Shown: in pieces, positions 1-62,953 of the stretch | Layout: every line of letters begins with the position of its first letter | Numbering within the stretch: position 1 is the first letter of the stretch | DNA from: an uncultured Gammaproteobacteria bacterium | GTDB taxonomy: Bacteria > Patescibacteriota > Patescibacteriia > UBA9934 | Direction of reading: 5' to 3' | Length of the DNA stretch: 62,953 nucleotides | Assembly: GCA_964462325.1 (NCBI GenBank) | Contig: CAYWYQ010000001.1 | Span: 1-62,953, forward strand | Notes under the pieces: generated by a model | Told to the model about the DNA's origin: nothing | The model's input: only the letters and a program-made list of their open reading frames with translations | The model's database searches: none | Position numbers and translations under genes: made by a program

Positions 1-375
1 ATTGCAGGGATGTTTCTCTGGTTTGGCTTTCAACAATTGCTTGATGCTTCGGCTTGGGTATTTTTCTTACCAGAATGGTTCGGATACATTCCTATTCCTG
101 GTGAAATAATCGTACAACTGAACGGATTAGTCGAAATTTTACTTGCGATTCTGTTGATTATTGGAGTATATGTTCGAATTATTGCAGCATTTCTTGCATT
201 GCATTTGTTCATGATCGCAGTAAGTATTGACGGTGCGACGGGAGTACGCGACCTTGTTTTAGCGATTTCAACAGGACTTCTTGCCTTGAATATGCCTGAC
301 AAATGGACGCTTGATGCAAAACAAAAGAAAGAAACACTGATAGAAAAACTGATACATACGTTTGCACGGAAATAA
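1..375 (+). CDS. DoxX-like integral membrane protein; the 5' end may lie upstream of the window
   Basis: ORF 10..375 stays open in frame back to base 1. Hydrophobic helices (GLVEILLAILLIIGVYVRIIAAFLALHLF) are arranged as in DoxX proteins. Confidence 0.5.
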   Translation: MAGMFLWFGFQQLLDASAWVFFLPEWFGYIPIPGEIIVQLNGLVEILLAILLIIGVYVRIIAAFLALHLFMIAVSIDGATGVRDLVLAISTGLLALNMPDKWTLDAKQKKETLIEKLIHTFARK

Positions 376-413
376 AAAAGAAGCCGACAATGTCGACTCG
401 AGATGGTAGGGCT

Positions 414-665
414 TCATTCAGCTATTGGATGATCAGCGTCATGATCCATACATGTAGCTATTGTAGAAATGAGAAACCACGTAAGTGCGAACACCGTACA
501 ATTGAATAGGGCAATAGCCATAATTTCTGGCATCAAACTCAGTAGTAATTGCGACGGTGTGAGAATCGTGCACGCGATTACGTTTAGCATGCTCCAGAGG
601 AATGCTGCGCAGAGAATTAAAACTAGTTTATTGGCGAATTGCTTGCCTGGGCTCATTTGGTCCAT
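414..665 (-). CDS. small integral membrane protein, unknown function
   Basis: ATG at 665 lies 5 nt after AGGAGG. Hydrophobic helices and an acidic C-terminus. Preceded by the conserved 32-bp block 681-712. Confidence 0.45.
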   Translation of the reverse strand: MDQMSPGKQFANKLVLILCAAFLWSMLNVIACTILTPSQLLLSLMPEIMAIALFNCTVFALTWFLISTIATCMDHDADHPIAE

Positions 666-680
666 AGGCACCTCCTGATT

Positions 681-712
681 TCAGGATATTGTATTGACTT
701 GTTTTGTCAATT
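681..712 (-). promoter_or_regulatory. conserved 32-bp upstream block (copy 1) containing the inverted repeat TTGAC-N7-GTCAA and TACAAT
   Basis: TCAGGATATTGTATTGACTTGTTTTGTCAATT is identical to 997-1028. On the minus strand it reads AATTGACAAAACAAGTCAATACAATATCCTGA just upstream of the SD. Confidence 0.5.
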
Positions 713-750
713 TAAGTATCAAAGATGGTATAAAAATAAAAACCGACCAA

Positions 751-981
751 TCACTGGTCGATAGAGTTGTCGATTTCTTGCATGCCTGTTTCAAGAAAAT
801 CATACAATAGTCCAGGAAGTATTGATCCAAATAGCAGAGCAATATTTGCAAGGAATGCTGTTATGAGAGCAGGTAATATCGGTAAGAATGATTCTGTTGG
901 TATTAATCCGGTGATTACGATAAGGTTCATTATTCCCCACATGAAGAGCTTAAATTTGAGCGTGTAGAAATAATCATCCAT
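751..981 (-). CDS. small integral membrane protein, unknown function
   Basis: ATG at 981 follows GGGAGGTG. Hydrophobic helices plus an acidic tail. Preceded by the second copy of the 32-bp block. Confidence 0.45.
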   Translation of the reverse strand: MDDYFYTLKFKLFMWGIMNLIVITGLIPTESFLPILPALITAFLANIALLFGSILPGLLYDFLETGMQEIDNSIDQ

Positions 982-996
982 TTTCACCTCCCTAGT

Positions 997-1028
997 TCAG
1001 GATATTGTATTGACTTGTTTTGTCAATT
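997..1028 (-). promoter_or_regulatory. conserved 32-bp upstream block (copy 2)
   Basis: Perfect repeat of 681-712. On the plus strand it also supplies TTGACT-17 nt-TACCAT upstream of rpmG. Confidence 0.5.
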
Positions 1029-1058
1029 CTGATACCATGCGCCCATAGTAAAACAAAT

Positions 1059-1229
1059 ATGTCACAGGACTATCTTATTAAACTTGAATCAGAAGGTGAT
1101 GAAGCTGGAGTAGGGAAGGGACACATGATCCAAACCCACAAAAATACTCGTAAGCTGAAGGATCGGCTGAGAATTAGGAAATTTAATCCTGTAGCCAAGA
1201 AACATACTTGGTATAAGGAAACTAAATAA
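1059..1229 (+). CDS. rpmG: 50S ribosomal protein L33
   Basis: The C-terminus DRLRIRKFNPVAKKHTWYKETK matches the L33 signature. ATG 1059 gives the usual ~56 aa; the track start at 1020 is an upstream extension. Confidence 0.8.
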   Translation: MSQDYLIKLESEGDEAGVGKGHMIQTHKNTRKLKDRLRIRKFNPVAKKHTWYKETK

Positions 1230-1237
1230 AATCTTAA

Positions 1238-1345
1238 ATCACATCATTTATCGGCTTAGATGCTCAAATTCGTCCTCAACGTACGTTTCAGTACTTCTGC
1301 GGAAATTCTTGCATCTGCACCGAGAACTAATGCAATTTAAGAATT
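1238..1345 (+). repeat. LH (long-hairpin) element, diverged copy
   Basis: Apex GTACGTTTCAGTAC at 1281-1294. Flanks align with the copies at 13469 and 52421 (GATCTATCGGCTTA...CCTCA.CGTAC). Confidence 0.6.
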
Positions 1346-1358
1346 TATTTCAGAGAAA

Positions 1359-1385
1359 AGAACGCTATTCAGCGTTCTTTTTTTT
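1359..1385 (+). terminator. intrinsic terminator downstream of rpmG
   Basis: AGAACGCT-ATTC-AGCGTTCT forms an 8-bp stem followed by T7. Confidence 0.75.
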
Positions 1386-1399
1386 ACGTCTGATAAATT

Positions 1400-1500
1400 T
1401 GCGATCTATCGTTTCATATTTCCGTCGCTCGACACCGGACTTTTGGGTACGATTTACTACGCTACTCAATCTTCAACGATATATCATCTTAATTTTTATA
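1400..1500 (+). repeat. LH element, degenerate copy
   Basis: GCTCGACACCGGACTTTTGGGTACGATTTACT aligns with the centres of the copies at 3985 and 13764. Confidence 0.45.
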
Positions 1501-1514
1501 GAACACTTCCAAGT

Positions 1515-1551
1515 AGATTTCTCCATTCACTAACGCTCGGTCGAAATGACG
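1515..1551 (-). repeat. GTCATTTCGACCGAGC-type short repeat (inverted copy)
   Basis: The reverse complement CGTCATTTCGACCGAGCGTTAGTGAATGGAGAAATCT matches 9196-9232. Confidence 0.6.
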
Positions 1552-1563
1552 ATACAATATCCT

Positions 1564-1627
1564 TTAGTTGCTTAGCGAATTAGCTATTAACGTGTAGGGA
1601 GTAGTCGATTAGCAACGTAGCTATGAG
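1564..1627. repeat. TAGC-phased short tandem array
   Basis: TTAGTTGCTTAGCGAATTAGCTATTAAC...TAGGGAGTAGTCGATTAGCAACGTAGCTATGAGC. TAGC recurs every 7-8 nt, as at 8971, 9112 and 40971. Confidence 0.6.
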
Positions 1628-1708
1628 CCCGTTGCTTATCGAAAGGTCGGCACCTCTGGAAGATGTCCGTACCTTAGTACGCCGAGGTTGAACCTCGAAT
1701 GTGGATAA
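1628..1708. repeat. composite short repeats: ATCGAAAGGTC hairpin motif, CGAGGTTGAACCTCG palindrome and TGTGGATAA
   Basis: TTGCTTATCGAAAGGTCGGCACCTC, then CGAGGTTGAACCTCG (1683-1697), then TGTGGATAA (1700-1708, reverse complement of the DnaA-box 9-mer). Confidence 0.6.
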
Positions 1709-1756
1709 GTGGGGTGATACTGGAGTGTTAAATCAGGCCTGTGTTAATCTATACGT

Positions 1757-2356
1757 ATGAATACTCTGTCTCCTACGCGTACATTTGAAACAAAAATATT
1801 TAACGCCGGATATGGTTCTATTGTTGGTGTTGATGAAGCAGGTGCGGGGGCTCTTGCTGGCCCTGTTGTTGCAGGAGCAGTCATATTGCATCCAGAAAAA
1901 CAAATTGTTGGACTTGCAGACTCAAAAAAACTTACATCGAAGAAACGTGATGCTCTTTATTCTGCAATACTGCAGGATGCAGAAAGTTGGGCATTTGGTA
2001 TGGCGACCGCAAAAGAAATCATGGATATTGGAATCAGGCCTGCAAATTACCTTGCTATGCGTCGCGCGATAGAAAAAATCAAACAGGCAGAATATGCTCT
2101 GGTAGATGCATGGACGATTCCAGATCTGCACATTCCTCAAGAGGGTATTATTCATGGCGATGCCCTCGTAGAATCTATTGCGGCAGCCTCCATTATTGCA
2201 AAAGTCACAAGAGATAGAATGATGATTGATTATCATGAAAAATATTCAAAATACGGTTTTGATGGTCATAAGGGATATGGAACAAAGAAACATCGCGCAG
2301 CAATAGCTAAACATGGTCCATGCGACATTCACAGGCTAAATTTCAGCCTTATATAA
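1757..2356 (+). CDS. rnhB: ribonuclease HII
   Basis: GVDEAGAGALAGPVVAGAV, DSKKLTSKKR and HKGYGTKKH motifs; ~200 aa. Confidence 0.9.
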   Translation: MNTLSPTRTFETKIFNAGYGSIVGVDEAGAGALAGPVVAGAVILHPEKQIVGLADSKKLTSKKRDALYSAILQDAESWAFGMATAKEIMDIGIRPANYLAMRRAIEKIKQAEYALVDAWTIPDLHIPQEGIIHGDALVESIAAASIIAKVTRDRMMIDYHEKYSKYGFDGHKGYGTKKHRAAIAKHGPCDIHRLNFSLI

Positions 2357-2358
2357 CT

Positions 2359-2616
2359 ATGAAGGACTTACGAGAATTGATGAATACGATCGAAAAAGCA
2401 AAAGAGAAAGTATTGATTGGAGAAAAATACAAGCATTATAAAGGTGGCGTGTACACCATTCTTGATATTGTGCTTTTTGAACATGATGCAGATGCAATGG
2501 TCATTTACCAAGATGCGGTACACCCTGATTTAAAATGGGGAAGGAAATTGTCAGAGTTCTTAGAAAAAATAGAGGACAGTCCTCGATTTGAACATGTGAA
2601 TGAAGGTCGCGCATGA
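2359..2616 (+). CDS. DUF1653-like protein
   Basis: YKHYKGGVYTILD motif. ATG 2359 lies directly after the rnhB stop; the track start at 2320 overlaps rnhB. Confidence 0.55.
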   Translation: MKDLRELMNTIEKAKEKVLIGEKYKHYKGGVYTILDIVLFEHDADAMVIYQDAVHPDLKWGRKLSEFLEKIEDSPRFEHVNEGRA

Positions 2617-2666
2617 ATACTTTACAGTCGAGTATTAAATTGAGATAATGATCTATACATTTGTTT

Positions 2667-3383
2667 ATGATGAAGAAATCAGATTGTTATTATGCAAGTG
2701 CGGATGAGATGGAAAAATTGGACCGCATCGCGGTGGAATCCGGCCTTGAAGTCATGCAAATGATGGAGTTAGCAGGTTGGCATATGCTGGGTGTCTTCAA
2801 AAGAATGCGCATTAAAAAATCATCACATATTGCAATCGTGGTTGGTCCTGGCAATAAAGGAGGGGATGGTCTAGCGGCGGCAAGACATTTAATAAATCAC
2901 GGGTACAATGTTCAACTCATTTTGATGACGGCTAAAGTAAAAACAGACGCAAAACACCATTTACGATTAGCAGAAACAACAAATACACCGATTTGGTATT
3001 GGAACAAGGAATCATCAAGATGTGTAAGGATTCTCGGTATGGCGGATGTCATTATTGATGCATTAATTGGGTATCATCTAGAGGGGACACCGCGTAATCA
3101 GTATCGGGATGTTATTGAGGGAATAAATATGCAAAAAGCAAAAATCATTTCTTATGATTTACCGACGGGCGTTGATCCAACGACCGGAATTCCAACAGCC
3201 GTTTCGATCAAGGCATTTGCGACACTCACACTCGCTTTACCAAAGAAGTTATTCGAAACAAAAAAAGGAAGGAAGGTATCCGGGAGGATTTTTCTTGCAG
3301 ATATAGGAATACCGGCTATTTTGTATGACCAAATTCAAGCGCGGTGTAGACCAAATTTTAGAGGGGGTATGATTGAGCTTTAG
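2667..3383 (+). CDS. NAD(P)H-hydrate epimerase (YjeF N-terminal domain protein)
   Basis: VVGPGNKGGDGLAAARHL motif. First ATG at 2667; the track start at 2661 is TTG. Confidence 0.75.
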   Translation: MMKKSDCYYASADEMEKLDRIAVESGLEVMQMMELAGWHMLGVFKRMRIKKSSHIAIVVGPGNKGGDGLAAARHLINHGYNVQLILMTAKVKTDAKHHLRLAETTNTPIWYWNKESSRCVRILGMADVIIDALIGYHLEGTPRNQYRDVIEGINMQKAKIISYDLPTGVDPTTGIPTAVSIKAFATLTLALPKKLFETKKGRKVSGRIFLADIGIPAILYDQIQARCRPNFRGGMIEL

Positions 3384-3629
3384 TTATTTACGACGAATGA
3401 GGAAGGTTAGGTAAATAATAAGAGCGACAGATGCAGCGATAAGATGTGTTTGAGGTATTTTAAGAATGTGAGGATAATATATTTCCAGGTCAAGGATATT
3501 GAAATAATTAATAATCATTATATCTCCTGTACGAATAGCTTGTACAATCAGAATAATCATATGTATAGACGCAGAGAAAAGCATTGTTTTCAATAGGGCG
3601 TCAATGTATTTATTGTGATGAATTTTCAT
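3384..3629 (-). CDS. small membrane protein, unknown function
   Basis: 81-aa ORF with three hydrophobic segments, convergent with the upstream gene. No homology recognised. Confidence 0.35.
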   Translation of the reverse strand: MKIHHNKYIDALLKTMLFSASIHMIILIVQAIRTGDIMIINYFNILDLEIYYPHILKIPQTHLIAASVALIIYLTFLIRRK

Positions 3630-3648
3630 ATAGGTCTATTCTAACAGA

Positions 3649-3677
3649 TTGACTGAGAGTTATTTTTCTTTTACAAT
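3649..3677 (+). promoter_or_regulatory. sigma70-type promoter for tRNA-Thr
   Basis: TTGACT (3649-3654), 17-nt spacer, TACAAT (3672-3677), about 25 nt upstream of the tRNA. Confidence 0.6.
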
Positions 3678-3701
3678 TGCAGCGCATTTTGGACTGTTCT
3701 A

Positions 3702-3777
3702 GCCGCGATAGCTCAGTTGGTAGAGCGCTTCCATGGTAAGGAAGAGGTCTCGGGTTCAAATCCCGATCGTGGCTCCA
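3702..3777 (+). tRNA. tRNA-Thr (anticodon GGT) with encoded CCA
   Basis: Hand-folded cloverleaf: acceptor GCCGCGA/TCGTGGC, D arm GCTC/GAGC, anticodon arm CTTCC-ATGGTAA-GGAAG, T arm TCGGG-TTCAAAT-CCCGA; 76 nt. Confidence 0.92.
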
Positions 3778-3784
3778 TGAAATA

Positions 3785-3811
3785 ATCTCAGTCGAAAGAC
3801 TGGGATTTTTT
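3785..3811 (+). terminator. intrinsic terminator after tRNA-Thr
   Basis: ATCTCAGTC-GAAA-GACTGGGAT forms a 9-bp stem with a GAAA loop, followed by T6. Confidence 0.8.
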
Positions 3812-3823
3812 CATAGTTTTGTT

Positions 3824-3837
3824 TCGGGATTTGAACC
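3824..3837 (-). repeat. inverted 14-nt copy of the tRNA-Thr T-arm
   Basis: TCGGGATTTGAACC is the reverse complement of GGTTCAAATCCCGA (3753-3766). Confidence 0.6.
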
Positions 3838-3944
3838 ACAGGGGATGGTAAGGGGAAGTATTCCCCTTACATGCTGGGGGTGACGTGTTGAGGTGCAGCT
3901 GAAACCACCAGAGGGGTGGAAACCCCTATGGGGAGCGGAGCGAC
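3838..3944 (+). other. GC-rich structured spacer (candidate RNA or relic), function unknown
   Basis: Two near-perfect hairpins: GTAAGGGGAA-GTA-TTCCCCTTAC and AGGGGT-GGAA-ACCCCT. G+C is clearly above the surroundings and no credible ORF is present. Confidence 0.25.
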
Positions 3945-3969
3945 GTTCAATTTCCCGATCGTGGCTCCA
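3945..3969 (+). repeat. direct repeat of the tRNA-Thr 3' end (att-like remnant)
   Basis: GTTCAATTTCCCGATCGTGGCTCCA. The last 16 nt are identical to tRNA positions 3762-3777. No matching 5' tRNA half is present. Confidence 0.7.
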
Positions 3970-3984
3970 TTTAGAACTTGTCTT

Positions 3985-4075
3985 TTTCTTCCTATACGTT
4001 GTCACAACTCCGGTGCTCGACACCGTACCTTTCAGTACGGCTTACTCTTGCTCCTCATTGTTCCTAGTATAGAAA
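3985..4075 (+). repeat. LH element, diverged copy
   Basis: GCTCGACACCGTACCTTTCAGTACGGCTTACT (apex 4024-4039) aligns with the centre of 13764-13886. Confidence 0.5.
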
Positions 4076-4097
4076 GAAAAATCCTACGTTTGTAAAA

Positions 4098-4113
4098 TCA
4101 AAATCGGGCTCCA
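4098..4113 (+). repeat. second degenerate copy of the tRNA-Thr 3' end
   Basis: TCAAAATCGGGCTCCA resembles TTCAAATCCCGATCGTGGCTCCA with an internal deletion. Confidence 0.4.
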
Positions 4114-4140
4114 TTAGGTTAGAGTTTCAGGTGACCAATA

Positions 4141-4165
4141 AGAAAACCGAGGCGTGATGTCTCGG
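4141..4165 (-). terminator. intrinsic terminator for the small minus-strand ORF
   Basis: On the minus strand: CCGAG-ACATCACGC-CTCGG followed by TTTTCT. Confidence 0.45.
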
Positions 4166-4191
4166 AAGATTATTTGAGAATATGGCGGTAT

Positions 4192-4365
4192 TCACGGCGA
4201 CCCGTGACTATCAGTGTGTACAGCATTTGTACCGCATTCCTGCACATAACTTGTAAACAAGAATATGGCGAAGACGAAGAAGACAACGATGGCACGACCG
4301 GTCGTACCACTACTTTTTTGATCCTGATTATCATCCCAGTCGGCAATTTTGTTTTCTGAACTCAC
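4192..4365 (-). CDS. small membrane protein (57 aa), unknown function
   Basis: GTG start 2 nt after GGAGGTG (SD core GGAGG 4 nt upstream). One TM segment (AIVVFFVFAIFLF). It has its own promoter and terminator. Below the 60-aa ORF-track cutoff. Confidence 0.4.
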   Translation of the reverse strand: MSSENKIADWDDNQDQKSSGTTGRAIVVFFVFAIFLFTSYVQECGTNAVHTDSHGSP

Positions 4366-4389
4366 GACACCTCCAATATTTTCAGTCTG

Positions 4390-4440
4390 AGATTACCAAA
4401 TGTAATGTATATTGACAATGAGTTTTTTGATAGGTAATTT
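4390..4440. promoter_or_regulatory. back-to-back divergent promoters sharing the palindromic -35 ATTGACAAT
   Basis: Plus strand: TTGACA (4412-4417), 17 nt, TAATTT (4435-4440). Minus strand: TTGTCA (4418-4413), 17 nt, TAATCT (4395-4390). Confidence 0.5.
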
Positions 4441-4474
4441 ATTCATAGTCCTTTACACCTACAGGAGATCATCC

Positions 4475-5316
4475 ATGTACCGGAACCCCCAAAGAGAAGA
4501 GGCAGCAAAACTGGCGGCGAGGCATGCAATCAAGCATCTTGGTCTAAAACATATGAAGGCCCCTTCTATCGCGATTGTTCTTGGAACCGGATGGGGGATG
4601 CAATTCATTTCAATAATGAACGCGCCATCTCCCTTGCGGTCATTCCGGGATTCGAATACCTACGAGAAATGAATGTAGTTGCTGGTCACGACAAACAACT
4701 TGTGACGGGTACACTCGCTGGAAAGCAGGTATTGGCCCTACGTGGTCGAATTCATCTCAATGAAGACCCTGTGCAGACAGGGAATGTCATGAACATGGTA
4801 CGCCTGCAGGCCGAGATGTTGTTTCAGATGGGCGTGCATAAACTCATTCTGACCTGTGCGGCTGGGAGCTTGGTTCTTCCTGTTGAGGTCGGTCAGGTGG
4901 TCATTGTACGCAACTTTGTACTTCCAGCGAGCATTGTTCTTCCCCTTTGGGGAGGGGAATTTGTCATGCCGGAAGACGCGTTTACGCCTGAGCTCGCCAA
5001 AATGGCTCGTCATGAGAAAACAGGCTTACATGTTTCATACGGGTCTTATGCCTATGTGCGTGGTCCTGGTTTTGAGGGGAGAGCCAGAGACAAGGAGAAC
5101 CTCAGACGTGCAGGTGCAGACATTGTTGGGATGAGCATGGTGCCGAGTGCGGCGATTGCATGTCTCTATCGGTCGGATGGAGTGCAGACACTTGGTCTTG
5201 CCTATATCACCAATGATGCTATCGAAGAACATTCCCATGAGGAAAATCGTGCGAGAGCACTTGCTGATCAGGAGGGATTGGCAGAATACCTGAGGTCTAT
5301 TGTCGGAAAACTCTAA
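4475..5316 (+). pseudogene. purine nucleoside phosphorylase family gene interrupted by a -1 frameshift in a G5 run
   Basis: ORF 4412..4672 carries ...IAIVLGTGWG. ORF 4591..5316 continues DAIHFNNERAISLAVIPGFEYL...VAGHDKQLVTGTLAGKQVLALRGRIH. The frames join at GGGGG 4593-4597. AGGAG lies 7 nt before ATG 4475. Confidence 0.75.
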
Positions 5317-5321
5317 CGAAT

Positions 5322-5350
5322 ACATGCCAACTATACCGGCGTGTTTTTTT
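5322..5350 (+). terminator. intrinsic terminator after the PNP gene
   Basis: ACATGCC-loop-GGCGTGT forms a 7-bp stem (one G-U pair) followed by T7. Confidence 0.6.
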
Positions 5351-5352
5351 GT

Positions 5353-5389
5353 AAAAGAAAAACCGCCTCGCTTAGTCGCGTTGGCGGTT
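5353..5389 (-). terminator. intrinsic terminator after the amidase-like gene
   Basis: AACCGCC/GGCGGTT stem with a 15-nt loop, followed on the minus strand by a T-rich run. Confidence 0.5.
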
Positions 5390-5401
5390 CTGGAGTCGGA
5401 A

Positions 5402-6118
5402 CTACAATCCGTCGGGATTATAGTTCTTCGGCCTGTAGACGTAAAACAATGCTTGCTGATTGTAGTCGTCGTTCAGGTCTCCGAGTCCGATGTCCGTCTT
5501 CCCGATCCCAGTGGTTCCCTGGTAGGTAAGACGGATTCGGTTGTAGTCTGTACGCGACTGGTCGACGCTGGTCACGATCATGCTGTGATCGATGTGGCCG
5601 TCCGCATCCCAATCGGCGAAGATGACATCTCCGTACCAGACGAGCATAACATCCATCCACGCCGTTGCCGTGTCGTGGGTGATGTACCGGAAATGCAAAC
5701 CGCGATAGGTCGGCAGATTCTGGTCTGCGTACTGGAACATTTGATGTGCACCAGTGAATGCAGGCCCTCGGTCAGAGTCACTTCGCCAGTACCACTGCAG
5801 GCTGTAATTGCCCGTGGCGTCGATGTCGAAGTTCCACCGCTCATCGAACACACGATCCATTCGCAGCTTCTTGCTAAGTCCGGCGATGATCACCTGACTC
5901 ACGAAGTTGGTGCAGTTCCCACCGTCGATCAGGTTTCTGTTGCTATCGAGGTTGTCGTAGTCACGGAAGGGGTTCTGGTCGGGCGCAGAGCCGTACGAGG
6001 TTTGATGATGCGTCACCGCATACCAAACCGCGAAACGCGGATTGTAGCGCCGCGGTTCGTCTGCAAGTGTGCTTGCACCGAACATCAACATCGCAAAAAA
6101 GAGCAGAAATTGGCGCAT
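5402..6118 (-). CDS. secreted putative amidase-domain protein
   Basis: Signal-peptide-like N-terminus MRQFLLFFAMLMFGASTLA. The GGNCTNFVSQ motif resembles the putative amidase (Amidase_6) family. G+C is clearly higher than in neighbouring genes. Confidence 0.5.
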   Translation of the reverse strand: MRQFLLFFAMLMFGASTLADEPRRYNPRFAVWYAVTHHQTSYGSAPDQNPFRDYDNLDSNRNLIDGGNCTNFVSQVIIAGLSKKLRMDRVFDERWNFDIDATGNYSLQWYWRSDSDRGPAFTGAHQMFQYADQNLPTYRGLHFRYITHDTATAWMDVMLVWYGDVIFADWDADGHIDHSMIVTSVDQSRTDYNRIRLTYQGTTGIGKTDIGLGDLNDDYNQQALFYVYRPKNYNPDGL

Positions 6119-6163
6119 TGCGCCTCCTATTTTTTTATTGCGACAGTAGTATCGCAGAACGAA

Positions 6164-6192
6164 ATAATACTATAAATTCGAGTGAATGTCAA
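6164..6192 (-). promoter_or_regulatory. promoter of the amidase-like gene
   Basis: Minus strand: TTGACA (6192-6187), 17 nt, TATTAT (6169-6164), with AGGAGG before the ATG. Confidence 0.55.
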
Positions 6193-6269
6193 TGCTGATG
6201 GTCACAAAAATGCAAAAAATACCTGAATATATTGTCGACAATCGTGACTAATGTTAGTGTAGAAACACT

Positions 6270-7274
6270 ATGAAATTACTTGTGACAGGTGGGGCGGGAT
6301 TTATTGGGTCGAATTTCATTCATTATTGGATGGAAAAATACCCGGAAGACGAGATTGTGAATCTTGATGCTTTAACCTATGCGGGGAATTTAGAAAATCT
6401 GCAAACGGTTGAAAATCTATCAAACTATACCTTTGTAAAAGGAGATATTACGAACAAGGAATTGGTACAAAAATTGGTAAAAGATGTCGACATCATCGTG
6501 CATTATGCAGCGGAAAGTCATGTGGATCGCTCTATATTAGACCCAACGGCATTCATAAAAACGAATGTCCTTGGCACACAAGTATTGCTAGATGCAGCTC
6601 GGAAGCACAATACGCGATTCCACCATGTTTCAACAGATGAAGTCTATGGAACACTCGCGCCAGATGAATCTGCATTCACTGAAAACTCTCCGTATAAACC
6701 ACGTAGTCCCTATGCGGCAAGTAAGGCAGCGAGTGACCATTTAGTACGCGCCTACCATACGACGTATGGTTTACCGGTCACCATTTCGAATTGTTCAAAT
6801 AATTACGGGCCGTATCATTTTCCAGAGAAATTGATCCCATTATTTATTACGAATTTAATGGAAGGGAAGAAGGTGCCTGTGTACGGTGATGGAGGGCAGA
6901 TTCGTGACTGGATTCATACGATTGATCATGCGCGCGGCGTAGATGCGATCATAAAGAATGGGAAGATCGGTGCAACCTATTTACTTGGTGGAGATAATCA
7001 ACCTACGAATTTAGAAATCACAAAGATTCTACTTAATCTTCTCAATAAAGCGGAAGATTCCATTGAATTTGTAGAAGATCGTGCAGGACATGATAGGAGA
7101 TATGACATTGATTTTTCAAAAACAGAACAAGAGCTAGGGTGGAAACCACAAATCAATTTAGAGGATGGGTTGAAGGATACCGTTGAATGGTATAAAAAGA
7201 ACCAAGATTGGTGGCGCAGATGTAAATCAGGGGAGTATCAGAACTATTACAATAATCAGTACAAAAACCGATGA
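6270..7274 (+). CDS. rfbB: dTDP-glucose 4,6-dehydratase
   Basis: MKLLVTGGAGFIGSNF, YAAESHVDRS and YAASKAASDHLV (YxxxK) motifs; 334 aa. Confidence 0.9.
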   Translation: MKLLVTGGAGFIGSNFIHYWMEKYPEDEIVNLDALTYAGNLENLQTVENLSNYTFVKGDITNKELVQKLVKDVDIIVHYAAESHVDRSILDPTAFIKTNVLGTQVLLDAARKHNTRFHHVSTDEVYGTLAPDESAFTENSPYKPRSPYAASKAASDHLVRAYHTTYGLPVTISNCSNNYGPYHFPEKLIPLFITNLMEGKKVPVYGDGGQIRDWIHTIDHARGVDAIIKNGKIGATYLLGGDNQPTNLEITKILLNLLNKAEDSIEFVEDRAGHDRRYDIDFSKTEQELGWKPQINLEDGLKDTVEWYKKNQDWWRRCKSGEYQNYYNNQYKNR

Positions 7275-7275
7275 T

Positions 7276-8364
7276 ATGAAAGCAGTAGTAACCGCTGGAG
7301 GGAAGGGTTCTCGATTGAGGCCTGTGACATGGACAATGAATAAACATGCGATTCCGCTTGCAAATGAGCCGATGATTTTTAATGCATTTAAAAAAATTGC
7401 CGCAACAGGTATTACAGAAGTGGGCGTGATTATTAATGAAGGCGATACCATATTTCAGGAATTATGTGGGGATGGTTCACGATGGGGGATTCGGCTTACA
7501 TTTATCGAACAGATCGGTGGTGCACTTGGACTTGCAAATACCCTTTGGCAGGCAAAAGATTTTGTCGGGGACGATGATGTGCTTCTTTATTTAGGGGATA
7601 ATATCATTCTCGGGTCGCTCACTCCGCTTGTTGAAAAATTTCAGAATGAAGCATTACATTGTTGCCTTGCGCTGACCAAAATGCAAGATCCGCGTCGATT
7701 TGGGGTACCTGAAATTGATGAGAATGGACATATTATTGGTGTTGAGGAGAAGCCGGAACATCCAAAAAGTCCTTATGCAGTAACAGGGTTATATATTTAT
7801 AAAGGGAAGGATTACTTTGAAGCCTATTCACATATCGAACCTTCGGATCGGAATGAATATGAAATTTCTGATATACATGATTGGCTGGTCAGAAATGGGC
7901 GCAATGTTGGGTATGAAGAAATGACGGGTTGGTGGAAAGATACGGGAAAGCCCGATGATTTGCTTGAAGGGAATCAATTACTCCTTAATGAAATGATTTC
8001 AGAGGAGGCGGTGATTCATCCAAAAGCAAATGTACATCCTGATGCGCGTATACAGGGTCGCGTGAAGATTGGAGAAGGGGCAGATATTGCAGGCGATGTT
8101 TTATTGCGGGGACCTGTTGTGATTGGTGACGGTGCAAAACTGAAGAATTGTTCTATTGGACCGCATACGACCATCGGTAATAATACACAGATTTCAAATT
8201 GTGAAATTCAACATTCTATTGTGATGAATGCGGCGAAGATTGATACCTATGAGCGCATTTCTGACAGCATTATTGGGCATAATGCGACGATCGCGAGAAT
8301 GACAGATTCAAAGCCAGGGGGGTATAAGATGGTTATAGGAGAAAACACCTACCTCGAACTTTAA
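7276..8364 (+). CDS. sugar-1-phosphate nucleotidyltransferase (RmlA-like, long form with a C-terminal left-handed beta-helix)
   Basis: MKAVVTAGGKGSRLRP N-terminus and hexapeptide repeats in the C-terminal third. ATG 7276 lies 1 nt after the rfbB stop. Confidence 0.8.
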   Translation: MKAVVTAGGKGSRLRPVTWTMNKHAIPLANEPMIFNAFKKIAATGITEVGVIINEGDTIFQELCGDGSRWGIRLTFIEQIGGALGLANTLWQAKDFVGDDDVLLYLGDNIILGSLTPLVEKFQNEALHCCLALTKMQDPRRFGVPEIDENGHIIGVEEKPEHPKSPYAVTGLYIYKGKDYFEAYSHIEPSDRNEYEISDIHDWLVRNGRNVGYEEMTGWWKDTGKPDDLLEGNQLLLNEMISEEAVIHPKANVHPDARIQGRVKIGEGADIAGDVLLRGPVVIGDGAKLKNCSIGPHTTIGNNTQISNCEIQHSIVMNAAKIDTYERISDSIIGHNATIARMTDSKPGGYKMVIGENTYLEL

Positions 8365-8366
8365 GC

Positions 8367-8490
8367 TTCCGCTTGAAAATGGACGAACTTTGTATTCAGT
8401 TCTCCGTTCCGCGACTCATGTACGTTTCAGTACACTCGTCTTTGGTACTCGAACTTCAAACAAATTTCATTCCATTTTCTGCGCGGACGG
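8367..8490 (+). repeat. LH element, full-length reference copy (124 nt)
   Basis: 5' TTCCGCTTGAAAATGGA ... apex GTACGTTTCAGTAC (8420-8433) ... TCCATTTTCTGCGCGGACGG 3'. The arms are partly complementary. Confidence 0.75.
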
Positions 8491-8622
8491 GGTTAGAGAG
8501 AACAGACATATCCAGAGTTTTCTTGACGTATTTTTCTGTATGTGAATCTGGTTTATGCACAGGTTCTTTAAGAAAATGAACGTTTATGCTAACATTTTGA
8601 CGTAATCAGTAAACAAAAAAAT

Positions 8623-8907
8623 ATGGAAAAGCGACTAACAAAGTCACAGCTTATGTCAGCACTCGCTGAAACTTGGGGCCTTTCAAAGAAGGAAGCAGAA
8701 GAAGGGTACAATGCATTCGTTGAACTTCTTTACAAGGAGATCGGGCGTGCAGGAGAAGTAATGCTACCAGGACTTGGAAAGTTTGCGAAGAAGCACCGAA
8801 ATGCACGAATGGGTCGTAACCCAGCAACAGGTGAAGCAATTCAAATTCCAGCAAAAACAGTGATGAAGTTTTCTGTAAATAAAGCTGCAAAAGACGCACT
8901 TCTATAA
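8623..8907 (+). CDS. hup: HU-family DNA-binding protein
   Basis: 94 aa with LPGLGKF...RMGRNPATGEAIQIPAKTV, the typical HU/IHF beta-arm. Confidence 0.85.
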   Translation: MEKRLTKSQLMSALAETWGLSKKEAEEGYNAFVELLYKEIGRAGEVMLPGLGKFAKKHRNARMGRNPATGEAIQIPAKTVMKFSVNKAAKDALL

Positions 8908-8955
8908 GAATAGGGGTAAAAAAGAGAGTCATAACCTGTGGCTCTTTTTTATTTC

Positions 8956-9005
8956 TTCCGCTTGTTTATCTAGCTTTTAGCTGATTAGCGACTTAGCTAT
9001 TAGCA
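8956..9005 (+). repeat. LH 5' terminus followed by a TAGC-phased array
   Basis: TTCCGCTTGTTTATC, then TAGCTTTTAGCTGATTAGCGACTTAGCTATTAGCAC. Confidence 0.55.
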
Positions 9006-9093
9006 CGATGCTTATCGAAAGGTCAGTACCTCAAACGATCCACCGTCGCTTTACTTCCTAAAGCTATGGCTGGAGTATGCGAGGTCGGACCTT
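9003..9093. repeat. ATCGAAAGGTC / GAGGTCGGACCT hairpin-motif copies
   Basis: GATGCTTATCGAAAGGTCAGTACCTCAAACGATCC ... GCGAGGTCGGACCTT, related to 17012-17061 and 40909-40958. Confidence 0.5.
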
Positions 9094-9111
9094 AATAGGG
9101 TAGGTAGGGAG

Positions 9112-9191
9112 TAGTCGAATAGCAAGCTAGCTATTAGCATGTTAGCGATTTAGCCAATTAGCTACTAGCTTTTAGCGACTTAGCGTTTAGC
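9112..9191. repeat. TAGC-phased short tandem array (~10 units of 7-8 nt)
   Basis: TAGTCGAATAGCAAGCTAGCTATTAGCATGTTAGCGATTTAGCCAATTAGCTACTAGCTTTTAGCGACTTAGCGTTTAGC. Confidence 0.7.
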
Positions 9192-9195
9192 ATCT

Positions 9196-9232
9196 CGTCA
9201 TTTCGACCGAGCAAAGCGAGTGGAGAAATCTC
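9196..9232 (+). repeat. GTCATTTCGACCGAGC-type short repeat
   Basis: CGTCATTTCGACCGAGCAAAGCGAGTGGAGAAATCTC, an inverted counterpart of 1515-1551. Confidence 0.6.
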
Positions 9233-9254
9233 TTACAGTTTTGCGCCACAAGAA

Positions 9255-9281
9255 GATCCCAGATCAGGGTCTGGGATGACG
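9255..9281 (-). repeat. GTCATCCCAGA hairpin repeat
   Basis: GATCCCAGATCAGGGTCTGGGATGACG (stem CCCAGA/TCTGGG). Related copies lie at 11532-11556 and 41028-41053. Confidence 0.55.
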
Positions 9282-9354
9282 AAAGGTGAATCTCTTCAAG
9301 CACATGAATCTCCTTTTGTGGTTGAGGGTAGATAGTAGGGTGTAGTCGTAAGGT

Positions 9355-9371
9355 CCGAGGTTGAACCTCGG
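9355..9371. repeat. GAGGTT(C/G)AACCTC palindrome
   Basis: CCGAGGTTGAACCTCGG is a perfect 17-nt palindrome. Confidence 0.8.
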
Positions 9372-9425
9372 TTGATGAATACGCTCTTTCTTGATAGAAG
9401 CTTCAGAATTCGATAAGATCGAAAT

Positions 9426-10619
9426 ATGAGCGAGAAGGTAAAAATATTTTTCCGATTTGGTGCCCTCATGCTAGGCATCGTTTTTGTATTATCTGGAATT
9501 TCATGGAGAATATTTGTGGCCTATGCAAGTTTGGAAGATGTTATTCAGGTGGACCTTGTCGTAGAGGAATTACGTGAACGACGAGAAAAATTTACAGAAC
9601 TTGAAGAAGATATTGTTGACTTTGGTGCCGAGGACGAAATCAATATTCTTCTTTTAGGACTTGATGGAAGGAAGGGGTGGGACAATCCACACTGTGATGC
9701 TATTCATATGTTTACATTGAATCTGACGGACTGGACAATTCAAATAACCTCCGTGCCGCGGGGTACGTATGCGTACATTCCTGGACAGCATCTTGCAACC
9801 GATTACTATATTGCGAACGCCTGTTCATTTGAAGGGCTGGAATATGGAATAGAACAAATAGAAAAAGTCATTGGCGTCAAGACAGATTACTATGTCACCG
9901 TTGGATTTTCACAAGTATATGGAATATTACGTACATTTGATTTACCGACAACGGAATCACTGCAATTTTTACGCCACAGACAAAGTTATCAGATTGGTGA
10001 TCCGCAACGGAGCCATAATCAAGCCGTATTTATAAAAGACATAGCGTTGTCTCAAATGGGTCGTTTTAGAAGCGATTTGTTTAAACCGGCATTCTTCCTT
10101 CTCTTCAATATGATTGATACGGATATGGATTATACACTTGCGCGATCCCTGTTCTTTGGGTATCTGGATCATGACATTGATTCGAGGCCGGATGATATTA
10201 TTTTGCGCATGAGACCTCATTATGATACCGAAGATATTCATTTAGATTTTGATAATGTCGAAGAACAGATTGATACATTATTGACGCGTATTCGTGGCCG
10301 TGTTTCTGATGAAGACCTTTCCGATAGGCCACTTGAGGACTATCAAAAGGAACTTATACAATATTTAGAGGATCATTTGGAATATGGAGAGGATTTTGAC
10401 CTTGTGATTGATAAACGCCTATGGCTGCAAATAGAGGATGATGCAAAGCGTGAAGAATATCATTTTGCCTATTTAGAGCAACGTGTACGGCGGATGCAAG
10501 AGGATCAAATTGATGAAGCGATCGATCTCATAACGACATATATTATCGAAAAGGAAACCTTGGGAATATTTGAATCAGTTGAATGGGCTGAAGAGCTATT
10601 AAGAAGCGTGATAGAATAA
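9426..10619 (+). CDS. LytR-CpsA-Psr (LCP) family protein with an acidic C-terminal extension
   Basis: N-terminal TM segment, then INILLLGLDGR...DAIHMFTLN...ITSVPRGTY, which resembles the LCP core. Confidence 0.55.
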   Translation: MSEKVKIFFRFGALMLGIVFVLSGISWRIFVAYASLEDVIQVDLVVEELRERREKFTELEEDIVDFGAEDEINILLLGLDGRKGWDNPHCDAIHMFTLNLTDWTIQITSVPRGTYAYIPGQHLATDYYIANACSFEGLEYGIEQIEKVIGVKTDYYVTVGFSQVYGILRTFDLPTTESLQFLRHRQSYQIGDPQRSHNQAVFIKDIALSQMGRFRSDLFKPAFFLLFNMIDTDMDYTLARSLFFGYLDHDIDSRPDDIILRMRPHYDTEDIHLDFDNVEEQIDTLLTRIRGRVSDEDLSDRPLEDYQKELIQYLEDHLEYGEDFDLVIDKRLWLQIEDDAKREEYHFAYLEQRVRRMQEDQIDEAIDLITTYIIEKETLGIFESVEWAEELLRSVIE

Positions 10620-10625
10620 AGCTGT

Positions 10626-11462
10626 ATGAATATTACAAAGGCAGATGGGGTTATTGAACCATTTGATGAGGAAAAGGTAATACGAAGCATTGTGCGTACA
10701 GGGGCGAGTCATGAAACAGCAAAGCAAGTTTTGCTGAAAGTGAAGCCACAGATAACGGAAGGAATGACAACGGCGAAACTTTATCACTTGGTTCGAACAG
10801 CTCTGGAAGAAAAAAGTATTTGTTACTCATGCAGGTATAATTTGCGTGAGGCGATCTTTAATATGGGTCCAGCTGGGTTTAATTTTGAATATTACATTGC
10901 AGCCGTTTTGAGGGCATATGGCCATGATGCGAGTGTACCTCGGGAAGAAATTCAAGGATCTTGTGTTTCTCATGAAGTAGATATTGTGTCAGAAAAGGAT
11001 GGTCGAACGATTTTTATTGAAGCGAAATTTCGTAATGAGAGAACACGTTCTGTGAATCTAAAAGACACAATGGCAACGTGGTCAAGGTATGTGGATTTGG
11101 TTGATGGTGGAGCAACGGGAAAGGGAATACATTTTGATGAGGTGTGGATTGTGACAAATGCTCGTTTTTCAGATCGAGCAAAGCAATTCGGTACATGTAA
11201 GGGCATGCGACTTATCGGGTGGAGTTTCCCAAAAGATCAATCATTTGAAAAGTTAGTAGATAAGGTACATTTATACCCCATTACGGCAATTACAGATGTA
11301 CAGAAGGGGGAATTGAGGCAATTTGCTGAGTCTGGGTTATTACTCTGTAAAGATATAGAGAAACTTGAACCAGAAGAGTTAGCGAGGCGGGTAGATGCTT
11401 CTGTTCAACGTTCTGAAGAAGTAATAGGACTTTGTTCCCGAGTCGTGCATGGTGATAAATGA
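10626..11462 (+). CDS. ATP-cone domain fused to a PD-(D/E)xK (Mrr-like) restriction endonuclease domain
   Basis: The N-terminal ITKADGVIEPFDEEKVIRSI... is ATP-cone-like. The centre has HEVDIV...IFIEAKF (D...E-x-K nuclease motif). Confidence 0.6.
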   Translation: MNITKADGVIEPFDEEKVIRSIVRTGASHETAKQVLLKVKPQITEGMTTAKLYHLVRTALEEKSICYSCRYNLREAIFNMGPAGFNFEYYIAAVLRAYGHDASVPREEIQGSCVSHEVDIVSEKDGRTIFIEAKFRNERTRSVNLKDTMATWSRYVDLVDGGATGKGIHFDEVWIVTNARFSDRAKQFGTCKGMRLIGWSFPKDQSFEKLVDKVHLYPITAITDVQKGELRQFAESGLLLCKDIEKLEPEELARRVDASVQRSEEVIGLCSRVVHGDK

Positions 11463-11531
11463 AACTTCACAGCCTAATGGTTGTAGCTTCTGTATATTTC
11501 AAGCGTTGCTTGCTCACTTTGTCATATTCTT

Positions 11532-11624
11532 GTCATCCCAGACCTGATCTTCGATCTTTACCTTGTTTGTACATAGTATATGCCACCGGAGTTTATCCTG
11601 AACGTGATTCAGAATGGGAATGAC
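11532..11624. repeat. two GTCAT-type hairpin repeats
   Basis: GTCATCCCAGACCTGATCTTCGATC (11532-11556) and, inverted, TATCCTGAACGTGATTCAGAATGGGAATGAC (11594-11624). Confidence 0.5.
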
Positions 11625-11677
11625 AGTGTTCTACAGCGGAAACTCATGGCCTTACGGTCTTGTTTTTGTTTGGAAAA

Positions 11678-11705
11678 TAAAAACAGACCCTTGCGGATCT
11701 GTTTT
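11678..11705 (-). terminator. hairpin terminator at the rpmB 3' end (A/T-flanked, potentially bidirectional)
   Basis: AAAAACAGA-CCCTTGCGGA-TCTGTTTTT. Confidence 0.6.
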
Positions 11706-11929
11706 TATTTATAATCACGTAAGTCAACCTTTTTACCTTCTGCAATCCACTTTTGGATTGTTCGCAATCCACGTGTAGAAATGGTAATCGTTTCCATTTT
11801 TCCTGTCGCGGGGTTCAACATTCGTTTCTTTTGCAAGTTCGGATGTTGTCGGCGCTTCGTTTTGACTTGTGAATGGCTAACATTATTTCCTGTAAGGGAA
11901 GTTTTGCCGGTAACTTTACATTCCTTCAT
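11705..11929 (-). CDS. rpmB: 50S ribosomal protein L28
   Basis: CKVTGKTSLTGNNVSHSQVKTKRRQHPNLQKKR matches the L28 signature. Confidence 0.85.
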   Translation of the reverse strand: MKECKVTGKTSLTGNNVSHSQVKTKRRQHPNLQKKRMLNPATGKMETITISTRGLRTIQKWIAEGKKVDLRDYK

Positions 11930-12086
11930 AAAACTAATTATTTTTCAGATGTGTAGTGACGGGGCTTGTCATGTGAATTGTCCCGTGCCTAACATCTGAA
12001 AAACGATACACGTTTACATGTGATGTTAGATCTGGCAGCACTATACACATTTTTACCTTTTTTGGCAAGCCTCGTGCATGGTGGCG

Positions 12087-12095
12087 TGGTATAAT
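12087..12095 (+). promoter_or_regulatory. extended -10 promoter element TGGTATAAT
   Basis: Perfect TGnTATAAT 14 nt upstream of ATG 12110. Confidence 0.5.
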
Positions 12096-12109
12096 ATCGA
12101 CATAAATAT

Positions 12110-13465
12110 ATGAAGGGGGCTGGAGGTAAACAAAAGGCACATATCGTTGCTGTGAATATGGGATACGGTCATGAAAGGCCGGCGCATGTAATGCGACAAC
12201 TTTTTGGTTATAAAAATACGGTCACAATTGCAAATAATTATGAGGGTATTCCAGAACGTGATAAGCGTTTATGGGAAGATGGTCGTAAAGCATATGAAAG
12301 GGTATCTCGGTTTAAAAAGGTGCCTATTTTCGGAAGGGCGGTATTTGGTTTGATGAATGAATTGCAAAGAATCCCACCCTTTTATCCAAGGCGTGATTTG
12401 TCATCACCTAGTTTACAAGTGCGGCAATTTTACTGGTTGATTAGACAGAGAGGAATGATGCGACACCTGATTGAAAAATTGTCTGAAAATCCATTACCTC
12501 TTATTTGTACATTTATGTCTCCAGCTTTCGCGGCTGAAGAATTTGGATATCAGGGTGAAATTTTTGTGCTTTGCACCGACTCTGATATTAGCAGGGCGTG
12601 GGTGCCACTTGACCCAAAACGCACTCGAATCCGGTACTTCGCTCCTACAGGGCGTGTTGCGGAACGTCTGAAGTTGTATGGTGTGCCAGAAAAAAATATT
12701 GAGTTAACCGGATTTCCGCTCCCAGCAAAAAATATTGGAGGTCCTTCTTCGAAAGCGGTGTTAACAGACTTGAAGCGTAGGATTTGTAATTTGGATCCAA
12801 ATGGGTATTTTGTACAGCATACGGGCGTCGCGCTGACAGCCTATCTTGGAGCTCAATACTGTTCGGCGATCAAAAAGAAAAAAGTAAAACCGATTGAATT
12901 AGCATATGCCGTCGGCGGTGCAGGGGCGCAAAAGGAAATTGGAGCTACAATTTTGAAAAGTCTCCACCGCGAAATCAAACAGGGAAAAATATCCTTACAT
13001 CTTATTGCTGGTACACGCAAAGAAGTAAATACGTATTATATTGATGCAATAAAATCCCATAGGTTGTCGAAATATATCGGGAAGGGTATTTCAGTTGTCT
13101 ATAAAAAATCACGGCAGGAGTATTTTGATACGTTTTCAGATCTTATGAGAAAAATAGATATACTCTGGACAAAGCCTAGTGAACTTTCCTTCTATGCTGG
13201 GCTCGGTATACCCATTATTATGGCACCAACAGTGGGGTCACAAGAGGATTTTAATAAGCAGTGGCTCTTTCAAACAGGTGCCGGGTTTGAACAGATGAAC
13301 CCAAAATACACAAATGAATGGTTATTTGATTGGATTGAGTCTGGTGCGCTCGCTCGAATGGCTTGGAATGGATACATAGAGGCGCCAACCCATGGCGTTC
13401 ATAGAATTCACGACATTATTGCAGGGAGGGGGAATACGATACATACACTCCCACTCATCGTTTAG
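12110..13465 (+). CDS. putative GT-B glycosyltransferase (MurG/MGDG-synthase-like)
   Basis: N-terminal VNMGYGHERPA and C-terminal ILWTKPSELSFYAGLGIPIIMAPTVGSQEDFN resemble the GT28-type fold. Weak assignment. Confidence 0.45.
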   Translation: MKGAGGKQKAHIVAVNMGYGHERPAHVMRQLFGYKNTVTIANNYEGIPERDKRLWEDGRKAYERVSRFKKVPIFGRAVFGLMNELQRIPPFYPRRDLSSPSLQVRQFYWLIRQRGMMRHLIEKLSENPLPLICTFMSPAFAAEEFGYQGEIFVLCTDSDISRAWVPLDPKRTRIRYFAPTGRVAERLKLYGVPEKNIELTGFPLPAKNIGGPSSKAVLTDLKRRICNLDPNGYFVQHTGVALTAYLGAQYCSAIKKKKVKPIELAYAVGGAGAQKEIGATILKSLHREIKQGKISLHLIAGTRKEVNTYYIDAIKSHRLSKYIGKGISVVYKKSRQEYFDTFSDLMRKIDILWTKPSELSFYAGLGIPIIMAPTVGSQEDFNKQWLFQTGAGFEQMNPKYTNEWLFDWIESGALARMAWNGYIEAPTHGVHRIHDIIAGRGNTIHTLPLIV

Positions 13466-13468
13466 GGG

Positions 13469-13593
13469 TTCCGCTTGTCTATGAGCGATCTATCGGCTTA
13501 TAATTTCGATTTTGTCCTCACTGTACGTTTCAGTACAGCTGTGGAAAATCTCAATTCTTCACCAATATCTCATCTCATATCCTGCGCGGACGG
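13469..13593 (+). repeat. LH element, full copy
   Basis: TTCCGCTTG ... apex GTACGTTTCAGTAC (13523-13536) ... CCTGCGCGGACGG. Confidence 0.7.
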
Positions 13594-13632
13594 GGTTCAA
13601 GGCAAATTACATCCACTCTATTTCACTGACAA
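13594..13632 (+). repeat. LH half-element (3' arm only)
   Basis: GGTTCAAGGCAAATTACATCCACTCTATTTCACTGACA aligns with the 3' arm of 40783-40909. Confidence 0.5.
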
Positions 13633-13635
13633 AAG

Positions 13636-13759
13636 TTCCGCTTGTCTATTGGCGCTCTGTAGGATCAAGATTGCGAACCTGTCCTCATCGTACGTATTAG
13701 TACGCCTGCGGAAGGTTCTTATCTTTCGCCTAAATAGCATCCAATATCCTTCACGGACA
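13636..13759 (+). repeat. LH element, full copy
   Basis: TTCCGCTTG ... apex GTACGTATTAGTAC (13690-13703) ... TTCACGGACA. Confidence 0.7.
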
Positions 13760-13763
13760 AAAG

Positions 13764-13886
13764 TTCCGCTTGATAATTAAGGAACTTTACATTCACTTTT
13801 TCGGCCCTCGATACCGTACCTTTTAGTACGACTTACTTCGGTCTTCAATGTTCAAGTAAATTTCATTTAACTATCTACGCGGACGG
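13764..13886 (+). repeat. LH element, full copy
   Basis: TTCCGCTTG ... apex CGTACCTTTTAGTACG (13815-13830) ... CTACGCGGACGG. Confidence 0.7.
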
Positions 13887-13930
13887 ACTCGTTACGTAGC
13901 GAAAGGCCATTAACTCTTATTGGTCAGGTA

Positions 13931-13959
13931 TTGACAAGACTTACAATACAGTGTAGTAT
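13931..13959 (+). promoter_or_regulatory. strong sigma70-type promoter with no ORF downstream
   Basis: TTGACA (13931-13936), 17 nt, TAGTAT (13954-13959). Confidence 0.55.
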
Positions 13960-13965
13960 TCATCT

Positions 13966-14204
13966 CCAATGGCATGTCTTTCGTAGGCATTAAATTGCTC
14001 ATTGATTTCTGTGTCCCGGTCCTAGATCTCATGACTGATCATCATTGGTAGATTGAAGATTAGGTTGACTATTAATCCATGGTGAGCTGTTTATGTCACA
14101 TGATATTCCTCCCTAGATGTCATGTATGTCTCGCAATGCTAGACTTTCATAGGCATGTCATTTTTTCCCCCGCCAATCAACCCCTTTTAGAGGGGATTTT
14201 TTTT
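13966..14204 (+). ncRNA. candidate small non-coding RNA (orphan promoter-terminator unit, ~240 nt)
   Basis: Bounded by the promoter above and by CCCCT-TTTAG-AGGGG plus T8 (14181-14204). It holds only short ORFs without an SD. The direct repeat CTTTC(G/A)TAGGCAT lies near both ends. Confidence 0.35.
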
Positions 14205-14205
14205 A

Positions 14206-14214
14206 TGCTAAAAT
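14206..14214 (+). promoter_or_regulatory. extended -10 element TGCTAAAAT upstream of the helicase gene
   Basis: TGnTAAAAT 17 nt before ATG 14232. Confidence 0.4.
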
Positions 14215-14231
14215 AGTCGCACAGAACATGT

Positions 14232-16328
14232 ATGAAAGAATTTATTTTATCAGGAAAAGATTCGATAGGTAACTTAAGGATTGATTATGAGAACGAGTTA
14301 AATGACGAACAGTTACAAGTTGTAAAAGATGGTTCGGGTGCGGCTTTGGTACTCGCAGGTGCCGGTTCAGGAAAAACAAGAACAATTACCTACAGGGTTG
14401 CTTGGCTATTAGAGCATGGAATTACACCGGAAAATATTCTTCTTTTAACGTTTACGAATAAAGCGTCAAGAGAGATGATTGAGCGTGTAGAAGGGCTACT
14501 CGGACAATATCCACGCGGATTATATGCGGGAACATTTCATTCGGTTGCAAATAAATTGCTACGTAAATATGCAACAAGGATTGGTTATGAACCAAATTTT
14601 TCAATATTAAGCGATGAAGATTCGCGTGATCTTATCTCTCTCTGCGTAAAGGATTTAAAGATTGATACAAAAAAACGGCGTTTCCCAAGTGCGAAAATTC
14701 TACAAGGGTATATATCCTATTCGAGAAATAGACAAGATGATTTTGAGTGGTTTATAGAATCTAATCACCCAAAAATGCTCAATATTGTTGGTGAAATGAA
14801 GGCGGTTGCTAATCGGTATGCTGAGCAAAAAAAGCAACAAAATTCAATGGATTTTGATGATTTGCTCATCAGGTTATTGGAGCTGCTGAAGCAAGAAGAA
14901 ATTCTGAATCAATTATCCGGCCAGTTTCAATATGTGCTTGTAGATGAGTTTCAAGATACGAATATTGTACAGGCAAAAATCATCCATCTGCTCTCATCTG
15001 TACATCAGAATATATTAGTGGTTGGCGATGATGCACAGAGTATTTACTCATTTCGCGCTGCAGAAATACGAAATATCCTTGATTTCCCGAATAATTATCA
15101 TGGCTCAAAAACATTTAGACTCACAAAAAATTATCGTTCAACACCACAGATTCTGTCTGTGGCGAATGCGGTGATTACAAACAACACGGAACAGTTTAAA
15201 AAGGAATTGCAGGCGATTCATCATGCAGGTGATTTGCCCCAAGTGATTCCCGCTCGTTCAGGGGCTCAGGAAGCTCAATTTGTTGCAGAAAAAATTCAGG
15301 AGCTTGTTTCGAAGGGTGTATCATATAAGCAAATAGCTGTTTTATTCCGTGCAGCATTTCATTCACAAGCGCTTGAATTTGAATTAATGCGTCGGGACAT
15401 AGCCTATGATTATCGTGGAGGAATGAAGTTTTTTGAGCGTTCTCATGTGAAGGATGTCATTGCACACTTGCGTTTAGTGCATAATGTAAGAGATGGCATG
15501 GCATGGGTCAGGGCTCTTAGGATTCATCCCGGAATTGGATTAGTGACCGCAGGGAATATTGCGGCGCAGGCTGGAATATCCTCATCGGTAAGAGAGGTTG
15601 TTGAATGTATTTCACCAAGAGGAAAAAGGGCGCAATCTGGCTGGGAGGGGTGCAAACGTATACTACAAAAGATTCTTTCGGTCCCAGCAATACCTTCTGA
15701 AATGATTAAGGCTCTTGCTAGCAGTAAGGATTACCAGGCCTATATTGAAAATGAATTTCCAAATTATCAAGATAGACTAGAAGATTTGGAGCAGTTCGCT
15801 ATTTTTGCTGAACAGTTCTCAGACATATCAGATTTTCTTGATGCAGTAAGTTTGACAGATGAACATGGTGCACCGAATCAACAAAAAAGTCAGACGGACG
15901 ATCGCATTATTCTGTCCACGGTGCATCAGTCAAAAGGGCTAGAATGGAATTCGGTATTTGTACTCAATTTGGCAGATGGTGCATTTCCGCATAAGAGAGC
16001 CTATGGTGAGGAAGGGGCGATTGAGGAAGAAAGACGTCTATTCTATGTTGCCGTCACACGAGCAAAGGAACATTTATTTATGTCTTATCCAGTGACAACA
16101 GGTTATGACCATGTTGAAATTCAGCAACCGTCCATGTTTCTAGATGAAATACCGGAACAGATGTATGAAACGATAAAATTAACCCACGCTCGCAATTCAT
16201 TTCAAAGAAAACCAATGTATAATAGGTATGTAGCTCATGAAGAGCCAACCATCGTACTCGATGATATGGGTGAAACAATTTCTAGGCCGGCGCCTAGTTC
16301 ATTTTTAAGAGGTATAGACGAATTATGA
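14232..16328 (+). CDS. UvrD/PcrA/Rep-family (SF1A) ATP-dependent DNA helicase
   Basis: VLAGAGSGKTRT (Walker A), VDEFQDTN, TKNYRST and VHQSKGLEW motifs. Confidence 0.9.
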   Translation: MKEFILSGKDSIGNLRIDYENELNDEQLQVVKDGSGAALVLAGAGSGKTRTITYRVAWLLEHGITPENILLLTFTNKASREMIERVEGLLGQYPRGLYAGTFHSVANKLLRKYATRIGYEPNFSILSDEDSRDLISLCVKDLKIDTKKRRFPSAKILQGYISYSRNRQDDFEWFIESNHPKMLNIVGEMKAVANRYAEQKKQQNSMDFDDLLIRLLELLKQEEILNQLSGQFQYVLVDEFQDTNIVQAKIIHLLSSVHQNILVVGDDAQSIYSFRAAEIRNILDFPNNYHGSKTFRLTKNYRSTPQILSVANAVITNNTEQFKKELQAIHHAGDLPQVIPARSGAQEAQFVAEKIQELVSKGVSYKQIAVLFRAAFHSQALEFELMRRDIAYDYRGGMKFFERSHVKDVIAHLRLVHNVRDGMAWVRALRIHPGIGLVTAGNIAAQAGISSSVREVVECISPRGKRAQSGWEGCKRILQKILSVPAIPSEMIKALASSKDYQAYIENEFPNYQDRLEDLEQFAIFAEQFSDISDFLDAVSLTDEHGAPNQQKSQTDDRIILSTVHQSKGLEWNSVFVLNLADGAFPHKRAYGEEGAIEEERRLFYVAVTRAKEHLFMSYPVTTGYDHVEIQQPSMFLDEIPEQMYETIKLTHARNSFQRKPMYNRYVAHEEPTIVLDDMGETISRPAPSSFLRGIDEL

Positions 16329-16897
16329 AGTATTCCCAACATCATTTTACGAGGCAAAAAACAAAACAAGGTTCTGTGAAAGTGACTGTTATTGTTATTT
16401 TGGCTTTTATTCTTGCGGTATTGCTTGTAATTCTAGGATTAAGGGACATTGGAAACAGAACAATCGAAGAGGAAGTGATTACTACTCAAGAATCAGCACA
16501 GGAAATAAAAGAAGATGTACAGATGAAGGCGCTTGAAACGGTATCATATCCGGTAGAGGAAATTTTATTACATGGATCAGGTGAGTTTTCTGCCTCTGGA
16601 ATTGCAAGACGTGGCATAGAATCAAATATTTTTACACATGTGATCGTAACTGATTTACCGCCGATTAATCAAGATTTCTTTTTCTATGAAGGATGGCTTG
16701 TGATACCCGGTGTGACGGAGTTCTTTTCGACAGGTGTCATGTTCCTGCGTGAGGACGGTAAATGGGGGCTTGTTTTGGAGGAGGATATAACAGCTGGTTA
16801 TGAAGATGTGCTTGATTACAGCCGTGTGATTATAACGCGAGAGCCATTTGACAATGACCCTGCGCCGGATATTCATGTCGCCGAAGGAGATTTTTAA
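16325..16897 (+). CDS. membrane-anchored protein, unknown function
   Basis: Overlaps the helicase stop by 4 nt. Single TM segment (VTVIVILAFILAVLLVILG). The C-terminal domain is not recognised with confidence. Confidence 0.5.
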   Translation: MKYSQHHFTRQKTKQGSVKVTVIVILAFILAVLLVILGLRDIGNRTIEEEVITTQESAQEIKEDVQMKALETVSYPVEEILLHGSGEFSASGIARRGIESNIFTHVIVTDLPPINQDFFFYEGWLVIPGVTEFFSTGVMFLREDGKWGLVLEEDITAGYEDVLDYSRVIITREPFDNDPAPDIHVAEGDF

Positions 16898-16900
16898 GGC

Positions 16901-16984
16901 TTCCGCTTGAAAATTAACGAACTTTGCATTCACTCTTTCCTGTCCTCAACGTTCAAGTAAATTTCATTTAATTTTCTGTACGGG
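16901..16984 (+). repeat. LH element lacking the apex
   Basis: TTCCGCTTGAAAATTAACGAACTTTGCATTCA...CCTCAA|CGTTCAAGTAAATTTCATTTAATTTTCTGTACGG. The central ~40 nt are absent. Confidence 0.6.
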
Positions 16985-16985
16985 A

Positions 16986-17136
16986 TTTCGCTTGAAAATG
17001 GACGATCTGTCGACTCGTTGCGCATCGAAAGGTCTGTACCTCGATCGAGAGGTCGGACCTTGAAATGGACGTTTCAGTACAGCTGCGGGATATCTTCAAG
17101 CTTCATCGACATCTCATTCCATTTTCTGCGCGGACG
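16986..17136 (+). repeat. LH element carrying a nested 50-nt hairpin insertion
   Basis: TTTCGCTTGAAAATGGACG...[17012-17061]...TGAAATGGACGTTTCAGTAC...TCCATTTTCTGCGCGGACGG. Confidence 0.6.
17012..17061 (+). repeat. 50-nt hairpin element (GACTCGTTGC..ATCGAAAGGTC.GTACCTC.ATCGAGAGGTCGGACCTT)
   Basis: Near-identical to 40909-40958. It folds as AAGGTC.G-T-ACCTC / GAGGT-CGGACCTT. Confidence 0.65.
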
Positions 17137-17168
17137 GTTTTGTTGCTGAAAGACATGTCCGACTTTAT

Positions 17169-17211
17169 TCCGGAGGTTCAACCTCCAATATCCGAGGTTC
17201 AACCTCCAATA
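17169..17211. repeat. two tandem 21-22-nt units, each containing GAGGTTCAACCTC
   Basis: TCCGGAGGTTCAACCTCCAATA followed by TCCGAGGTTCAACCTCCAATA. Confidence 0.8.
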
Positions 17212-17244
17212 AAAGCCTTGTATGCCAAGAAATGCTATCACAGT

Positions 17245-17326
17245 GTGTTTATTGATGTTCAGTACAATAAACACATCCGAGGTTCAACCTCGAGGTTGAA
17301 CCTCGGTACGGCGAGGTTGAACCTCG
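17245..17326. repeat. AT-rich hairpin followed by three GAGGTT(C/G)AACCTC palindromes
   Basis: GTGTTTATTG-N10-CAATAAACAC, then CCGAGGTTCAACCTCGAGGTTGAACCTCGG (17277-17306) and GCGAGGTTGAACCTCG (17311-17326). Confidence 0.8.
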
Positions 17327-17350
17327 ATAAGAAGGGTATGTACTTCATAC

Positions 17351-17395
17351 GAGAGGTCGGACCTAAAATAGGAAAGTAGTAGATCGGACCTTTTC
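17351..17395. repeat. AGGTCGGACCT-type motifs
   Basis: GAGAGGTCGGACCTAAAATAGG...GATCGGACCTTTTCGATTGAAAGG. Confidence 0.5.
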
Positions 17396-17494
17396 GATTG
17401 AAAGGCCAGTATTCTAGAGGATGTAGGGCTTACCTCTATCGGCCTGATCCAAATCGTCTGTTATTTTTGCCACCGTGAACCACTCGTATTTTCA

Positions 17495-17503
17495 TGGTAT
17501 AAT
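17495..17503 (+). promoter_or_regulatory. extended -10 promoter element TGGTATAAT
   Basis: Perfect TGnTATAAT 10 nt upstream of ATG 17514, implying a leaderless or near-leaderless mRNA. Confidence 0.55.
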
Positions 17504-17513
17504 TGCCATAAGT

Positions 17514-18251
17514 ATGAAAGTATTTTCGAAGTATGAAAAGGATGGGGAGCAAATCTGTCGCGTACCATTAACGCCGGAAGAAAGAGCATCCCTCGGTGGG
17601 CAAAAAATTCAAACAAGAATGTCAGATATTACTTGGCGAATTTTTCGGATAATGGCAGAATTTGTTGATGGTTTTCAGTTCCTTTCAGGATTAAAAAAGG
17701 AAGTGACGATTTTTGGTTCTGCAAGACTGTCTCCGGATCATGTATCGTATCAAGAGGCGGTAAAACTTGGTTCATTATTGTCGAAGTCGGGATTTACTGT
17801 GGTGACAGGCGGTGGACCAGGAATTATGGAGGCTGCCAATAAAGGAGCATATGAAGCAAATGGAATCTCAGTAGGACTCAATATACAATTACCAGAAGAA
17901 CAAAGGGTTAATCCGTATGTGAACAAATCAAAAGCCTTTCATTACTTCTTTACGAGAAAGGTGATTCTAGCGGCATCTGCTCAGGCCTATGTCTATTTCC
18001 CTGGAGGATTCGGCACAATGGATGAGCTATTTGAAATACTTACCCTTATTCAAACAGAGAAATCTGAACGTATTCCTGTTGTTTTAGTTGGGCATGACTA
18101 TTTTGATGGCTTGATGGAATGGGTGGGAAAAGTTATGTGCGGTGAGTACGATACTATTCATAAGGAAGACTTAAAATTGTTTACCATTGTGGATACGGCG
18201 GAAGAAGCATTCGAGATCATTAAGGGCTCTACCGATAGAACATTCTTTTAA
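17514..18251 (+). CDS. LOG-family (TIGR00730-type) Rossmann-fold nucleotide-binding protein
   Basis: VVTGGGPGIMEAANKGA and PGGFGTMDELFE motifs. ATG 17514 is preferred over the GTG at 17475. Confidence 0.8.
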   Translation: MKVFSKYEKDGEQICRVPLTPEERASLGGQKIQTRMSDITWRIFRIMAEFVDGFQFLSGLKKEVTIFGSARLSPDHVSYQEAVKLGSLLSKSGFTVVTGGGPGIMEAANKGAYEANGISVGLNIQLPEEQRVNPYVNKSKAFHYFFTRKVILAASAQAYVYFPGGFGTMDELFEILTLIQTEKSERIPVVLVGHDYFDGLMEWVGKVMCGEYDTIHKEDLKLFTIVDTAEEAFEIIKGSTDRTFF

Positions 18252-18253
18252 AT

Positions 18254-19828
18254 ATGGCGGAACGAATTTTGCAGCTTGCCGCTGCCATGAAACAACCTGA
18301 TGGACTCGACGCAGGGTCTGGCGAAGAAAAAATCGAGGTGAGTTTACCTGCAAGAAGTGCGGGGACGCTGTATGAGAAAGCTCGAACCGCTATTGATTAT
18401 CAAGAAGAGCATTTACTAAGGCGAAATGCAATTTTACGCATTATTAGACGCTACATGGGGTCGGATTCTACGGTCGCAGAGATTTCAGAACGGTTGCTAC
18501 GCGAATTGATTTGGGCGAAACATTTAGAAAATAAGGAAGTGCCATCTCGCATGGTTCAGGAACTTATTCCTATTTTTGAAAAATATGAACCTCTTCTTCG
18601 AGAAACAGATACATTTGATGAGGTATGGAAGGACAAAGCATTTAAATGGATTCTTGAGATTCTTTCTACAGAAATTGAATATGCGGTTACACCTCCGTAC
18701 CGCGCTGAGGCACTTGTAAGTTTCATGTATGAAGAGATGCGTGAACATATAGAATGGGATCCTCAAATTAAGGTAAGTACAGAAGATAAAGACCTACTTA
18801 TTTATATCGCTGTACATAAAACCCTGCTAAAATCTAACACAGCGACACTGCGATTCCGTGTCATGACCCTGTACTATCCGGACTGGCCGGGACCATCTAC
18901 TGCGGCTCGCATTCAAGAAATAGAGCATTATTTACAGACAGTCATTGAAACGGTCGATAAACAAATCGGGCATCCGATTGTTGATAAGCTTATTGTACAA
19001 TTACGACGAAAAACAGGATTATTCCACACACTTCGTGACATCATTGAACATGATCCAGATGATGTACCACGGTTAATAGAGGATCCTTCGCTTATGGATA
19101 AAGCGGTAGGGAGATTTCTCAAAAAGAGAACGACGAATTTCAGGCGTAGATTGCGCAGAACGGTTTTACGTTCCATTCTCTTCCTATTTATTACCAAAAT
19201 GTTACTTGCACTTATTTTAGAGGCTCCATATGAATTTTGGTATTTGCAAGAAACAAATTATGCGCCGCTTCTGATTAATATTTTCTTCCCGCCGACATTA
19301 CTTGCACTCATTGCTCTCACGACAACCATACCTGAACGGAAAAATACAAAAGATTATCAGGAAGCAACTCGTGCTTTGCTTATTGGTTCTGACCACGAAT
19401 ACATAAATATCCGGATGAAAGCGTCAAGCTTTTCTACATGGAATGTGATATTTAATGTCATTTATGCATTCACATATCTTATTATTTATGGAGGAATCAC
19501 AGTCGTTCTCATAAATCTGCACTTTATATGGCTGTCCATAATGCTCTTCCTATTTTTCTTGTCATTGGTCGCATTCTTTGCCATCCGTATTCGAATGACA
19601 ACAAGAGATATTATTATCTCAAATGCAAGAAGAGGATTTTTTGGAACGATTTTTGATTTCTTTATGATACCGGTCGTACGTGCCGGTCGTTGGCTTTCTG
19701 AAAATGTTTCAAAGATTAATGTATTCATTTATTTCTTCGACTTTATATTGGAAGCGCCTATTAAGGTCGCTATTCGATTCTTTGAGAGTTGGACAGATTA
19801 TATACAAGAAAAACGAGAGGAATTATGA
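18254..19828 (+). CDS. large membrane protein, unknown function
   Basis: ~300-aa soluble N-terminal part followed by about 5 TM helices. No family recognised with confidence. Confidence 0.5.
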   Translation: MAERILQLAAAMKQPDGLDAGSGEEKIEVSLPARSAGTLYEKARTAIDYQEEHLLRRNAILRIIRRYMGSDSTVAEISERLLRELIWAKHLENKEVPSRMVQELIPIFEKYEPLLRETDTFDEVWKDKAFKWILEILSTEIEYAVTPPYRAEALVSFMYEEMREHIEWDPQIKVSTEDKDLLIYIAVHKTLLKSNTATLRFRVMTLYYPDWPGPSTAARIQEIEHYLQTVIETVDKQIGHPIVDKLIVQLRRKTGLFHTLRDIIEHDPDDVPRLIEDPSLMDKAVGRFLKKRTTNFRRRLRRTVLRSILFLFITKMLLALILEAPYEFWYLQETNYAPLLINIFFPPTLLALIALTTTIPERKNTKDYQEATRALLIGSDHEYINIRMKASSFSTWNVIFNVIYAFTYLIIYGGITVVLINLHFIWLSIMLFLFFLSLVAFFAIRIRMTTRDIIISNARRGFFGTIFDFFMIPVVRAGRWLSENVSKINVFIYFFDFILEAPIKVAIRFFESWTDYIQEKREEL

Positions 19829-20838
19829 GAAGAAAAAGGAGGAAAATGGCTATACGTATTCTCTGGATGTTTGCCATCATACTTCTTTTCGGATTCGGAA
19901 CCCTGGTATTCGCCAAGGAAAAACCTCAAAGGATGGGCGCAACCTTCTCAACACATTATGCAGATGAATTGGGAATCGATTGGAAGGACGCATTTACTGA
20001 ATCAGTACAAGATCTAAAAATACAACATTTTCGTATTCCAGTTTATTGGTCTCGAGTACAGGAAAATCAAGATGGTTATTCTTGGGATGAATTAGATTGG
20101 ATCATGAATCAAGCGGAAAAGAATGATTTGAATATAACGATAGCTATTGGGCAAAAAGTTCCACGTTGGCCAGAATGCTTTATTCCGGAATGGGCAGAGG
20201 AATTGCCAGAAGTAGAGTACAGACAATCCTTATCCGTCTTTTTGCAGGAAGTGGTATATCGATATAAGGATTATGAATCTCTAGAGCGTTGGCAGATTGA
20301 AAATGAAGCCTTTTTCCCATTTGGGGATTGTCCAGCGCCAGATGTAGAACAATACCGCATGACCATGGATCTTGTACATTCTATTGATAATGAAACACCA
20401 ATTCAGGTCACAACGAGTGGTGAACAGTCTATTTGGATCAAAAGTGCTCTTGAATCAGATATTGTAGGGGCAAGTTTGTATCGCGAGGTGAAAGATCCAA
20501 ATCTCGGTAACATTACTTTTCCGCACTCTCCATTTTATTATCGAGTACAAGGGTTGATGGCTCGTATGTTTACAGAAAAGATTATTATATCTGAATTACA
20601 GGTTGAACCATGGGGGATACATATGTACCTTGATTCGGATCAAAGCGTATTGAATGCATATGCAAATTTTACAAAGGAGGATTTAACAGCGAATGTTCAA
20701 TTTGCAAAAGCAACTCGGCTTGATGAAGTGTATTTATGGGGAATTGAATGGTGGTATGCCCTGAAGGAAAATGGAGAGAACAGACTTTGGGATCAGGGAA
20801 GAAATATTATTCATCAAGCGAATATGTCCTATGAATAA
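19825..20838 (+). CDS. membrane-anchored TIM-barrel glycoside-hydrolase-like protein
   Basis: The ATG overlaps the previous stop (ATGA). N-terminal anchor, then RIPVYWSRVQ..., WPECFIPEW and WQIENEAF (NE catalytic-like motif). Confidence 0.45.
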   Translation: MRRKRRKMAIRILWMFAIILLFGFGTLVFAKEKPQRMGATFSTHYADELGIDWKDAFTESVQDLKIQHFRIPVYWSRVQENQDGYSWDELDWIMNQAEKNDLNITIAIGQKVPRWPECFIPEWAEELPEVEYRQSLSVFLQEVVYRYKDYESLERWQIENEAFFPFGDCPAPDVEQYRMTMDLVHSIDNETPIQVTTSGEQSIWIKSALESDIVGASLYREVKDPNLGNITFPHSPFYYRVQGLMARMFTEKIIISELQVEPWGIHMYLDSDQSVLNAYANFTKEDLTANVQFAKATRLDEVYLWGIEWWYALKENGENRLWDQGRNIIHQANMSYE

Positions 20839-22225
20839 AAAATTTGATGTTATCGTCATTGGTTCCGGGGCCGCTGGATTTGCTGCCGCGCAAATGATTC
20901 GCGCAGAAGGAAAGTCCGTTTGTGTGATAGAGGGGGGAGCAATTGGAGGTGAATGCCCAAATAATGCATGTATTCCAACAAAGGCTCTCTTACATTCAGC
21001 AAAGAGTTATTACAAAGCAAAAAATCATTTAGCTGATATTGGCGTATATGCACCAAAAGTTTCTTTTCGATTTTCTAAAATCATGAACAATAAAACAAAT
21101 GTGGTTGATTTGGTAACGGGAGAAGGAAAGCGCATTGAAAAACTTGCAAGAAAATTAGGTATAAAAATCATAAAAGGATATGCATCGTTCGTAGGAGTGA
21201 GGACAATTGAGGTGAAGAAAAAGCGCATTTCAGGGAAGGTAATCATTCTCGCAACAGGGGCGACTGATTTTATTCCTCCGATTGCTGGATTGGAAGAGGT
21301 CGACTATTGGACATATAAAGATGCCGTTTCTGCAAAAAAACTGCCGAAGAGTATTGCAATTGTGGGTGCAGGGCCCGTTGGATGTGAATTCGCTACTTTT
21401 TTCAATATGCTCGGTAGTACGGTCACTATGTTACAAATGGCACCACGTATTTTACATCGCGAGGACAAAGCGATTTCGATACAAGCGGAAAAATCATTTA
21501 TGGATAGAGGTGCAACTATTCTGACGAATACGAAAACACTTTCGGTATATTATAAAAATGGAAAAATAGCTGTCACTTATCAGCAGGGAAAGGAAACTCG
21601 GAAAGAAATAGTTGTTGAAAAAGTACTCATTGCGGCGGGGAAAAGGGCAAATATTCAGAACATCAATTTGCAAAAAACAGCGGTAAAAACAGATGAAAAG
21701 GGAAGGCTTATTTTAACAGAGTCCTTACAAACAACAGCGCCACATATTTTTGCCGCTGGTGATGTGACCGGAAAAATGATGTTTACGCATACTGCTCATC
21801 ATGAGGCGCAAATTGTTGCGCATAATGTTTTGGAATTCTTAAAGAAAAAGAATAATTTTATTCAGAGGGACTTGTCAATCGTGCCTCGTGCGACCTTTGT
21901 TGAACCAGAAATTGCTTCTGTCGGGATAACGGAGATGCAAGCAAAGGAACAGAAGATGGACTATCGCGTGGGTACATTTCAAATAGCCAGTCTTGGCAGG
22001 AGCGTAACGGATGATAATCATGCAGGGCTTGTGAAAATTATTATAGATTTGGCATCAAGAAAAATACTTGGTGGACATATTATTGGTCCGCGTGCTGGAG
22101 AGCTCATTCATGAAATCGCACTTGCAATGCACGCCTCTCTTACGGTAGACGCATTAGCAGAAATGCTTCATGCATTTCCAACCTACAGCGAAGCGGTGCT
22201 TGGAGCAGCCTCATCTATTGAATAA
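20831..22225 (+). CDS. class I pyridine nucleotide-disulfide oxidoreductase (dihydrolipoyl dehydrogenase/glutathione reductase family)
   Basis: DVIVIGSGAAGFAAA (FAD), GGECPNNACIPTK (redox CxxxxC), VGAGPVGCEFA (NAD) and a C-terminal dimerisation HAFPTYSE. Confidence 0.8.
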   Translation: MNKKFDVIVIGSGAAGFAAAQMIRAEGKSVCVIEGGAIGGECPNNACIPTKALLHSAKSYYKAKNHLADIGVYAPKVSFRFSKIMNNKTNVVDLVTGEGKRIEKLARKLGIKIIKGYASFVGVRTIEVKKKRISGKVIILATGATDFIPPIAGLEEVDYWTYKDAVSAKKLPKSIAIVGAGPVGCEFATFFNMLGSTVTMLQMAPRILHREDKAISIQAEKSFMDRGATILTNTKTLSVYYKNGKIAVTYQQGKETRKEIVVEKVLIAAGKRANIQNINLQKTAVKTDEKGRLILTESLQTTAPHIFAAGDVTGKMMFTHTAHHEAQIVAHNVLEFLKKKNNFIQRDLSIVPRATFVEPEIASVGITEMQAKEQKMDYRVGTFQIASLGRSVTDDNHAGLVKIIIDLASRKILGGHIIGPRAGELIHEIALAMHASLTVDALAEMLHAFPTYSEAVLGAASSIE

Positions 22226-22227
22226 TT

Positions 22228-22800
22228 ATGTTACATACTTTTATTGTGATCATTCTGATCATAATCCTCATCTTCGTACTTCTTGCGACAGCTGTGTTTA
22301 TGGGATTTGCGGTCAGTATATTTTTAGGCGCACCTTATGTCGGTACGAGTAGCTCTATTGCTGCTTCAATGCTCAAAGCAGCTGATGCTGATGAGAAAGA
22401 CACGGTACTTGATATTGGCTGCGGTCTTGGAAACATTTTACAAACGGCGCTCACGGATTTTCATGTAAGGAAGGTAATAGGGGTCGATATTAATCCCGTG
22501 ATTTTATTTTTTACAAAAATACGTTTTCGACCATGGAGAAAGAGAGCTGAATTTATACGGACGGGAATTAAGGAATTGCCACAATTACCAGAGGTGTCTA
22601 TTGTTGTGGTTTATCTTTTGAAAGGACTGATGAATCAATTGCCTGACATACTTCCAGATCGCATACAGCCAGAGGCTCTTCTTGTATCTCATGGATTTAC
22701 CATTGATGGTATTGAGCCAGAACAGGTCGTGCATACTGGCAGAAGTAAGATTTATATCTATCGCGTTCGAGATATCCAGAGGACAAAAAATGCGATGTGA
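22228..22800 (+). CDS. class I SAM-dependent methyltransferase with an N-terminal TM helix
   Basis: VLDIGCGLGNI motif I preceded by a hydrophobic N-terminus. Confidence 0.65.
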   Translation: MLHTFIVIILIIILIFVLLATAVFMGFAVSIFLGAPYVGTSSSIAASMLKAADADEKDTVLDIGCGLGNILQTALTDFHVRKVIGVDINPVILFFTKIRFRPWRKRAEFIRTGIKELPQLPEVSIVVVYLLKGLMNQLPDILPDRIQPEALLVSHGFTIDGIEPEQVVHTGRSKIYIYRVRDIQRTKNAM

Positions 22801-23395
22801 TACAATCGAAAGCAGTATGAATGGTGAAGTAGTACTCGATATTGAAACAAAGAATACCTTTCAGGATGTTGGTGGTTTTTTTACTGATAAATTAGAGGTT
22901 TCTGTTGTGGTTGCTTATTTTTACGACACAGATACATACGAATCTTATCTTGAATCAGATTTGCCAAAGTTGTTTAAGCGACTCGAGCATGCGACGCGGG
23001 TTATTGGATATAATAGTAAATATTTCGATATGCCTGTTCTCAATAACTATTATGCAGGTGATCTACTTCAGATTCCTCAACTTGATATGCTTGAGAAGGT
23101 GCGTGAAACACTCGGGCATCGTCTTAAATTAGACTCGATTGCACAAGCAACACTTGGTGGTGGAAAGAGTGCACATGGACTCTTAGCTGTTCAGTGGTGG
23201 AAGGAAGGAAAGATCCAAGAAGTGATTGATTACTGTAAAGATGATGTGAAGGTGACAAAAGATGTCTATGAGTATGGTCTTGATAAAGGATATGTTCTTT
23301 TTGATGATCGTACAGGTGAGCGTCAACAAGCGTATGTTGATTTTTCAATTAATAAAACAGAAGCAGCAGTGCTGAATTTAACACTTGGTTTTTAG
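22790..23395 (+). CDS. RNase H-like fold 3'-5' exonuclease domain protein
   Basis: VVLDIETKN ... IGYNSKYFDMPVL ... YCKDDV fit a DEDD-like pattern. The start is uncertain (ATG 22790 or 22817). Confidence 0.5.
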   Translation: MRCDTIESSMNGEVVLDIETKNTFQDVGGFFTDKLEVSVVVAYFYDTDTYESYLESDLPKLFKRLEHATRVIGYNSKYFDMPVLNNYYAGDLLQIPQLDMLEKVRETLGHRLKLDSIAQATLGGGKSAHGLLAVQWWKEGKIQEVIDYCKDDVKVTKDVYEYGLDKGYVLFDDRTGERQQAYVDFSINKTEAAVLNLTLGF

Positions 23396-23404
23396 TTATC
23401 CACA
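23396..23404 (+). promoter_or_regulatory. perfect DnaA-box 9-mer TTATCCACA upstream of nrdJ
   Basis: Exact match to the consensus. This is the only copy in the window that is not embedded in a dispersed repeat. Confidence 0.4.
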
Positions 23405-23420
23405 TTGTTACGAGATTGCA

Positions 23421-23436
23421 CCACAATATATTGTGG
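23421..23436. promoter_or_regulatory. NrdR box 1
   Basis: CCACAATATATTGTGG is a 16-nt palindrome matching the NrdR operator consensus. It overlaps the extended -10 TGGTATTAT (23434-23442). Confidence 0.8.
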
Positions 23437-23452
23437 TATTATCTTAAAAGAA

Positions 23453-23468
23453 GCACAACATATTGTGT
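23453..23468. promoter_or_regulatory. NrdR box 2
   Basis: GCACAACATATTGTGT, 32 bp centre-to-centre from box 1. This is the typical tandem arrangement. Confidence 0.8.
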
Positions 23469-23600
23469 TCTACCCTATAAAAGAAAAGGGGTGGGTCCCG
23501 GCGGGGTCCTATTATTTTTGCCCTATTTTCACTAGCCAAAAGTTCCAATGGGAATTTATGGGTATTGAAAATACCTTTCGTCAATTAATTGTTTTTATTT

Positions 23601-26600
23601 ATGAACGACCAAAATAAAACAGCACAAAAAGCTGTACAAACTTCTGATGGTATTGGTGATGCTGTCTGGGAGTATATGATTTCTGTAAAAAAAATTCGTA
23701 AGGCTGATGGTAAAGAGGTGGATTTTGATCGTGAGAAACTTCACGGAACACTTCGAAATGCTTTTATAGCCTCTGGGATGAAGGATGAGAAAGACATTCG
23801 AAGAATCACTGAACAAGTGATGTCTCGACTGCAAACAATTTACAATGGCCATACGGTGCCAAAAACGGCTGATATTCGTGAGATAATTACGATGACACTT
23901 GTTGATGCAAATAAGGCGCATGTTGCGAAGAAATTCATGACATATAAGCAGAGTGCAAAGCGCAATAAAACAGAGGGTGAAATCTATGGAAATGGAGTAA
24001 ATATTACACGCTACTTTACGAAGGAAGGTGTACATCCATATGACGAAATCACATGGGAAAAACGTACGGCATCAATTAAAAACGAAAAGGGAGAAGCGAT
24101 TTTTGAACAGCATGATATTGAAACGCCAAGTACATGGTCACAAACGGCAACAAATATTGTCGCTCAGAAATATTTCCGAGGAAAAATCGGAACGGATGAA
24201 CGAGAAACATCCATGAAACAATTAATGGACCGAGTTGCAAAGACGGTTGCAACATGGGGACGAAAAGACGGGTATTTTGCATCTGAAAATGATGCACAGA
24301 TTTTTGAGGATGAACTGACGCATATCATCATTAACCAAAAAGCGGCGTTTAATAGTCCGGTTTGGTTCAATGTAGGTGTGAGTGATCATCCACAATGTAG
24401 CGCATGTTTTATTAATTCGGTGGACGATGACATGCGATCAATTATGCATCTTGCTGTTACGGAAAGTATGTTATTTAAAGGAGGTTCAGGAACAGGATCT
24501 AATTTATCAAAATTACGTTCCTCTCATGAATTCTTGGGCGGATCAAATGGAAAATCATCTGGTCCTATTTCTTTCATGAAAGGATTCGATGCATTTGCAG
24601 GTATTGTGAAATCTGGTGGAAAAACACGTCGAGCTGCAAAAATGGTTATTCTTGACATTGACCATCCAGACATTATTGAGTTTATTGAATGTAAGGTGAA
24701 GGAAGAGAAAAAGGCATGGGCATTGATTGAAGCGGGATATGATGGCTCAATTACGGGTGAAGCATATAATTCGATTTTCTTCCAAAATGCAAATAACTCT
24801 GTTCGCGTAACGGATAATTTCATGCAGGCGGTTGAACAGGATAAAGATTGGAATACGGTTGCAAGAACCACGGGAGAAAATATCGATACCCATAAGGCAA
24901 AGACATTGTTCCGGATGATGGCACAATCTGCTTGGGAATGTGGAGACCCTGGAATTCAATACGATACGACCATTAATACATGGCATACATCAAAAAATTC
25001 AGGGCGAATCAATGCATCAAATCCTTGTAGTGAATATATGTTCCTCGATGATTCCGCTTGTAATCTCGCTTCGCTGAACTTAATGAAGTACAGAAAGGAA
25101 GTGAATGGTGTGATGGAGTTTGATGTCGAATCTTTCAAGGCAGCAGCAACAATCATTATTACAGCGATGGAAATTTTGGTTGGAAACTCAAGTTACCCAA
25201 CACCGGCGATTGAACAGAATAGTCATGACTACAGGCCTCTTGGAATCGGATTTGCAAATCTTGGAGCGCTTCTGATGAGTCGAGGTGTTGCCTATGATTC
25301 TGATGAGGGAAGAAATATGGCTGGATCAATCATGGCATTATTATCTGGTCAGACCTATTATCAATCATCCCGTATTGCAGAAAAGGTTGGGCCTTTTGCA
25401 GGATATAAGCGTAATGAAGAACCGATGCTTGAAGTGATTGGGATGCATCGAGATGCATCGTATGAAATTCCAGCAGAAGGAGTGCCAGCTGATCTGCTTT
25501 ATGAAGCACGGAAGAGTTGGGATATGGCACTTGATTCTGGGAAGAAGTTTGGTTACAGGAATTCTCAGATCTCTGTTCTTGCTCCTACAGGAACAATCGC
25601 ATTCCTCATGGACTGTGACACAACGGGTGTAGAACCAGATATCGCGCTCGTGAAGTACAAGTGGCTTGTCAGTGGAGGATTAATGAAGATCGTAAATGGG
25701 ACTGTCCCAGAGGCGCTTACGAGACTTGGATACTCAAAGGAGCAGTCAGAGGCCATTATTGAGCATATTGATACGCAAGATACAATCGAAGGTGCACCTC
25801 ATATAAAAGAGGAACATCTTCCGGTATTTGACTGTGCATTCAAGGCAAAAAATGGTGTACGAAGTATTCAGTATATGGGGCATCTGCGAATGATGGCGGC
25901 GGTACAACCATTCATTTCTGGAGCGATTAGTAAAACCGTAAACCTTCCGCATGAAGCAACGGTTGAGGATATTGAGGATGTGTATATGGCAGGATGGAAG
26001 ATGGGATTAAAAGCCATTGCGGTGTATCGAGATGGATCGAAGCGCGTGCAGGCATTAACAACCTCGACAGAAAAGGATTCAAAGAAAGCACATAATTCTG
26101 AAGAAGAGGTTGAATCAGATATTCAGGAAGCGCAGCAGGAAATTACGACGGCGAAAGTAACGGCGCAGACAACGGCACCTCGTCGAAGGCGTTTGCCAGA
26201 TGAACGACGTAGCCTAACGCATCGGTTCAATGTTGGTAGCCATAAAGGATATATTACGGTGGGACTTTATAATGACGGGGCTCCGGGTGAGATTTTCATC
26301 ACCATGAGTAAAGAAGGTTCTGTTATTAGCGGTCTTATGGATGCATTTGCGACGAGTGTTTCTATGGCACTTCAATATGGAGTTCCATTACCTGTTCTTG
26401 TGAATAAGTTCTCACATATGCGTTTTGAACCTTCTGGATTCACGAATAATGAACATATTCGCATGGCGAAGTCTCTGGTTGACTACATTTTCCGGTGGCT
26501 AGGAATGAAATTCCTTTCTGCAAAGGATCAGAATAAAATTGGATTAAACCTTGATACAGATGTACAAGAGGTAGCACAGGAAACGGTGGCCATCGTAGAA

Positions 26601-26801
26601 ACACAGAAGCCATTATTTGAAGATGCCGTAGAAGGTGCACAAGAAATAAAACAAAAGGTTGCCGAGGGGACAAATGTACTTACGATGACATTTGATAATA
26701 CATCTGATGCTCCCGTTTGTGATACTTGTGGATCAATTATGGTAAGGAATGCGGCATGCTACAAGTGTCTGAATTGTGGAAATACTTCCGGATGCAGCTA
26801 G
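23601..26801 (+). CDS. nrdJ: adenosylcobalamin-dependent (class II) ribonucleotide reductase with an N-terminal ATP-cone
   Basis: ATP-cone (KIRKADGKEVDFDREKL), NPCSEY active-site region, SGAISKTVNLP, and a C-terminal CxxC...CxxC zinc motif. First ATG at 23601. Confidence 0.9.
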   Translation: MNDQNKTAQKAVQTSDGIGDAVWEYMISVKKIRKADGKEVDFDREKLHGTLRNAFIASGMKDEKDIRRITEQVMSRLQTIYNGHTVPKTADIREIITMTLVDANKAHVAKKFMTYKQSAKRNKTEGEIYGNGVNITRYFTKEGVHPYDEITWEKRTASIKNEKGEAIFEQHDIETPSTWSQTATNIVAQKYFRGKIGTDERETSMKQLMDRVAKTVATWGRKDGYFASENDAQIFEDELTHIIINQKAAFNSPVWFNVGVSDHPQCSACFINSVDDDMRSIMHLAVTESMLFKGGSGTGSNLSKLRSSHEFLGGSNGKSSGPISFMKGFDAFAGIVKSGGKTRRAAKMVILDIDHPDIIEFIECKVKEEKKAWALIEAGYDGSITGEAYNSIFFQNANNSVRVTDNFMQAVEQDKDWNTVARTTGENIDTHKAKTLFRMMAQSAWECGDPGIQYDTTINTWHTSKNSGRINASNPCSEYMFLDDSACNLASLNLMKYRKEVNGVMEFDVESFKAAATIIITAMEILVGNSSYPTPAIEQNSHDYRPLGIGFANLGALLMSRGVAYDSDEGRNMAGSIMALLSGQTYYQSSRIAEKVGPFAGYKRNEEPMLEVIGMHRDASYEIPAEGVPADLLYEARKSWDMALDSGKKFGYRNSQISVLAPTGTIAFLMDCDTTGVEPDIALVKYKWLVSGGLMKIVNGTVPEALTRLGYSKEQSEAIIEHIDTQDTIEGAPHIKEEHLPVFDCAFKAKNGVRSIQYMGHLRMMAAVQPFISGAISKTVNLPHEATVEDIEDVYMAGWKMGLKAIAVYRDGSKRVQALTTSTEKDSKKAHNSEEEVESDIQEAQQEITTAKVTAQTTAPRRRRLPDERRSLTHRFNVGSHKGYITVGLYNDGAPGEIFITMSKEGSVISGLMDAFATSVSMALQYGVPLPVLVNKFSHMRFEPSGFTNNEHIRMAKSLVDYIFRWLGMKFLSAKDQNKIGLNLDTDVQEVAQETVAIVETQKPLFEDAVEGAQEIKQKVAEGTNVLTMTFDNTSDAPVCDTCGSIMVRNAACYKCLNCGNTSGCS

Positions 26802-26839
26802 GGTGGGGTATAATTAGTACATTATAAATAATAATTCTT

Positions 26840-27187
26840 ATGAAAACAGTTCAAAATCAAGGAGTACAGGTCTGGGATATTGTTGTATTATTCCCGCTCC
26901 TATCAGTCGTTATTGTATTATTCGTCATGACATTAGTTGGATTTCAACTTGGTCAGGGAAATGAAATGACGCCATTCTTCCTATCTGTAATTTCTGTCGG
27001 GGGATTTGTCGCCTATGTAGGATCAATTGCATCAATGCTAGCCGGGTATATTTACGGAATTCACAGATTGTATACCCGAACAAAATTGGATGAGAAATCA
27101 AAGTTGTTTTGGCTGTGGATGGTGTTGTTGTTTAGTCCTATATCGGTACCGATACTACACTTCAAACACTTAAGAGCTACCGCTTGA
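26840..27187 (+). CDS. small membrane protein, unknown function
   Basis: Three or four TM helices. The last four codons, including the TGA, lie inside the LH element that starts at 27178. Confidence 0.45.
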   Translation: MKTVQNQGVQVWDIVVLFPLLSVVIVLFVMTLVGFQLGQGNEMTPFFLSVISVGGFVAYVGSIASMLAGYIYGIHRLYTRTKLDEKSKLFWLWMVLLFSPISVPILHFKHLRATA

Positions 27188-27299
27188 AAATGGACGAACT
27201 TTGTCCTCAGTTCTTTGGTCCTCGCTCCATGTACGTATTAGTACACTCCGCTACGGTCCCCGAACTTCGTACAAATTTCATTCCATTTTCTGCGCGGAT
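27178..27299 (+). repeat. LH element, full copy
   Basis: TACCGCTTGAAAATGGACGAACTTTG ... apex GTACGTATTAGTAC (27231-27244) ... TCCATTTTCTGCGCGGAT. Confidence 0.7.
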
Positions 27300-27360
27300 A
27301 AGGTTCAAGGAAATAGCATCCAGTTTTCTGCGCGGGGCTACCGCTTGAAAATGGACGATC
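27300..27360 (+). repeat. LH half-elements (a 3' arm, then a 5' arm)
   Basis: AGGTTCAAGGAAATAGCATCCAGTTTTCTGCGCGG followed by CTACCGCTTGAAAATGGACGATC. Confidence 0.55.
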
Positions 27361-27383
27361 TTGAAAGGCCTATGCCTCCTTCC

Positions 27384-27398
27384 CGAGGTTCAACCTCG
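27384..27398. repeat. GAGGTTCAACCTC palindrome
   Basis: CGAGGTTCAACCTCG. Confidence 0.8.
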
Positions 27399-27456
27399 TA
27401 CGATGAGGAATCACCGATTAATTGTATTTACTGGTGATTTGTAAATAAACACATAT

Positions 27457-27529
27457 TCGAGGTTCAACCTCGAGGTTCAACCTCCGATTTAGCTGTGGAT
27501 AAGCAGGTCCGACCTTGAGGTCGGACCTT
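27457..27529. repeat. composite module: two GAGGTTCAACCTC copies, TGTGGATAA, then paired AGGTC(C/G)GACCT
   Basis: TCGAGGTTCAACCTCGAGGTTCAACCTCC-GATTTAGC-TGTGGATAA-GC-AGGTCCGACCTTGAGGTCGGACCTT. Same architecture as 41183-41231. Confidence 0.75.
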
Positions 27530-27586
27530 GGAGCAATAATGTATAAATTCGATTTCGAGAGGGGTCGGATTTTAACATGAAAAATT

Positions 27587-28177
27587 ATGAACAAACATAT
27601 TCCAATTCCAAAAATGGATCAGAGAATCAAGGAGCATGAGGGTTATGGACTTGTGCAAGTAATTCATGGACACGGAAAAGGAAAAACAACATCTGCACTT
27701 GGACTCGCAATACGTTGTACTGGCTCTGGACATAAGGTAAAAATAATCTATTTTGATAAAGGAGGTTCGGATCATTATTTTGAACGGATCATATTAGATC
27801 GCATTCCTGAGATCGATTACTCAGTAACAGGGCGAGACCGTATCGATCCAAAAACAAATCAATTTGATTTCTCTATACAGGAAATTGATAAAAATGAAGC
27901 AGAACGTGGAATGAGGATCGCGAAAGAAGCGTGTAAGTCAAAAGAGTACGATCTTGTTATTTTAGATGAAATTAATTCAACGGTTGATTTAGATATGGTA
28001 TCGGTTCAGACCGTACTTGACCTTATTCGCAAAAAGTATAAGAAAACGGAGTTGGTTCTTACAGGAAGAAATCCACATAAACTCTTGCTTGACGAGGCGC
28101 ATTTGATTTCTAATGTAAGTCTAGAGCGTCACTATTTTTATTCCGGTGTTCAAGCACGCAAAGGTCTAGATTATTAA
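27587..28177 (+). CDS. cobO: ATP:cob(I)alamin adenosyltransferase (CobO/BtuR type)
   Basis: VIHGHGKGKTTSALGLAIRCTGSGHKV (P-loop), LVILDEIN and ELVLTGRN. Confidence 0.8.
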   Translation: MNKHIPIPKMDQRIKEHEGYGLVQVIHGHGKGKTTSALGLAIRCTGSGHKVKIIYFDKGGSDHYFERIILDRIPEIDYSVTGRDRIDPKTNQFDFSIQEIDKNEAERGMRIAKEACKSKEYDLVILDEINSTVDLDMVSVQTVLDLIRKKYKKTELVLTGRNPHKLLLDEAHLISNVSLERHYFYSGVQARKGLDY

Positions 28178-28190
28178 ATTATAAACTGCT

Positions 28191-28218
28191 TTACAATTAA
28201 GAGAGTCTTCACTATAAT
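28191..28218 (+). promoter_or_regulatory. promoter giving a near-leaderless transcript
   Basis: TTACAA, 16 nt, TATAAT (28213-28218). ATG 28229 lies 10 nt downstream. Confidence 0.5.
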
Positions 28219-28228
28219 TTGCTCGAAT

Positions 28229-28660
28229 ATGAATATTGAAAAAGCCATTCAGCAACTTGAGAACGGTCAGCCGATCGTTGTAGGTGATAAAACAATTGAG
28301 CCAGCCTCTCATGAAAAGATTCACCTAGAGACAGGTGATATGCTCTATCTGTTTCAAGATAGTCACGACATGTGGCTAAGTGTTGATCCAGAATCTGAAG
28401 AGGTCATCCTCTTTCAAACTCTTGATGAGGAACTTGATTCGTCGGAAGAAATACAAGTATTCGGCGGTCATGACTATGAACTCTCCATGCATCACGAAGG
28501 AAATATCATGGATGATGACGAGGAATTAGAAGAAATTGCAATTTATGATTTTGAATCAAGCGATAAAGAAAGGATTAGAATATTGCAATACTCAGTATCA
28601 GGAGAGGTTGTACCAATGATTGGAAGGTTGGTGCCACCAGATGCATTACAGGAAGTATAA
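28229..28660 (+). CDS. acidic cytoplasmic protein, unknown function
   Basis: 143-aa D/E-rich ORF with good promoter and terminator context. No family recognised with confidence. Confidence 0.5.
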   Translation: MNIEKAIQQLENGQPIVVGDKTIEPASHEKIHLETGDMLYLFQDSHDMWLSVDPESEEVILFQTLDEELDSSEEIQVFGGHDYELSMHHEGNIMDDDEELEEIAIYDFESSDKERIRILQYSVSGEVVPMIGRLVPPDALQEV

Positions 28661-28686
28661 AACAGCCACAGGGCTGTTTTTTGTTT
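28661..28686 (+). terminator. intrinsic terminator
   Basis: AACAGCC-ACA-GGGCTGTT followed by TTTTTGTTT. Confidence 0.75.
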
Positions 28687-28712
28687 AGGAATCAGTAGGG
28701 TAAAATAGAGGT

Positions 28713-30593
28713 ATGCGCAATCGCTTCGCGCAAAGACAAGGCCAGAAACGTGATTGGCGCATGAATATGCTGCGCCTTTCATTTATTGTATTTGGGGTTA
28801 TTCTCATTTTCCGCCTTTTCACCATTCAAGTGATTGATGCCGGTTTTTATCATGCATTAGCATCTGGACAGCATTCATTCTATACAGAGCTCTTTGCAAA
28901 AAGGGGAAGTGTCTATGTTCGAGACTGGGTGGATAAGGAAGAATATATCGCAGCGACAAATACGAAAACAGCCTTTATTTTTGCCGAACCATCAAAAATT
29001 CAAAATGCTGAATTCGTTGCAAGACAATTGAGCGTGATTTTTGAATATGAAATGCCAGCAAATTCAGAGAAGCAGGATTCTATTCAAGAAATCTTTTCTG
29101 GATTAGAAATCGTAGAAGAAAATGAAGAATTAGAAGAGGGAACGGAAGAAAGTAATGCAGTAGAGGAAAATCCCTATGAAGAATACGAAATATTGCTTGA
29201 AAGGCTTTCGAAGGAGAATGATCCATATGAGCCAATAAAACGTGGTGTAGATGAGAACACGCTTGATCGAGTCCTTGCATTAGAGATAGAGGGTATCAAT
29301 TACGTACTTGAAGAATCAAGGATATATCCAGAAGAAAATATTGGGGGACATATTTTTGGATTTTTGGGTCAGGGAGATGCTGGGGCGAGAATTGGACAAT
29401 ATGGAATAGAAGGTCATTTTAATACATTTCTTTCTGGGGTGAACGGGTATTTGGATTCAGTGCTTGATCCATCTGGACGGTGGATTGGAGTCGGTAATCG
29501 TTCCTTTGATCCCGCGGTTGATGGTGGTGATATTGTCCTTACAATTGATAGAACAATTCAATATAAGGCATGCGAGGCATTGTCGGAAGGAGTTGAGCGT
29601 TATCAGGCAGATTCTGGAACGATTATTATCCTGGAACCAAAAACAGGAAGGGTTATTTCTATGTGTAATGCACCAGATTTTAATCCAAATACCTATAATA
29701 TGGTCGAGGATATATCTGTGTACAATAATGATGCCGTTTTACATGCATATGAGCCTGGATCAATTTTCAAACCGTTAATTATGGCAGGGGCAATTGATGC
29801 AGGAGCACTCTCTCCGACGACATTGTATGAGGATACGGGTGTAGAAGAGATAGACACCTTTAAGATTCAAAATTCGGACAAGGAAGCTCATGGCTGGCAA
29901 ACAATGACAGATGTGCTTGCGAAATCACTCAATACCGGAATGATTTTTGCGATGCGTTCTATGGGGATGCCAAGTATGAGGGAATACATTGAGGCATTTG
30001 GATTTGGAAAGGTAACGGGCATTGAATTGCCTTCGGAGGTTGAGGGAGATATTTCTTCGCTCGATATAGAATCTGACATTTTCTATGCAACGGCAAGTTA
30101 TGGTCAGGGGATTACGGCAACGCCCATTCAGCTTGCGGCTGCCTATGCAGCTCTAGCCAATGAAGGAAAATTATATACTCCTTATATTGTAGAAGAAATG
30201 AGGCATCAAAGTGGTTATGTTGAAAAAACGGTACCAGAAAAGGTACGGCAGGTTATTGATCCGAAAACAGCAACAACGGTTGGTGCTATGATGGTGCAAG
30301 TGATCGAAGAAGGACACGGCGACCTTGCCGCTGTTCCTGGTTATTATCTTGCCGGGAAGACGGGTACGGCGCAGGTGGTGGCAGAAGGTACTGGTCGTTA
30401 TGATGCAAGTCACACGAAGGCATCATTCGCGGGATTTGGGCCTGTGGAAAATCCTCAATTTGCTATGATCGTTATGCTTGACCATCCAAAAACCTCGCCA
30501 TGGGCATCTGGTACAGCAGCTCCAATTTGGGGGGAGGTGGCAGATTTTATTCTCCAATATTTTGAAATAGCTCCAACAAGAATAATTGAATGA
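28713..30593 (+). CDS. class B penicillin-binding protein (peptidoglycan D,D-transpeptidase, FtsI/PBP2 type)
   Basis: N-terminal TM segment and the motifs SIFKP (SxxK), SLN (SxN) and KTGTA. Confidence 0.9.
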   Translation: MRNRFAQRQGQKRDWRMNMLRLSFIVFGVILIFRLFTIQVIDAGFYHALASGQHSFYTELFAKRGSVYVRDWVDKEEYIAATNTKTAFIFAEPSKIQNAEFVARQLSVIFEYEMPANSEKQDSIQEIFSGLEIVEENEELEEGTEESNAVEENPYEEYEILLERLSKENDPYEPIKRGVDENTLDRVLALEIEGINYVLEESRIYPEENIGGHIFGFLGQGDAGARIGQYGIEGHFNTFLSGVNGYLDSVLDPSGRWIGVGNRSFDPAVDGGDIVLTIDRTIQYKACEALSEGVERYQADSGTIIILEPKTGRVISMCNAPDFNPNTYNMVEDISVYNNDAVLHAYEPGSIFKPLIMAGAIDAGALSPTTLYEDTGVEEIDTFKIQNSDKEAHGWQTMTDVLAKSLNTGMIFAMRSMGMPSMREYIEAFGFGKVTGIELPSEVEGDISSLDIESDIFYATASYGQGITATPIQLAAAYAALANEGKLYTPYIVEEMRHQSGYVEKTVPEKVRQVIDPKTATTVGAMMVQVIEEGHGDLAAVPGYYLAGKTGTAQVVAEGTGRYDASHTKASFAGFGPVENPQFAMIVMLDHPKTSPWASGTAAPIWGEVADFILQYFEIAPTRIIE

Positions 30594-30594
30594 T

Positions 30595-31920
30595 ATGAAA
30601 AAAATAATTGCAAATATCCTTTACAGAAGAGCAAAATCTTATGTAAATACTTGTGAACCAATCATTATTGCTGTGACAGGGTCCCATGGAAAAACAACAA
30701 CAAAAAATGCCATTGGTTCTATTATAAAAGAGGCATATCCGGATCATTTAGTACGCATTCCAGAAAAAAGTTTTAACAATGAATTTGGTACTCCCCTTAC
30801 GGTTCTTGGAGAGAAAAGTCCTGGGAGGTCCATTGTAGGCTGGTTTGCATTGATTATTCGATCATTTTTCTATCGTAAGCGTAGCTGCCCAGAAATATTG
30901 GTGCTTGAATACGGTGCAGATCGTCCAGGAGAAATTGAGCATTGGTGTAAAATGGCGGCTCCGGATATTGGTGTAATTACGGGTATTTCAGAAGTTCATG
31001 CATCAAATTACCCGAATCTTGACGAGCTTATAAAAGAAAAATCTCAATTAGCAGTATACACAAAACAAGTTCTCTGTCTTAACGCTGATGATGATGCAGT
31101 CATGTCTATGCAGGAGAAGATTCAACAGGGAGTAGATGTCTATTCCTATGGGTATGAGGGAGCAACATGTACTATTAAAAAAATATCTGTTCAACCAAAT
31201 AGCGAGGAAATGTTTGAACCAGGAGAGATGTTTGTTGTGACACTGGCTGATGCTACTCTTCAAAAAGAGAACGTTGAAATACGACTGAATAATTTATTTG
31301 GTTATGCACCTATTATGTCGGCAGCAGCAGCTCTGACGGCGCACGAGGGTTTACGTTCTGTAAAAAATTCTCGAACATTAACGAGTAGAGAGGCACTTGA
31401 AGCACTCACTGTTTCTTATACTCCAACACCGGGACGTCTTCGACCTATTGCAGGAATTAAGGGGTCACTTCTCATTGATGATTCCTATAATGCGGCACCA
31501 GCTGCGACGATGAATGGTTTAGATATATTGGATACATTTCCTCTTGCTGAGGAACAGGATAGGCGTATTGCGGTACTTGGAAGAATGGCGGAGCTTGGAG
31601 AACATTCAGATCAAAGGCATTTTGATATTGGTAAACGTGTTGCAGAGGTGGCAGACACCTTTATTGCCGTTGGGGAAGAAATGAAGGTAGCAACAGGTGC
31701 GGCAAGACAGTTTGGAATGAATGATGATGCGATAGAGTGGTTTTCTACGAGCGAGGAAGCAGGAAGGTACCTCGATAGATATGTAAAACAAGGTGACATC
31801 GTTTATATAAAGGGTTCTCAATCTGCTCGCATGGAGAAAGTTGTGAAAGATCTTATGGCTGAACCATTACGATCAAAGGAATTGCTAGTGAGACAAGAAA
31901 AAAAGTGGCTGTGTTCTTAA
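30595..31920 (+). CDS. murF: UDP-N-acetylmuramoyl-tripeptide--D-alanyl-D-alanine ligase
   Basis: IAVTGSHGKTTTK, LEYGADRPGEI and DDSYNAAP motifs. ATG 30595 lies just after the PBP stop. Confidence 0.85.
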   Translation: MKKIIANILYRRAKSYVNTCEPIIIAVTGSHGKTTTKNAIGSIIKEAYPDHLVRIPEKSFNNEFGTPLTVLGEKSPGRSIVGWFALIIRSFFYRKRSCPEILVLEYGADRPGEIEHWCKMAAPDIGVITGISEVHASNYPNLDELIKEKSQLAVYTKQVLCLNADDDAVMSMQEKIQQGVDVYSYGYEGATCTIKKISVQPNSEEMFEPGEMFVVTLADATLQKENVEIRLNNLFGYAPIMSAAAALTAHEGLRSVKNSRTLTSREALEALTVSYTPTPGRLRPIAGIKGSLLIDDSYNAAPAATMNGLDILDTFPLAEEQDRRIAVLGRMAELGEHSDQRHFDIGKRVAEVADTFIAVGEEMKVATGAARQFGMNDDAIEWFSTSEEAGRYLDRYVKQGDIVYIKGSQSARMEKVVKDLMAEPLRSKELLVRQEKKWLCS

Positions 31921-31950
31921 TGGGTTCACTTCTAGGTTTTGGGAGTGATT

Positions 31951-32355
31951 ATGTTTACAAAAATGGTAAAAAGTAGTATAGTTTGCACGAATATGCACCA
32001 GGTAACATATACTGGAATTGTCGAAAAAGGCGAAGGAATAGCCGGACCCGAGTATTCGATACCAACCGCAAATCTACATCTCGATTCTGTACACATAGAT
32101 CCGGGAGTCTATGTAGGTATGACGGAATATGAGGGCAAACAATATCCGAGTGCTGTTTGTTATGGCGCGAATGATTCAGAGAAATTCGAGGTACATTTAC
32201 TAGATGTAACTTTTGATTTGCTTGGGAAGGAATTAACTGTTCATATACTTGATAAAGTAAGTGAAATTATTCCTTGGGAGTCAAAAGAGCGCATGAGACA
32301 CAAAATATTGGATGATGTTCATTGTGTGCGAGAATATTTCAATAAGAAAAAATAG
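31951..32355 (+). CDS. riboflavin kinase domain protein
   Basis: GIVEKGEGIAGPEYSIPTANL...GVYVG...FEVHLLD matches the RibF C-terminal kinase domain. GGGAG lies 5 nt before ATG 31951. Confidence 0.7.
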   Translation: MFTKMVKSSIVCTNMHQVTYTGIVEKGEGIAGPEYSIPTANLHLDSVHIDPGVYVGMTEYEGKQYPSAVCYGANDSEKFEVHLLDVTFDLLGKELTVHILDKVSEIIPWESKERMRHKILDDVHCVREYFNKKK

Positions 32356-32372
32356 GCATTTGCCTATTTTTT
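32346..32372. terminator. bidirectional terminator between convergent genes
   Basis: AAAAAATAGGCA-TT-TGCCTATTTTTT overlaps both stop codons. Confidence 0.7.
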
Positions 32373-33671
32373 CTTTGTCTTGGTGGTGACGATTTCAATC
32401 ATTTTTTCTATACGGCGCTTGTCTGCCAGTAACTTTGAACGATCTTTGTTAAAGAGAATCACATTGAATACCGATTTACCGCCATGTTTTGCAAAGCGAC
32501 ACATGTCACCAATTTTCTTATTGACGGCGAGTTCGTTTACAGATTGAACCTTTGCAACCTTCTTAATACCCTTAAGCGCCTTTAATCTACCTTCCTTTTT
32601 CGCATAAAATTTTAGTACAGCTGCATATCCTCTTACACGTTTTGGAATGATGGGTTTACGAGGAATGCGAATAAGGATGTCATTCATGGAATGATTTATA
32701 CCAAATGCCAAGTCATAAAACGTATGTCTAAAACCTCCTGCGCGCGCACCAATTTCAATAATCTTCCATCCATTTTCTGTGCGGATAAGCTCGGAATGTG
32801 CCGTAGAATTTCGTAGCCCTAATGCACGAATCCCTTTTTCTGTTACATTCTCAAGAGCATTAATACTCTTTTTTGTTAACTTAGTTGGTGTGATCTGAAA
32901 ATAATTAAAGAAATCATCAAATCCAATTGTTTGACCTGTCTTTACCGCAACTGGAGGACAATGAAATACTTCTCCACGGGTACTCACATATGAATCAATT
33001 GAGTACATATCTCCCTCCATGAATTCTTCCACAATGACCTTCGGGGTATCATCGAGCTTTCTTTCCTTGTAGTGACTTTTTATTTTACGGAAAGTTTTTC
33101 GGAGAGTAGTCGCTAATTCGTCTTCATGATAACAAATTGTAACAAGAAGACTTTGTGCAAGTCCGGCCGGTTTTACGACAAGAGGGAAGCCTACCTTCTT
33201 TTCGATTTTCTTCATTGTTATAGCTGAATTGTCTTTTACAATCAAATATTTTGGTGTGATTGTTTTATCGTAGGAAGTAAAGCGACGACGCATCTGTGTT
33301 TTATCAATTGCCCATGAAACAGATTCGACCGTTGGAGTACGTAGATAGGGAACATTTGGAATAACTTTTCTAAATTTACCCATATTTGCTTCACTTCTAC
33401 ATGTAATAGCAAGCAATTTATCTTCATAGGGCTTCAATGCCTTCTCGATACTCGTATGGGAATTCATTTTTGCTGGAATGACAAGATCAAAACGTGCTGC
33501 AAGCTTTTCCCTTGCCTCAACATTCTTTTTATCATCTATAAGAACAACAAATTTATACTTTTTACCCCTATCAGCAAAAGCAGTACGCAATTCCTCAATG
33601 GTTCCAAGTGGAGCCGTTTGAACATAGAGGATAATATTTCGCCCATATGTCCATGATTTTTTTAATGCCAT
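32364..33671 (-). CDS. ATP-grasp domain protein (carboxylate-amine ligase type), substrate unknown
   Basis: PLVVKPAGLAQS, EEFMEGDMYSIDSYV and HSELIRTENGWKIIEIGARAGG. ATG at 33671; the track start is TTG. Confidence 0.7.
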   Translation of the reverse strand: MALKKSWTYGRNIILYVQTAPLGTIEELRTAFADRGKKYKFVVLIDDKKNVEAREKLAARFDLVIPAKMNSHTSIEKALKPYEDKLLAITCRSEANMGKFRKVIPNVPYLRTPTVESVSWAIDKTQMRRRFTSYDKTITPKYLIVKDNSAITMKKIEKKVGFPLVVKPAGLAQSLLVTICYHEDELATTLRKTFRKIKSHYKERKLDDTPKVIVEEFMEGDMYSIDSYVSTRGEVFHCPPVAVKTGQTIGFDDFFNYFQITPTKLTKKSINALENVTEKGIRALGLRNSTAHSELIRTENGWKIIEIGARAGGFRHTFYDLAFGINHSMNDILIRIPRKPIIPKRVRGYAAVLKFYAKKEGRLKALKGIKKVAKVQSVNELAVNKKIGDMCRFAKHGGKSVFNVILFNKDRSKLLADKRRIEKMIEIVTTKTKKK

Positions 33672-33691
33672 ATTGTCCAAATAGTATGTAG

Positions 33692-34684
33692 TTAATGTAC
33701 GGGAGTCAAGGCAGATTTTTTTTCTGCATGATCAAGAAGCATCTGATCAAGAATATCGAGAACTTCCTTCTGTGTTTTTGCGGTCATAAGTCCTTGTTTG
33801 TATACCTTGAAATGGGGAATGCCCTTAAAGTACCATGAGAGATGCTTGCGAAACGTATTCACAGCAGCTTCCCCATATTGTTCAAGGTGTAATTGGAGAT
33901 GTTCTTTTACAACACGTATACGTTCCTCAAGTGTGACAATAAATGGTTCTCTTCCAGCAAGTACATCCTCAATTTGTCTAAATATCCATGGATTCCCAAG
34001 GGCACCTCTTGCGATCAATACGCCGTCACAACCTGTTTCTTCAATAGCTTGGAAATAATCCTCATAGGTGAATACATCGCCATTATAGAGAACAGGAATA
34101 GAAACAGTTTCTTTTACACGACGTACAATATCTCGATTCGACAACCCAGAATATCCCTGTTCTTTTGTACGTCCATGTACCGTAATCAGATCGGCTCCCG
34201 CTTCCTCAATATGTTTAGCGAATGCAATACATTCTTCATGATCCGACCAACCTGCACGCATTTTTACAGATAGGGGAACGGTAATGACTCCCTTCATTGC
34301 TCTAACAATAGAGGTTGCATGCTCTGGGTCCTTCATGAGTGCAGAACCGTTAAAATTTGAAGTGATTTTATACACAGGACATCCCATATTGATGTCAATT
34401 CCATCTGGGTGATGTTTCTTCTCGATAATAACAGCACACTTAGCCATCGTTTCTGGATTTGCACCAAATATTTGTTGCACGAGTGGACGTTCGGCGCCGT
34501 GTATATCGGTCATGTCAAGCGTCTTGTTATTCCCGCGTACCACGGCTTCCGAGGAAACCATTTCTCGAAACACAATAGGGGACGCAATAGATTTTACAAT
34601 GCGACAATAAGCAGAGTCGGTCATGTCTGCCATCGGTGATAGCGCAACGATGGGCCTTTGTATGGTTTTCCAATCAATCTTCAT
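33692..34684 (-). CDS. dus: tRNA-dihydrouridine synthase
   Basis: LSPMADMTDSAYR-like N-terminus, IDINMGCPV and TVHGRT. ATG at 34684. Confidence 0.9.
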   Translation of the reverse strand: MKIDWKTIQRPIVALSPMADMTDSAYCRIVKSIASPIVFREMVSSEAVVRGNNKTLDMTDIHGAERPLVQQIFGANPETMAKCAVIIEKKHHPDGIDINMGCPVYKITSNFNGSALMKDPEHATSIVRAMKGVITVPLSVKMRAGWSDHEECIAFAKHIEEAGADLITVHGRTKEQGYSGLSNRDIVRRVKETVSIPVLYNGDVFTYEDYFQAIEETGCDGVLIARGALGNPWIFRQIEDVLAGREPFIVTLEERIRVVKEHLQLHLEQYGEAAVNTFRKHLSWYFKGIPHFKVYKQGLMTAKTQKEVLDILDQMLLDHAEKKSALTPVH

Positions 34685-34769
34685 AACGGCGAACAATAAC
34701 AGAAAATACAGGTATTGTCAATCTGCATTAGTCACATTATACTATGAGCATTACTTAGTAGAAAGAAAT

Positions 34770-35150
34770 ATGAAACTATCTTCCACGACATCAATGTTCC
34801 TTCTTGCAGGTGTAGTTGTTGTAGCACTTATTGGAGCAGCTGTTTTGAAAAATGTTGGACCTTCTAAATACGACGATTTTGCGCAGTGTCTTGCCGAGAA
34901 GGGGGCATTTGTATACGAAGCGTGGTGGTGTAGTGCCTGCGCGGCGCAAGAGGAGCAATTTGGAACAGCCTATAGACATGTGCCTAAAAAAGAATGTGCA
35001 GCGGCAGGACAGTCAAGCTCATTTGCCCTTTGTGAAGAAGATGGCATTACTTCAACGCCAACATGGCGATACCCTGACGGTTCATTGAATCCAGGTGTAC
35101 ACCCCATGTCAGCATTAAGTGAAATATATGGTTGTGAATTACCTCAATAA
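34770..35150 (+). CDS. membrane-anchored thioredoxin-like protein (VKOR partner type)
   Basis: N-terminal TM segment, then GAFVYEAWWCSACAAQEEQFG. This resembles the Trx-like domain that is fused to VKOR in other bacteria. Confidence 0.65.
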   Translation: MKLSSTTSMFLLAGVVVVALIGAAVLKNVGPSKYDDFAQCLAEKGAFVYEAWWCSACAAQEEQFGTAYRHVPKKECAAAGQSSSFALCEEDGITSTPTWRYPDGSLNPGVHPMSALSEIYGCELPQ

Positions 35151-35607
35151 GATTCGAAGAACGCACCTTATCTCGCTTTTGATTCTCTTCAGTATCATTG
35201 GATTAATTTCAGCAATCTATACGGCATCGGCACATTACGGAGATGTCTCACTCGCTGTATGTAGCTTGAATGAAACATTCGACTGTGGAACGGTAAATAA
35301 CAGTAAGTGGTCTGAGATAGTAGGAATACCTGTTTCGGTTCTTGGACTTATATCCTATGCACTGTTTATTATCGGAGGAGTATCTGTTTATAAAAAACCA
35401 CATGAACTCATTGAAATGCTCATGGGTGTTTTAGCAATTGTCGGTCTTGGTTTTAGCCTGTACCTTACGTCAATTGAAGCATTTGTTCTTCAGACATGGT
35501 GCTTGTTCTGTATCGCATCACAAATTGCTATTTTAGGTATTTTCATCTGTGTGATGCGAATCCGGGCCATTGATGCAAAAACATTTCCTCAACAAGAGAT
35601 TGCATGA
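35128..35607 (+). CDS. vitamin K epoxide reductase (VKOR) family membrane protein
   Basis: Loop cysteines CSLNETFDCGTV, SKWSEIVGIPVSVLG and the CxxC motif WCLFCIASQ. The start is ambiguous (GTG 35119 or ATG 35128). Confidence 0.75.
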   Translation: MVVNYLNKIRRTHLISLLILFSIIGLISAIYTASAHYGDVSLAVCSLNETFDCGTVNNSKWSEIVGIPVSVLGLISYALFIIGGVSVYKKPHELIEMLMGVLAIVGLGFSLYLTSIEAFVLQTWCLFCIASQIAILGIFICVMRIRAIDAKTFPQQEIA

Positions 35608-36959
35608 AACAATTGTCATTTCATGGAGGTGTACGAGGAGTAACAGGGAGCTGTTACCTGCTTGAAAATGAAAAGGGGAAAATCCTGATTGATTGCGGGA
35701 TGCATCAAGGGGAGAGGATGTGTAGCAAAATAAATTACGAGCCTTTTGATTTTGACCCATCTCAAATCGATGCGGTCATTATTACGCATGCTCATTATGA
35801 TCACACGGGCCGTTTACCTCTACTTATTGAGCGTGGGTTTAGGGGAAAGATCTACATGACAGCACCGACAAAGGAACTTAGTAGGCATATTCTGGAAGAT
35901 GCCATGCGCATTATGCAGGAAAATGCAGAGCATTGCGGAGATGAGGTCCTTTATTCAGCCGAGGATCTTAAAAAGGTCTTTTCGCTTACAACGGGTCTGG
36001 GTTACCATACAGAGTTTGAGCCTGTACGCGGTATGCGCGCTATGTTTCATGATGCTGGTCATATTCTTGGGTCAGCATATATTTCAGTTGATATAGAAGG
36101 AGAACGTTTTATTTTTAGTGGAGACCTTGGTAATGACGATGTACCCATTCTTCCGGACACAGAGATACTAGAAAGCGCAGATTATATTGTGTGTGAATCT
36201 ACGTATGGAGATAAGGATCATCATAAATCATCTGAAAGAAAACAGCGTCTATTAGATGCGCTTGATAAAACGTTACCAAGAGGCGGTACAGCAATCATAC
36301 CTGCATTTTCTATCGAGAGAACACAGGAGTTATTATATCTACTGAATGAATTATGTACGGAAGGGCAATGTCCACAAGTACCGGTTTTTCTTGATAGTCC
36401 GCTTGCAATAAAGGCAACGGAAGTGTACGAGAAATATAGTAATTATTTACGATTTGATAAACCTCATTCTGCAGGTGTTGATCAGGATTTTTTCTCATTT
36501 CCAGGACTACATGTCACCATGTCCGTTGATGATTCAAAAGAGATTAATCACTACAAGGGAGCAAAAATAATTATTGCAGGATCTGGTATGATGACGGGTG
36601 GTCGTGTAGTACATCACCTAAAACAGTATCTATCTGATGAAAAAAGTGCTGTAATTATTATTGGGTATCAGGCGGATCATACCCTTGGAAGAAAGATTCA
36701 AGATGGGGCAGAGGCGGTAGAAATTCATAGACAACATATTAAAGTACGTGCACGTATTTATGAGATTGAATCTTTTTCTGCTCATGCTGGTAGGACAAAA
36801 CTTGCGACTTGGGTTCAACCAAAATCTGGTCCGGCAAAAAAAATATTCCTCGTGCATGGCGATGATAATGTGAAACCAATGCTAGCAAAACATATGCAGG
36901 AAAAAGGAGTTATGTCTGAAATAATCATTCCACAGTTTCAAGGAAAATTTGAATTATAA
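35604..36959 (+). CDS. MBL-fold beta-CASP family hydrolase (RNA-metabolising nuclease type)
   Basis: ITHAHYDHTGRLP (HxHxDH), a beta-CASP region and a C-terminal FLVHGD. Confidence 0.75.
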   Translation: MKQLSFHGGVRGVTGSCYLLENEKGKILIDCGMHQGERMCSKINYEPFDFDPSQIDAVIITHAHYDHTGRLPLLIERGFRGKIYMTAPTKELSRHILEDAMRIMQENAEHCGDEVLYSAEDLKKVFSLTTGLGYHTEFEPVRGMRAMFHDAGHILGSAYISVDIEGERFIFSGDLGNDDVPILPDTEILESADYIVCESTYGDKDHHKSSERKQRLLDALDKTLPRGGTAIIPAFSIERTQELLYLLNELCTEGQCPQVPVFLDSPLAIKATEVYEKYSNYLRFDKPHSAGVDQDFFSFPGLHVTMSVDDSKEINHYKGAKIIIAGSGMMTGGRVVHHLKQYLSDEKSAVIIIGYQADHTLGRKIQDGAEAVEIHRQHIKVRARIYEIESFSAHAGRTKLATWVQPKSGPAKKIFLVHGDDNVKPMLAKHMQEKGVMSEIIIPQFQGKFEL

Positions 36960-37225
36960 AAAATCGAGGTTTTCCTCGATTGAGTGTACGCCACGTGTTG
37001 TTTTAATCTCCGAACAGGTAGCCCAGTTCCGGGATCAACATTCATGGATTGGATCCAAATATCACCCTTAAAACAATGCTTCTCTTCATGACCATGTATA
37101 TAGTGAAGCACGAGGCGCGCGTCTTCTTCTGTTGTCTGTCCCTCCTGGCACCTGTATGTTTGCGTGAGCGAAACACTTGCTCCGCATGTATTGCATGTTC
37201 CACGTGCAATAAATAACCGAACCAT
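36938..37225 (-). CDS. small Cys/His-rich protein, unknown function (3' extent doubtful)
   Basis: Strong AGAGGTGA SD before ATG 37225. The ORF runs through the minus-oriented terminator hairpin before reaching its stop. Confidence 0.35.
   Translation of the reverse strand: MVRLFIARGTCNTCGASVSLTQTYRCQEGQTTEEDARLVLHYIHGHEEKHCFKGDIWIQSMNVDPGTGLPVRRLKQHVAYTQSRKTSIFYNSNFP
36962..36981 (-). terminator. hairpin with a T-run on the minus strand only
   Basis: AATCGAGG-TTTT-CCTCGATT. A6 precedes it on the plus strand, which reads as T6 after it on the minus strand. Confidence 0.5.
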
Positions 37226-37254
37226 ATCACCTCTTTACGAGGCTAGCATATTTT

Positions 37255-37833
37255 TTATTGTCGTGAAGTATTCTCAAAATAAAATTCATAAAACTCAGCG
37301 GAGCTTGATTGGTTTGGTATGAGAGGATCAATAGAAAAAAAGGAATGATTTAACGTATTTAATCGAATATCGAATTGATTATGAGTAATTATTTTCTCAT
37401 TTGTATAGATGGACTTAATGACAGGGTCATCGTTTGAATCATGATGAATCTGTTGAAGATCAAGCTCATCTCGCCAACTATAATGCACCGCAGACACGGT
37501 GCCTGATACATCAATAAAGGTGTTACGTGCTCGTATCGTCGCATCTCCTTCTATAATAATTCGTCCTTGAATAAGTCGTATTGTGAATGAATCCTGTCGT
37601 GTGTCTTCTAGCTGAATCTCAGTATTTTTGTCTAAGTACATGTGAATGTCATGCGTAAGGAATTGTACATAGTCGTCCTGACTAACGATCAGAGAACCTC
37701 GGTCATATGGCTTTTCATCAATGAGAATATAGGGGTATGCATCTGTAGAATAAAGCTGATGCCAAATAAGGGCACATGTGGAGAGTGCAACAAGGAGAAC
37801 GATTCCTATGGTAATATACGAACGTTTATTCAT
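37255..37833 (-). CDS. membrane-anchored protein, unknown function
   Basis: Start taken at MNKRSYITIGIVLLVAL (ATG 37833). The longer track ORF would overlap the conserved thioredoxin gene. Confidence 0.5.
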   Translation of the reverse strand: MNKRSYITIGIVLLVALSTCALIWHQLYSTDAYPYILIDEKPYDRGSLIVSQDDYVQFLTHDIHMYLDKNTEIQLEDTRQDSFTIRLIQGRIIIEGDATIRARNTFIDVSGTVSAVHYSWRDELDLQQIHHDSNDDPVIKSIYTNEKIITHNQFDIRLNTLNHSFFSIDPLIPNQSSSAEFYEFYFENTSRQ

Positions 37834-37844
37834 AAATAAATTAT

Positions 37845-38108
37845 ATGGCATTGTTAGAATTTTACGGGGAAACATGTCCTCATTGTATTGCAATGAAGTC
37901 CATGGTGAAAGCAGTAGAAGAGAAACATGGAGTTGAGTTTGAAAAATATGAAGTTTGGAATGATGAAGCAAATGCAGAAAAGATGAAGGAATATGACAAA
38001 GGATTATGCGGAGGTGTTCCGTTTTTCTACAGTACAGAATCAAAAGAATTTCTTTGTGGGAGCGTAGAGGAGGAGGAGTTCGATGCATGGGTCAAAAAAA
38101 ATAAATAG
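37845..38108 (+). CDS. thioredoxin/glutaredoxin-like small redox protein
   Basis: LEFYGETCPHCIAMK (CPHC) ... GGVPFFY; 87 aa. Confidence 0.75.
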   Translation: MALLEFYGETCPHCIAMKSMVKAVEEKHGVEFEKYEVWNDEANAEKMKEYDKGLCGGVPFFYSTESKEFLCGSVEEEEFDAWVKKNK

Positions 38109-38110
38109 CA

Positions 38111-38249
38111 TACGCTTGAAATTCATCCGTTTATATATTGGCGCATTTTTTTCACACATCTACGCGTTTCACTGCACTGTGCGTTCTAGTGCACTTCAGT
38201 TCTGCACTCGATGATTTAAACAAATTACATCCAGTCAATTACGCGGACA
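38111..38249 (+). repeat. LH element, divergent subfamily
   Basis: ACGCTTGAAATTCATCCGTTTATATATTGGCG ... apex GCACTGTGCGTTCTAGTGC ... AATTACATCCAGTCAATTACGCGGACA. The 5' arm matches copy 40783. Confidence 0.55.
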
Positions 38250-38300
38250 TGTTTCAAGGAAATATCATCTCGTTTTCTGTGCGAACTATGTCGGACCTTA
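38250..38300 (+). repeat. LH half-element (3' arm) plus a GTCGGACCTT motif
   Basis: TGTTTCAAGGAAATATCATCTCGTTTTCTGTGCGAACTATGTCGGACCTT. Confidence 0.45.
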
Positions 38301-38360
38301 AAAACTTTCACTATAATAGATAATAAGCTAAATGCTGGACTAGGCTAGTTGTTTTATCGT

Positions 38361-39215
38361 CTAGTATGTCATGCGGTCGATCCAATGCGCATCAACTTCT
38401 ACATGTAGATCGAGGAACCATTTTTTTCCAGAGATCGTTTCAAGCTCTCTTCTCGTAGATTGTCCAATCTCCTTAATCCCCCGAGCACCTTTTCCGATCA
38501 CCATTCCTTGATAACGCTTATTGATCGTTAATATTCTCGCCTTTACATACATGGTTCCATTATCGCGCTCAGAAAATTCATCAACAACGACATGTATTTG
38601 ATAGGGTACTTCTTGCCGTAATCGTAAAAAGAGCTTCTCGCGAATAATTTCAGCAATTTGTTGTTCGGATGTTAAATTAGAAAATTGACCTTCTGGGTAC
38701 ATGAATTCTCCTTCGGGAATATGGTCATGAATCCATCGCTTCAAAACATCTACATTTGATCCGTGCTTTGCGGATATCTCAACATATCCATCGAATTGCT
38801 CTGCAAGGTCCCTATAAAAATCAATATATCTTCTAGATTTTGAATCATCGATTTTATTGATGACGAGTAGTTTTGGTTTTTCGATATGTTCAATCATCTT
38901 CATGACCTGCTTCTCTTCATTGCCTATATCTCTTGTTGCATCCACAACATATAAAATTGCATCAATATCTTCGAGGGAATTCCTTGTCCAATCAAGGAGT
39001 TTTTTTGTGAGCGGATCTTTAGCTTTTTGCATGATCCCAGGAGTATCCACAAATACGACCTGTGAATCGATAGAGGTCATGACGCCTTGAATAGGCATGC
39101 GAGTTGTTTGAGGTTTTGGTGTCGTAATCGCCACTTTTGTACCAATTAAGGCATTTAATAGTGTTGACTTTCCGACATTTGATCGCCCAATGAGGACAGC
39201 GAAGCCACTTTTCAT
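38361..39215 (-). CDS. era: GTPase Era
   Basis: GRSNVGKSTLLN (G1), DTPG (G3), NKID (G4) and a C-terminal KH domain (VIGKGARGIKEIG). ATG at 39215. Confidence 0.9.
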   Translation of the reverse strand: MKSGFAVLIGRSNVGKSTLLNALIGTKVAITTPKPQTTRMPIQGVMTSIDSQVVFVDTPGIMQKAKDPLTKKLLDWTRNSLEDIDAILYVVDATRDIGNEEKQVMKMIEHIEKPKLLVINKIDDSKSRRYIDFYRDLAEQFDGYVEISAKHGSNVDVLKRWIHDHIPEGEFMYPEGQFSNLTSEQQIAEIIREKLFLRLRQEVPYQIHVVVDEFSERDNGTMYVKARILTINKRYQGMVIGKGARGIKEIGQSTRRELETISGKKWFLDLHVEVDAHWIDRMTY

Positions 39216-39268
39216 ACGACGCAACCATAACAGTTTGTGATTAATTTGTCACTAAGGTAAGTAGTATT

Positions 39269-39277
39269 TGGTATACT
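39269..39277 (+). promoter_or_regulatory. extended -10 element TGGTATACT
   Basis: Ends 6 nt before ATG 39284, implying a leaderless mRNA. Confidence 0.5.
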
Positions 39278-39283
39278 GTGCTT

Positions 39284-39754
39284 ATGAAATACACTATCGC
39301 TACATTATTACTTATACTGCTTGCTGCACTAAATATTATTGTAATTTTACGATTAGTACTTGAATCACCATCCATTACTTCAGAAGAAGTGCTTGAAGAA
39401 GTGGAGGAATTAAGGAGTCAAAATCTTATTCCAGAGCTTGATGATGTTGGGATAAAAGAAATCGTTGGAGCTGTAGAGGCAGACGCAGAGTCGCTCTATC
39501 GTTTTGTTGGATATATCTCTGTGCAAAATGCACAAGAAATTCCTGTAGAGGATGCTATTGTGACTTATCAATTTATTACTTCGTCGGACATACAAATACT
39601 TCAATCAAAGACAGATGGAAATGGAAAGTCGGTCATCGACATATATTTTAATGATAAAGGGACCTATAGAATTGAGGTTCTTGACATTACGGGAGATGGA
39701 ATACAATTGAGTACTAAACTCAGTACACAACTTAATTTGACACAAGTAAATTAA
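39284..39754 (+). CDS. membrane-anchored or secreted protein with a beta-sandwich-like C-terminal part, unknown function
   Basis: N-terminal hydrophobic anchor. ...SKTDGNGKSVIDIYFNDKGTYRIEV resembles carboxypeptidase-regulatory/Ig-like folds. Confidence 0.45.
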   Translation: MKYTIATLLLILLAALNIIVILRLVLESPSITSEEVLEEVEELRSQNLIPELDDVGIKEIVGAVEADAESLYRFVGYISVQNAQEIPVEDAIVTYQFITSSDIQILQSKTDGNGKSVIDIYFNDKGTYRIEVLDITGDGIQLSTKLSTQLNLTQVN

Positions 39755-39793
39755 AGATTACATTGGAAAGATAGCTCTTCACGAATAATCTTT

Positions 39794-40780
39794 ATGCTAA
39801 CAGACCTACGAAATATATTCCTCGGTGTTATTGCCGTCCTTTTTGTTATTTTTCTTCTCACGCTGATTCGGACGCCTGCAGAAAAAGCTCTTGAGTCTAC
39901 AAATCCTGAATTATACGAATTGGTGGAAGGTGGAAGCATATTACGTGAAATAGCAAGTAATCTTGTCAGTGGAGGTCCACCTCCGGACGGCATTCCTCCC
40001 ATCGAGAATCCCATTTATATCTCCATGGAAAATGCAGATGACTTTCTTAATGACGATGATATTGTTTTTGTTACAAATTTTGGTGGTCAGGTAAAACTAT
40101 TTCCGCAAAGGATACTCGTTTGGCATGAAGTCGTGAATGATACATTTGGTTCTGAGCAAGGGACATTAACCTATTGTCCACTCACTGGAACGGTTATAGG
40201 ATATAAAAATACACTCCTTGATAAAACAGTAACCGATTTCGGAACATCGGGCAGTTTGGTAAATAGCAATTTAGTGATGTATGACCGGGACTCTGGTAGT
40301 TTCTGGCCACAAATTCTTCGGCAAGCCGTGACAGGGGACAGGGCGGGACAGATAGCGGAAATGTTTCCTGCGATATGGACAACATGGGAAATGGCAGAGG
40401 AATATTACGCAGATGCACTTGTTCTTTCTAATGCTACGAGATCAAATAGAAATTATTCCTATGATCCATATGGGGGCTATGATGATGAAGGAGGGTATTA
40501 TTTTGAGGGGGGTCCATTATTCCCAGCAATGAATACAGATGATAGATTGCCTGCGAAGGAAGTGGTGCTTGGTGTATACGATGAAGAAAAAATTGCCTTC
40601 AGAAAATCGTCTGTTATGCTACAAAAAGAAATGACGCAGCAGGGGTATACGGCACGTTATATAGAGGAGTTAGATGCCGTAGAAGTTATTGCTACAGAAA
40701 CGGGCCAGCCGGCTGATTATGTGGAGGGATTTTGGTTTGCTTGGGTAGCGTACTTCCCGGAAACAGCACTATTTGAATAG
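39794..40780 (+). CDS. DUF3179 domain protein
   Basis: PPPDGIPPIENP, YCPLTGT, FGTSGSLVNSNLVMYDR and SFWPQ motifs. Confidence 0.65.
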   Translation: MLTDLRNIFLGVIAVLFVIFLLTLIRTPAEKALESTNPELYELVEGGSILREIASNLVSGGPPPDGIPPIENPIYISMENADDFLNDDDIVFVTNFGGQVKLFPQRILVWHEVVNDTFGSEQGTLTYCPLTGTVIGYKNTLLDKTVTDFGTSGSLVNSNLVMYDRDSGSFWPQILRQAVTGDRAGQIAEMFPAIWTTWEMAEEYYADALVLSNATRSNRNYSYDPYGGYDDEGGYYFEGGPLFPAMNTDDRLPAKEVVLGVYDEEKIAFRKSSVMLQKEMTQQGYTARYIEELDAVEVIATETGQPADYVEGFWFAWVAYFPETALFE

Positions 40781-40782
40781 GC

Positions 40783-40909
40783 ACTCCGTTTATATACTGG
40801 CGTACTTTGCATTCACATCTTGCGCACTTCGCTACACTGTACGTATTAGTACACTTCCGCTCAGTGCTCGATGTTCAAGCAAATTACATCCAGTCTATTT
40901 CACGGACGG
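40783..40909 (+). repeat. LH element, full copy
   Basis: CCGTTTATATACTGGCG... apex GTACGTATTAGTAC (40839-40852) ... AATTACATCCAGTCTATTTCACGGACGG. Confidence 0.65.
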
Positions 40910-40958
40910 ACTCGTTGCCTATCGAAAGGTCCGTACCTCAATCGAGAGGTCGGACCTT
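40909..40958 (+). repeat. 50-nt hairpin element (second copy)
   Basis: GACTCGTTGCCTATCGAAAGGTCCGTACCTCAATCGAGAGGTCGGACCTT, compare 17012-17061. Confidence 0.65.
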
Positions 40959-40970
40959 AGACGTTTTGAA

Positions 40971-41022
40971 TAGCCGGTTAGCAAGCTAGCTATTAGCGAA
41001 TTAGCAACTTAGCTCTTAGCGC
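40971..41022. repeat. TAGC-phased short tandem array
   Basis: TAGCCGGTTAGCAAGCTAGCTATTAGCGAATTAGCAACTTAGCTCTTAGCGC. Confidence 0.65.
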
Positions 41023-41027
41023 ACACC

Positions 41028-41053
41028 GTCATTCCAGACTAAGATCTGGAATC
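41028..41053 (+). repeat. GTCATTCCAGA hairpin repeat
   Basis: GTCATTCCAGACTAAGATCTGGAATC (stem TCCAGA/TCTGGA). Confidence 0.55.
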
Positions 41054-41093
41054 TTACGTATCCCGTATTCTACTGAATCGAGGTTGTACTGAG

Positions 41094-41122
41094 CCGAGGT
41101 TGAACCTCGAGGTTCAACCTCG
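41094..41122. repeat. back-to-back GAGGTT(C/G)AACCTC palindromes
   Basis: CCGAGGTTGAACCTCGAGGTTCAACCTCG. Confidence 0.8.
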
Positions 41123-41182
41123 CACAGTGAGAAATGGAGGATATATTGTATTTATTGATGATTTATAAAAAAATACTTATAC

Positions 41183-41231
41183 GAGGTTCAACCTCCTGTG
41201 GATAAGTAGGTCGGACCTTGAGGTCGGACCT
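41183..41231. repeat. composite module: GAGGTTCAACCTC, TGTGGATAA, paired AGGTCGGACCT
   Basis: GAGGTTCAACCTCC-TGTGGATAA-GT-AGGTCGGACCTTGAGGTCGGACCT. Confidence 0.75.
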
Positions 41232-41263
41232 CGAGTCGATAATGAAATTGTATTGAATTAATT

Positions 41264-42400
41264 CTACTTTTTCTTCACCAATTTTGTTACAAGCTCGACA
41301 TGTGGCGTATGCGGGAACATGTCTATGGCTCGCATATGTTCAATATCATATAATTCCTGCAAAAGTACCATTTCTCTTGCAAAATTTTTATAATGACATG
41401 AAATATAGATAATTTCATTTGGAGCATTTTTCAAAACATCTTTTAATGCATTATCATGCATTCCAGATCGAGGTGGGTCCAAAATAACCAAATCTGCATT
41501 TGCCTGACTCCAATCATATTCCTCGGTTTTTGCATCATGGAATTCAACGTCTAATTGATTTTTGATCGCATTTTGTTTTGCATCCTCAATCGCTTTTGGA
41601 TTGAGTTCTACACCTAGAACATCCTTTGCTCCGTTCTTTGCAAAAGCAAGAGCAAAAAATCCAGTTCCACAATAGAGATCTAGAATCCTCTTACCCTCAA
41701 TATCACCTGCAAATTCTAAAACCGTTTCTAACAATGTAGCAGCACCATGCGAATTTGTCTGAAAAAATGCATTTGGTGAAATCAAATAAGAAATATCAGC
41801 AATTATTTCTTCAATGACTCCATCTCCAGAGATAATACGTATGTCATCTGCAAAAGATACATCCGTTATTGTATGGTTCACGGACCAAAGAACGGTTGTT
41901 GCCTGTGTTTTTTCCGCAAGCGATTCTAGTTGAGTTTGCACCAATGCTTCTTCTTCTGAATTTTCTGGTGCACTTGTCACAATATTCACCATCGTTTGAC
42001 CATGTGTAGTCGCCCGTAAAACAGCATAGCGAAGTAGTCCCGTATGGGCCTTTCTGTCATAAAAGGAAAGCCCTGCTGTTTTTGTCCAATCGCGTACAAT
42101 ATGAAAAAGAATCTCAATCTTCTTGTCTGCAAGGAAACAGGTATGATCATCAATAACTTTCCACCATTTACCTTTTTGTCTCATACCTACGCGACCCTCA
42201 AAATCAATCACAAAATCCATGCGATTTCTATAATGTTCGGTAATAGGTGAAGGAAGGATTTCCTTTACATGTATATCAAGCTCTTTTAATTTAAATGATC
42301 CATTTATATCTTGAATCTTTTGTTGTAACTGATCAGCATAAGGAATATGTGACCAGGAACAAGATCCGCAAACTTCTTTATTGGGGCATTGAGATTTCAT
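41264..42400 (-). CDS. 23S rRNA/tRNA (uracil-5-)-methyltransferase, RumA/TrmA family
   Basis: N-terminal Cys cluster CPNKEVCGSC, FFQTN, LDLYCGTGFFAL and DPPRSG. ATG at 42400. Confidence 0.8.
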   Translation of the reverse strand: MKSQCPNKEVCGSCSWSHIPYADQLQQKIQDINGSFKLKELDIHVKEILPSPITEHYRNRMDFVIDFEGRVGMRQKGKWWKVIDDHTCFLADKKIEILFHIVRDWTKTAGLSFYDRKAHTGLLRYAVLRATTHGQTMVNIVTSAPENSEEEALVQTQLESLAEKTQATTVLWSVNHTITDVSFADDIRIISGDGVIEEIIADISYLISPNAFFQTNSHGAATLLETVLEFAGDIEGKRILDLYCGTGFFALAFAKNGAKDVLGVELNPKAIEDAKQNAIKNQLDVEFHDAKTEEYDWSQANADLVILDPPRSGMHDNALKDVLKNAPNEIIYISCHYKNFAREMVLLQELYDIEHMRAIDMFPHTPHVELVTKLVKKK

Positions 42401-42461
42401 AGAATGAGTTATTCTTGCAAATACAGGCAATACTAGCTATAAAATAGACACAAGTCAATGT

Positions 42462-42893
42462 ATGATTATTATTGCACACAATATTCGTAGTTTATATAAT
42501 GTCGGTTCCATTTTTCGAAATTGCGCGGCATTCAATGCAGAATTACTCTATTTAACGGGTATTACAGGTACGCCACCACGAAAGGAAATTGCAAAGGTCG
42601 CTTTAGGTGCTGAACAAATCGTGAAATGGGAACAAGGGGAGGTGAAAGAAGTTATTCAGCAATTAAAGCAGTCCGGATATAAAATATACGGTCTTGAAAT
42701 CACGGATGATGCGGTAGATATTACAAATGTTCCAAAAGAGAACATTGCCCTTGTGCTTGGGAATGAAGTTGAGGGGATAGATTCTGATACAATGAAATTA
42801 CTCGATGGTACAGCGGTGATTAAAATGGGGGAGAAAAAATCTCTTAATGTATCCGTTGCATCGGGAATTGCATTATATGAAATTACAAAATAG
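42462..42893 (+). CDS. SpoU/TrmH-family RNA 2'-O-methyltransferase
   Basis: LVLGNEVEGI and SLNVSVASGIALYE motifs. Confidence 0.8.
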   Translation: MIIIAHNIRSLYNVGSIFRNCAAFNAELLYLTGITGTPPRKEIAKVALGAEQIVKWEQGEVKEVIQQLKQSGYKIYGLEITDDAVDITNVPKENIALVLGNEVEGIDSDTMKLLDGTAVIKMGEKKSLNVSVASGIALYEITK

Positions 42894-43605
42894 TTTTTCT
42901 GTCGTTATACCGACAATGAATGAGGAGGAGAATATCACCCTTCTTTTTCGAGATATACAAAAACAGACAATGCAGCCCAATGAAATTATTATTGCCGATG
43001 CACATTCTACTGATGGGACTGTTCATGTGGCAAAAAAGTTTGGGGCAATCGTCGTAGAAGGCGGTTTACCAGGCATTGGAAGGAATAAAGGCGCTGAAAT
43101 TGCTCAATCTGAAATCCTTATTTTTTTTGATGCCGATATACGTTTATTTGATAAAAACTTTCTTGAAAATGCGATGAATGAATTCACAGACAGAGCATTA
43201 GGAATTGCAACGGCGGATCTGAAACCAATGAGTGAAAATTGGTTCGATATTTTTGGGCATAAGGTGTATAATTGGCTTGTCAGGAGATGGGCAAAAAAGA
43301 AACCACATGCAGCGGGGTCATTTATTATGGTTCGGAAGGATGTGCATGATGCGATCGGAGGATTTGATGAAGAAATCCTGCTAGGAGAGGACAGAGTATA
43401 TACATTACAAGCAGGGAATATTGCAAAATATGCTGTTCTGAATACGGTCGAGGTAAATGTATCGGTACGTAGAATGACAAAGGATGGTCGAATAAGAACG
43501 GTCATTACTTATATCATTGCGGAAATACATATGCGTTTTATCGGTTCGATTAAGCATAATAAATTTCATTACAATTTTAGGTATGAAAAGAAGAAAAAAA
43601 TATGA
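42877..43605 (+). CDS. family 2 glycosyltransferase
   Basis: FSVVIPTMNEEENI ... IIADAHSTDGT ... FFDAD. Confidence 0.75.
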   Translation: MKLQNSFSVVIPTMNEEENITLLFRDIQKQTMQPNEIIIADAHSTDGTVHVAKKFGAIVVEGGLPGIGRNKGAEIAQSEILIFFDADIRLFDKNFLENAMNEFTDRALGIATADLKPMSENWFDIFGHKVYNWLVRRWAKKKPHAAGSFIMVRKDVHDAIGGFDEEILLGEDRVYTLQAGNIAKYAVLNTVEVNVSVRRMTKDGRIRTVITYIIAEIHMRFIGSIKHNKFHYNFRYEKKKKI

Positions 43606-44291
43606 AGGCAAAGCAGGAAAAGAATGTACTTTTTGATAAACAGTCCGTAAATCACGCAGAGGTGATTCAGAGATTAGTACTTGAAAGTTCTCCAAGAAAA
43701 ACATTTCTTGTGATGATTGTACTATCAAGTGTTATGGCTACTATTGGGCTTCTGAATGACAGTGCTTCCATTGTCATTGGAGCAATGCTTGTTGCACCGC
43801 TTCTCTGGCCGGTTCTTGGAATATCTATGGGAACATTACTTCGTGATTGGCATATGATCTGGCTCTCTATTGTGAGCATTATCTTTTCTTGCGCACTAGC
43901 GATCGGGACGGCAATTTTGATTACTTTCCAATATGTGCCACTTGGTGCATCACGAGAAATACTATTACAGACCAATTTTTCCTTCATGATTCCTGTTGCT
44001 ATTGCCTCTGGGTTTGCCGCTGCCTTTGCGCTTAGCTATGAGCATATTAAGGAAGCGGTAACGGGTGTCGCAATTTCTGTTGCACTATTACCACCGCTCG
44101 TCACGGTTGGAATCGGACTTGGTGGGACGGACTGGTCGCTTGTTTCAAGGGCATCAGAGTTATTCATCATTAATTTGGTGGGGATTATTTTGACATCCTT
44201 CATTGTATTCTGGTTGCTTGGTTTTGGATCACATAGGCGTGTTGCGGAATCAGCTGTGAAGAGGGAGCGGAAGATTTTAAACGGTAAATAG
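43602..44291 (+). CDS. DUF389-like integral membrane protein
   Basis: VIGAMLVAPLLWPVLG motif and about 6 TM helices. Confidence 0.5.
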   Translation: MKAKQEKNVLFDKQSVNHAEVIQRLVLESSPRKTFLVMIVLSSVMATIGLLNDSASIVIGAMLVAPLLWPVLGISMGTLLRDWHMIWLSIVSIIFSCALAIGTAILITFQYVPLGASREILLQTNFSFMIPVAIASGFAAAFALSYEHIKEAVTGVAISVALLPPLVTVGIGLGGTDWSLVSRASELFIINLVGIILTSFIVFWLLGFGSHRRVAESAVKRERKILNGK

Positions 44292-44307
44292 TCAATAAAT
44301 AGGGGGT

Positions 44308-45219
44308 ATGGCATATAATGCAGTGAATGGGAAAAAATTTGTCTGGTGGCATTTCTCTGAATTTGAGGAGTCTGATTTTGAGACACTTGAAGAACATTTT
44401 CAATTCCATCCTCTTGATTTTGACGATATTCGTGACGATACCGAATTAACAAAACTCGATGTCTATAAGCATTACCTTTTTTCCATTATTAATATCCCTG
44501 TTTTTGATTTAAAAACAATGCAGATTACAAAACGTAATTTAGGAGTGTTCATATCGAAAGATTATATTGTTACGGTGACACGTAAACCAATTGAATCCGT
44601 TGACAGGTTTTTTGAACGGGCGCAGAGAAGTTCAGGACTACGTAGAGAAGCGATGGCAAAAAGTACAGGTTTTTTCTTGTATAAATTACTTGATTATATC
44701 TTCCGGGATACCAAAGTTATTTTGCGTGAATTGGTCAGGGAAACAGATCAGGTTGAGAAACAGGTATATGATAGCCATACGCGAGTTACCACGAAACGAT
44801 TGGGGATGCTACGAAGAAATGTTCTGTTTATGCGGCATATGATTGAGCCGCAAAAAATTCTATTGGAGCAATTCCTTCATGCGAAGAAAACCTATTTACC
44901 CAATACACTTGAAATCTATTTTGATGATATTCGTGATAGTTTGAAAGGAATATCTGTTATGCTCGATAATCATAAGAATATTGTTGATGGTTTATTTGAT
45001 GTCAATGAAGCATTCCTGTCGCATAGAACGAATGAAATTATCCGGTTTTTGACAATCATATCTGTTGTACTGATGCCACCAACGCTTATTACAAGCTATT
45101 ACGGTATGAATGTGGATGGGCTGCCGTTTAGGGAAAATATTCTTCTCGTTTCGATGATTATAGGAGCTTCTCTCATCCTATTTGTGCTACTTATTTTACG
45201 TATTGATAAGAAGAAATAG
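44308..45219 (+). CDS. corA: CorA-family magnesium/cobalt transporter
   Basis: YGMNV (GMN motif) before the final TM helix and the typical soluble N-domain. Confidence 0.85.
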   Translation: MAYNAVNGKKFVWWHFSEFEESDFETLEEHFQFHPLDFDDIRDDTELTKLDVYKHYLFSIINIPVFDLKTMQITKRNLGVFISKDYIVTVTRKPIESVDRFFERAQRSSGLRREAMAKSTGFFLYKLLDYIFRDTKVILRELVRETDQVEKQVYDSHTRVTTKRLGMLRRNVLFMRHMIEPQKILLEQFLHAKKTYLPNTLEIYFDDIRDSLKGISVMLDNHKNIVDGLFDVNEAFLSHRTNEIIRFLTIISVVLMPPTLITSYYGMNVDGLPFRENILLVSMIIGASLILFVLLILRIDKKK

Positions 45220-45220
45220 T

Positions 45221-45793
45221 ATGTCGCGACCAATTCCTGTCGATGTCATTCCATCTCATGTCTATTTATCTATTAAAGATCAAACGACACTATTTGGTAT
45301 TGGCTACCCAATGAGCATATTGGCAAATCACAATCAATCAGGGCAATATGTCTATCAAGAAAAGGTGACAATCGCAGGAAAGCTGAAGCGTTCCATTTCT
45401 GTGCATGTACTTGGACCAAACTGGAAGAGAAGTCATGTGGAAATCACACCTACCGAAGCGGTGTATTTAGGTTTGAAAATTCATGGTACAAAAACAGGGG
45501 ATATATCTGGTGCAGCTCCATGTACAATCACGGGTCCAAATGGCAGTGTGAAACTTGATAAGGGAGCCATTATTCCAAGGCCACATTTAACCTGTAGTAC
45601 AGATGATGCAAGAAGACTACATTTAGTAAACGGTCAATTAATTTCTGTAGAAATACTTGGAGAAAAGTCCATTCAGATTTACGATGTTATTGTGCGCGTA
45701 CATCCTACATTCCGACTTCGCATTGAACTCCATCAGGACTATGCGCGAGATCTATGGATCACACGGCCTATTCATGCACGAATAATAAATTAG
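45221..45793 (+). CDS. pduL: PduL-type phosphate acyltransferase
   Basis: IPVDVIPSHVYLS...LFG, VHVLGPNWKRSHVEIT and PHLTCSTDDA fit the duplicated PduL repeat pattern. Confidence 0.6.
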   Translation: MSRPIPVDVIPSHVYLSIKDQTTLFGIGYPMSILANHNQSGQYVYQEKVTIAGKLKRSISVHVLGPNWKRSHVEITPTEAVYLGLKIHGTKTGDISGAAPCTITGPNGSVKLDKGAIIPRPHLTCSTDDARRLHLVNGQLISVEILGEKSIQIYDVIVRVHPTFRLRIELHQDYARDLWITRPIHARIIN

Positions 45794-45794
45794 T

Positions 45795-46853
45795 ATGTAC
45801 AAATTATTGATCCCATTCATCATATTATTCGCCATGCCGGTACATGCAGCAGAAGGACCAGATTTGGCATTGATGACCGGAAATATTCATTATTCAACGG
45901 ATGTATTTATCGCAGGGGATGCGGTACGAATGTATGTTACTGTTCGTAATTCAGGCACAGAAGATGTTGCTGGATTTGTACGATTCAAGAATGGAAATCA
46001 GGTTCTTGGAGATTCTCAACCGATTTCCTTGGTAAATAACGGGTCATTTGAAGAAGTATGGGTGGATTTTACCGTACCGAACGAACCTTTTAATATTCAA
46101 GTTGAAATTGCTGGAACAGAACCAGCTGATATTGATGCAAGTAATAATGTATTTCTCACTAATATATTCAACCCCGTTTTTGATTATGATCATGACGGTA
46201 TAGAAAATGAACAAGATAATTGTCCAAATGATGAAAATGCAAATCAGTTAGACTCAGATGGGGACGGTGTAGGTGATATATGTGATGATATACCACTTCC
46301 TGACGAAGATGAAGAAGCGTTGCAAGAGTCCGCAGTAGTTACTCCCATTGTTGAAGAGCTTACTCTACCCGAAAGCTCTCCTGTTGAATCATTTGCATTT
46401 ATTGATTCAGGTGAATCGACACTCGAGGACCTAGAGCTTATGATCGACTCACACAATACGGGGACAGAAAGGGGAGAAATTATTCCAGGAGCTATTCTTA
46501 GGCTCTCGCCACGTGCCGGATTTGTATTCGCACAGATTGATTGGAGAACATATGATTTCAGGGCGCTATTTCCTGAACGTGAAGGCCAAACATATGCATG
46601 GTCATTTGATGATGGAGCCATTTCTGCTCAATCGTCAGTGAGGCATGTATTTAAAAAGCCTGGTCAGTATGAAGTGAAGCTCGTTGTGACAGATGAGGAC
46701 GGCATGATGCAGGAAGACTCACAAATAATCGAGATTTCGTTTTTTCACTTGCAGAATCCCATTGTGATTTTACTGATTTCAAGTCTCATGACGACCATTA
46801 TTGTATTATTCGTTCTTTCCATATTGCGTAGGAGAAAAGAATTAGCATCGTAA
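45795..46853 (+). CDS. secreted, C-terminally anchored surface protein with thrombospondin type-3-like and PKD-like repeats
   Basis: Signal peptide; DHDGIENEQDNCPNDENANQLDSDGDGVGDICDD; YAWSFDDG...GQYEVKLVVTDEDG; C-terminal TM segment plus RRRK. Confidence 0.65.
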   Translation: MYKLLIPFIILFAMPVHAAEGPDLALMTGNIHYSTDVFIAGDAVRMYVTVRNSGTEDVAGFVRFKNGNQVLGDSQPISLVNNGSFEEVWVDFTVPNEPFNIQVEIAGTEPADIDASNNVFLTNIFNPVFDYDHDGIENEQDNCPNDENANQLDSDGDGVGDICDDIPLPDEDEEALQESAVVTPIVEELTLPESSPVESFAFIDSGESTLEDLELMIDSHNTGTERGEIIPGAILRLSPRAGFVFAQIDWRTYDFRALFPEREGQTYAWSFDDGAISAQSSVRHVFKKPGQYEVKLVVTDEDGMMQEDSQIIEISFFHLQNPIVILLISSLMTTIIVLFVLSILRRRKELAS

Positions 46854-46854
46854 T

Positions 46855-48468
46855 GTGATTCGTAAATTATTCCACGGAAAGTCGAGCACGATAACGAGTG
46901 CAGCAATAATTGTTGCAGGGTTTTCGATATTGTCTCGAGTGGTGGGATTTGTACGTGATCGTATCCTTGCTGGGCAATTCGGAGCAGGCGAGGATCTCGA
47001 TGTCTATTTTGCCGCATTTCGTATTCCAGATTTTCTCTTTCAGATGATTGTTGTTGGTGCCTTGTCAGCGAGTTTTATCCCATTATTTTCAAAGTATTAT
47101 CGTTTGAAGGGGCATGATCGCGCTTGGGCAATGACCAATAATGTTCTTAATGTTGTGCTGGTGCTCTTTGTTGCAATTGCTGGTATAGGTATTGCCCTCG
47201 CAGATTATTATGCACCGCTCATTGCGTATGGTTTGTCGCCAGAATTACAATCCCAAGTTGCTGATTTGTCACGCATTATGCTTGGTGCACAGGTCTTACT
47301 GGCAATCTCAATGGTGTACGGGTCGGTATTACAAAGTGTACGGCGATTCTTCCTTTATTCATTTGCACCCATTTTTTATAATTTTGGGATTATATTTGGT
47401 GCATTATTTCTCGCGCCTAAATTTGGTGTCATTGGACTTGCATACGGAGTATTTATCGGTGCGGCAATGCATATGCTTATTCAAACATATGGCGTATTGA
47501 GTCTAGGGTATAGGTATTGGCCAAGAATAAAATTAAAGGCTCCTGAAATAAAGTACATTGTTAAACATATGCCGCCACGTGTGCTTGGCCTGGCAGTAAA
47601 TCAATTAAACTTTGTTTTAATGACCGTTCTGGCGTCCACGGTGACAACAGGAGCGATTACGATTTTACAATTCGCTTATAATCTAAATTTCTTTCCTATT
47701 GGTGTTATTGGGGTATCCTTTGCAATTGCCTCATTTCCAGCACTTTGTGAATATGCATCAGGTGAGAGTTCAGCACAATTTAAGGAGGCATTTTCAGGAA
47801 CCGTGAGGCAAATACTATTCTTTATTGTGCCTGCTACGATTCTTTTTGTATTAATGAGAGCGCAAATTGTGCGTGCGGTTGTTGGTGCAGGAGAATTTGG
47901 TTGGACAGAAACAATTATCACCGCGGATCTGCTAGGCTTTTTTGCCATCAGTTTTTTCTCGCAGGCAATTGTCTATGTACTTATACGAGCCTTTTTCGCG
48001 TATGAGGATACGATGACACCTTTTTGGATTGCCCTGTTATCCCTTGCCACAAATATCGGCCTTGCATTCCTATTTGTACAAGAATTTGGTATTGCTGGGT
48101 TTGGAATGGCATTTAGCATTTCTTCCGTATTACAAATGATCGCTCTTTGGACTATTTTACGAGCAAGAATCGGCTCACTTGGTGAATGGCGCATTATTAA
48201 ATCAACTTCAATATTGGTTGTAGCGGGTGCTCTTGCAGGAATCACCATTCAAATTATGGAAAATATGGTGGTGGTATTTTTCTCAATCGATACATTCCTT
48301 GGGATCGTTGGACAGGTATTGATTGCAGGAGGAATGGGGATGCTTATGTATGCCCTTGCGACGTACCTGATGCGCTCAGAGGAAATGATTTCCTTACTTG
48401 CTGGTATGAAAAAGCGATTCTTCAAGCGCGCAAAACCAGCAGAACCGATTGCAACTGCACAACAATAA
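46855..48468 (+). CDS. murJ: lipid II flippase MurJ
   Basis: SRVVGFVRDRILAGQFGAGEDLDVYFAAFRIPDF and about 14 TM helices. GTG start. Confidence 0.85.
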   Translation: MIRKLFHGKSSTITSAAIIVAGFSILSRVVGFVRDRILAGQFGAGEDLDVYFAAFRIPDFLFQMIVVGALSASFIPLFSKYYRLKGHDRAWAMTNNVLNVVLVLFVAIAGIGIALADYYAPLIAYGLSPELQSQVADLSRIMLGAQVLLAISMVYGSVLQSVRRFFLYSFAPIFYNFGIIFGALFLAPKFGVIGLAYGVFIGAAMHMLIQTYGVLSLGYRYWPRIKLKAPEIKYIVKHMPPRVLGLAVNQLNFVLMTVLASTVTTGAITILQFAYNLNFFPIGVIGVSFAIASFPALCEYASGESSAQFKEAFSGTVRQILFFIVPATILFVLMRAQIVRAVVGAGEFGWTETIITADLLGFFAISFFSQAIVYVLIRAFFAYEDTMTPFWIALLSLATNIGLAFLFVQEFGIAGFGMAFSISSVLQMIALWTILRARIGSLGEWRIIKSTSILVVAGALAGITIQIMENMVVVFFSIDTFLGIVGQVLIAGGMGMLMYALATYLMRSEEMISLLAGMKKRFFKRAKPAEPIATAQQ

Positions 48469-48474
48469 ATTAAT

Positions 48475-48520
48475 CCGAGGTTCAACCTCGATATATTATC
48501 CCCACCGAGGTTCAACCTCG
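48475..48520. repeat. two CCGAGGTTCAACCTCG palindromes 30 bp apart
   Basis: Copies at 48475-48490 and 48505-48520. Confidence 0.8.
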
Positions 48521-48564
48521 CATATCCAAAAAGTGATTAAATAATACTCTTTTGCATAGATTAC

Positions 48565-48624
48565 CCTCCCGAGGTTCAACCTCGAGGTTGAACCTCGGTG
48601 TTGGAGGTTGAACCTCGGGAGGGG
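48565..48624. repeat. 60-nt compound palindrome built from three GAGGTT(C/G)AACCTC units
   Basis: CCCTCCCGAGGTTCAACCTCGAGGTTGAACCTCGGTGTTGGAGGTTGAACCTCGGGAGGGG. The outer 20 nt are perfectly complementary. Confidence 0.8.
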
Positions 48625-48664
48625 ATTTTACCCTGTAATCAAACTCTGATAATATCTGAGACGT

Positions 48665-50434
48665 ATGACATCTGCAGAACTTCGAAAACTCTATATTCGA
48701 TTTTTTACCCAAAATGGACATGCTGAAATCCCTTCAGCATCGGTTGTTCCAGAAAATGACCCTTCTGTTTTATTTACGACGGCAGGAATGCATCCGCTTG
48801 TACCGTATCTAACCGGGGAAACACATTCTGCCGGTACAAGGCTGGTTAATGCGCAAAAATGTGTTCGTACCGGAGACATTGATGAAGTTGGGGATGAAAC
48901 GCATCTGACATTTTTTGAGATGCTTGGGAATTGGTCACTTGGTGATTACTTTAAAAATGAATCCATAGAGTGGAGCTTTGAATTTTTGACATCGAATGAG
49001 TGGCTTGGGATACCGATTGAACGATTGGCGGTGAGTGTGTTTGCAGGTGATGACGATGCAGAATTTGATCAAGAGGCCTATGATCTATGGGCTTCTTTGG
49101 GTATTTCAGAATCAAGAATTGCAAAGCTTGGTAAAGAGGACAATTGGTGGCCTGCTGGCGGAAAACATACGGGACCTCAAGGACCGGATACGGAAATATT
49201 TTATTGGACGGGTGAGGGGAATGCTCCTGAAAGCTTTGATCCTGAAAATGAAGCATGGGTAGAAATTTGGAATAATGTATTCATGCAATTTAATAAGGAT
49301 GATGCAGGAAATTTGACGCCACTCACTCAGAAAAATGTTGATACCGGCATGGGACTTGAACGCGTCGTAGCTGTTCTGCAAGGAAAAAAATCCTCGTATG
49401 AAACAGATATTTTTGCAGGAATTCTTGGAAAAGTACAAGAGTTGTCCGGCAAAGAATACACAGGTGAATGGAAGCCATCGATGCGGATCATTGCAGATCA
49501 CATTCGTAGCGCCATCGTTATTATTTCAGATGGGATTCAGCCATCCAATAAGGATCAGGGGTATATTTTACGTCGATTGATTCGCCGAGCGGTGCGTCAT
49601 GCGCGTAAACTTGGTATTGCAGGAGTGGATTTGATGTCACCGTTGACGGATGAAGTTGTGAAATCTCTTGGTGAGGCATATCCGTCTATTGCTGAACAAA
49701 AAGAGATGATTGTGAATACTCTAGAACAAGAAGCAATGAAATTTGATAAGACGGTTGAAAAGGGTTTGCGCGAGCTGCAAAAACTGTGGGACAAGACACA
49801 AAATATTTCTGGTGAAGATGCATTTAATTTGTATCAAACATTTGGTTTTCCTTTTGAATTGACTGAAGAAGTAGCAAAAGAACATGGACAAACCGTAGAG
49901 TCAGGTGCATTTCGGAAGGCATTTGAGGATCATCAGGCGAAATCACGCGAAGGTGCTGGGAAAAAATTCGCTGGAGGATTAGCTGATGATTCTATTGAAA
50001 CAACGCGTCTTCATACGGCAACGCATTTACTTCATAAGGCGCTCCGCACCGTTCTTGGTGATCATGTAGAGCAAAAAGGATCGAATATCACAAAGGAAAG
50101 ACTACGTTTCGATTTCTCGCATGATGCAAAAATGACGGATGAACAAAAGGCCGAAGTTGAACATATTGTAAATGAACAAATTAACGCTGCATTACCCGTT
50201 ACATTTGAATTGATGAGCGTTGAGGATGCGAAAGCGGCAGGAGCGCTTGGATTTTTCGAAGACAAATACGCTCAACAGGGCGGAAAAATAAAAGTGTATT
50301 CTGTCGGAGATTTCAGTAAAGAGATTTGCGGCGGGCCTCATGTCACAAATACATCTGAACTTGGAAGCTTTAAAATCAAGAAAGAACAAGCCAGCTCTGC
50401 AGGAATACGACGGATAAAAGCCGTACTTAGTTGA
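48665..50434 (+). CDS. alaS: alanine--tRNA ligase, short form (no C-Ala domain)
   Basis: FFTQNGH, FTTAGM and WGDYFK-like class II motifs; editing-domain HTATHLLH and CGGPHV; ends at ...GIRRIKAVLS after 589 aa. Confidence 0.9.
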   Translation: MTSAELRKLYIRFFTQNGHAEIPSASVVPENDPSVLFTTAGMHPLVPYLTGETHSAGTRLVNAQKCVRTGDIDEVGDETHLTFFEMLGNWSLGDYFKNESIEWSFEFLTSNEWLGIPIERLAVSVFAGDDDAEFDQEAYDLWASLGISESRIAKLGKEDNWWPAGGKHTGPQGPDTEIFYWTGEGNAPESFDPENEAWVEIWNNVFMQFNKDDAGNLTPLTQKNVDTGMGLERVVAVLQGKKSSYETDIFAGILGKVQELSGKEYTGEWKPSMRIIADHIRSAIVIISDGIQPSNKDQGYILRRLIRRAVRHARKLGIAGVDLMSPLTDEVVKSLGEAYPSIAEQKEMIVNTLEQEAMKFDKTVEKGLRELQKLWDKTQNISGEDAFNLYQTFGFPFELTEEVAKEHGQTVESGAFRKAFEDHQAKSREGAGKKFAGGLADDSIETTRLHTATHLLHKALRTVLGDHVEQKGSNITKERLRFDFSHDAKMTDEQKAEVEHIVNEQINAALPVTFELMSVEDAKAAGALGFFEDKYAQQGGKIKVYSVGDFSKEICGGPHVTNTSELGSFKIKKEQASSAGIRRIKAVLS

Positions 50435-50511
50435 TGTAAGAGATAAGATCACTATCTATGCAAGAAAAAAGAAACAAGTCAGGTGCAGAATTTATCAAGA
50501 AGAAATAAAAT

Positions 50512-51987
50512 TTGCATCAAAGCAAAGAGGTTGAATCTGCAAAAAAAAGAAAAGAGGAAAAAACAGGAGAGGTTATTCCACAAAGTCCCGAGGTACAAAT
50601 TCAGAATTATTTAGATCGTTTTCAAGAAATCATTGATCGTGAGAATGGTCAGAGTCGACAAGACGGAATCGAAGCCATTAAGCGATTCATGCGTCGAAGA
50701 TTTGTCATACAGTCAGAAGATATACCAGAGTCTGTTTTTCTCTTAGAGCAGCGTATTGCAAGGCAGCTCGGTCATGGTCATGTAGAAATCACGGAAGAAT
50801 TCAAAAAACGCAAAATAAAAGAGATTATAGACAATCAAGTACAGTCACTCGATAAGTGGATAGACTATTTATCAAGCGAAGATGCGACATACCCGGATTG
50901 GGCAAAATATTGGGCATTCCGAAGTGTGACGGAAATGGGGAAACTCAAAAGGAAAGAAGGAAAAGATGGATCAATCACCGCCTCTTTTTCAAAACGGAAA
51001 AAAGACACTGCTTCAGCATTTCCGCCCATGAATCCACGCGCTCTTGCTCTTGTGGTAGATACAATTACAAAACAAGTACAAGAAAAGCAAAAACCAAAGA
51101 AAAAGAGGATGCCCCTTAAAAATATCAGTAAAAAACTAGACGACGCGGCATTTAGACAACTGACTTCAACAGAAAGCTTTTCCAAAATCTATGCACAATT
51201 TCTTGTTGAGCTTCCAGAATACTCAACAGAAGGACTACAGGAGATTCGCGGTGAATGGGTAAAGTATGATCAGGGGTCAAAACCAGATACGCTCGTGAAG
51301 TCCCTCGAAGGATATCCACTTGAATGGTGTACAGCTGGATATGACACAGCAGAATCACAATTACAAGGAGGGGATTTTTATGTGTACTATTCATTAAATG
51401 AAGATGGGAATGCACATGTTCCACGCGTCGCTATACGTATGGAGCAAGAACGTATCGCAGAAGTACGAGGTATAGCACCGAATCAAGAAGTTGATCCCTA
51501 TATTTCTCCCGTGATTGAAGAAAAGATGGAGGAATTTGGTAAAGAAGGTGAAATCTATCAAAAGCGAAGTCGGGACATGAAGCAACTGACGGATATAGAA
51601 ATGCGCTCACAGCATCAAGAGCTGACGAGGGAAGATCTTCGATTTTTGTATGAAATCGACGGACAAATTGAAGGATTTGGCTATAGCGGAGATCCACGTA
51701 TAGACGAATTGCTGGAAGGGAGGGATAGGCGATTAGACATTGCAACGGTATTGCAGGTTTCACCTGAACAAATAAGTTTTTCGCAAGAAGAGGCAATTGC
51801 AGGCGATATTGTATTCCATTACGGAGATCTTAATTTTCTGAGACTTACATCTGCAGAGGGACTCACACTTCCTGAATCTGTAGGCGGAAGCCTTAATCTT
51901 TGGAGACTTACATCTGCAGAGGGACTCACACTTCCTGAATCTGTAGGCGGAGACCTTTATCTTGGGGGACGCGCCGAGGGAGAATAA
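50512..51987 (+). CDS. protein of unknown function with a C-terminal 21-aa LRR-like tandem repeat
   Basis: TTG start. An upstream in-frame ATG (50458) is separated from it by TAA (50506). The central LEWCTAGY...GGDFYVYYS...VAIRME...IAEVRG is faintly PcfJ-like. The C-terminus has RLTSAEGLTLPESVGG twice. Confidence 0.6.
   Translation: MHQSKEVESAKKRKEEKTGEVIPQSPEVQIQNYLDRFQEIIDRENGQSRQDGIEAIKRFMRRRFVIQSEDIPESVFLLEQRIARQLGHGHVEITEEFKKRKIKEIIDNQVQSLDKWIDYLSSEDATYPDWAKYWAFRSVTEMGKLKRKEGKDGSITASFSKRKKDTASAFPPMNPRALALVVDTITKQVQEKQKPKKKRMPLKNISKKLDDAAFRQLTSTESFSKIYAQFLVELPEYSTEGLQEIRGEWVKYDQGSKPDTLVKSLEGYPLEWCTAGYDTAESQLQGGDFYVYYSLNEDGNAHVPRVAIRMEQERIAEVRGIAPNQEVDPYISPVIEEKMEEFGKEGEIYQKRSRDMKQLTDIEMRSQHQELTREDLRFLYEIDGQIEGFGYSGDPRIDELLEGRDRRLDIATVLQVSPEQISFSQEEAIAGDIVFHYGDLNFLRLTSAEGLTLPESVGGSLNLWRLTSAEGLTLPESVGGDLYLGGRAEGE
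51823..51966 (+). repeat. 63-bp tandem repeat (~2.3 units) inside the CDS
   Basis: A 48-nt core AGACTTACATCTGCAGAGGGACTCACACTTCCTGAATCTGTAGGCGGA is identical at 51841-51888 and 51904-51951. Confidence 0.85.
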
Positions 51988-52033
51988 ACAGTATTAAGAA
52001 GCAAATATCCTCATCATTCAATAGTATAAATCA

Positions 52034-52093
52034 ATCAAGAAAGAAGAAGCATCATCTGCTGGCGTGCGAAGGATTAAAGCGGTACTTGGGTAA
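52034..52093 (+). pseudogene. relic alaS 3'-terminal fragment (19 codons plus stop)
   Basis: It translates to IKKEEASSAGVRRIKAVLG*, against IKKEQASSAGIRRIKAVLS* at the end of alaS. 45/60 nt are identical in my hand alignment. Confidence 0.7.
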
Positions 52094-52097
52094 TGCC

Positions 52098-52182
52098 TTG
52101 ACATTTTACATAATATTAAGTAAACTCCTCTTGCGATTAGAAAGCTCATTTTCTTGCCAATAAAAGCGTAATCTGCTATATT
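52098..52182 (+). promoter_or_regulatory. two candidate promoters upstream of infA
   Basis: TTGACA-17-TAAACT (52098-52126) and TTGCCA-17-TATATT (52154-52182). The latter ends 11 nt before ATG 52194. Confidence 0.5.
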
Positions 52183-52193
52183 CCAAACGAATT

Positions 52194-52409
52194 ATGGCAG
52201 AAAAACAATTTATTGAAATGCGGGGATCCGTCGAAGAATCTCTTCCGGCGGGTAAATTCCGCATCAAGCTTGAAAATGATCAAGAAATCACAGGTCATTT
52301 GTCCGGTAAACTTCGGAAATTTAGAATCCGAATCATGCCAGGCGATGACGTAAAAGTGGAGATCAGTCCATATGATCTCACGAAAGGGCGCATCACTTAC
52401 AGATTTTAA
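52194..52409 (+). CDS. infA: translation initiation factor IF-1
   Basis: 71 aa, S1-like: ...[49 protein letters not shown]. Confidence 0.92.
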
Positions 52410-52420
52410 AACCCACTGAA

Positions 52421-52520
52421 TCGCGATCTGTCGTTTCAGTTCATCACAAATTTCCTCATCGTACGTTTCAGTACGTCTGCGGAATTTGTTTGAACTTCAA
52501 CGACATCTCATCGATTCATA
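52421..52520 (+). repeat. LH element, diverged copy
   Basis: Apex GTACGTTTCAGTAC (52461-52474). The flanks CCTCATC...TCTGCGGAA...CTTCAACGACATCTCATC align with copies 1238 and 13469. Confidence 0.6.
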
Positions 52521-52589
52521 GGATTTTAAACACGAAATAGATGATGAATCATTAAATTTCAAAAAATCTGAAAGGCATGCCGGTCTTTA

Positions 52590-52623
52590 AAAACATCACC
52601 GTTCTTATTATGGGTGATGTTTT
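52590..52623 (+). terminator. hairpin between infA and rpmJ (terminator or attenuator)
   Basis: AAAACATCACC-N12-GGTGATGTTTT forms an 11-bp stem. Confidence 0.45.
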
Positions 52624-52662
52624 GATTAAAATGGGTTCTCGAATCCAAGTTAGATAACTAAT

Positions 52663-52779
52663 ATGAAAGTACGATCATCCGTAAAAAAAATGTGTAGAGA
52701 CTGTAGAACTGTACGACGAAAAGGTCGCGTACACGTGATTTGTCCTAAGAATGCTAAACATAAGCAGCGTCAAGGTTAA
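52663..52779 (+). CDS. rpmJ: 50S ribosomal protein L36
   Basis: [38 protein letters not shown]. 38 aa, below the ORF-track cutoff, found by hand translation. Confidence 0.9.
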
Positions 52780-52818
52780 CCTATTTAATTAATTGATCAG
52801 TAAATAATGAAGTGAGAA

Positions 52819-52919
52819 TTTTTCCTGATAGACAAGGAGAGTCGACGAGCGCCGAAGAACCGTACTAGTAGGTATGGTGATGAGAGCGCAGACGATCGAC
52901 AAAGTAGATCTGGAAAAGG
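52819..52919 (+). promoter_or_regulatory. structured leader upstream of rpsM (candidate r-protein autoregulatory element)
   Basis: Long imperfect hairpin: TTTTCCTGATAGAC..GTCGACGAGCGC pairs with GCGCAGACGATCGAC..GTAGATCTGGAAAA. It ends 12 nt before the rpsM ATG. Confidence 0.35.
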
Positions 52920-52931
52920 CCACTTAATTCT

Positions 52932-53318
52932 ATGGCGAGAATAGCTGGAGTCTTAATCCCTTCTAATAAACGTGTAGTGATTGCACTTACGTATATTCAC
53001 GGGATTGGAAAAACAACATCAAAGAAAATTCTTTCTCAAGCTGGTGTAGATGAATCTACCCGTGTGAAGGACCTTTCTTCTGAACAAGAAAATAAAATCC
53101 GAACCCTTGTGGAAAAAGAACATAAGGTAGAAGGGGAGTTGCGTCGTGAGGTTATGGCGAATATTAAACGGTTGCGAGAAATTGGTTCTTATCGTGGACT
53201 ACGTCACAAATTACATTTACCTGTACGCGGACAGCGAACAAAGACAAACTCACGTACCGTACGTGGAAATAAGCGTAATACGGCTGGAAGTGGTCGTCGT
53301 GTGATTAGTAAGACCTAA
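52932..53318 (+). CDS. rpsM: 30S ribosomal protein S13
   Basis: MARIAGV.IP..K...[10 protein letters not shown] ... [16 protein letters not shown]. Confidence 0.95.
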
Positions 53319-53797
53319 TGAATATGACTGAAGAAACAAAAGAAGTAGCAGAAAAGGAAGTGGAAGCAGCGAAGAAAGCTGAAAAGGCTCCAAAGAAAGC
53401 GCAAACAAAGTTTATTCGAACGGCGAAAGGAAAGAAACGTCAGTTTAAAACAATTCCACGAGGTCGTGCATACATCAATGCAACGCTGAATAATACGATT
53501 GTAACCATCACAGATCCAAATGGAAATGCGATTACATGGGCAAGTGCTGGAAACTGCGGATTCAGAGGACCAAAGAAATCAACACCATATGCGGCGAGTC
53601 TCGTGATCAATAAGATTGCAGACAATCTAGAACCATACGGAATGCGTGAATTACACGTGATTACAAATGGAATTGGTGGTGGACGAGATTCAGCTCTCCG
53701 AACGCTTAATTCAAAAGGCTTTACCGTTCTCTCTATTAGAGAAGTAACAGCAATTCCTCATAATGGATGTCGTGCGCGTCGTCCACGTCGAGTGTAA
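53318..53797 (+). CDS. rpsK: 30S ribosomal protein S11 (with a Lys/Glu-rich N-terminal extension)
   Basis: AYINATLNNTIVTITDPNGNAITWASAG..GFRG.KKSTPYAA ... IPHNGCR. Confidence 0.95.
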   Translation: MNMTEETKEVAEKEVEAAKKAEKAPKKAQTKFIRTAKGKKRQFKTIPRGRAYINATLNNTIVTITDPNGNAITWASAGNCGFRGPKKSTPYAASLVINKIADNLEPYGMRELHVITNGIGGGRDSALRTLNSKGFTVLSIREVTAIPHNGCRARRPRRV

Positions 53798-53806
53798 AAT
53801 AGGAAT

Positions 53807-54433
53807 ATGGGTAAAACATTAAAGAAAATGGGAAAAATGAGTCGACGCGATGGCGTGGCTCTATCAACAAGTGATAAGGTGCTAAAAATCATGCAAAAAC
53901 GGGCATATATCCCTGGACAGCATGGTTCAGCAAATACATATCGACGCCGAAGAAGCTCAGTATACGGATTGCAGCTTCGAGAAAAACAGAAGGCAAAACG
54001 TCTGTACGGTGTACTTGAGAAGCAGTTCCAAAATTACTTCAAAAAGGCATCAAATCAGCCTGGAAATACACCAGAAAATCTAAGTCGATTGCTTGAACTT
54101 CGTTTAGATAATGTCGTATTCCGACTCGGGTTTGCAAAGACGCGTCCACAGGCACGTCAGATGGTTTCACATGCACTCTTTACCGTAAATGGAAAGAAGC
54201 TAAATATCCCATCCTACCAAGTGTGTATTGATGATGTCATTGGCATTCGACCGAACAAGGTTAAAAAAGGAATCTTTACAGATCTAGAAGAACGAATGAA
54301 GAATACTATCGTTCCAAGTTGGTTGCATCTTGATGGATCAACACATGAAGGAAAGGTTGTTAGTCTACCTCAGGGAGAGGAGCTGAAGGAAGTGTACGAT
54401 CCAACACTTATTGTGGAATTCTACTCACGTTAA
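53807..54433 (+). CDS. rpsD: 30S ribosomal protein S4
   Basis: YGLQLREKQK.KR.YG, RLDNVVFRLGFA.TR.QARQ.V.H and an S4 domain. Confidence 0.95.
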   Translation: MGKTLKKMGKMSRRDGVALSTSDKVLKIMQKRAYIPGQHGSANTYRRRRSSVYGLQLREKQKAKRLYGVLEKQFQNYFKKASNQPGNTPENLSRLLELRLDNVVFRLGFAKTRPQARQMVSHALFTVNGKKLNIPSYQVCIDDVIGIRPNKVKKGIFTDLEERMKNTIVPSWLHLDGSTHEGKVVSLPQGEELKEVYDPTLIVEFYSR

Positions 54434-54452
54434 TAATCAACTGATAAAAATT

Positions 54453-55265
54453 ATGGAAAATATTTTACTTCCATCAAAAATGTCATTCACAGATGGAGAA
54501 AATAAGAATGAAACTATTCTTACCATCGAACCACTTCACCATGGTTATGGAACGACAATTGGAAATAGTCTACGTCGCGTTTTGCTTTCTTCACTTGAAG
54601 GAGCTGCGGTTACTGCGGTAAAAATTAAGGGTGCTCAGCATGAATTCACGACGATTGAAGGTGTGAAAGAAGACATGCTTGAAATCATGCTAAATTTGAA
54701 GCAGTTACGAATGACGGTTCATACAAATGAACCCGTTGTTCTTCACCTTGAGGTTACAGGAAAGACAGGTGAGGTGACAGCAGCGAGCATTGAAAAGAAT
54801 GCGGATGTCGATGTAGTAAATAAGGATCTTGTTATTGTACGATTGACAGATAAGTCTGCAACACTCTCTATGGATATTACTGTAAGCAGAGGTCGCGGAT
54901 TCCTTCCAACAGAAGAAATGGATACAACAGGAAATGAAATCGGACTTATGGCGATTGATGCTATGTTTAGTCCAATCGTAAGCGTTGGGATGAAGGTTGA
55001 AAATACACGTGTTGGTGAAATTACGAACTATGATCGTCTTGTAATGAATATCATTACAGATGGGACTATCTCTGCGCAGGATGCAGTAGAAGCGGCAACA
55101 AAAACAATAATGAATCATTTCAATTGGATTGATAGTCAGCTTTCACATGCTACGCTTACAGAAAAAATCACAAATGCACAAGAAGAAAAAGCTGAGCAGG
55201 AAGCGGAAGAGGAAGATTCAGCAGAGGAAGTGACAGAAGAAGAGTCAAGTGAAGACAAAGAATAA
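54453..55265 (+). CDS. rpoA: DNA-directed RNA polymerase alpha subunit, N-terminal domain only plus an acidic tail
   Basis: [33 protein letters not shown] is the alpha-NTD signature. The 270-aa protein ends in an ~40-aa E/D-rich tail with no recognisable alpha-CTD motif. Confidence 0.9.
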
Positions 55266-55270
55266 TTAAT

Positions 55271-55621
55271 ATGCGTCATCGAAATAAGACAAAAACACTT
55301 GGAAGAGCTACATCAGCTCGCAAAGCGCTTCTACGCGACCTTGCGACAAGTGTTATCGTCTATGAAAAAATAGAAACAACGGAAGGAAAAGCGAAAGTTG
55401 TTCGACCGGTAATTGAGAAATTGATTACAAAGGCTCGTAAGGGAGACCTTGCAGCACGTCGGCAATTACTAGCATTTTTCTCTACGGAACAGCCTGTAAA
55501 CAAGTTAATGGATGTCATTGGACCTCGTTACAAAGATCGTAATGGTGGTTATACAAGAATTCAAAAGCTTGGTTACCGGCAAGGAGATGGGGCATGTGTC
55601 GTGAAGATTGAATTAGTATAA
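55271..55621 (+). CDS. rplQ: 50S ribosomal protein L17
   Basis: MRHRNK..KLGR....R.ALLR.L...... and GGYTRI.KLG.R.GD. Confidence 0.93.
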
Positions 55622-55622
55622 T

Positions 55623-55979
55623 ATGTCAGGAATTCAAAGAGAAACATACAAGGTTGATGCAACGGATCAGGTGCTTGGACGTTTGGCGACAGACATTTCA
55701 AAGCGACTTATGGGAAAGCATCGTCCAGATTATCAAGCACATATTGATTCTGGTGACATCGTTGAAGTTACAAATATCGAAAAGATAAAAGTGACGGGTA
55801 AGAAGATGGCTCAGAAGAATTACTACAGACACTCAGGATTTCCAGGTGGTTTGAAAACAAAGCCAATGGAAAAGCTTTTTGCTGAGAATCCAGCAAAAAT
55901 CCTTGAGCTTTCTGTATCAAGAATGCTTCCAAAGAATAAATTGCGCGCAGAGCGTCTTAAGAGACTAAAGATTTCGTAA
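55623..55979 (+). CDS. rplM: 50S ribosomal protein L13 (short C-terminus)
   Basis: VDATDQVLGRLAT.I...L.GKH.P.Y..H.D.GD ... YYRHSG.PGG. Confidence 0.92.
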   Translation: MSGIQRETYKVDATDQVLGRLATDISKRLMGKHRPDYQAHIDSGDIVEVTNIEKIKVTGKKMAQKNYYRHSGFPGGLKTKPMEKLFAENPAKILELSVSRMLPKNKLRAERLKRLKIS

Positions 55980-55980
55980 T

Positions 55981-56379
55981 ATGGCAGATCAGAAATATAT
56001 ACAAAGTATTGGTCGACGAAAGACAGCGATCGCACAGGTAAGATTGACTCCTGGTGGTTCTGGGCAAATTGTTGTGAATAATAGACCAATGAAGGAATAC
56101 TTCACGGTTACAACGCAACAAGACACAGTACTAGAACCACTGAAAACTACCGGAAAAACAGAAAGTTTGGACATCTCTGTTCGAGCAATCGGTGGTGGTG
56201 TTGCTGGTCAGGCGGATGCAGTAAAAATGGGAATTGCACGCGCACTTGTGAAATATGATGAAAGCCTAAAATCTACGATTAAGGCGGAAGGATTTTTGAC
56301 AAGAGATGCACGTAAGAAAGAACGTAAAAAGTTCGGAAAACGCGGCGCACGTCGTTCAAAGCAATGGCGAAAACGATAA
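55981..56379 (+). CDS. rpsI: 30S ribosomal protein S9
   Basis: GRRK.AIA.VRL.PG.G...VN ... GGG..GQA.A...GIARAL ... D.R.KERKK.G...AR...Q..KR. Confidence 0.95.
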   Translation: MADQKYIQSIGRRKTAIAQVRLTPGGSGQIVVNNRPMKEYFTVTTQQDTVLEPLKTTGKTESLDISVRAIGGGVAGQADAVKMGIARALVKYDESLKSTIKAEGFLTRDARKKERKKFGKRGARRSKQWRKR

Positions 56380-56406
56380 AAAAACAGGCTTCGGCCTGTT
56401 TTTTTG
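56378..56406 (+). terminator. intrinsic terminator after rpsI
   Basis: AAAAAACAGGC-TTCG-GCCTGTTTTTTT. Confidence 0.85.
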
Positions 56407-56423
56407 TGATATCATATGTTCAT

Positions 56424-58077
56424 ATGAAAGAAAGACAATCGAGATATCAAGAAATACATGAAAAAAACTTCGAAACACCGCCCCCTCGCTTGCAACAGGA
56501 GTCTCTACCTGAATTAGTAGAGTCAGGTGAATTAAAGACGTACAAAGGTAAGAGTCGCAAAGAATTTGAGGAATACATTGAGGCCCTTCAGGGACAAGAA
56601 GCAAAGGAAGGATTTCAGCTTGCATGCAGGTTTGCGGAGGCGGTTCATGAGAGTCAGGGACTTGCACTTCTTGTTGGTGGCTCAGTACGTGATGAGGTAT
56701 TAGGTAAAGCGTCCAAGGACTTCGATATAGAAGTATATGGCCTAGATGCGGCCCGAGTCGAGGAAATTGCATCAATGTTCGGTAAGGTAGATGCTATTGG
56801 TAAAGCATTTGGTATTTTAAAGGTATCTGGTTCAGATGGTATTGATCTTGATATTTCTCTTCCTAGGACTGATTCGAAGATTGCAGAGGGACATAGAGGT
56901 TTTGAGGTAAAGGTAGATCCGAACATGTCAATTATAGAGGCGGCAAAGAGAAGAGATTTTACCTTTAATGCCCTGATGAAGAATCCATTAACAGGAGAGA
57001 TTTTTGACCCATTTAACGGTGTAGAAGACCTAAGAACGCGTACATTACGCATCACAGATAGTGAAAGGTTTAAGGACGATCCATTACGAGTGATGCGGGC
57101 TGCACAGTTTATTGGGCGATTTGGGCTAACAACAGATGTGAAAAGCCTTGAAGAAATACAGGCCATGGTACCCGATTTACACGAACTCCCAAAAGAACGA
57201 TTCAAAGAGGAATGGGATAAATTGCTATTAAAGTCAGATTATCCATCAATGGGAATGCAGGCATTAATGCAATACGGGGTCATTAATGAACTATATCCTG
57301 AACTTGCTGCAATGAGTGATACCCCTCAAGAATTTGAATGGCATCCAGAAGGTGATGTATGGGTTCATACATTGATGGTTGTGGACGAAGCTGCGCGTGT
57401 AGCGAGAAGACATCGATTAGATACAAGTCAAAAAAGAAAGGTTATTTATGCTGCGCTTTGTCATGATTTAGGTAAGCCTGACACGACAGAATTTGAGGGT
57501 GGACGCATTAGATCAAAGGGGCATGAACCAGCCGGAGAAGAGCCAACACGCTCATTCCTTGAAAAAATTGGTATGGACAACCAAAACAACAAATGCAGTC
57601 GTTACATTAGTCAAAGAGCATTTATGGCCAGGTGTTATGTATCGCAGTATACAAAAGGGCGAAATAGTGAGAGATGGGGCGTTTAGAAGGCTCGCAAAAA
57701 GATTGAAGCCTGCTACAATCGAAGACTTGACCTATGTGTTTGAGGCAGACTCCGGTGGACGTGGACCATTTCAGGATCCAGAACATAAGGACCAATTTGT
57801 TCTGCAGTTTCCTGACAAGGCAGCGGAATGGACCCGAACACGTGCAATTGAGATTGGAGTTGATAAAATTGTACCAAAACCAATTTTGCAGGGAAGGGAT
57901 TTGATTGCATTTGGATTCACTCCTGGTATAAACTTTGGCATTATCATAAATCTTGCGGAGGATTTACGAAATGATCATGACCTAGATAGGAACAGTATTT
58001 TAGAAATTCTGTCGAAGGCAAAAAACGCAGAAGAAGCAATTCGCCATTTAAGAAATACCTATGAAGAACAGAAATAA
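56424..58077 (+). pseudogene. cca: CCA-adding enzyme / poly(A) polymerase-family tRNA nucleotidyltransferase with an HD domain, interrupted by a +1 frameshift
   Basis: ORF 56364..57686 has LLVGGSVRDEVLG, DFDIEV, RDFTFNA and HPEGDVWVHT...CHDLGKP. The frame of 57493..58077 continues TTNAVVTLVKEHLWP... The frames join near the A4 run at 57583-57586. Confidence 0.75.
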
Positions 58078-58369
58078 TCCTATTCATCGATTACTATACT
58101 TACCAAGATGGTTTCGGGTTGGATGTATCGTGGCTATGATCAGTATAACGATGCTTGTACTTATGATAGTATTCAATGTTGATCTACCATTCCTTCGATA
58201 CATATCAGACATCTTTTTATTTCCGGCTATTCTGATTTTTAGCTGGGGACTCGACAAGGCTGTAGATAATACATTATGGTTCAATTTATTATTTGTGGGT
58301 ACATATATATTCTTTTGGCCTCTAGTAATTTCTCTACTTATATTCATCATCACTCGTAAAAAAACCTAA
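58061..58369 (+). CDS. small membrane protein, unknown function
   Basis: 102 aa with three TM helices. Overlaps the cca 3' end by 17 nt. Confidence 0.4.
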   Translation: MKNRNNPIHRLLYLPRWFRVGCIVAMISITMLVLMIVFNVDLPFLRYISDIFLFPAILIFSWGLDKAVDNTLWFNLLFVGTYIFFWPLVISLLIFIITRKKT

Positions 58370-58639
58370 TAATCTGATTCAAAAGTGCTGTGTAAATAGA
58401 GTTGAGTTTGCAGCTGTACAGTCATGACGCTTGATCTATCAATGGATGAGGCCCATTCGCCGTTGTTAGGTCACAAAGGTATCAATCGATGTATTTCTAC
58501 ATAATCATTCATGTAAAATAATGACAAATAGTCATTTTTTCATCATTTTCTATCTTGATGATGAGATGGGTATACTGATTTGACTTATGATGGAAGATTA
58601 TTTGATTATTGTTTAGGTTTTGCGTACGATAGGTACATT

Positions 58640-60067
58640 ATGAGCCGCATTTTAATGAAAAACACCGCCTATTTTACGGCAGCAAGCATCGCTCAAAAAG
58701 TGATTGCTTTTGTCTATTTTGCACTTATTGCAAAGTATTTAGGTGTTGAAAATACCGGATCATATTTTCTTGCAACATCTATGATCATGATGCTCAGTGT
58801 TTTAGAAGACATTGGCCTCAATTCGGTGATTATTCGTGAAATAGCTAAAATGAAGGATTCAGCTTCTGATTGGCTCTCGGCAGTTATGGGCTGGAAATTG
58901 ATTACTATTCCACTTACATTGGTACTGGTTTATTTTTTGCCTATCTGGCTTGGATATAATGAAGAAGTTACATCACTCATCCGACTCGGATCAATTATTT
59001 TAGTAGCGGACACGCTTTCATTGTCGTTTTATGGGGTATTGCGCGGCATGCGACGACTTCGATTTGAATCAATCGGTATTTTTATCGCACAACTCACGAT
59101 CGCCCTCGTCGGTTCCTACTTCATTATTACAGGGAAAGCTTCGGTGCAAATATTGATTCTTGCACTGGCTGCGGGATCGATTGTGAATATGCTTTATTCA
59201 GGAAGTATTGTCTTTCAAAAATTAGGAATTGCATCCATTATTCCGCGTTGGGACATGGGATTAAAACCGGTACGCATGGCATCAGCCTTTTTTCTCGCGG
59301 CAATTTTCACAAAGGTCTATTCCTATATCGATACAATTGTTATCTCGAAAGTACTTGGGGAAACATCAGTTGGGATTTATGCGATTGCCTATAAATTAAC
59401 TTATTCATTTCAATTCCTGCCGCTCGCATTTGTTGCAGCACTCTACCCAAGTATGAGTCATGCCGCACATAAACCAGAAATACTAAAGAAGCAATTACTT
59501 CATAGTTACTGGTACATGTTCCTGCTGGCGACCCCGATTGTTTTTGGGATTTGGGCCCTTGCGGAGCCAATTGTTATTACCTTTTCATCAGAGGAATTTC
59601 TAGATGCGGTACCAGTGTTAAGAACAATGATTTTTGTTCTCTATTTCATTTTCCTAGATTTCCCAATTGGTTCTTTATTGAATGCAACAAATCGTCAGGC
59701 AATCAAAACGACTATTATGGGTATTTCAATGGCAGTAAATATTGTTTTGAATCTTATACTGATCCCACTGATAGGTATTATGGGAGCGGCCATTGCTGCG
59801 CTTGTCAGTTTGGGTATGTTGTTTATTCTTGATTGGATCTTCTCACAAAGCACAATAAGAATAGGTATAGATGAGTTGATACGAGAAGTGTGGGGAATTC
59901 TTCTTGCTGGTGGAGTGATGGCTGGGCTCGTGTCAGCTCTGAGTACATTTGTACACTTTATTATCTTAATTCCTGTTGGGGCTCTAATATTCATTGGTAT
60001 TCTTATTATCACGAAGTCTGTTGATATTCGCAAGATGAAGGATTTATTGACCGGAAAGGTGGTATGA
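58640..60067 (+). CDS. MOP-superfamily oligosaccharide flippase (Wzx-like)
   Basis: About 12-14 TM helices and an N-terminal ...YFTAASIAQKVIAFVYFALIAKYLG typical of polysaccharide-biosynthesis flippases. First ATG at 58640. Confidence 0.7.
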   Translation: MSRILMKNTAYFTAASIAQKVIAFVYFALIAKYLGVENTGSYFLATSMIMMLSVLEDIGLNSVIIREIAKMKDSASDWLSAVMGWKLITIPLTLVLVYFLPIWLGYNEEVTSLIRLGSIILVADTLSLSFYGVLRGMRRLRFESIGIFIAQLTIALVGSYFIITGKASVQILILALAAGSIVNMLYSGSIVFQKLGIASIIPRWDMGLKPVRMASAFFLAAIFTKVYSYIDTIVISKVLGETSVGIYAIAYKLTYSFQFLPLAFVAALYPSMSHAAHKPEILKKQLLHSYWYMFLLATPIVFGIWALAEPIVITFSSEEFLDAVPVLRTMIFVLYFIFLDFPIGSLLNATNRQAIKTTIMGISMAVNIVLNLILIPLIGIMGAAIAALVSLGMLFILDWIFSQSTIRIGIDELIREVWGILLAGGVMAGLVSALSTFVHFIILIPVGALIFIGILIITKSVDIRKMKDLLTGKVV

Positions 60068-61059
60068 AGAGAATATTGATTCCGACAATTGACTATGCGC
60101 CTAGAATGGGTGGCGTAGCACGCTATTTGAAGACAATTGCTGATGCATTTCCTGATGATGTCGATATTTTGTTTTGGGATAAAAATCCTCCAAGGCGCCT
60201 TCAGCTATTATTGAAACTCTGGAATGCTGCGCGTGGCTATGATCAAATCTGGACGAGCCATATTTACCCGATTGGTTTTGCTCTCTATATTCTTTCCTAT
60301 TTTGGAATTTCCTATTCAGTTTTCCTGCATGGAATGGATTTTCAATTAGCAAAAAGAAACGTGGTACGTACATTCTTCACCAAACATATTTTAAAGAATG
60401 CTCATCATGTATTTACAAATACAAAATATTTAGCAGATGAAGTGAATAAGATCGCGGAAGTAGAGGTACAAGTGATTTATCCGACACTTCCTGAGGAGTT
60501 TGAGTCGATACATGCAAAGAGTGCTCAGAATGAGGATTGTCACTTGCTCACAGTAGGACGCCTCGTGAAGCGCAAGGGGCATGAACAAGTTATTCATGCA
60601 ATACTACGTAGGAAAAATATTACCTATTCTATCGTGGGAGACGGACCGGAAAAGAAGCATCTGCAAGCATTGATTCATGCCAACAGGATAGAAGATCGGG
60701 TAAGAATATATGATAATGCCTCTGATCAAGATCTCATCAATCATTATAATCACGCGGATATTTTCGTGATGCCAACTACACAAGAAAAAAATGATGTTGA
60801 GGGATTCGGGATTGTATATTTAGAAGCAGGTTGGTTTCGTCTTCCGGTTATCGCATCAGATATTCCTGGTGTTGATGAGGCGGTTCAGGATGGAAAGAGT
60901 GGCATGCTCGTGAAAAATGAGGATGAACTGAATGATGCAATTGAAACACTTTGTAATAATGCACCCCTACGGGAGGAAATGGGCAAATTTGGGCATGAGT
61001 ATATTAAAAGAAATTTTCTTGCTGGTACGCAGATGGTAAAATTGAGTAAGAACCTATGA
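60064..61059 (+). CDS. family 4 (GT-B) glycosyltransferase
   Basis: EGFGIVYLEAG..RLPVIASDIPGVDEAVQDGKSGMLV (E-x7-E region). Confidence 0.8.
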   Translation: MKRILIPTIDYAPRMGGVARYLKTIADAFPDDVDILFWDKNPPRRLQLLLKLWNAARGYDQIWTSHIYPIGFALYILSYFGISYSVFLHGMDFQLAKRNVVRTFFTKHILKNAHHVFTNTKYLADEVNKIAEVEVQVIYPTLPEEFESIHAKSAQNEDCHLLTVGRLVKRKGHEQVIHAILRRKNITYSIVGDGPEKKHLQALIHANRIEDRVRIYDNASDQDLINHYNHADIFVMPTTQEKNDVEGFGIVYLEAGWFRLPVIASDIPGVDEAVQDGKSGMLVKNEDELNDAIETLCNNAPLREEMGKFGHEYIKRNFLAGTQMVKLSKNL

Positions 61060-61904
61060 TTGACGTATCCATCATTGTTGTCACATATAAGGGGAGGCTT
61101 GATGTCATAAAAGCTTGTTTTGATAGTGTGTACTTATCAAAGGGAGTTAACTATGAACTTATTGTTGTTGATAATGGACAAAACCAAGCAGTGAAAGGGC
61201 TCATTAATGCATATGATGGTGCGACATTGATTGAAAATACAAGGAATAGGGGATTCGCCTATGCGGTCAATCAAGGTATGAAGAAATCCAAGGGTAGGTA
61301 TATTCTGCTTTTGAATCCAGATGTACAATTTGAAGCCGATGTTTTAGCAAAGATGATTACGCATTTGGATGCAGATCCTGAGGTTGGAATTGCAAGTAGT
61401 TTGATTAAATACAAAACGGGAGAAATTCAGCCTAGTATTCGACGATTTCCAACATTGATTGATCAGATACATATTTTATTAAAAATACCCCATTTTCGAA
61501 AAACGAAAGCGATAAGTAATTACATGATGGAGGATGCTGATCCTCACAATACGCAAGATGTAGATTCGATTATGGGAGCATTCATGTGGATGAGGCCTGA
61601 GGTGGTTCAGGATATTGGAGGATTTGATGAGCAATACTTTCTTTGGTTTGAAGAGGTTGATTATTGTCGCATGGCGTATGTAGCAGGCTACAAGATCAGA
61701 CATTATGCAGATGTGGAAATTATGCATCTGAAAGGTCATGATTTTGACGCCGTACCAACAACTCGCAAGCAACGATGGATGCGTTCAAGTCTACGCAAAT
61801 ATACAAAAAAGCATTTAGGGTTAAAATCATATATACTGCTATGGATATTAAATCCTCTTTTTATTATGGCTGGGTATATAGCTGCAATCATAAAACGACG
61901 TTAA
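61056..61904 (+). CDS. family 2 glycosyltransferase
   Basis: VSIIVVTYKG, VVDNGQ, NRGFAYAVNQG, LLLNPDV and WFEEVDYC. Confidence 0.8.
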   Translation: MIDVSIIVVTYKGRLDVIKACFDSVYLSKGVNYELIVVDNGQNQAVKGLINAYDGATLIENTRNRGFAYAVNQGMKKSKGRYILLLNPDVQFEADVLAKMITHLDADPEVGIASSLIKYKTGEIQPSIRRFPTLIDQIHILLKIPHFRKTKAISNYMMEDADPHNTQDVDSIMGAFMWMRPEVVQDIGGFDEQYFLWFEEVDYCRMAYVAGYKIRHYADVEIMHLKGHDFDAVPTTRKQRWMRSSLRKYTKKHLGLKSYILLWILNPLFIMAGYIAAIIKRR

Positions 61905-61905
61905 T

Positions 61906-62953
61906 ATGATTCTTCGTCAATTCTTTTCATCATTTACGTTCAAGGTACTCATAGCCATTATTGCTTTACATATTCTTGCATTTATTGCGGCGTATGTACC
62001 TATTCTCTCTGTTATTTTGTTAGGAGTGACTATAATACTTCTTGCGAGAATTACGTATTCAAACCTTTTCTTCGCAGTACTCATTGCTTTTCTGGAGGTA
62101 TTTATAGGTGGGCATGGTTCTTTGATTCAATATACCGTTTTTGATTTTTCGCTCTCATTACGAATGGCGATATTTATTGGCTTGATAACTGGATTTGTTG
62201 TTGCTTCTATTAAAAAAGGCTTTCATGTTTCGTTCAAATGGATGAGAGACACCCCATTTCTACTTTTGGCTATGGTGATCATCTCCGCTACAATCATCGG
62301 TTTATTGAATGGAAATGGTATCTCTGCCATTATCGATGACATGAATAGTTATGTTTGGTTCCTGTACTTACTACCGATTATCTGTATTGACTGGACACGG
62401 AAAAGGCAAATGCTTCTTTTGCAGACACTATTTGCGAGTATGATTTGGGTTGCTGCGTTTACGCTGATTCTTGCATATCTTTTTACACATTTAAATGGCG
62501 ATGCATTGCATGTGATTTATACATTTGTTCGTGATAGTCGTTTGGCAGAAGTAACATTGCAGGTAACGCATGCAGGCGGAGCCTTTCAAACGATGATATC
62601 GTCACTTATAGGAGAAGGAAATTACTGGTATAGAATCTTTATGCCGTCGCAATTATTCCTTTTACCTACATCTGCACTTTTATTATTATGTGCATGGCAG
62701 AAAGGCCTACATGAAAAAAATGATCTTTACGTGTTTCCTGTTCTCATTTTATTTCTCTCGGCTCTTATTCTAAGTCTATCAAGGAGTTTCTTGATTGGTG
62801 TATTTACAGCCTGTTGTATTCTACTCGTGCTTGGTTTTTTCCATATCAAGAAAGCAGCATTTAATAAGACCGTGTTTTTAATCGGTGGTACTATTCTAGC
62901 TGGAATAGTATCGATAGGTCTTGCATTACTTGTATCCATTGCACCTATCCCTG
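61906..62953 (+). CDS. O-antigen ligase/polymerase-like polytopic membrane protein (3'-partial, runs off the window)
   Basis: Hand translation from ATG 61906 shows no stop to the end of the window. Many TM helices and LSLSRSFLIG (Wzy_C-like). Absent from the ORF track because it is open-ended. Confidence 0.6.
   Translation, partial: MILRQFFSSFTFKVLIAIIALHILAFIAAYVPILSVILLGVTIILLARITYSNLFFAVLIAFLEVFIGGHGSLIQYTVFDFSLSLRMAIFIGLITGFVVASIKKGFHVSFKWMRDTPFLLLAMVIISATIIGLLNGNGISAIIDDMNSYVWFLYLLPIICIDWTRKRQMLLLQTLFASMIWVAAFTLILAYLFTHLNGDALHVIYTFVRDSRLAEVTLQVTHAGGAFQTMISSLIGEGNYWYRIFMPSQLFLLPTSALLLLCAWQKGLHEKNDLYVFPVLILFLSALILSLSRSFLIGVFTACCILLVLGFFHIKKAAFNKTVFLIGGTILAGIVSIGLALLVSIAPIP

Follow-up and report, generated by a model that had tools for sequence, protein, structure and literature searches.

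A family of structured elements, each about 125 nt long and able to fold into one long imperfect hairpin, is dispersed through the intergenic DNA of a tiny-genome, Uhrbacteria-like member of the Patescibacteria, and the conserved property of these elements is their structure. The family was found in a single stretch of 63 kb (62,953 nucleotides), referred to here as the window. The analysis establishes which copies belong to it, their structure, the asymmetry between their strands, and how they are distributed and placed. The interpretation favoured here, somewhat tentatively and at a little less than even confidence, is that the elements are co-transcribed UTR hairpins with orientation-dependent behaviour and make up a new ERIC/REP-like family, a CPR counterpart of the enterobacterial ERIC and REP elements. 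The family appears to be previously uncatalogued: an Rfam 15 covariance search of the window and 18 further loci returned nothing at gathering thresholds and, under permissive settings, nothing better than E=5, and no published description was found in the literature searched. This agrees with a preliminary reading of the DNA (the sequence-only reading), which had not recognised a named family.

Two covariance models define the family. The first, R1, was built from seven full copies in the orientation of the sequence-only reading, and the second, R2, from 27 diverse copies on the opposite strand. R1 detects 13 significant copies in the window together with fragments, all on the plus strand, which upholds the earlier statements that the copies are related and share one orientation. 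R2 at default settings recovers 12 of these 13, the exception being the copy at 16899-16989, which has lost its apex. The sequence-only reading had counted at least 14 copies; the family is real, R1 gives 13, and the interval 27300-27360 proved to be a 3' half-copy and a 5' stub. Its three head-to-tail copies were confirmed at 13467-13888, with an additional half-copy at 13596-13633. The elements occupy nearly 3% of the window, and their density in this lineage is approximately one copy per 5-7 kb. The copies and fragments are as follows.

1224-1352, minus strand: degenerate or partial copy (R2 47.5 bits; R1 28.7 bits over 1249-1325); its start is the rpmG stop codon (1227-1229), and a canonical intrinsic terminator follows it.
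1383-1509, minus strand: copy without the conserved terminal stem (R2 79.3 bits; R1 60.2 bits over 1385-1508); an orthologous copy lies at L007:1560-1685.
3970-4097, minus strand: degenerate copy (R2 50.2 bits), with tRNA-Thr(ggt) about 190 nt before it; synteny between strains is lost at about 4132, roughly 35 nt past the copy.
8365-8492, minus strand: full copy (R1 134.5 bits); 2 nt lie between the TAA stop of an NTP-transferase gene and the terminal stem; missing from the orthologous spacer of the relative L007 (insertion polymorphism).
13467-13595, minus strand: full copy that opens the tandem trio (R1), with a minus-strand fold and an ortholog in L007; 3 nt separate its stem from the TAG stop of a DUF6938 gene.
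13596-13633, minus strand: half-copy, the right arm in plus orientation, beginning GGTTCAAGG at the conserved TTCA loop and resembling the right arm of the copy at 40782; read from the sequence.
13634-13761 (R1: 13634-13762), minus strand: full copy, second of the trio (R1 125.6 bits; R2 104.2 bits).
13762-13888 (R1: 13763-13888), minus strand: full copy, third of the trio (R1 115.2 bits; R2 97.8 bits), followed by a "tail module", ACTCGTTACGTAGCGAAAGG.
16899-16989, minus strand: apex-deleted copy (R1 60 bits), its arms joined at ...CAACG|TTCAAG; a TAA stop lies 3 nt ahead of the stem.
16984-17139 (R1: 16990-17131), minus strand: copy with an insertion (R2 57.9 bits); the insert of about 45-60 nt matches the tail module and lies in the left arm (plus orientation).
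27176-27303, minus strand: full copy (R1 127.5 bits); the TGA of ORF 26840-27187 lies inside it.
27304-27360, minus strand: fragments, a right-arm half-copy (starting TTCAAGG) and then a 5' stub, TACCGCTTGAAAATGGACGATC.
38123-38252, minus strand: divergent full copy with apex GTGC...GTGC (R1 102.3 bits; R2 73.6 bits), between minus-strand era (Era GTPase) and a 277-aa ORF; the strong-fold strand is sense to both.
38253-38290, minus strand: right-arm half-copy fragment, TTTCAAGGAAATATCATC..., read from the sequence.
40782-40911, minus strand: full copy (R1 133.7 bits); 4 nt separate its stem from the TAG stop of a DUF3179 gene; past the copy, a convergent spacer contains the tail module and clusters of palindromes.
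52405-52532, minus strand: copy without the conserved terminal stem (R2 93.7 bits; R1 76 bits over 52418-52518); its start is the infA stop codon.

The breakpoints of fragments and nested copies recur at the TTCAAG loop. One predicted ORF, 13475-13780, runs straight through the tandem copies and is spurious, and an ATG...TGA mini-ORF within the conserved left arm is not kept among copies.

Each copy forms a rod of about 50 bp, capped by a conserved apex in which CGUAC and GUACG enclose a loop of 6 nt. The GTAC-N6-GTAC motif noted earlier occurs 11 times in the window against an expectation of 0.25, and nine of these occurrences are element apexes. Pairwise identity among the window copies is 48-82%; the arm sequences vary freely, with complementarity retained. 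In a compensation test on the element alignment, 93.4% of cells were paired compared with 68.7% in shuffles, and double changes numbered 218 against 72; the observed values were reached by none of 500 shuffles. The dispersed intergenic family of long imperfect hairpins that had been proposed is upheld. Compensatory changes were seen at 25 of 33 element pairs. The apex and the loops are kept across genomes ranging from 38 to 60% GC. The "terminal inverted repeats" described earlier amount to a 5-bp stem (TCCGC/GCGGA or GTCGC/GCGAC), and the sequence of this outer stem is free across the wider family.

The two strands of the element are not equivalent. The reverse-complement (minus) strand folds better in 30 of 32 copies, with a mean gain of 10.2 kcal/mol, so that the better-folding, motif-bearing strand is the opposite of the one first presented. 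In the copy at 8365-8492, the RNA fold of the minus strand reaches -48.8 kcal/mol (z -7.6) and that of the plus strand -38.5; ten representative copies have fold z-scores of -6 to -16. The asymmetry is also present under DNA energy parameters. On the minus strand, the four internal-loop positions that were counted hold mostly G.A or A.G mismatches, and single folds contain about five tandem G.A loops. Counted at single positions, the first tested loop shows G.A in 16 of 27 copies with A.G in 25 of 27, and the second G.A in 26 of 27 with A.G in 25 of 27. This strand also carries a bulged A and a conserved U.G wobble (24 of 27 copies), and G.U combinations on it outnumber A.C by 58 to 11. In gene-end copies, the G.A and U.G features sit on the strand that is not mRNA, yet they are maintained, an upkeep that a pure 3'-UTR RNA role leaves unexplained.

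Placement relative to genes is tight. The terminal stem lies 0-4 nt from a stop codon in 10 of 14 gene-end copies, and most copies in the window's lineage follow stop codons by 0-4 nt, in the orientation antisense to the strong-fold strand. In 49 kb of a relative's genome, all seven copies come after the end of a gene; five overlap the stop codon or directly adjoin it, and the other two lie 3 nt (nrdB) and 27 nt (rpmG) past it. The flanking genes are housekeeping genes, including uvrD, nrdA/B, frr, infA, rpmG and dnaN. The earlier statement that each copy follows a plus-strand gene does not hold for the copy at 38123, which lies between minus-strand genes, or for that at 3970, which follows tRNA-Thr, and the claimed absence of overlap with conserved coding sequence has to be corrected for the copy at 27176, which contains the stop codon of ORF 26840-27187. 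A canonical intrinsic terminator is ruled out by the lack of a U-tract after the rod in either orientation, and a terminator scan of the window did not pick the elements as whole hairpins; canonical terminators are present elsewhere in the window, and one adjoins the element after rpmG. No convincing sigma-70-like promoter was found on the minus strand beside the copies at 8365, the 13467-13888 trio, 27176 or 40782. For a possible link with replication, element orientation was also set against GC skew and rRNA orientation, and regions disagree.

On other Uhrbacteria and Patescibacteria contigs the element is low-copy, and its usual sites are 5' leaders and tRNA operons rather than 3' UTRs. Leader copies there lie downstream of sigma-70-like promoters, and sense-leader elements with near-consensus promoters were found upstream of clpB (L050), a KH-domain gene (L052), tRNA-Pro (L047) and tRNA-His (L017, read by eye). 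The order tRNA-Gly, element, tRNA-Pro recurs in L021 and L039, and at seven loci the element stands 3-12 nt from flanking tRNAs in the same orientation. The effect of orientation can be compared at one locus pair only: L045 has the order tRNA-Leu, element, new promoter, tRNA-Met, whereas L030, with the same genes, has the element inverted, no second promoter, and tRNA-Met only 7 nt away. An exception is L038, in which a co-oriented tRNA-Thr begins only 19 nt downstream of an element in the "terminating" orientation. The element at L056:7640-7766 touches neither of its neighbours and is in sense orientation to both. The sequence-only reading had missed the strand asymmetry, the spread beyond this genome and the occurrence in 5' leaders and tRNA operons elsewhere.

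The family extends well beyond the window. A strong copy is present in 22 of 33 metagenome loci found with the family pattern, and proteins encoded at L029, L047 and L042 carry the names Ca. Uhrbacteria or Patescibacteria. A first metagenome pattern scan had given no match, a strict-pattern genome scan gave one locus only, and no element was seen in the viral contigs scanned. Several copies have positional orthologues in a relative (79% identity in the tested protein, DUF6938), with stems that have fully turned over and are still complementary. The low identity of the copies, together with their orthologous positions, indicates that the family is old and kept by selection on structure, and is not the product of a recent burst; in the window's lineage it has been multiplied. 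A notion of species-specific termini was withdrawn, as L001 and L007 are the same 768-kb contig. Occurrence in relatives of 38-60% GC, compensatory upkeep and placement within 4 nt of stop codons, along with a share of about 3% of the window, make it unlikely that the element is junk.

From these observations we infer transcription of the element, a stabilising or insulating role and a mode of spread. Under the favoured interpretation, the element would work as part of the neighbouring transcription unit, with its behaviour set by orientation. In the strong-fold orientation it would be transcribed through as a 5' leader or as a spacer hairpin in a tRNA operon. In the opposite orientation, dominant in the window's lineage, it would form a 3'-terminal hairpin starting 0-4 nt past the stop codon, which may end, insulate or protect the upstream message; this lineage has amplified the element to about one copy per 5-7 kb. 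A bolder version, regarded as doubtful, makes the element a new, CPR-specific class of structured nucleic acid, a rod of regularly spaced tandem G.A pairs under a conserved GUAC hairpin, read one-way by a putative dedicated protein. One orientation would then serve as a read-through leader or tRNA spacer, the other would end the unit at the stop codon, and a lineage with a reduced genome would have recruited the element as its main gene-end signal.

Several other explanations account for part of this evidence. The strand-specific fold may act as single-stranded DNA of the REP/REPIN type, as the substrate of a single-copy HUH/Y1 (RAYT-like) or other structure-specific recombinase that would be encoded elsewhere in the genome and would copy or move the element, with effects on RNA as by-products. 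This would suit the persistence of the asymmetry under DNA parameters, the upkeep of the G.A and U.G features where that strand is not mRNA, the presence of both orientations in the tRNA-Leu/tRNA-Met context, the presence/absence polymorphism at one site, the tandem, nested and half copies broken at the TTCAAG loop, and the strong differences in copy number between lineages. It is nevertheless considered unlikely: copies that are only 48-82% identical do not form a near-identical master-sequence population, orthologous copies are retained across species, orientation is inconsistent with GC skew, neither a conserved flanking tetranucleotide nor a target duplication was found, and no Y1/HUH or RAYT protein, transposase or integrase was matched in the window or in the Pfam-annotated gene calls of about 88 kb of a relative. 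Derivation as a classical MITE, a non-autonomous offshoot of an insertion sequence of the DDE-transposase type that carries terminal inverted repeats and is flanked by target-site duplications, is disfavoured and highly improbable. The length of about 125 bp and the palindromic, intergenic, multi-copy character fit, and the lack of a transposase in the window is what a non-autonomous element would show; as stated earlier, no transposase or integrase has a Pfam match there among the scanned ORFs or the gene calls with precomputed Pfam hits, and transposase families were unmatched across the roughly 63 kb of this genome, the strain contigs that reach a few kb past its ends, and the approximately 88 kb of the relative. 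The terminal match, however, is 5 bp and unconserved across the family, where about 10 bp or more of conserved match would be expected; no target-site duplication is present at the one clean presence/absence site (window 8365-8492 filled, L007 empty), copy identity is low with compensatory stem changes, and positions are conserved between species. Of the original proposal of a MITE/REP-like element or a structured 3'-UTR RNA, the REP-like and UTR-RNA parts pointed to the right neighbourhood and the MITE part is unsupported.

Two further accounts assign the function to RNA acting in trans or to duplex DNA. The elements could be small RNA genes, their product a rod with tandem G.A pairs that works in trans together with a conserved protein partner and is freed from tRNA operons and leaders by RNase P or RNase Z, in which case the gene-end copies of this lineage would be antisense-transcribed or decayed paralogues. 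The RNA-typical ratio of G.U to A.C and the conserved U.G pair are consistent with this, as are the 3-12 nt tRNA spacing in the same orientation at seven loci, the near-consensus promoters upstream, and the conservation of apex and loops across 38-60% GC genomes. The absence of sigma-70-like promoters on the required strand beside the 8365, trio, 27176 and 40782 copies, the need for antisense transcription into the upstream gene at no fewer than 19 gene-end copies, and the occurrence of both orientations beside tRNAs render it rather improbable; additionally, the variable parts pair with each other, which leaves no guide or target surface. A polar DNA barrier, in which a protein on the double-stranded element (for example, a dimer on CGTAC-N6-GTACG with asymmetric flanking motifs) would stop RNA polymerase from one side only, would explain why gene-end copies all present the same end to polymerase and leader copies the other. 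The contrast between L045 and L030 fits as well, and the apex, like an operator, is an inverted repeat of 5-6-5 layout. Duplex binding, however, explains neither the compensatory evolution of about 30 base pairs nor the purine-purine nature of all one-strand mismatches, L038 is an exception to it and no candidate protein was identified, and such a barrier is judged improbable.

Patescibacteria have very small and tightly packed genomes, and to our knowledge almost nothing has been established about how their transcripts are ended, processed and stabilised. The element offers a testable point of entry to the processing of gene ends and tRNA operons in this uncultivated phylum, and an example of one structured module that may be used in opposite orientations, at 5' leaders and at 3' ends. 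A family covariance model would improve the annotation of CPR genomes, stop spurious ORF calls such as 13475-13780 and mark likely assembly breakpoints.

Comparison with known systems places the element closest to the extragenic palindromes of other bacteria. SRP RNA, 6S, 5S, Y RNA, C/D-box RNAs, K-turn RNAs and the hammerhead were set aside, with no Rfam match and motifs that misfit on inspection; the tandem G.A pairs, for instance, lack the 3-nt bulge of a K-turn. TIGR arrays of Tas systems are repeat-containing non-coding loci of CPR bacteria and phages, reported from parasitic bacteria, some variants of which have palindromic stem-loops; their unit of about 36 nt has two 8-12-nt repeats (edge and loop, in alternation) and 9-nt unpaired spacers and adjoins a Nop-domain tas gene (PMC12045711). 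The present elements are dispersed, self-paired rods of 125 nt, with no TIGR periodicity and no Nop-domain or tas gene. Integron attC sites resemble them in size, in the conservation of structure over sequence, in the significance of the folded bottom strand and in lying after a gene on the top strand. The attC assignment was rejected, since the termini do not fit RYYYAAC...GTTRRRY (R''/R'), no integrase is present and the neighbours are housekeeping genes rather than cassettes; unlike attC, the element also occurs in leaders and between tRNAs.

With REP and REPIN sequences the element shares an extragenic hairpin palindrome, strand-specific structural features and long vertical inheritance, and, like REP BIMEs, it clusters with other short motifs in mosaic spacers. 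REPs near stop codons affect the upstream gene. In the literature, REPINs are described as near-identical populations around a master sequence, in contrast to the copies here, which are 48-82% identical and form no such population; moreover, a REPIN consists of two REPs of about 25 nt, whereas this element is a single 125-nt rod, and a RAYT gene, part of REP-RAYT systems, was absent from the sequence examined. The element also resembles ERIC/IRU elements, imperfect palindromes of about 127 bp in Enterobacteriaceae and Vibrio. Both are of nearly equal length and form one long imperfect hairpin, both are intergenic inside transcription units, their copies diverge with pairing kept, and the number of copies differs among related lineages, from a few up to hundreds. 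An imperfect palindrome of 120-130 bp in transcription units, with compensatory change and variable copy number, is what characterises elements of the ERIC kind and what was found here. The present family differs in its occurrence in Patescibacteria, in the several regularly spaced tandem G.A loops and the conserved U.G pair on one strand, in the strictly conserved CGUAC-N6-GUACG apex, in its position 0-4 nt after stop codons and in its frequent placement within tRNA operons in low-copy lineages; homology with ERIC is not claimed, given the different host phylum and conserved motifs. Orientation-dependent effects on flanking mRNA have been reported for the ERICs of Yersinia.

The three head-to-tail units that the sequence-only reading placed at 13469-13886 were confirmed by reading the sequence: each begins with TTCCGCTTG, carries a GTAC-N6-GTAC apex and ends in CGCGGAC. 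The apex motif is enriched: the window has 11 occurrences where 0.25 would be expected. A covariance model of this ~125-nt hairpin, built from seven full copies and their RNAalifold consensus, matched 13 copies, all on the plus strand (E 4e-33 to 2e-5). A second model, constructed on the opposite strand from 27 diverse copies, recovered 12 of these 13 at default settings, missing only the apex-deleted one. Partial and altered copies are the following:

13596-13633, half-copy of the element
27304-27360, half-copy of the element
38253-38290, half-copy of the element
16899-16989, apex-deleted copy
16984-17139, copy with an internal insertion

The half-copies and the apex deletion share common breakpoints at the conserved TTCAAG loop. 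Gene content is that of an ordinary bacterial chromosome, including UvrD, class II ribonucleotide reductase, PBP, Mur ligases, AlaRS and ribosomal proteins, and no match to a transposase or integrase family came from the ORFs scanned against Pfam or from the gene calls with precomputed Pfam hits, in keeping with the earlier reading. A 101-aa ORF with a TTG start (13475-13780) spans the tandem copies and is almost certainly spurious, an example of element repeats seeding false gene calls.

The conserved property of the element is its structure rather than its sequence, and selection acts on the fold. Window copies are only 48-82% identical to one another. In an alignment of 27 copies, standard pairs fill 93.4% of cells, compared with 68.7% for shuffles, both sides have changed in 25 of 33 pairs, and double-changed cells number 218 against 72 expected, values reached in 0 of 500 shuffles; when the partner is shifted by 1-3 columns, pairing drops to 30-40%. 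In a relative whose DUF6938 protein is 79% identical to that of the window, the orthologous copy after the same gene has wholly different stems that are still complementary. Residue of a recent transposition burst was ruled out by the divergent copies, the compensatory changes and these turned-over stems. Copy 8365-8492 is missing from the relative's orthologous spacer and was inserted or lost right behind a stop codon without a target duplication; other copies are orthologous between the two species. The lack of a target duplication, together with diverged copies under fold selection, leaves the classical MITE interpretation unsupported.

On the plus strand, the orientation originally read, G.U pairs do not outnumber A.C (17 vs 22), and both strands were therefore tested. 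The reverse complement is more stable in 30 of 32 copies, with a mean gain of 10.2 kcal/mol (Wilcoxon p = 1e-6) and z-scores of -6 to -16 in ten representative copies. On this strong-fold strand G.U outnumbers A.C by 58 to 11, a U.G wobble occurs in 24 of 27 copies and an invariant bulged A is present. At the four internal-loop positions counted, G.A or A.G mismatches predominate (16/27 G.A and 25/27 A.G in one loop; 26/27 and 25/27 in the other), and in a single fold from locus L030, read by eye, the rod contains five tandem G.A loops. From rod base to apex and back, the consensus of conserved segments is AAAAU..G-A-UGAGAU ... UGAA ... CGAG ... GAG.CGUAC-(6-nt loop)-GUACG..GA ... CGGAG ... 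UGAA ... AGAUCGC..AUUUU. The meaningful strand is thus the opposite of the one first described. With DNA energy parameters the asymmetry persists at a smaller 3.5-4.6 kcal/mol; since it appears under both parameter sets, it identifies the strand and does not distinguish RNA from single-stranded DNA.

Among species-representative genomes a strict pattern matched one locus only, while a pattern of apex plus right arm retrieved 33 metagenome loci, 22 of them with a strong model match. Contigs of the matching loci have 38-60% GC, and a locus usually holds a single copy, also when filters are switched off. No copy occurred in the viral contigs scanned, Rfam 15 gave no family match at gathering or permissive thresholds, and a search of the published literature returned no description. 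TIGR arrays of CPR bacteria were rejected as a candidate, their architecture being different. The family is real and widespread, and it appears to be uncatalogued. For the DUF6938 protein upstream of the tandem copies, homologues carry the names Patescibacteria, Uhrbacteria or Parcubacteria; proteins at three other element-bearing loci (L029, L047, L042) are assigned to Candidatus Uhrbacteria or Patescibacteria group bacterium, and marine metagenome contigs carry proteins identical to those of the window. This naming and identity place the host among marine CPR bacteria of the Uhrbacteria neighbourhood. A further locus (GTDB record CAYFMS010000001.1), from a MAG titled 'uncultured Gammaproteobacteria', shares the CPR element, and its proteins lie on the 768-kb contig of the Patescibacteria relative, so that the Gammaproteobacteria label looks wrong.

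In the window's lineage the element is placed at gene ends. Its strong-fold strand is antisense to the upstream plus-strand gene in 12 of 13 window copies. The relative's 768-kb contig was examined in two regions, and in the first, of 49 kb, a plus-strand gene precedes all seven copies (frr, a TPR gene, nrdA, nrdB, rpmG, the DUF6938 gene and a 190-aa gene); in five cases the copy touches or overlaps the stop codon, with the nrdB and rpmG copies 3 and 27 nt after it. Over both species, 10 of 14 gene-end copies have 0-4 nt between stop codon and terminal stem. The far-side spacer measures 100-350 nt, and no copy lies behind the approximately 30 opposite-strand genes of the same regions. The exceptions are window copy 38123, which lies between two minus-strand genes, era and the next ORF, and is therefore sense, L056:7640-7766, sense to both neighbours and abutting neither, and a sense copy in a KH-gene leader. 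Orientation shows no consistent agreement with GC skew. The element is not a canonical terminator, because no U-tract follows it; canonical terminators serve other gene ends in the window. One such terminator lies 3' of rpmG in both species (window 1353-1384; relative, L007, 1530-1552), beside or between hairpin elements, which are therefore not the sole gene-end signal there.

In low-copy lineages the strong-fold strand is usually co-directional with its neighbours, and spacing is tight:

L021 and L039, tRNA-Gly, element, tRNA-Pro
L030, tRNA-Leu(caa), element, tRNA-Met, tRNA-Met
L047, element 3-11 nt before tRNA-Pro
L017/L024, element 3-11 nt before tRNA-His
L020, element 3-11 nt before tRNA-Leu

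Sigma-70-like promoters lie upstream in L047 (TTGATG-17-TATGAT) and L017 (TTGCAA-17-TACACT, read by eye). In L050 a near-consensus promoter (TTGACA-18-TACAAT) precedes the element by 130 nt, and 6 nt separate the end of the element from the clpB start codon; in L052 another (TTGACA-16-TATGAT) lies ahead of a degenerate copy, which stops 12 nt short of a KH-domain gene and leaves 7 nt after its terminal stem. This co-oriented, tight placement behind promoters points to a probably transcribed leader or spacer in low-copy genomes. L045 shares with L030 the promoter TAGAC[AG]-17-TATGAT and the same tRNA order, with the element inverted between them. L045, in the gene-end orientation, has a second promoter (TTGTCA-17-TAGTAT) between element and tRNA-Met, whereas in L030, in the strong-fold orientation, the element lies 7 nt from tRNA-Met and no second promoter was found. 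This single pair fits one orientation ending a transcription unit and the other being read through, and the occurrence of either orientation at one site argues for some form of mobility.

Element spacers are mosaics with other short repeats, reminiscent of BIMEs. A ~50-nt tail module (ACTCGTTGC..ATCGAAAGGTC.GTACCTC.ATCGAGAGGTCGGACCTT) stands behind copies 13762-13888 and 40782-40911, and copy 16984-17139 contains it as an insertion. Further repeats are located as follows:

Window 1684, 9357, 17173-17325, 27385-27484, 41096-41195, 48477-48616, palindrome GAGGTT(C/G)AACCTC
Window 9082, 17050, 17354, 27505-27528, 40947, 41208-41231, AGGTC(G/C)GACCT
L007 11560-11620, 11965-12000, 15300-15335 and L054 about 11162-11190, ATCGAAATCCTGAGCCTGTCGAAGGATCTTTC

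The 13-bp palindrome (18 exact copies against 0.05 expected) forms six spacer clusters flanking an AT-rich core on both sides (e.g. 27423-27458); because one of the clusters occupies a convergent spacer, the palindrome is not just a plus-strand promoter operator. The second motif (8 copies, 0 expected) often occurs as adjacent pairs, next to GAGGTTSAACCTC clusters and within the tail module. The relative's own repeat forms a small hairpin, comes immediately after several of the long-hairpin elements and is analogous to that module. Two strain contigs, L014 and L016, agree with the window at 99% until about 4132, ~35 nt past element 3970-4097, and then carry different minus-strand genes; window 4400-6260 (PNP_UDP_1 and Amidase_6 genes) has a GC content of 0.50, compared with 0.40 elsewhere, and the relative lacks it. 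The segment near 4132, beside tRNA-Thr and the element, represents either a small variable island or an assembly join. ORF 50512-51987, without a Pfam match, contains a 63-nt tandem repeat at 51822-51970 (2.4 copies, 87% matches).

The best-supported reading is an ERIC/REP-like structured palindromic family residing inside transcription units. It was amplified in the window's lineage and is located there directly at the ends of coding regions, so that transcripts would bear a ~50-bp imperfect hairpin starting at the stop codon. From placement alone we infer an orientation-dependent UTR-hairpin role, in which gene-end copies would define, insulate or protect the 3' end and the opposite orientation would be transcribed through, as a leader or tRNA spacer. 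What this reading chiefly leaves unexplained is the retention of the G.A/U.G features on the non-mRNA strand of gene-end copies, and three rivals therefore remain. The element may act as single-stranded DNA, as a REPIN-like substrate; gene-end copies may be expressed in antisense, although no minus-strand promoter was found beside the four window copies scanned, namely 8365, the 13467-13888 trio, 27176 and 40782; or a protein may mediate a polar barrier.

With its function putative, the element is of the same kind as the bacterial interspersed palindromic repeats. Its anatomy and placement are unusual among them, in that it combines strand asymmetry and a rod bearing tandem G.A loops with conservation across a CPR clade, abutment of stop codons and embedding in tRNA operons.

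Follow-up and report, generated by a model that had tools for sequence, protein, structure and literature searches.

Background

To our knowledge, REP/RAYT systems have been studied almost solely in Proteobacteria, each species with its own REP. The closest described systems are the REP/BIME elements of E. coli together with TnpA-REP (RAYT, YafM) and the REPIN-RAYT systems of Pseudomonas (Nunvar 2010, PMC2817692; Bertels & Rainey 2011, PMC3116915; Messing 2012, PMC3479197, PDB 4ER8). Described REPs are species-specific (Quentin 2018, PMC6006769), and CPR lineages are not mentioned by Quentin et al.; likewise, a search of the literature accessible to searching found no paper relevantly pairing REP or RAYT with CPR. 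Intragenic REPs, including copies in uvrA, have been described by Di Nocera et al. 2013 (PMC3733652), thus in-frame behaviour is already known for REPs. In this study, we analysed a palindromic repeat in the window, by which we mean the whole stretch of 62,953 nt, which belongs to a 67,434-bp marine metagenome scaffold (ENA ERZ23498905), and compared it with the same core in other genomes.

Results

Distribution and arrangement of the palindrome in the window

An exact search of the window identified 18 copies of GAGGTTSAACCTC, i.e. GAGGTT(C/G)AACCTC, with C as the centre base in 11 and G in 7, and since 0 copies were found in 100 of 100 dinucleotide-preserving shuffles of the window, the chance expectation is 0. 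A mismatch search detected no one-mismatch version in the window, and the two-mismatch words of the core were just one sister-type palindrome and one chance word. This sister palindrome, AGGTC(C/G)GACCT, shows two symmetric substitutions relative to the main core, T6>C and A8>G, so that the dyad is retained, and its 8 copies in the window are all located inside core-bearing spacers. All 18 cores fall within six gene-free spacers of 196-616 nt (1230-1756, 8908-9425, 16898-17513, 27188-27586, 40781-41263 and 48469-48664), and 0/18 lie inside genes according to the public gene calls on assemblies of the same contig; two short ORFs of 104 aa and 78 aa, which a crude ORF map placed over the repeats, are built of the repeats themselves. 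Since non-coding DNA makes up only about 14% of the window and the coding 86% holds no core, the probability that six independent clusters would all fall in spacers by chance is P ~8e-6. The abundant palindrome of the original prediction was therefore recovered at its predicted positions, together with its confinement to spacers, its single, tandem and back-to-back arrangement, its flank and its co-occurring sister; its estimate of about 19 copies gave way to 18, the number obtained both by the exact search and from its own itemised list. An Rfam search of the window returned nothing but one tRNA, and a literature search with the 13-mer string returned chance matches in unrelated papers and nothing else.

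Window cores are usually flanked as CC-core-G and occur singly, as head-to-tail dimers, or as pairs 20-21 or 30 nt apart. Four head-to-tail dimers share CTCGAG with a period of 13, three of them combining a C-centred and a G-centred core in inverted fashion (17279/17292, 41096/41109 and 48571/48584). In the first cluster, c1, a single G-centred core (1684-1696) is located 61 nt upstream of the RNase HII gene, and 3 nt past it, at 1700-1708 on the + strand, stands TGTGGATAA, the complement of the DnaA-box consensus TTATCCACA. Cluster c2 comprises the sister palindrome AGGTCGGACCT (9082-9092) and a single G-centred core (9357-9369) 57 nt upstream of a LytR-family gene. Cluster c3 comprises two sister palindromes (17050-17060 and 17354-17364), and between them are two C-centred cores 21 nt apart (17173-17185 and 17194-17206, together 17173-17206) and a longer feature (17279-17325), in which an inverted C/G dimer overlapping in CTCGAG (17279-17304; 13-bp stem, -15.3 kcal/mol) is followed by a third, G-centred core (17313-17325). 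In c4, a C-centred core (27385-27397) forms the left end of a composite unit of about 160 nt (family D15), followed by a head-to-tail dimer of two C-centred cores (27459-27484) and, on the + strand at 27494-27528, by TGTGGATAA (27494-27502) and two tandem sisters, C-centred (27505-27515) and G-centred (27518-27528). Cluster c5, which lies between convergent genes, contains a sister palindrome (40947-40957), an inverted G/C dimer (41096-41121) and a + strand arrangement at 41183-41231 made of a C-centred core, TGTGGATAA (41197-41205) and two sisters (41208-41218 and 41221-41231). In c6, two C-centred cores 30 nt apart (48477-48519), the first of which starts 9 nt past the murJ stop, precede an inverted C/G dimer (48571-48596) and a G-centred core (48604-48616), so that the last feature (48571-48616) ends 49 nt upstream of alaS. 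For most clusters the distance from the cluster end to the next start codon is 49-103 nt, and in most cases 200-450 nt separate the upstream stop from the first copy. Clusters of 3-5 cores are intermixed with other repeat families, and the spacers are mosaics of many such families.

Several other elements were observed in these spacers. The 9-mer TGTGGATAA was located 3-15 nt from a REP core in all three of its + strand window copies and in at least four independent genomes (L049, L181, L208 and L220), with a density of 0.25/kb within 40 nt of a core versus 0.03/kb elsewhere. The composite unit of about 160 nt exists in two homologous versions (27384-27545 and 41096-41245), with 81% identity over 88 nt and a common order of core, about 58 AT-rich nt, core or cores, TGTGGATAAG and two sister palindromes; one of the two is located between convergent genes, and such units may represent a larger mobile unit made from REPs. 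TTAGC heptamer-like runs (TTAGCnA...) and other short repeats were found at 8900-9300, 40960-41030 and 1560-1640, and further short repeat families in the core-bearing spacers include CCGCTTGAAAATGGACGA, TTTCTGCGCGGACGG and ATCGAAAGGTCnGTACCTC.

Hairpin potential and pairing of the arms

Folded as single-stranded DNA, one core forms a 6-bp hairpin of -5.3 kcal/mol, while the inverted dimers form perfect 13-bp stems of -15 to -22 kcal/mol (z -7 to -9); a pair of sister copies likewise folds, at -11.2 kcal/mol, and over all tested copies the z-scores of the hairpin folds ranged from -3.7 to -9.2. Pooling of all other loci yielded 613 exact copies, 46 with one mismatch and 77 with two, and among the last group 36 of 77 are perfect palindromes, versus about 3% expected if the changes were independent. 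The palindrome-keeping forms are GAAGTT-S-AACTTC, AAGGTT-S-AACCTT and GAGGTC-S-GACCTC, and judging from these variants the conserved property appears to be the pairing of the arms. No GTAG or CGTC tag was found at the hairpin foot among 612 + 18 oriented copies, and the foot is flanked by TAT(G/C)...(C/G)ATA in other genomes and by CC...G in the window. An unsystematic look for target-site duplications revealed no consistent direct repeat at the flanks of the copies; in a single case, which bears on duplication of the MITE type, the insert in a UvrA gene is preceded by the half-site-like GGAGGTT.

Occurrence of the core in other genomes

When one genome per GTDB species was scanned for pairs of core copies within 30 nt, at least 113 stretches were identified, from at least 74 species-level assemblies by our own count, the chance estimate being about 0.02. 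Most of the core-pair genomes listed belong to CPR/Patescibacteria, including Saccharibacteria, many Parcubacteria groups and Levybacteria; the matches listed also include four Elusimicrobia MAGs, with contigs of 54-62% GC, and genomes labelled Thermodesulfovibrionia, Stahlbacteria, Bdellovibrionales, Planctomycetia and Chloroflexia (one contig of 1.47 Mb). One contig labelled Woesearchaeota archaeon (L112) encodes around its pair a peptide identical to that of a Jorgensenbacteria contig (L025), and is probably misbinned. Start-to-start spacing of the pairs elsewhere peaks at 18-20 nt, and most of them combine a C-centred with a G-centred core. Their flanks vary by lineage and often lengthen the dyad, the 13-nt top being the only common part, and the exact 28-nt dimer of the window had no match in GTDB genomes, which evidently do not include the genome of the window. 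In a Chloroflexia locus (L026) and in four Stahlbacteria loci (L014, L072, L099 and L104), the core is arranged in short tandem arrays with a period of 15-20, with the variants GAGGTTGTACCTT and GAGGTCGCACCTC and, in Stahlbacteria, a reading as EVQPQ repeats; these arrays may be a phenomenon different from the RAYT-linked doublets.

In these other genomes many core pairs are located within long ORFs and all three frames are used, giving EVEPP/EVQPP, GGSTS and RFNL/RLNL, which indicates that conservation acts at the DNA level. The host genes, as read from the sequence, encode Mfd, DNA polymerase I, UvrA, IleRS, ACP linkers of PUFA synthases and PMT-type glycosyltransferases. UvrA, the one intragenic host compared with solved structures, carries in L042 a clean insert of 14 codons, FRGSTSKTGREVEP, which contains both cores and aligns with the solved structures as '...TIGG--------------KNI...'. 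In one Elusimicrobia protein, ACP linkers that are otherwise identical carry 0, 1 or 2 core copies.

A RAYT-type enzyme linked to the palindrome

Where a locus contains additional copies, an ORF of about 190-260 aa (typically about 230 aa) with the motifs YHxYNRG, NH(Y/F)H, GALFQGRFK and Y(I/V)HxNP lies between cores, and in eight loci (L036, L043, L049, L050, L054, L081, L083 and L084) a core is also present inside this ORF. Among the 113 listed loci, tblastn detected this protein of about 230 aa in 8, plus one partial match; it was not seen in the fetched loci from Elusimicrobia, Thermodesulfovibrionia and Chloroflexia. The protein matches Pfam Y1_Tnp (PF01797) above the gathering score, and its sole NCBIfam match is NF047646, 'REP-associated tyrosine transposase', at 36-39 bits, below the cutoff of 80. 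In a profile built from eight proteins of core-bearing loci (A1), N86, H87, H89 and Y147 are invariant, so that the HUH and catalytic Tyr motifs are kept. Searching with this profile retrieved at least 7,999 proteins at E <= 1e-10; all those listed carry PF01797, and every source name given among the listed matches is that of a CPR lineage. An AlphaFold2 model of the RAYT-type protein (pLDDT 80, pTM 0.81) has as its top PDB match in Foldseek the E. coli TnpA-REP with its REP hairpin, 4ER8 (E 6e-5, probability 1.00, TM 0.63 on the target), which outranks the IS608 and ISDra2 transposases; the sequence match of the profile to 4ER8 is marginal (E 0.59).

A metagenome search for a core followed, 48-78 nt on, by back-translated (Y/F)HxYNRG recovered at least 120 stretches, versus a chance estimate of about 0.01, and these provided at least 102 complete ORFs with a median of 234 aa. 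A core lies in frame inside the gene in 82% of 102 complete ORFs and within 250 nt downstream in 67% of them, and at most of these loci few or no further copies were found in up to 14 kb. The layout is fixed in 87 non-redundant RAYT genes: the upstream copy is mostly G-centred (72/98), the start of the downstream copy falls between about -5 and +30 nt relative to the stop, and the internal copies (L132-L251) occupy two fixed positions, about 40-60 and about 140-160 residues past YHxYNRG, confined to two frames that avoid TGA. RAYT-type loci are single genes among housekeeping genes, without tnpB.

As most RAYT loci were picked via the palindrome, the apparent linkage is inflated; as a check against this selection, we took four homologues identified solely by protein similarity, which make up the unbiased sample. 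One of them (L255) has three exact cores; L253 has CGAGGC-GAA-GCCTCG upstream, inside and downstream of the gene; L252 has CAAGGT-TCG-ACCTTG upstream; and L254 has no clear flanking palindrome. These similarity-picked homologues suggest a family theme GAGGY...RCCTC, of which GAGGTTSAACCTC appears, from sequence comparison, to be a widely shared allele, and the sister palindrome of the window seems to fit it too.

The host population and its relatives

No RAYT gene was found by tblastn in the 63-kb window, and no Y1 gene was present in about 10 kb past its far end and 1.3 kb past its near end; the roughly 75 kb examined would correspond to about 7% of the genome, if the assumed size of near 1 Mb applies, and since this is probably a small fraction, the absence of a RAYT there says little. 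None of the at least 120 metagenome pattern loci carried the marker repeats of this genome. The population is represented in the assemblies ENA ERZ23498905 and JGI 3300008954. Contigs encoding identical proteins were identified in at least five other metagenome samples, and no insertion or excision polymorphism in the clusters was observed among them. The lone cluster difference is a 7-nt tandem duplication of a half-site (CAACCTC) in L129:3447-4014, relative to window positions 41109-41121, within the REP dimer at 41096-41121. This uniformity across samples provides no direct sign of ongoing mobility. Several short contigs of the population end in or near repeat-rich spacers, and metatranscriptomes of the same studies contained none of this organism's sequence words.

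The nearest named CobA homologues are from Uhrbacteria. In syntenic relatives (L256 and L257), whose CobA is 67-68% identical and whose downstream synteny is conserved, neither core nor sister was found in 9.5-12.6 kb of DNA, and the cobA spacer is 74 nt long in one of them versus 399 nt here. As these relatives are without copies, the clusters were gained in this lineage, recently on the species scale.

Discussion

Taken together, the linkage to RAYT genes in other genomes, the Y1_Tnp match and the fold nearest to 4ER8 argue for assigning the palindrome to a large RAYT clade as a REP/REPIN-type element. We consider it very probable that the 13 nt of GAGGTTSAACCTC constitute the conserved hairpin top of a REP-type repeat, that the inverted dimers are REPIN-like, and that the element belongs to a very large, mainly-CPR clade of RAYT (Y1/HUH) proteins. 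The finding proper to this window is a spacer-only, proliferated REP family. The original prediction had left four options unranked, among which the REP-like one is borne out by the core flanking RAYT-type Y1 genes in many genomes.

Judging from E. coli TnpA-REP and the enzymes of the IS200/IS605 family, this genome probably encodes such a RAYT as well, which would cut and copy this hairpin and might serve some host function. The element would fold into a hairpin when the DNA is single-stranded, e.g. at the replication fork; a single-copy RAYT coded elsewhere in the genome would then recognise the hairpin top, cut adjacent to it and copy it to new sites. Single-stranded CCGAGGTTCAACCTCGG would be its putative substrate, and the RAYT gene of this genome would itself be expected to be flanked by CCGAGGTTSAACCTCG. 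Only harmless insertions would persist, which in this genome would mean long spacers, gradually filled into BIME-like mosaics, whereas in other genomes permissive protein loops would also tolerate them, as the core is nearly free of stop codons. Selection for the hairpin, or else correction templated by it, would keep the arms complementary, which could explain why the window lacks one-mismatch copies and why there is a sister palindrome.

A farther-reaching version of this explanation, which we regard as rather unlikely, proposes that a domesticated RAYT clade, inherited vertically in CPR and some other phyla, would use the 13-nt top as its fixed recognition element and, beyond spreading the hairpins, keep them perfect by hairpin-directed cutting and copy-correction, including the two in-frame copies in its own gene. 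In genomes such as the present one the hairpins would then have been co-opted as spacer modules acting at the replication fork, some of them equipped with the DnaA-box-like 9-mer.

It is improbable that the hairpins are instead RNA elements, i.e. intrinsic terminators or stabilisers of the 3' ends of upstream mRNAs that became abundant by selection. One report (10.64898/2026.03.23.713779) describes E. coli REPs as 3'UTR regulators, Di Nocera 2013 (PMC3733652) makes the case for transcription of many REPs, and cluster c6, which begins so close behind the murJ stop, has a T-rich tail after its first copy (48476-48490). However, the terminator option of the original prediction fails on the other copies: of the 18, this one alone is followed by a T-rich tail as it would be transcribed, on the + strand; the remaining matches are on the opposite strand, and c5 has none. 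Moreover, most first copies are 200-450 nt away from the upstream stop, and an RNA element would leave both the identical core across phyla and the RAYT linkage unexplained. As a secondary, exapted function, however, an RNA role may exist.

A further explanation, which develops the protein operator of the original prediction, takes the palindrome as the operator bound by a dimeric protein, such as a global regulator or a nucleoid protein, and the clusters as regulatory regions for the genes downstream. Its 6-1-6 dyad symmetry, its exact conservation with no degenerate copies, the position of most clusters 49-103 nt before the next start codon and the DnaA-box-like 9-mer adjoining three copies would all be consistent with an operator. 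Nevertheless, we find this very improbable: one cluster is located between convergent genes, where a promoter is not needed, the sites are missing from the syntenic spacer of the related species (L256 and L257), and elsewhere the 13-mer is found in frame inside UvrA, PolA, IleRS and Mfd, in all three frames. The symmetric double variants also point to pairing of the arms rather than to base-specific contacts in duplex DNA, and the RAYT linkage already accounts for the conservation without an operator.

The least probable explanation is that the copies are relics of a lost RAYT system, or were spread by slippage or recombination between repeat islands with no transposase now active, because, while the lack of a RAYT in the examined 75 kb, the identity of the clusters across population samples with a slippage-type 7-nt duplication as their lone polymorphism, and the period-13 head-to-tail dimers that could come from local duplication agree with it, the absence of copies from relatives indicates recent gain on the species scale, and relics should have decayed whereas 18 exact copies and no one-mismatch copy are present.

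Several other candidates were rejected. DNA uptake sequences (DUS/USS), the last of the options originally suggested, are evenly dispersed, often intragenic, oriented and non-palindromic, whereas the copies here are palindromic, grouped in six clusters, of both orientations in centre base (11 C, 7 G) and absent from the 86% of coding DNA (0/18). The originally noted likeness of the half-sites to the Shine-Dalgarno and anti-Shine-Dalgarno sequences is true letter by letter; nothing in this analysis pointed to a role for it, and sequestration of such sites was rejected as no copy sits at a start codon. A tRNA T-arm (GGTTCAA) was discarded on inspection, since the loop falls 2 nt short and the G-centred form is a mere reverse complement. 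Integron attC sites, a tyrosine-recombinase core (13-6/8-13) and restriction sites (CTCGAG, TTSAA) were dropped given the RAYT linkage.

Returning to the REP/REPIN-type explanation, a REP/RAYT-type system is now seen in CPR, bacteria with tiny and supposedly streamlined genomes, and for its RAYT clade of at least 7,999 proteins we found no description in the searchable literature. One hairpin top across classes and phyla offers a testable handle on substrate recognition by Y1 enzymes, as one oligonucleotide should serve many of them. There are also practical consequences: the hairpins break metagenome assemblies, as several population contigs end in or near repeat-rich spacers, and they make spurious ORFs and elsewhere append short peptides to essential proteins, which is relevant to annotators and structure predictors.

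Among the known systems, HIP1 of cyanobacteria resembles the present repeat in being an exact short palindrome that is hugely over-represented, phylum-wide and also intragenic. HIP1 is 8 nt long and evenly spread through coding DNA, and we know of no transposase linked to it, whereas the copies described here are clustered, arranged in doublets and tied to a Y1 gene. The IS200/IS605 family (TnpA Y1; IS608 and ISDra2) shares the PF01797 superfamily and the recognition of single-strand hairpins, and supplied the second-rank fold matches; however, its members are multi-copy and autonomous, with imperfect subterminal hairpins and often tnpB, while the mobile unit here would be a hairpin of 13-40 nt. 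Intragenic REPs of the kind described by Di Nocera and the Rickettsia palindromic elements (RPE) are likewise palindromic repeats in frame within functional genes, notably those for replication and repair, and UvrA, PolA and Mfd carry the core in other genomes, with none intragenic in the window; RPEs, on the other hand, are about 100-150 bp long and limited to Rickettsia, and the intragenic REPs bear GTAG/CGTC tags.

The closest counterpart is the REP/REPIN-RAYT system, with which the present one has in common a short, hairpin-forming, mostly intergenic repeat of high copy number, inverted doublets and mosaic clusters, a Y1/HUH transposase-like gene flanked by the repeat (seen in other genomes) and a predicted protein fold nearest to 4ER8. 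It differs from classic REPs in that the palindrome is perfect, with a 13-nt top identical across classes and phyla, and from described REPs in the lack of a GTAG/CGTC tag; the protein, at about 230 aa, is longer than the 165-aa chain of 4ER8 and scores far below the NCBIfam RAYT cutoff, and the RAYT gene itself carries the repeat in frame at two set positions. The system departs from REP/REPIN-RAYT in its tag and its score against the curated cutoff, and acts like it in its repeat, its doublets, its flanking gene, its fold and its catalytic motifs.

Follow-up and report, generated by a model that had tools for sequence, protein, structure and literature searches.

Insertion of a foreign gene at the coding end of alaS in an uncultivated bacterium of the candidate phyla radiation (CPR), with an imported gene end upstream and the native end displaced downstream

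Results

In the stretch of DNA analysed here (62,953 nt, herein referred to as the window), a single large gene, the cargo, is located between alaS and infA and is bracketed by two direct repeats of the alaS 3' end, of which one completes alaS (copy A) and the other lies as an orphan fragment ahead of infA (copy B, the relic; Table 1). The genes flanking the insert are housekeeping genes, with infA opening the block infA-rpmJ-rpsM-rpsK-rpsD-rpoA-rplQ, and the promoter-like site of infA is undamaged by the insertion. The composition of the insert is the same as that of the host and shows no anomaly, and contig L001 has the same alaS-cargo-relic order. In blastx, the best matches of the relic are AlaRS C-termini; a regulatory RNA as explanation of the relic was rejected, the sole Rfam match in the window being a tRNA at 3702-3774.

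Table 1. Features of the alaS-infA junction from left to right, with coordinates in the window.
Feature	Coordinates	Strand	Evidence
alaS, short AlaRS of 589 aa	48665..50434	+	Pfam tRNA-synt_2c (2.6e-142) and tRNA_SAD; syntenic with L163 and L165
Copy A, left direct repeat, surrogate alaS 3' end in use	50375..50434	+	45/60 nt to relic; 15/60 nt from L163
Spacer of 23 nt, alaS stop to ancestral ATG of the cargo	50435..50457	+	direct sequence reading
Cargo gene in its ancestral frame, leucine-rich-repeat-type (LRR-type) CPR family member	50458..52029	+	homologue alignment, read-through translation
About 2.4 copies (~2.4) of a 63-nt (21-aa) repeat, LxLxxLTSAEGLTLPESVGGxL	51822..51970	+	self-BLAST
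Junction of 4 nt (ATCA), ancestral cargo stop to relic	52030..52033	+	direct sequence reading
Copy B, right direct repeat, displaced native alaS 3' end, untranslated	52034..52093	+	19/19 aa and 51/60 nt to L163
infA promoter-like site TTGACA-17-TAAACT, 4 nt past the relic stop	52098..52126	+	same TTGACA block before infA in L163 and L165
infA (IF-1), native downstream neighbour	52194..52409	+	Pfam eIF-1a (1.8e-22); gene order

Copy A (ATCAAG...AGTTGA, encoding IKKEQASSAGIRRIKAVLS and a stop) and copy B (ATCAAG...GGGTAA, encoding IKKEEASSAGVRRIKAVLG and a stop) are identical at 45/60 nt and 16/19 aa, exactly the values reported in the first-pass annotation. The pair was also recovered by self-BLAST of the window (E=2.9e-7), where no other 60-mer on either strand reaches even 38/60 identity and no other gene-end duplication was found, the remaining self-matches representing a dispersed intergenic repeat family. 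On the upstream side the likeness ends abruptly, with 4/30 matches in the 30 nt before the repeats, while their left edge displays an exact identity of 13 nt (12-13 nt, AATCAAGAAAGAA), the 12-nt block of which is conserved alaS sequence (IKKE) and also identical in L163, the closest relative. Eleven of the 15 nt differences fall in eight synonymous codons, including the Ser switch AGC/TCA, and the remainder make up three amino-acid-changing codons (Q/E, I/V, S/G) and the stop codon (TGA vs TAA), in agreement with the earlier statement that the differences are mostly synonymous. When 15 random substitutions were simulated, an outcome with the frame preserved and no more than three altered amino acids had P=1e-5.

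GTDB species representatives searched with AlaRS were useless for an empty-site test, since their best match reached no more than 60% identity and the cargo ORF was not located within 6 kb in any of them. Close AlaRS relatives (86% and 71% identical) were instead obtained from a protein database search. In L165 (71%), which has the same gene order, infA lies 127 nt past alaS, and murJ-alaS-infA without any gene in between constitutes the empty site. The closest relative, L163 (86%), has a different gene at the alaS-infA junction, located on the minus strand and encoding 250 aa, and no relic. The relic is identical to the L163 AlaRS end at 19/19 aa and is therefore the native end; it also fits the clade consensus KEEASSAG[VI]RRIKA[VI]LG. 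Copy A displays a Q and a terminal S, both of which are rare among 120 AlaRS homologues. Per 60 nt, copies A and B differ at 15 positions, copy A and L163 at 15 and copy B and L163 at 9, so that the relic is again identified as native and the functional alaS end as imported. The four relic-specific changes all lie at third codon positions, and lineage-specific changes amount to 10-11 in copy A, which is under selection, vs 4-5 in the relic. At the nucleotide level, the relic is 81% identical to L163, compared with 69% for the final 48 nt of alaS and 83% for the 120 nt that precede the repeat. The left junction could be placed only statistically (33/48 matches observed, ~40 expected), because even the closest relative is just 76% identical in alaS at the nucleotide level. 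Judged from these comparisons, the body of alaS is native and its last ~48-60 nt are imported; among 83 loci no donor of copy A was found, the best alaS 3' end match (42/54) being L163 itself. The event could hence be established as an insertion of defined polarity, and copy A as foreign. This supports what had been read from the window at first pass, namely that the segment between the copies is or was a mobile insertion, that a surrogate 3' end displaced the original one and that the copies diverged in different lineages rather than arising by recent local duplication, and the proposed look at related alaS-infA junctions indeed yielded an empty site.

The one large ORF noted between the copies was found again, with 50512-51987 (491 aa) as the longest intact frame. 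The ancestral frame, which runs from an ATG 23 nt past the alaS stop to a TAA 4 nt before the relic, additionally contains in-frame TAA codons at 50506-50508 and 51985-51987. Because of these two stops the cargo gene is probably decaying, as the first-pass annotation had considered for the element. A model in which alaS and the ORF were imported together beside the resident copy, and a later deletion also truncated the ORF, was rejected, since the conserved C-terminal tail of the ORF persists in frame after the TAA, 4 nt from the relic.

No Pfam, PHROG or NCBIfam family matches the cargo ORF, and the PADLOC match is meaningless. With its confident structure model (pLDDT 85), Foldseek retrieved nothing from the PDB at E<=0.001, and the sole outcome of a profile search of PDB sequences was a weak match to the SlrP LRR (E=0.28). 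In the light of the missing family matches, this weak LRR match and the missing PDB fold, a recombinase or nuclease was rejected as identity of the cargo. The cargo is not a recombinase, and none is present in the insert, ~8 kb upstream or ~5.5 kb downstream, which upholds the earlier reading of the element as recombinase-free. More than 2,800 homologues were found, the best apart from its own database entry (P0001, 100%) at E=6.6e-237. They constitute a very large, unannotated CPR family with relatives inside giant phage proteins. Its alignment is conserved at the N-terminus (FLxKKY..LHxS) and in the tail (LRxxYPxxxI), with an N-domain of ~430 aa (motifs WC, GDFYVYY, PRVAIRM and VRGIA) followed by a variable C-terminal binding module, which consists either of 21-aa repeats or of a C-type-lectin-like (CLec) variable repeat with template. 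In the cargo, the overlapping segments 51822-51907 and 51885-51970 of the repeat region are 87% identical (self-BLAST), and homologues carry 8-20 copies, for example 13 in L002. With N-domain and C-terminal module, the cargo corresponds to the CPR DGR-target / LRR protein family (DGR, diversity-generating retroelement), in which L132, L129, L127 and L113 possess true template/variable repeat (TR/VR) pairs together with an RT and an Avd-like gene. Going by the structure model, the N-domain represents a novel fold, and the sequence features predict a binding-type protein, composed of this N-domain and LRR-like repeats and related to DGR targets.

Flanking direct repeats were observed at 10/57 family ORFs vs 4/295 controls (p=3.6e-6) and, with controls taken within CPR loci, vs 6/157 (p=0.002); 47/57 family loci show none. 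The repeats, 23-348 nt long and 72-100% identical, stem from different genes, with duplicated pieces of the neighbouring tatD, greA, ndk, secA (nearby) and again alaS, and no shared motif was obvious on inspection. At six loci (window, L093, L099, L002, L084, L108) the relic begins 0-7 nt from the cargo stop. Repeats are up to 97-100% identical at L134 and L084, are sometimes accompanied by extra genes (L119, L134, L108), and the same scars surround non-family cargo at L108 and L139. At L002 and L169, an intact ndk is followed by the ORF and then by an ndk 5' fragment without the remainder of ndk, while L116 carries a hybrid repeat as expected of recombination between the two repeats of L093.

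The check proposed at first pass for other copies of the ORF beside alaS-like ends turned up one further family member: at L097, an orphan alaS 3' fragment with the rare Q sits between two family ORFs, past the end of one and 40 nt ahead of the other, and its block corresponding to AATCAAGAAAGAA differs at 2/13 positions. The closest relatives of the L097 ORF (P0010, P0025) are not located beside alaS. The proposed targeting of the alaS terminus does not extend to the family as a whole, which uses many gene ends. At L084 and L168, tatD 3' fragments lie between tandem family ORFs, and L168 constitutes a tandem array of family cassettes, so arrays do exist. The search for circular junctions was successful in part: an exact 141-nt terminal overlap closes the MEGAHIT k141 contig L191 to a cycle of 1,643 nt, containing a family ORF and 152 nt only, but this cycle is not that of the window cassette, and a perfect tandem array would look identical.

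Discussion

We favour, at slightly better than even chances, integration of a recombinase-less cassette by homology via the gene-end fragment that it carries as the best explanation of the locus. A foreign cassette of 1,659 nt (~50375-52033), consisting of copy A as the alaS 3' end of a diverged lineage, the 23-nt spacer, the cargo gene and 4 nt, entered alaS 60 nt before its stop codon. Copy A thereby completes the essential AlaRS reading frame, and the native last 20 codons, i.e. copy B, were pushed downstream of the cargo, where they remain untranslated ahead of the intact infA promoter. The carried fragment would act as a portable homology (att-like) site, at which a circular or tandem unit of gene-end fragment and ORF undergoes a single recombination with the corresponding gene end in the chromosome. 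This would amount to a Campbell-type insertion-duplication with the crossover in the conserved 12-13 nt of AATCAAGAAAGAA at the left edge, and such a single crossover would duplicate the target and keep alaS intact. Host recombination functions or a trans-acting factor would perform the reaction, rather than an integrase encoded in the cassette.

The repeats are arranged as a Campbell-type event would leave them, with copy A foreign and copy B native past its first 13 nt, and L116 displays the reciprocal hybrid of the L093 repeats. Orphan units of fragment and ORF are found at L097, L084 and L168. That many gene ends serve as targets, with repeats which vary in length (23-348 nt) and have no motif obviously in common, speaks for homology rather than for a sequence-specific recombinase or classical integrase. 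Several observations stand against homology-guided integration. An identity of 12-13 nt is far below the usual need of RecA and copy A is ~25% diverged, which would render a purely RecA-driven crossover at AATCAAGAAAGAA inefficient. The ndk loci L002 and L169 would require an additional deletion, repeats are absent at most family loci (47/57), and the cycle of L191, which does not contain the window cassette, could be a perfect tandem array.

It is possible, although we consider it unlikely, that the locus instead results from homology-facilitated illegitimate recombination (HFIR) of linear transforming DNA from a donor in which alaS was already followed by the ORF. The left end would then have recombined homologously inside alaS, while the right end, past the ORF stop, joined illegitimately 60 nt before the recipient alaS stop, leaving the last 60 nt of the recipient as relic. 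HFIR accounts equally well for the relic being native, the functional end being foreign and the recombinase missing. The varied repeat lengths, the origin of repeats from 3' or 5' gene ends, their position to the left or right of the cargo and the extra genes at L119, L134 and L108 resemble one-off scars, as do the scars around non-family cargo (L108, L139). Since the cargo shares the composition of the host, the donor would be a related CPR bacterium. However, identity to L163 remains at 83% up to the repeat and falls only in copy A, so that no long foreign anchor is visible; a relic at 0-7 nt from the cargo stop at six loci is too regular for random joints; the right joint lacks microhomology, ATCA being duplicated and not shared; and neither orphan units of gene fragment and ORF nor tandem arrays or a closed cycle are predicted. 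A classical site-specific element dedicated to the alaS 3' end, with a tyrosine or serine recombinase supplied in trans and the 13 nt of AATCAAGAAAGAA as crossover core, appears improbable. The locus does show the geometry of islands integrating at tRNA or gene ends, with surrogate end, displaced original and empty site, but no element-encoded integrase, none being found in the insert or in the ~8 kb upstream and ~5.5 kb downstream. The exact 13-nt identity at the left edge of both copies would suit such a core, yet its 12-nt block is conserved alaS sequence (IKKE) that is identical in L163 as well. The second alaS-associated family member, L097, and the tandem accretion in L168 likewise point in this direction, but the L097 block deviates at 2/13 positions, the repeats of related cassettes (23-348 nt) derive from unrelated gene ends and show no common motif on inspection, and inverted repeats and attC-like cores are missing.

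It is very improbable that the alaS end was duplicated locally long ago, for example as a long target-site duplication, and that the copies then diverged in place. Repeats of up to 97-100% identity at L134 and L084 indicate that some pairs may begin identical; here, however, the untranslated relic is nearer to L163 (9/60, 0 aa changes) than to copy A (15/60), the selected copy has accumulated 10-11 lineage-specific changes vs 4-5 in the supposedly neutral relic, so few amino acid changes have P=1e-5 under neutrality, and the arrangement is absent from relatives. We give even less credence, next to none, to a DGR template/variable repeat pair or to metagenome mis-assembly of two strains. Family members with true TR/VR pairs, RT and Avd-like gene (L132, L129, L127, L113) bring the former to mind, but mismatches lie at adenines in 7/15 or 4/15 cases, depending on which copy is taken as template, vs 15/16 to 22/23 in real DGRs of the family, no RT or Avd gene is present in the window, and a variable repeat belongs in the DGR target gene, not in alaS. 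The window sequence is metagenome-derived, but mis-assembly would not place a gene end in register, add a cargo gene and set a relic directly against the conserved infA promoter, and contig L001 records the same arrangement. A transposon or insertion sequence was rejected in view of the lack of a transposase domain and terminal inverted repeats and of a duplication that is 60 nt long, 25% diverged and foreign.

The locus provides a clean, polarised case in which the coding end of the essential alaS (alanyl-tRNA synthetase) took up a foreign gene without harm, in an uncultivated lineage with tiny genomes, for which little is known about the movement of accessory genes. The same scar around one very large CPR family, which includes DGR targets and has relatives within giant phage proteins, marks the exchange of a fast-evolving repertoire of binding proteins. 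Beyond homology-guided integration at this locus, we put forward, as a speculation with considerable doubt attached, that minimal mobile cassettes of ~1.6-2 kb without a recombinase may exist as a class in CPR bacteria, with one gene and a 20-350-nt host gene-end fragment in each of them. These would excise as circles via their flanking repeats and re-integrate at the homologue of the fragment, which as a portable attachment site would repair the interrupted gene, and the cargo N-domain or a host factor may help beyond RecA. If true, movement as circles via a carried gene-end fragment would represent a mode of mobility that is both new and very economical, and an orphan gene end right past a cargo stop would be a practical signature of recent gene transfer in metagenome-assembled genomes.

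Comparison with known systems

Islands and prophages at the 3' ends of tRNA, tmRNA or protein genes use a tyrosine integrase and bring a surrogate 3' end, and dusA-type islands do likewise at the 5' end. The alaS cassette shares with 3'-end islands that a replacement end keeps the target gene intact with the original end on the far side, as well as flanking direct repeats and empty sites in relatives; tandem accretion at one site is found among the family cassettes. In contrast to them, it encodes no integrase, its insert is a single gene of 1.6 kb, its repeats are diverged over their whole length, apparently without a defined identical core, and related cassettes use many unrelated gene ends. 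Integron cassettes and Xer-dependent integrative elements (IMEX) resemble the family cassettes in being small, often single-gene units without their own recombinase, for which circles are possible and arrays occur, but they target attI or dif, whereas the family cassettes occupy coding ends of housekeeping genes with no common site. An integron gene cassette was rejected for the window, as neither attC structure nor GTTRRRY / RYYYAAC cores were found at either cassette boundary and the insert has no terminal or boundary inverted repeats.

Campbell-type integration and HFIR in naturally transformable bacteria are known mainly as phenomena of the laboratory and need ~150 nt or more of homology. 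As proposed for alaS, only host functions are needed and a short incoming homology sets the landing place, with the target segment duplicated on both sides in Campbell-type integration and a scar left by HFIR. The alaS cassette differs from both in its homology of ~60 nt at ~75% identity and in the recurrence of the same cargo family in nature. In the polymorphic-toxin loci rhs and cdiA, an incoming module with short homology displaces the resident 3' end. Their orphan modules share with the alaS cassette the acquisition guided by homology, as proposed here, and the old 3' end remaining as a downstream orphan, and with the family cassettes the arrays of successive displaced ends and the absence of a dedicated recombinase. 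While the incoming piece in rhs and cdiA alters the C-terminal domain of the same protein, the alaS cassette supplies the same AlaRS end and adds a separate, unrelated gene.

Results

The alaS 3' end recurs in the window as the first-pass annotation had claimed, with the copy now in use (copy A) and the displaced copy downstream of the cargo ORF (copy B, the relic) agreeing at 45/60 bases and 16/19 residues, and no further 60-mer on either strand of the window gets to 38/60 against the alaS end. Upstream of both copies the likeness breaks off sharply, 4/30 bases matching directly ahead of them. Among the 15 differences, eleven fall in codons that still specify the same amino acid, including an AGC/TCA serine switch, and when 15 random substitutions were simulated, an intact frame with at most three amino-acid changes was obtained in 1 of 100,000 trials. 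Between the copies lies a single large ORF.

The relic encodes IKKEEASSAGVRRIKAVLG followed by a stop codon, of which 19/19 residues equal the AlaRS end of L163, a syntenic relative, and fit the clade consensus; copy A carries a Q and a terminal S that are both rare. Counted per 60 nt, copy A is 15 nucleotides from L163 and copy B only 9; at the 15 A/B differences L163 has the base of B in ten cases and that of A in four, and each of the four B-specific changes falls at a third codon position. Nucleotide identity to L163 is 83% over the 120 nt preceding the repeat, 69% over the final 48 nt of copy A and 81% over the corresponding part of the relic; the foreign stretch seems to start roughly where the repeat begins, a placement that is statistically weak, the closest relative being distant. 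Judged from these alignments, copy B is the native alaS end, recently frozen, and copy A is an import from a lineage about 25% diverged.

The window has a G+C content of 40.6% and the gene order SpoU-GT2-DUF389-CorA-PTAC-PKD-MurJ-AlaRS-[ORF]-IF1-S13-S11-S4-RpoA-L17-L13-S9, the AlaRS being of the short form (589 aa) with Patescibacteria (CPR) metagenome proteins as closest relatives. This entire order, the ORF aside, is common to L163 and a second relative, L165. In L165 (AlaRS 71% identical) alaS is followed after 127 nt by infA, an empty site of the kind that the first-pass annotation had proposed to look for, while in L163 (86%) another gene of 250 aa, without Pfam or NCBIfam match, stands between the two and no relic is present at the junction. 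The alaS–infA junction is therefore variable and the window ORF an insertion, and the different gene in L163 marks this junction as a spot where accessory genes land repeatedly. Since the TTGACA block of the promoter-like site is also kept ahead of infA in both relatives, the expression signals of infA were left untouched by the insertion.

Additionally, the window contains dispersed intergenic repeats of about 100–150 nt, 62–92% identical and present more than 10 times within 63 kb, with a copy between infA and rpmJ; they resemble a small non-autonomous repeat of the MITE/REP type. The murJ-alaS spacer holds several clustered copies of a palindromic motif.

The cargo ORF had no match in Pfam, PHROGs or NCBIfam, and its PADLOC match was meaningless. 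Its AlphaFold model is confident (pLDDT 85), and a Foldseek search against the PDB gave no match at E<=0.001. Neither the family searches nor the fold search revealed a recombinase signature, in line with the earlier statement that the segment has no recombinase. Homologues number more than 2,800, mostly of 600–850 aa and, where named, from CPR or Patescibacteria. In the alignment they have a conserved N-domain of about 430 aa with an invariant WC in GYPLEWCTA and the further motifs GGDFYVYYS, PRVAIRM and VRGIA, followed by 21-aa repeats (LxLxxLTSAEGLxLPxxIGGx) in variable copy number and a short tail, LRxxYPxxxI. In its ancestral frame the cargo reads MQEKRNKSGAEFIKKK, a stop, then NLHQSKEVE, where homologues have FLKKKYNNLH; its 3' end reads GE, a stop, then TVLRSKYPHHSIV and a stop, so that the family tail lies beyond an in-frame TAA. 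With these two in-frame TAAs and about 2.4 repeats left of the usual 8–20, the window cargo is probably a decaying gene, or else an N- and C-trimmed product from TTG 50512.

Table. Coordinates and extents of features in the window and in the loci or contigs of relatives (L numbers)
Contig	Position	Feature	Remark
Window	8364-8505, 13468-13886, 16894-17160, 27175-27334, 38126-38283, 40785-40939, 52426-52526	dispersed intergenic repeats	copies include these
Window	48470-48630	palindromic motif, murJ-alaS spacer	GAGGTTCAACCTCG / CGAGGTTGAACCTCG; related to sequence at 17169-17326
Window	50375-50434	copy A	alaS 3' end in use
Window	50458-52029	cargo, ancestral frame	from ATG 50458
Window	50506-50508	in-frame TAA	Tyr of FLKKKY in homologues
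Window	50512-51987	single large ORF	
Window	51985-51987	second in-frame TAA	14 codons ahead of conserved tail ending 52029
Window	52027-52029	ancestral cargo stop	relic 4 nt away
Window	52034-52093	copy B (relic)	displaced alaS 3' end
Window	52098-52126	infA promoter-like site TTGACA-17-TAAACT	begins 4 nt past relic's stop
L163	9831-10583, minus strand	250-aa gene	between alaS and infA
L093		repeat, 70 nt	3' end of upstream gene, +5 from cargo stop
L099		repeat, 61 nt	3' end of convergent downstream gene; relic upstream
L135		repeat, 93 nt	3' end of greA plus terminator
L002, L169		ndk repeat	ndk intact ahead of cargo; first 14-15 ndk codons behind cargo
L119		repeat of downstream methyltransferase 5' end	relic 1.4 kb upstream; extra AbiEi-like gene
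L134		htpX repeat, 348 nt	97% identity
L108	3981-4875	cargo with secA 3' relic	cargo non-family, 265 aa, methyltransferase-like; follows intact secA
L166		element, 54-61 nt	three copies
L190		repeat, 44 nt	
L132	6749-6891 / 7196-7338	DGR variable / template repeats	VR at ORF 3' end, TR downstream
L002	158-2170 and 8001-10199	two cargo-family paralogues	37% identical over N-domain
L002	10380-10510	G+C-rich, structured-looking stretch	downstream of ndk 5' relic; ends in terminator-like hairpin
L171-L173, L182, L184		giant-protein contigs	IMG/VR, 35-66 kb

In a subset of the family (L132, L129, L127, L113, also L144 and L138) a C-terminal module ending in FVFRLRK takes the place of the repeats, with genes for a four-helix Avd-like protein and a reverse transcriptase (RVT_1) after it. 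Comparison of the ORF 3' end with the downstream repeat in four members placed 18/19, 15/16, 20/20 and 22/23 mismatches at adenines of the downstream copy, and by this signature the ORFs of L132, L129, L127 and L113 are genuine targets of diversity-generating retroelements (DGRs). The N-domain is therefore an N-terminal module, CPR-wide and unannotated, that belongs to DGR targets; in CPR such targets usually have no recognisable domains according to published surveys (PMC8144416). The N-domain core (WCT...GDFYVY...PRIAVRM...EVRG) with LRR-like repeats after it is also found inside giant phage proteins of about 2,850–3,500 aa on viral contigs. These proteins carry metalloprotease-like and acetyltransferase-like stretches as well and have the look of virion proteins of the polyvalent or injected kind. 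Given its DGR-target members and these viral relatives, the cargo is a protein of the binding or conflict type that is subject to diversifying pressure, belonging to a fast-turnover class.

The two paralogues of L002 both lie within one ribosomal-protein and secY cluster, one right upstream of rpsN and the other after map-ndk, in the usual place of infA. The structured-looking stretch in the same contig could be a small RNA gene.

The scar of the window recurs at other loci. Direct repeats of at least 30 nt (E<1e-3, 700 nt upstream against 350 nt downstream of the ORF) flank 10 of the 57 family ORFs for which both flanks were available, compared with 4/295 control ORFs (Fisher p=3.6e-6) and, for CPR loci alone, 6/157 (p=0.002). 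In L108, where the cargo is not of the family, the secA relic lies 2 nt past the cargo stop, is 81% identical and has the first Cys of the zinc-binding CxC motif changed to Tyr. Other family copies had been suggested as places to look for adjoining alaS-like ends, and L097 indeed holds a second, independent orphan alaS 3' fragment, HVENTSELGTFKIKKEQSSSKGVRRIKAVLQ with its stop and again the rare Q; one family ORF follows it at a distance of 40 nt, and another ends 155 nt before it. Across loci the repeats derive from unrelated source genes, span 23–348 nt at 72–100% identity and have no common motif obvious on inspection, a pattern readily explained by homology-guided events but only with difficulty by a single sequence-specific recombinase.

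Four further arrangements show the gene-end fragment and ORF behaving as a unit, be it as a free circle or only in arrays. L168 reads ORF end, tatD relic 1, ORF, tatD relic 2, next gene, with units about 90% identical and thus a true tandem array; L084 is a related wrap-around contig. In L116 the ORF end is joined to an ORF start via a hybrid repeat whose 5' part equals the right and whose 3' part equals the left repeat of L093, the reciprocal product expected of recombination between flanking repeats. The circular junction sought since the first-pass annotation has a candidate in L191, a 1,784-nt MEGAHIT k141 contig, where an exact terminal overlap of 141 nt yields a closed 1,643-nt cycle of only one 496-aa family ORF and 152 nt, which may represent a circle after excision or else a perfect tandem array.

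Discussion

The reading of the locus as an insertion at the alaS end is essentially right and the finding real. We infer a single crossover of the Campbell type (insertion-duplication), in which a gene-end fragment carried by the cassette recombined with its chromosomal counterpart; this would keep the interrupted gene intact, yield diverged direct repeats and later allow excision, tandem amplification or loss between them. Chief among the alternatives is homology-facilitated illegitimate recombination (HFIR) of linear DNA from a donor already carrying alaS and then the ORF, which accounts equally well for the polarity and, in addition, for the varied form of the scars and for cargo from outside the family. 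However, HFIR does not predict relics abutting cargo stops (0–7 nt at six loci), nor the orphan fragment-plus-ORF units and the cycle, and the long foreign anchor in alaS is not visible.

The other explanations fare worse than HFIR. The range of target genes speaks against a dedicated alaS-specific integrase supplied in trans, and mis-assembly of the metagenome is improbable, as it would not result in this in-register arrangement. Local duplication of the alaS end, already rejected for the recent case in the first-pass annotation, conflicts with the three-way nucleotide distances for an old event as well, the untranslated relic being nearer to the functional gene of L163 than to copy A, with no amino-acid change. 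The mismatch pattern of copies A and B, together with the lack of RT and Avd genes in the window, contradicts the reading as a DGR repeat pair.

We regard the insertion as a minimal recombinase-less CPR cassette, which brings a surrogate gene end with it and is linked to a large protein family that is uncharacterised; if circular, self-targeting cassettes were confirmed, its interest would be high rather than moderate to high. It belongs to none of the integrase-borne islands, integron cassettes, transposons and DGR repeat pairs, for each of which a defining feature was looked for in the window insertion and found to be lacking. In effect it resembles gene-end-integrating islands, with surrogate end, displaced original and accretion, and the rhs and cdiA loci in its displacement of orphan modules.
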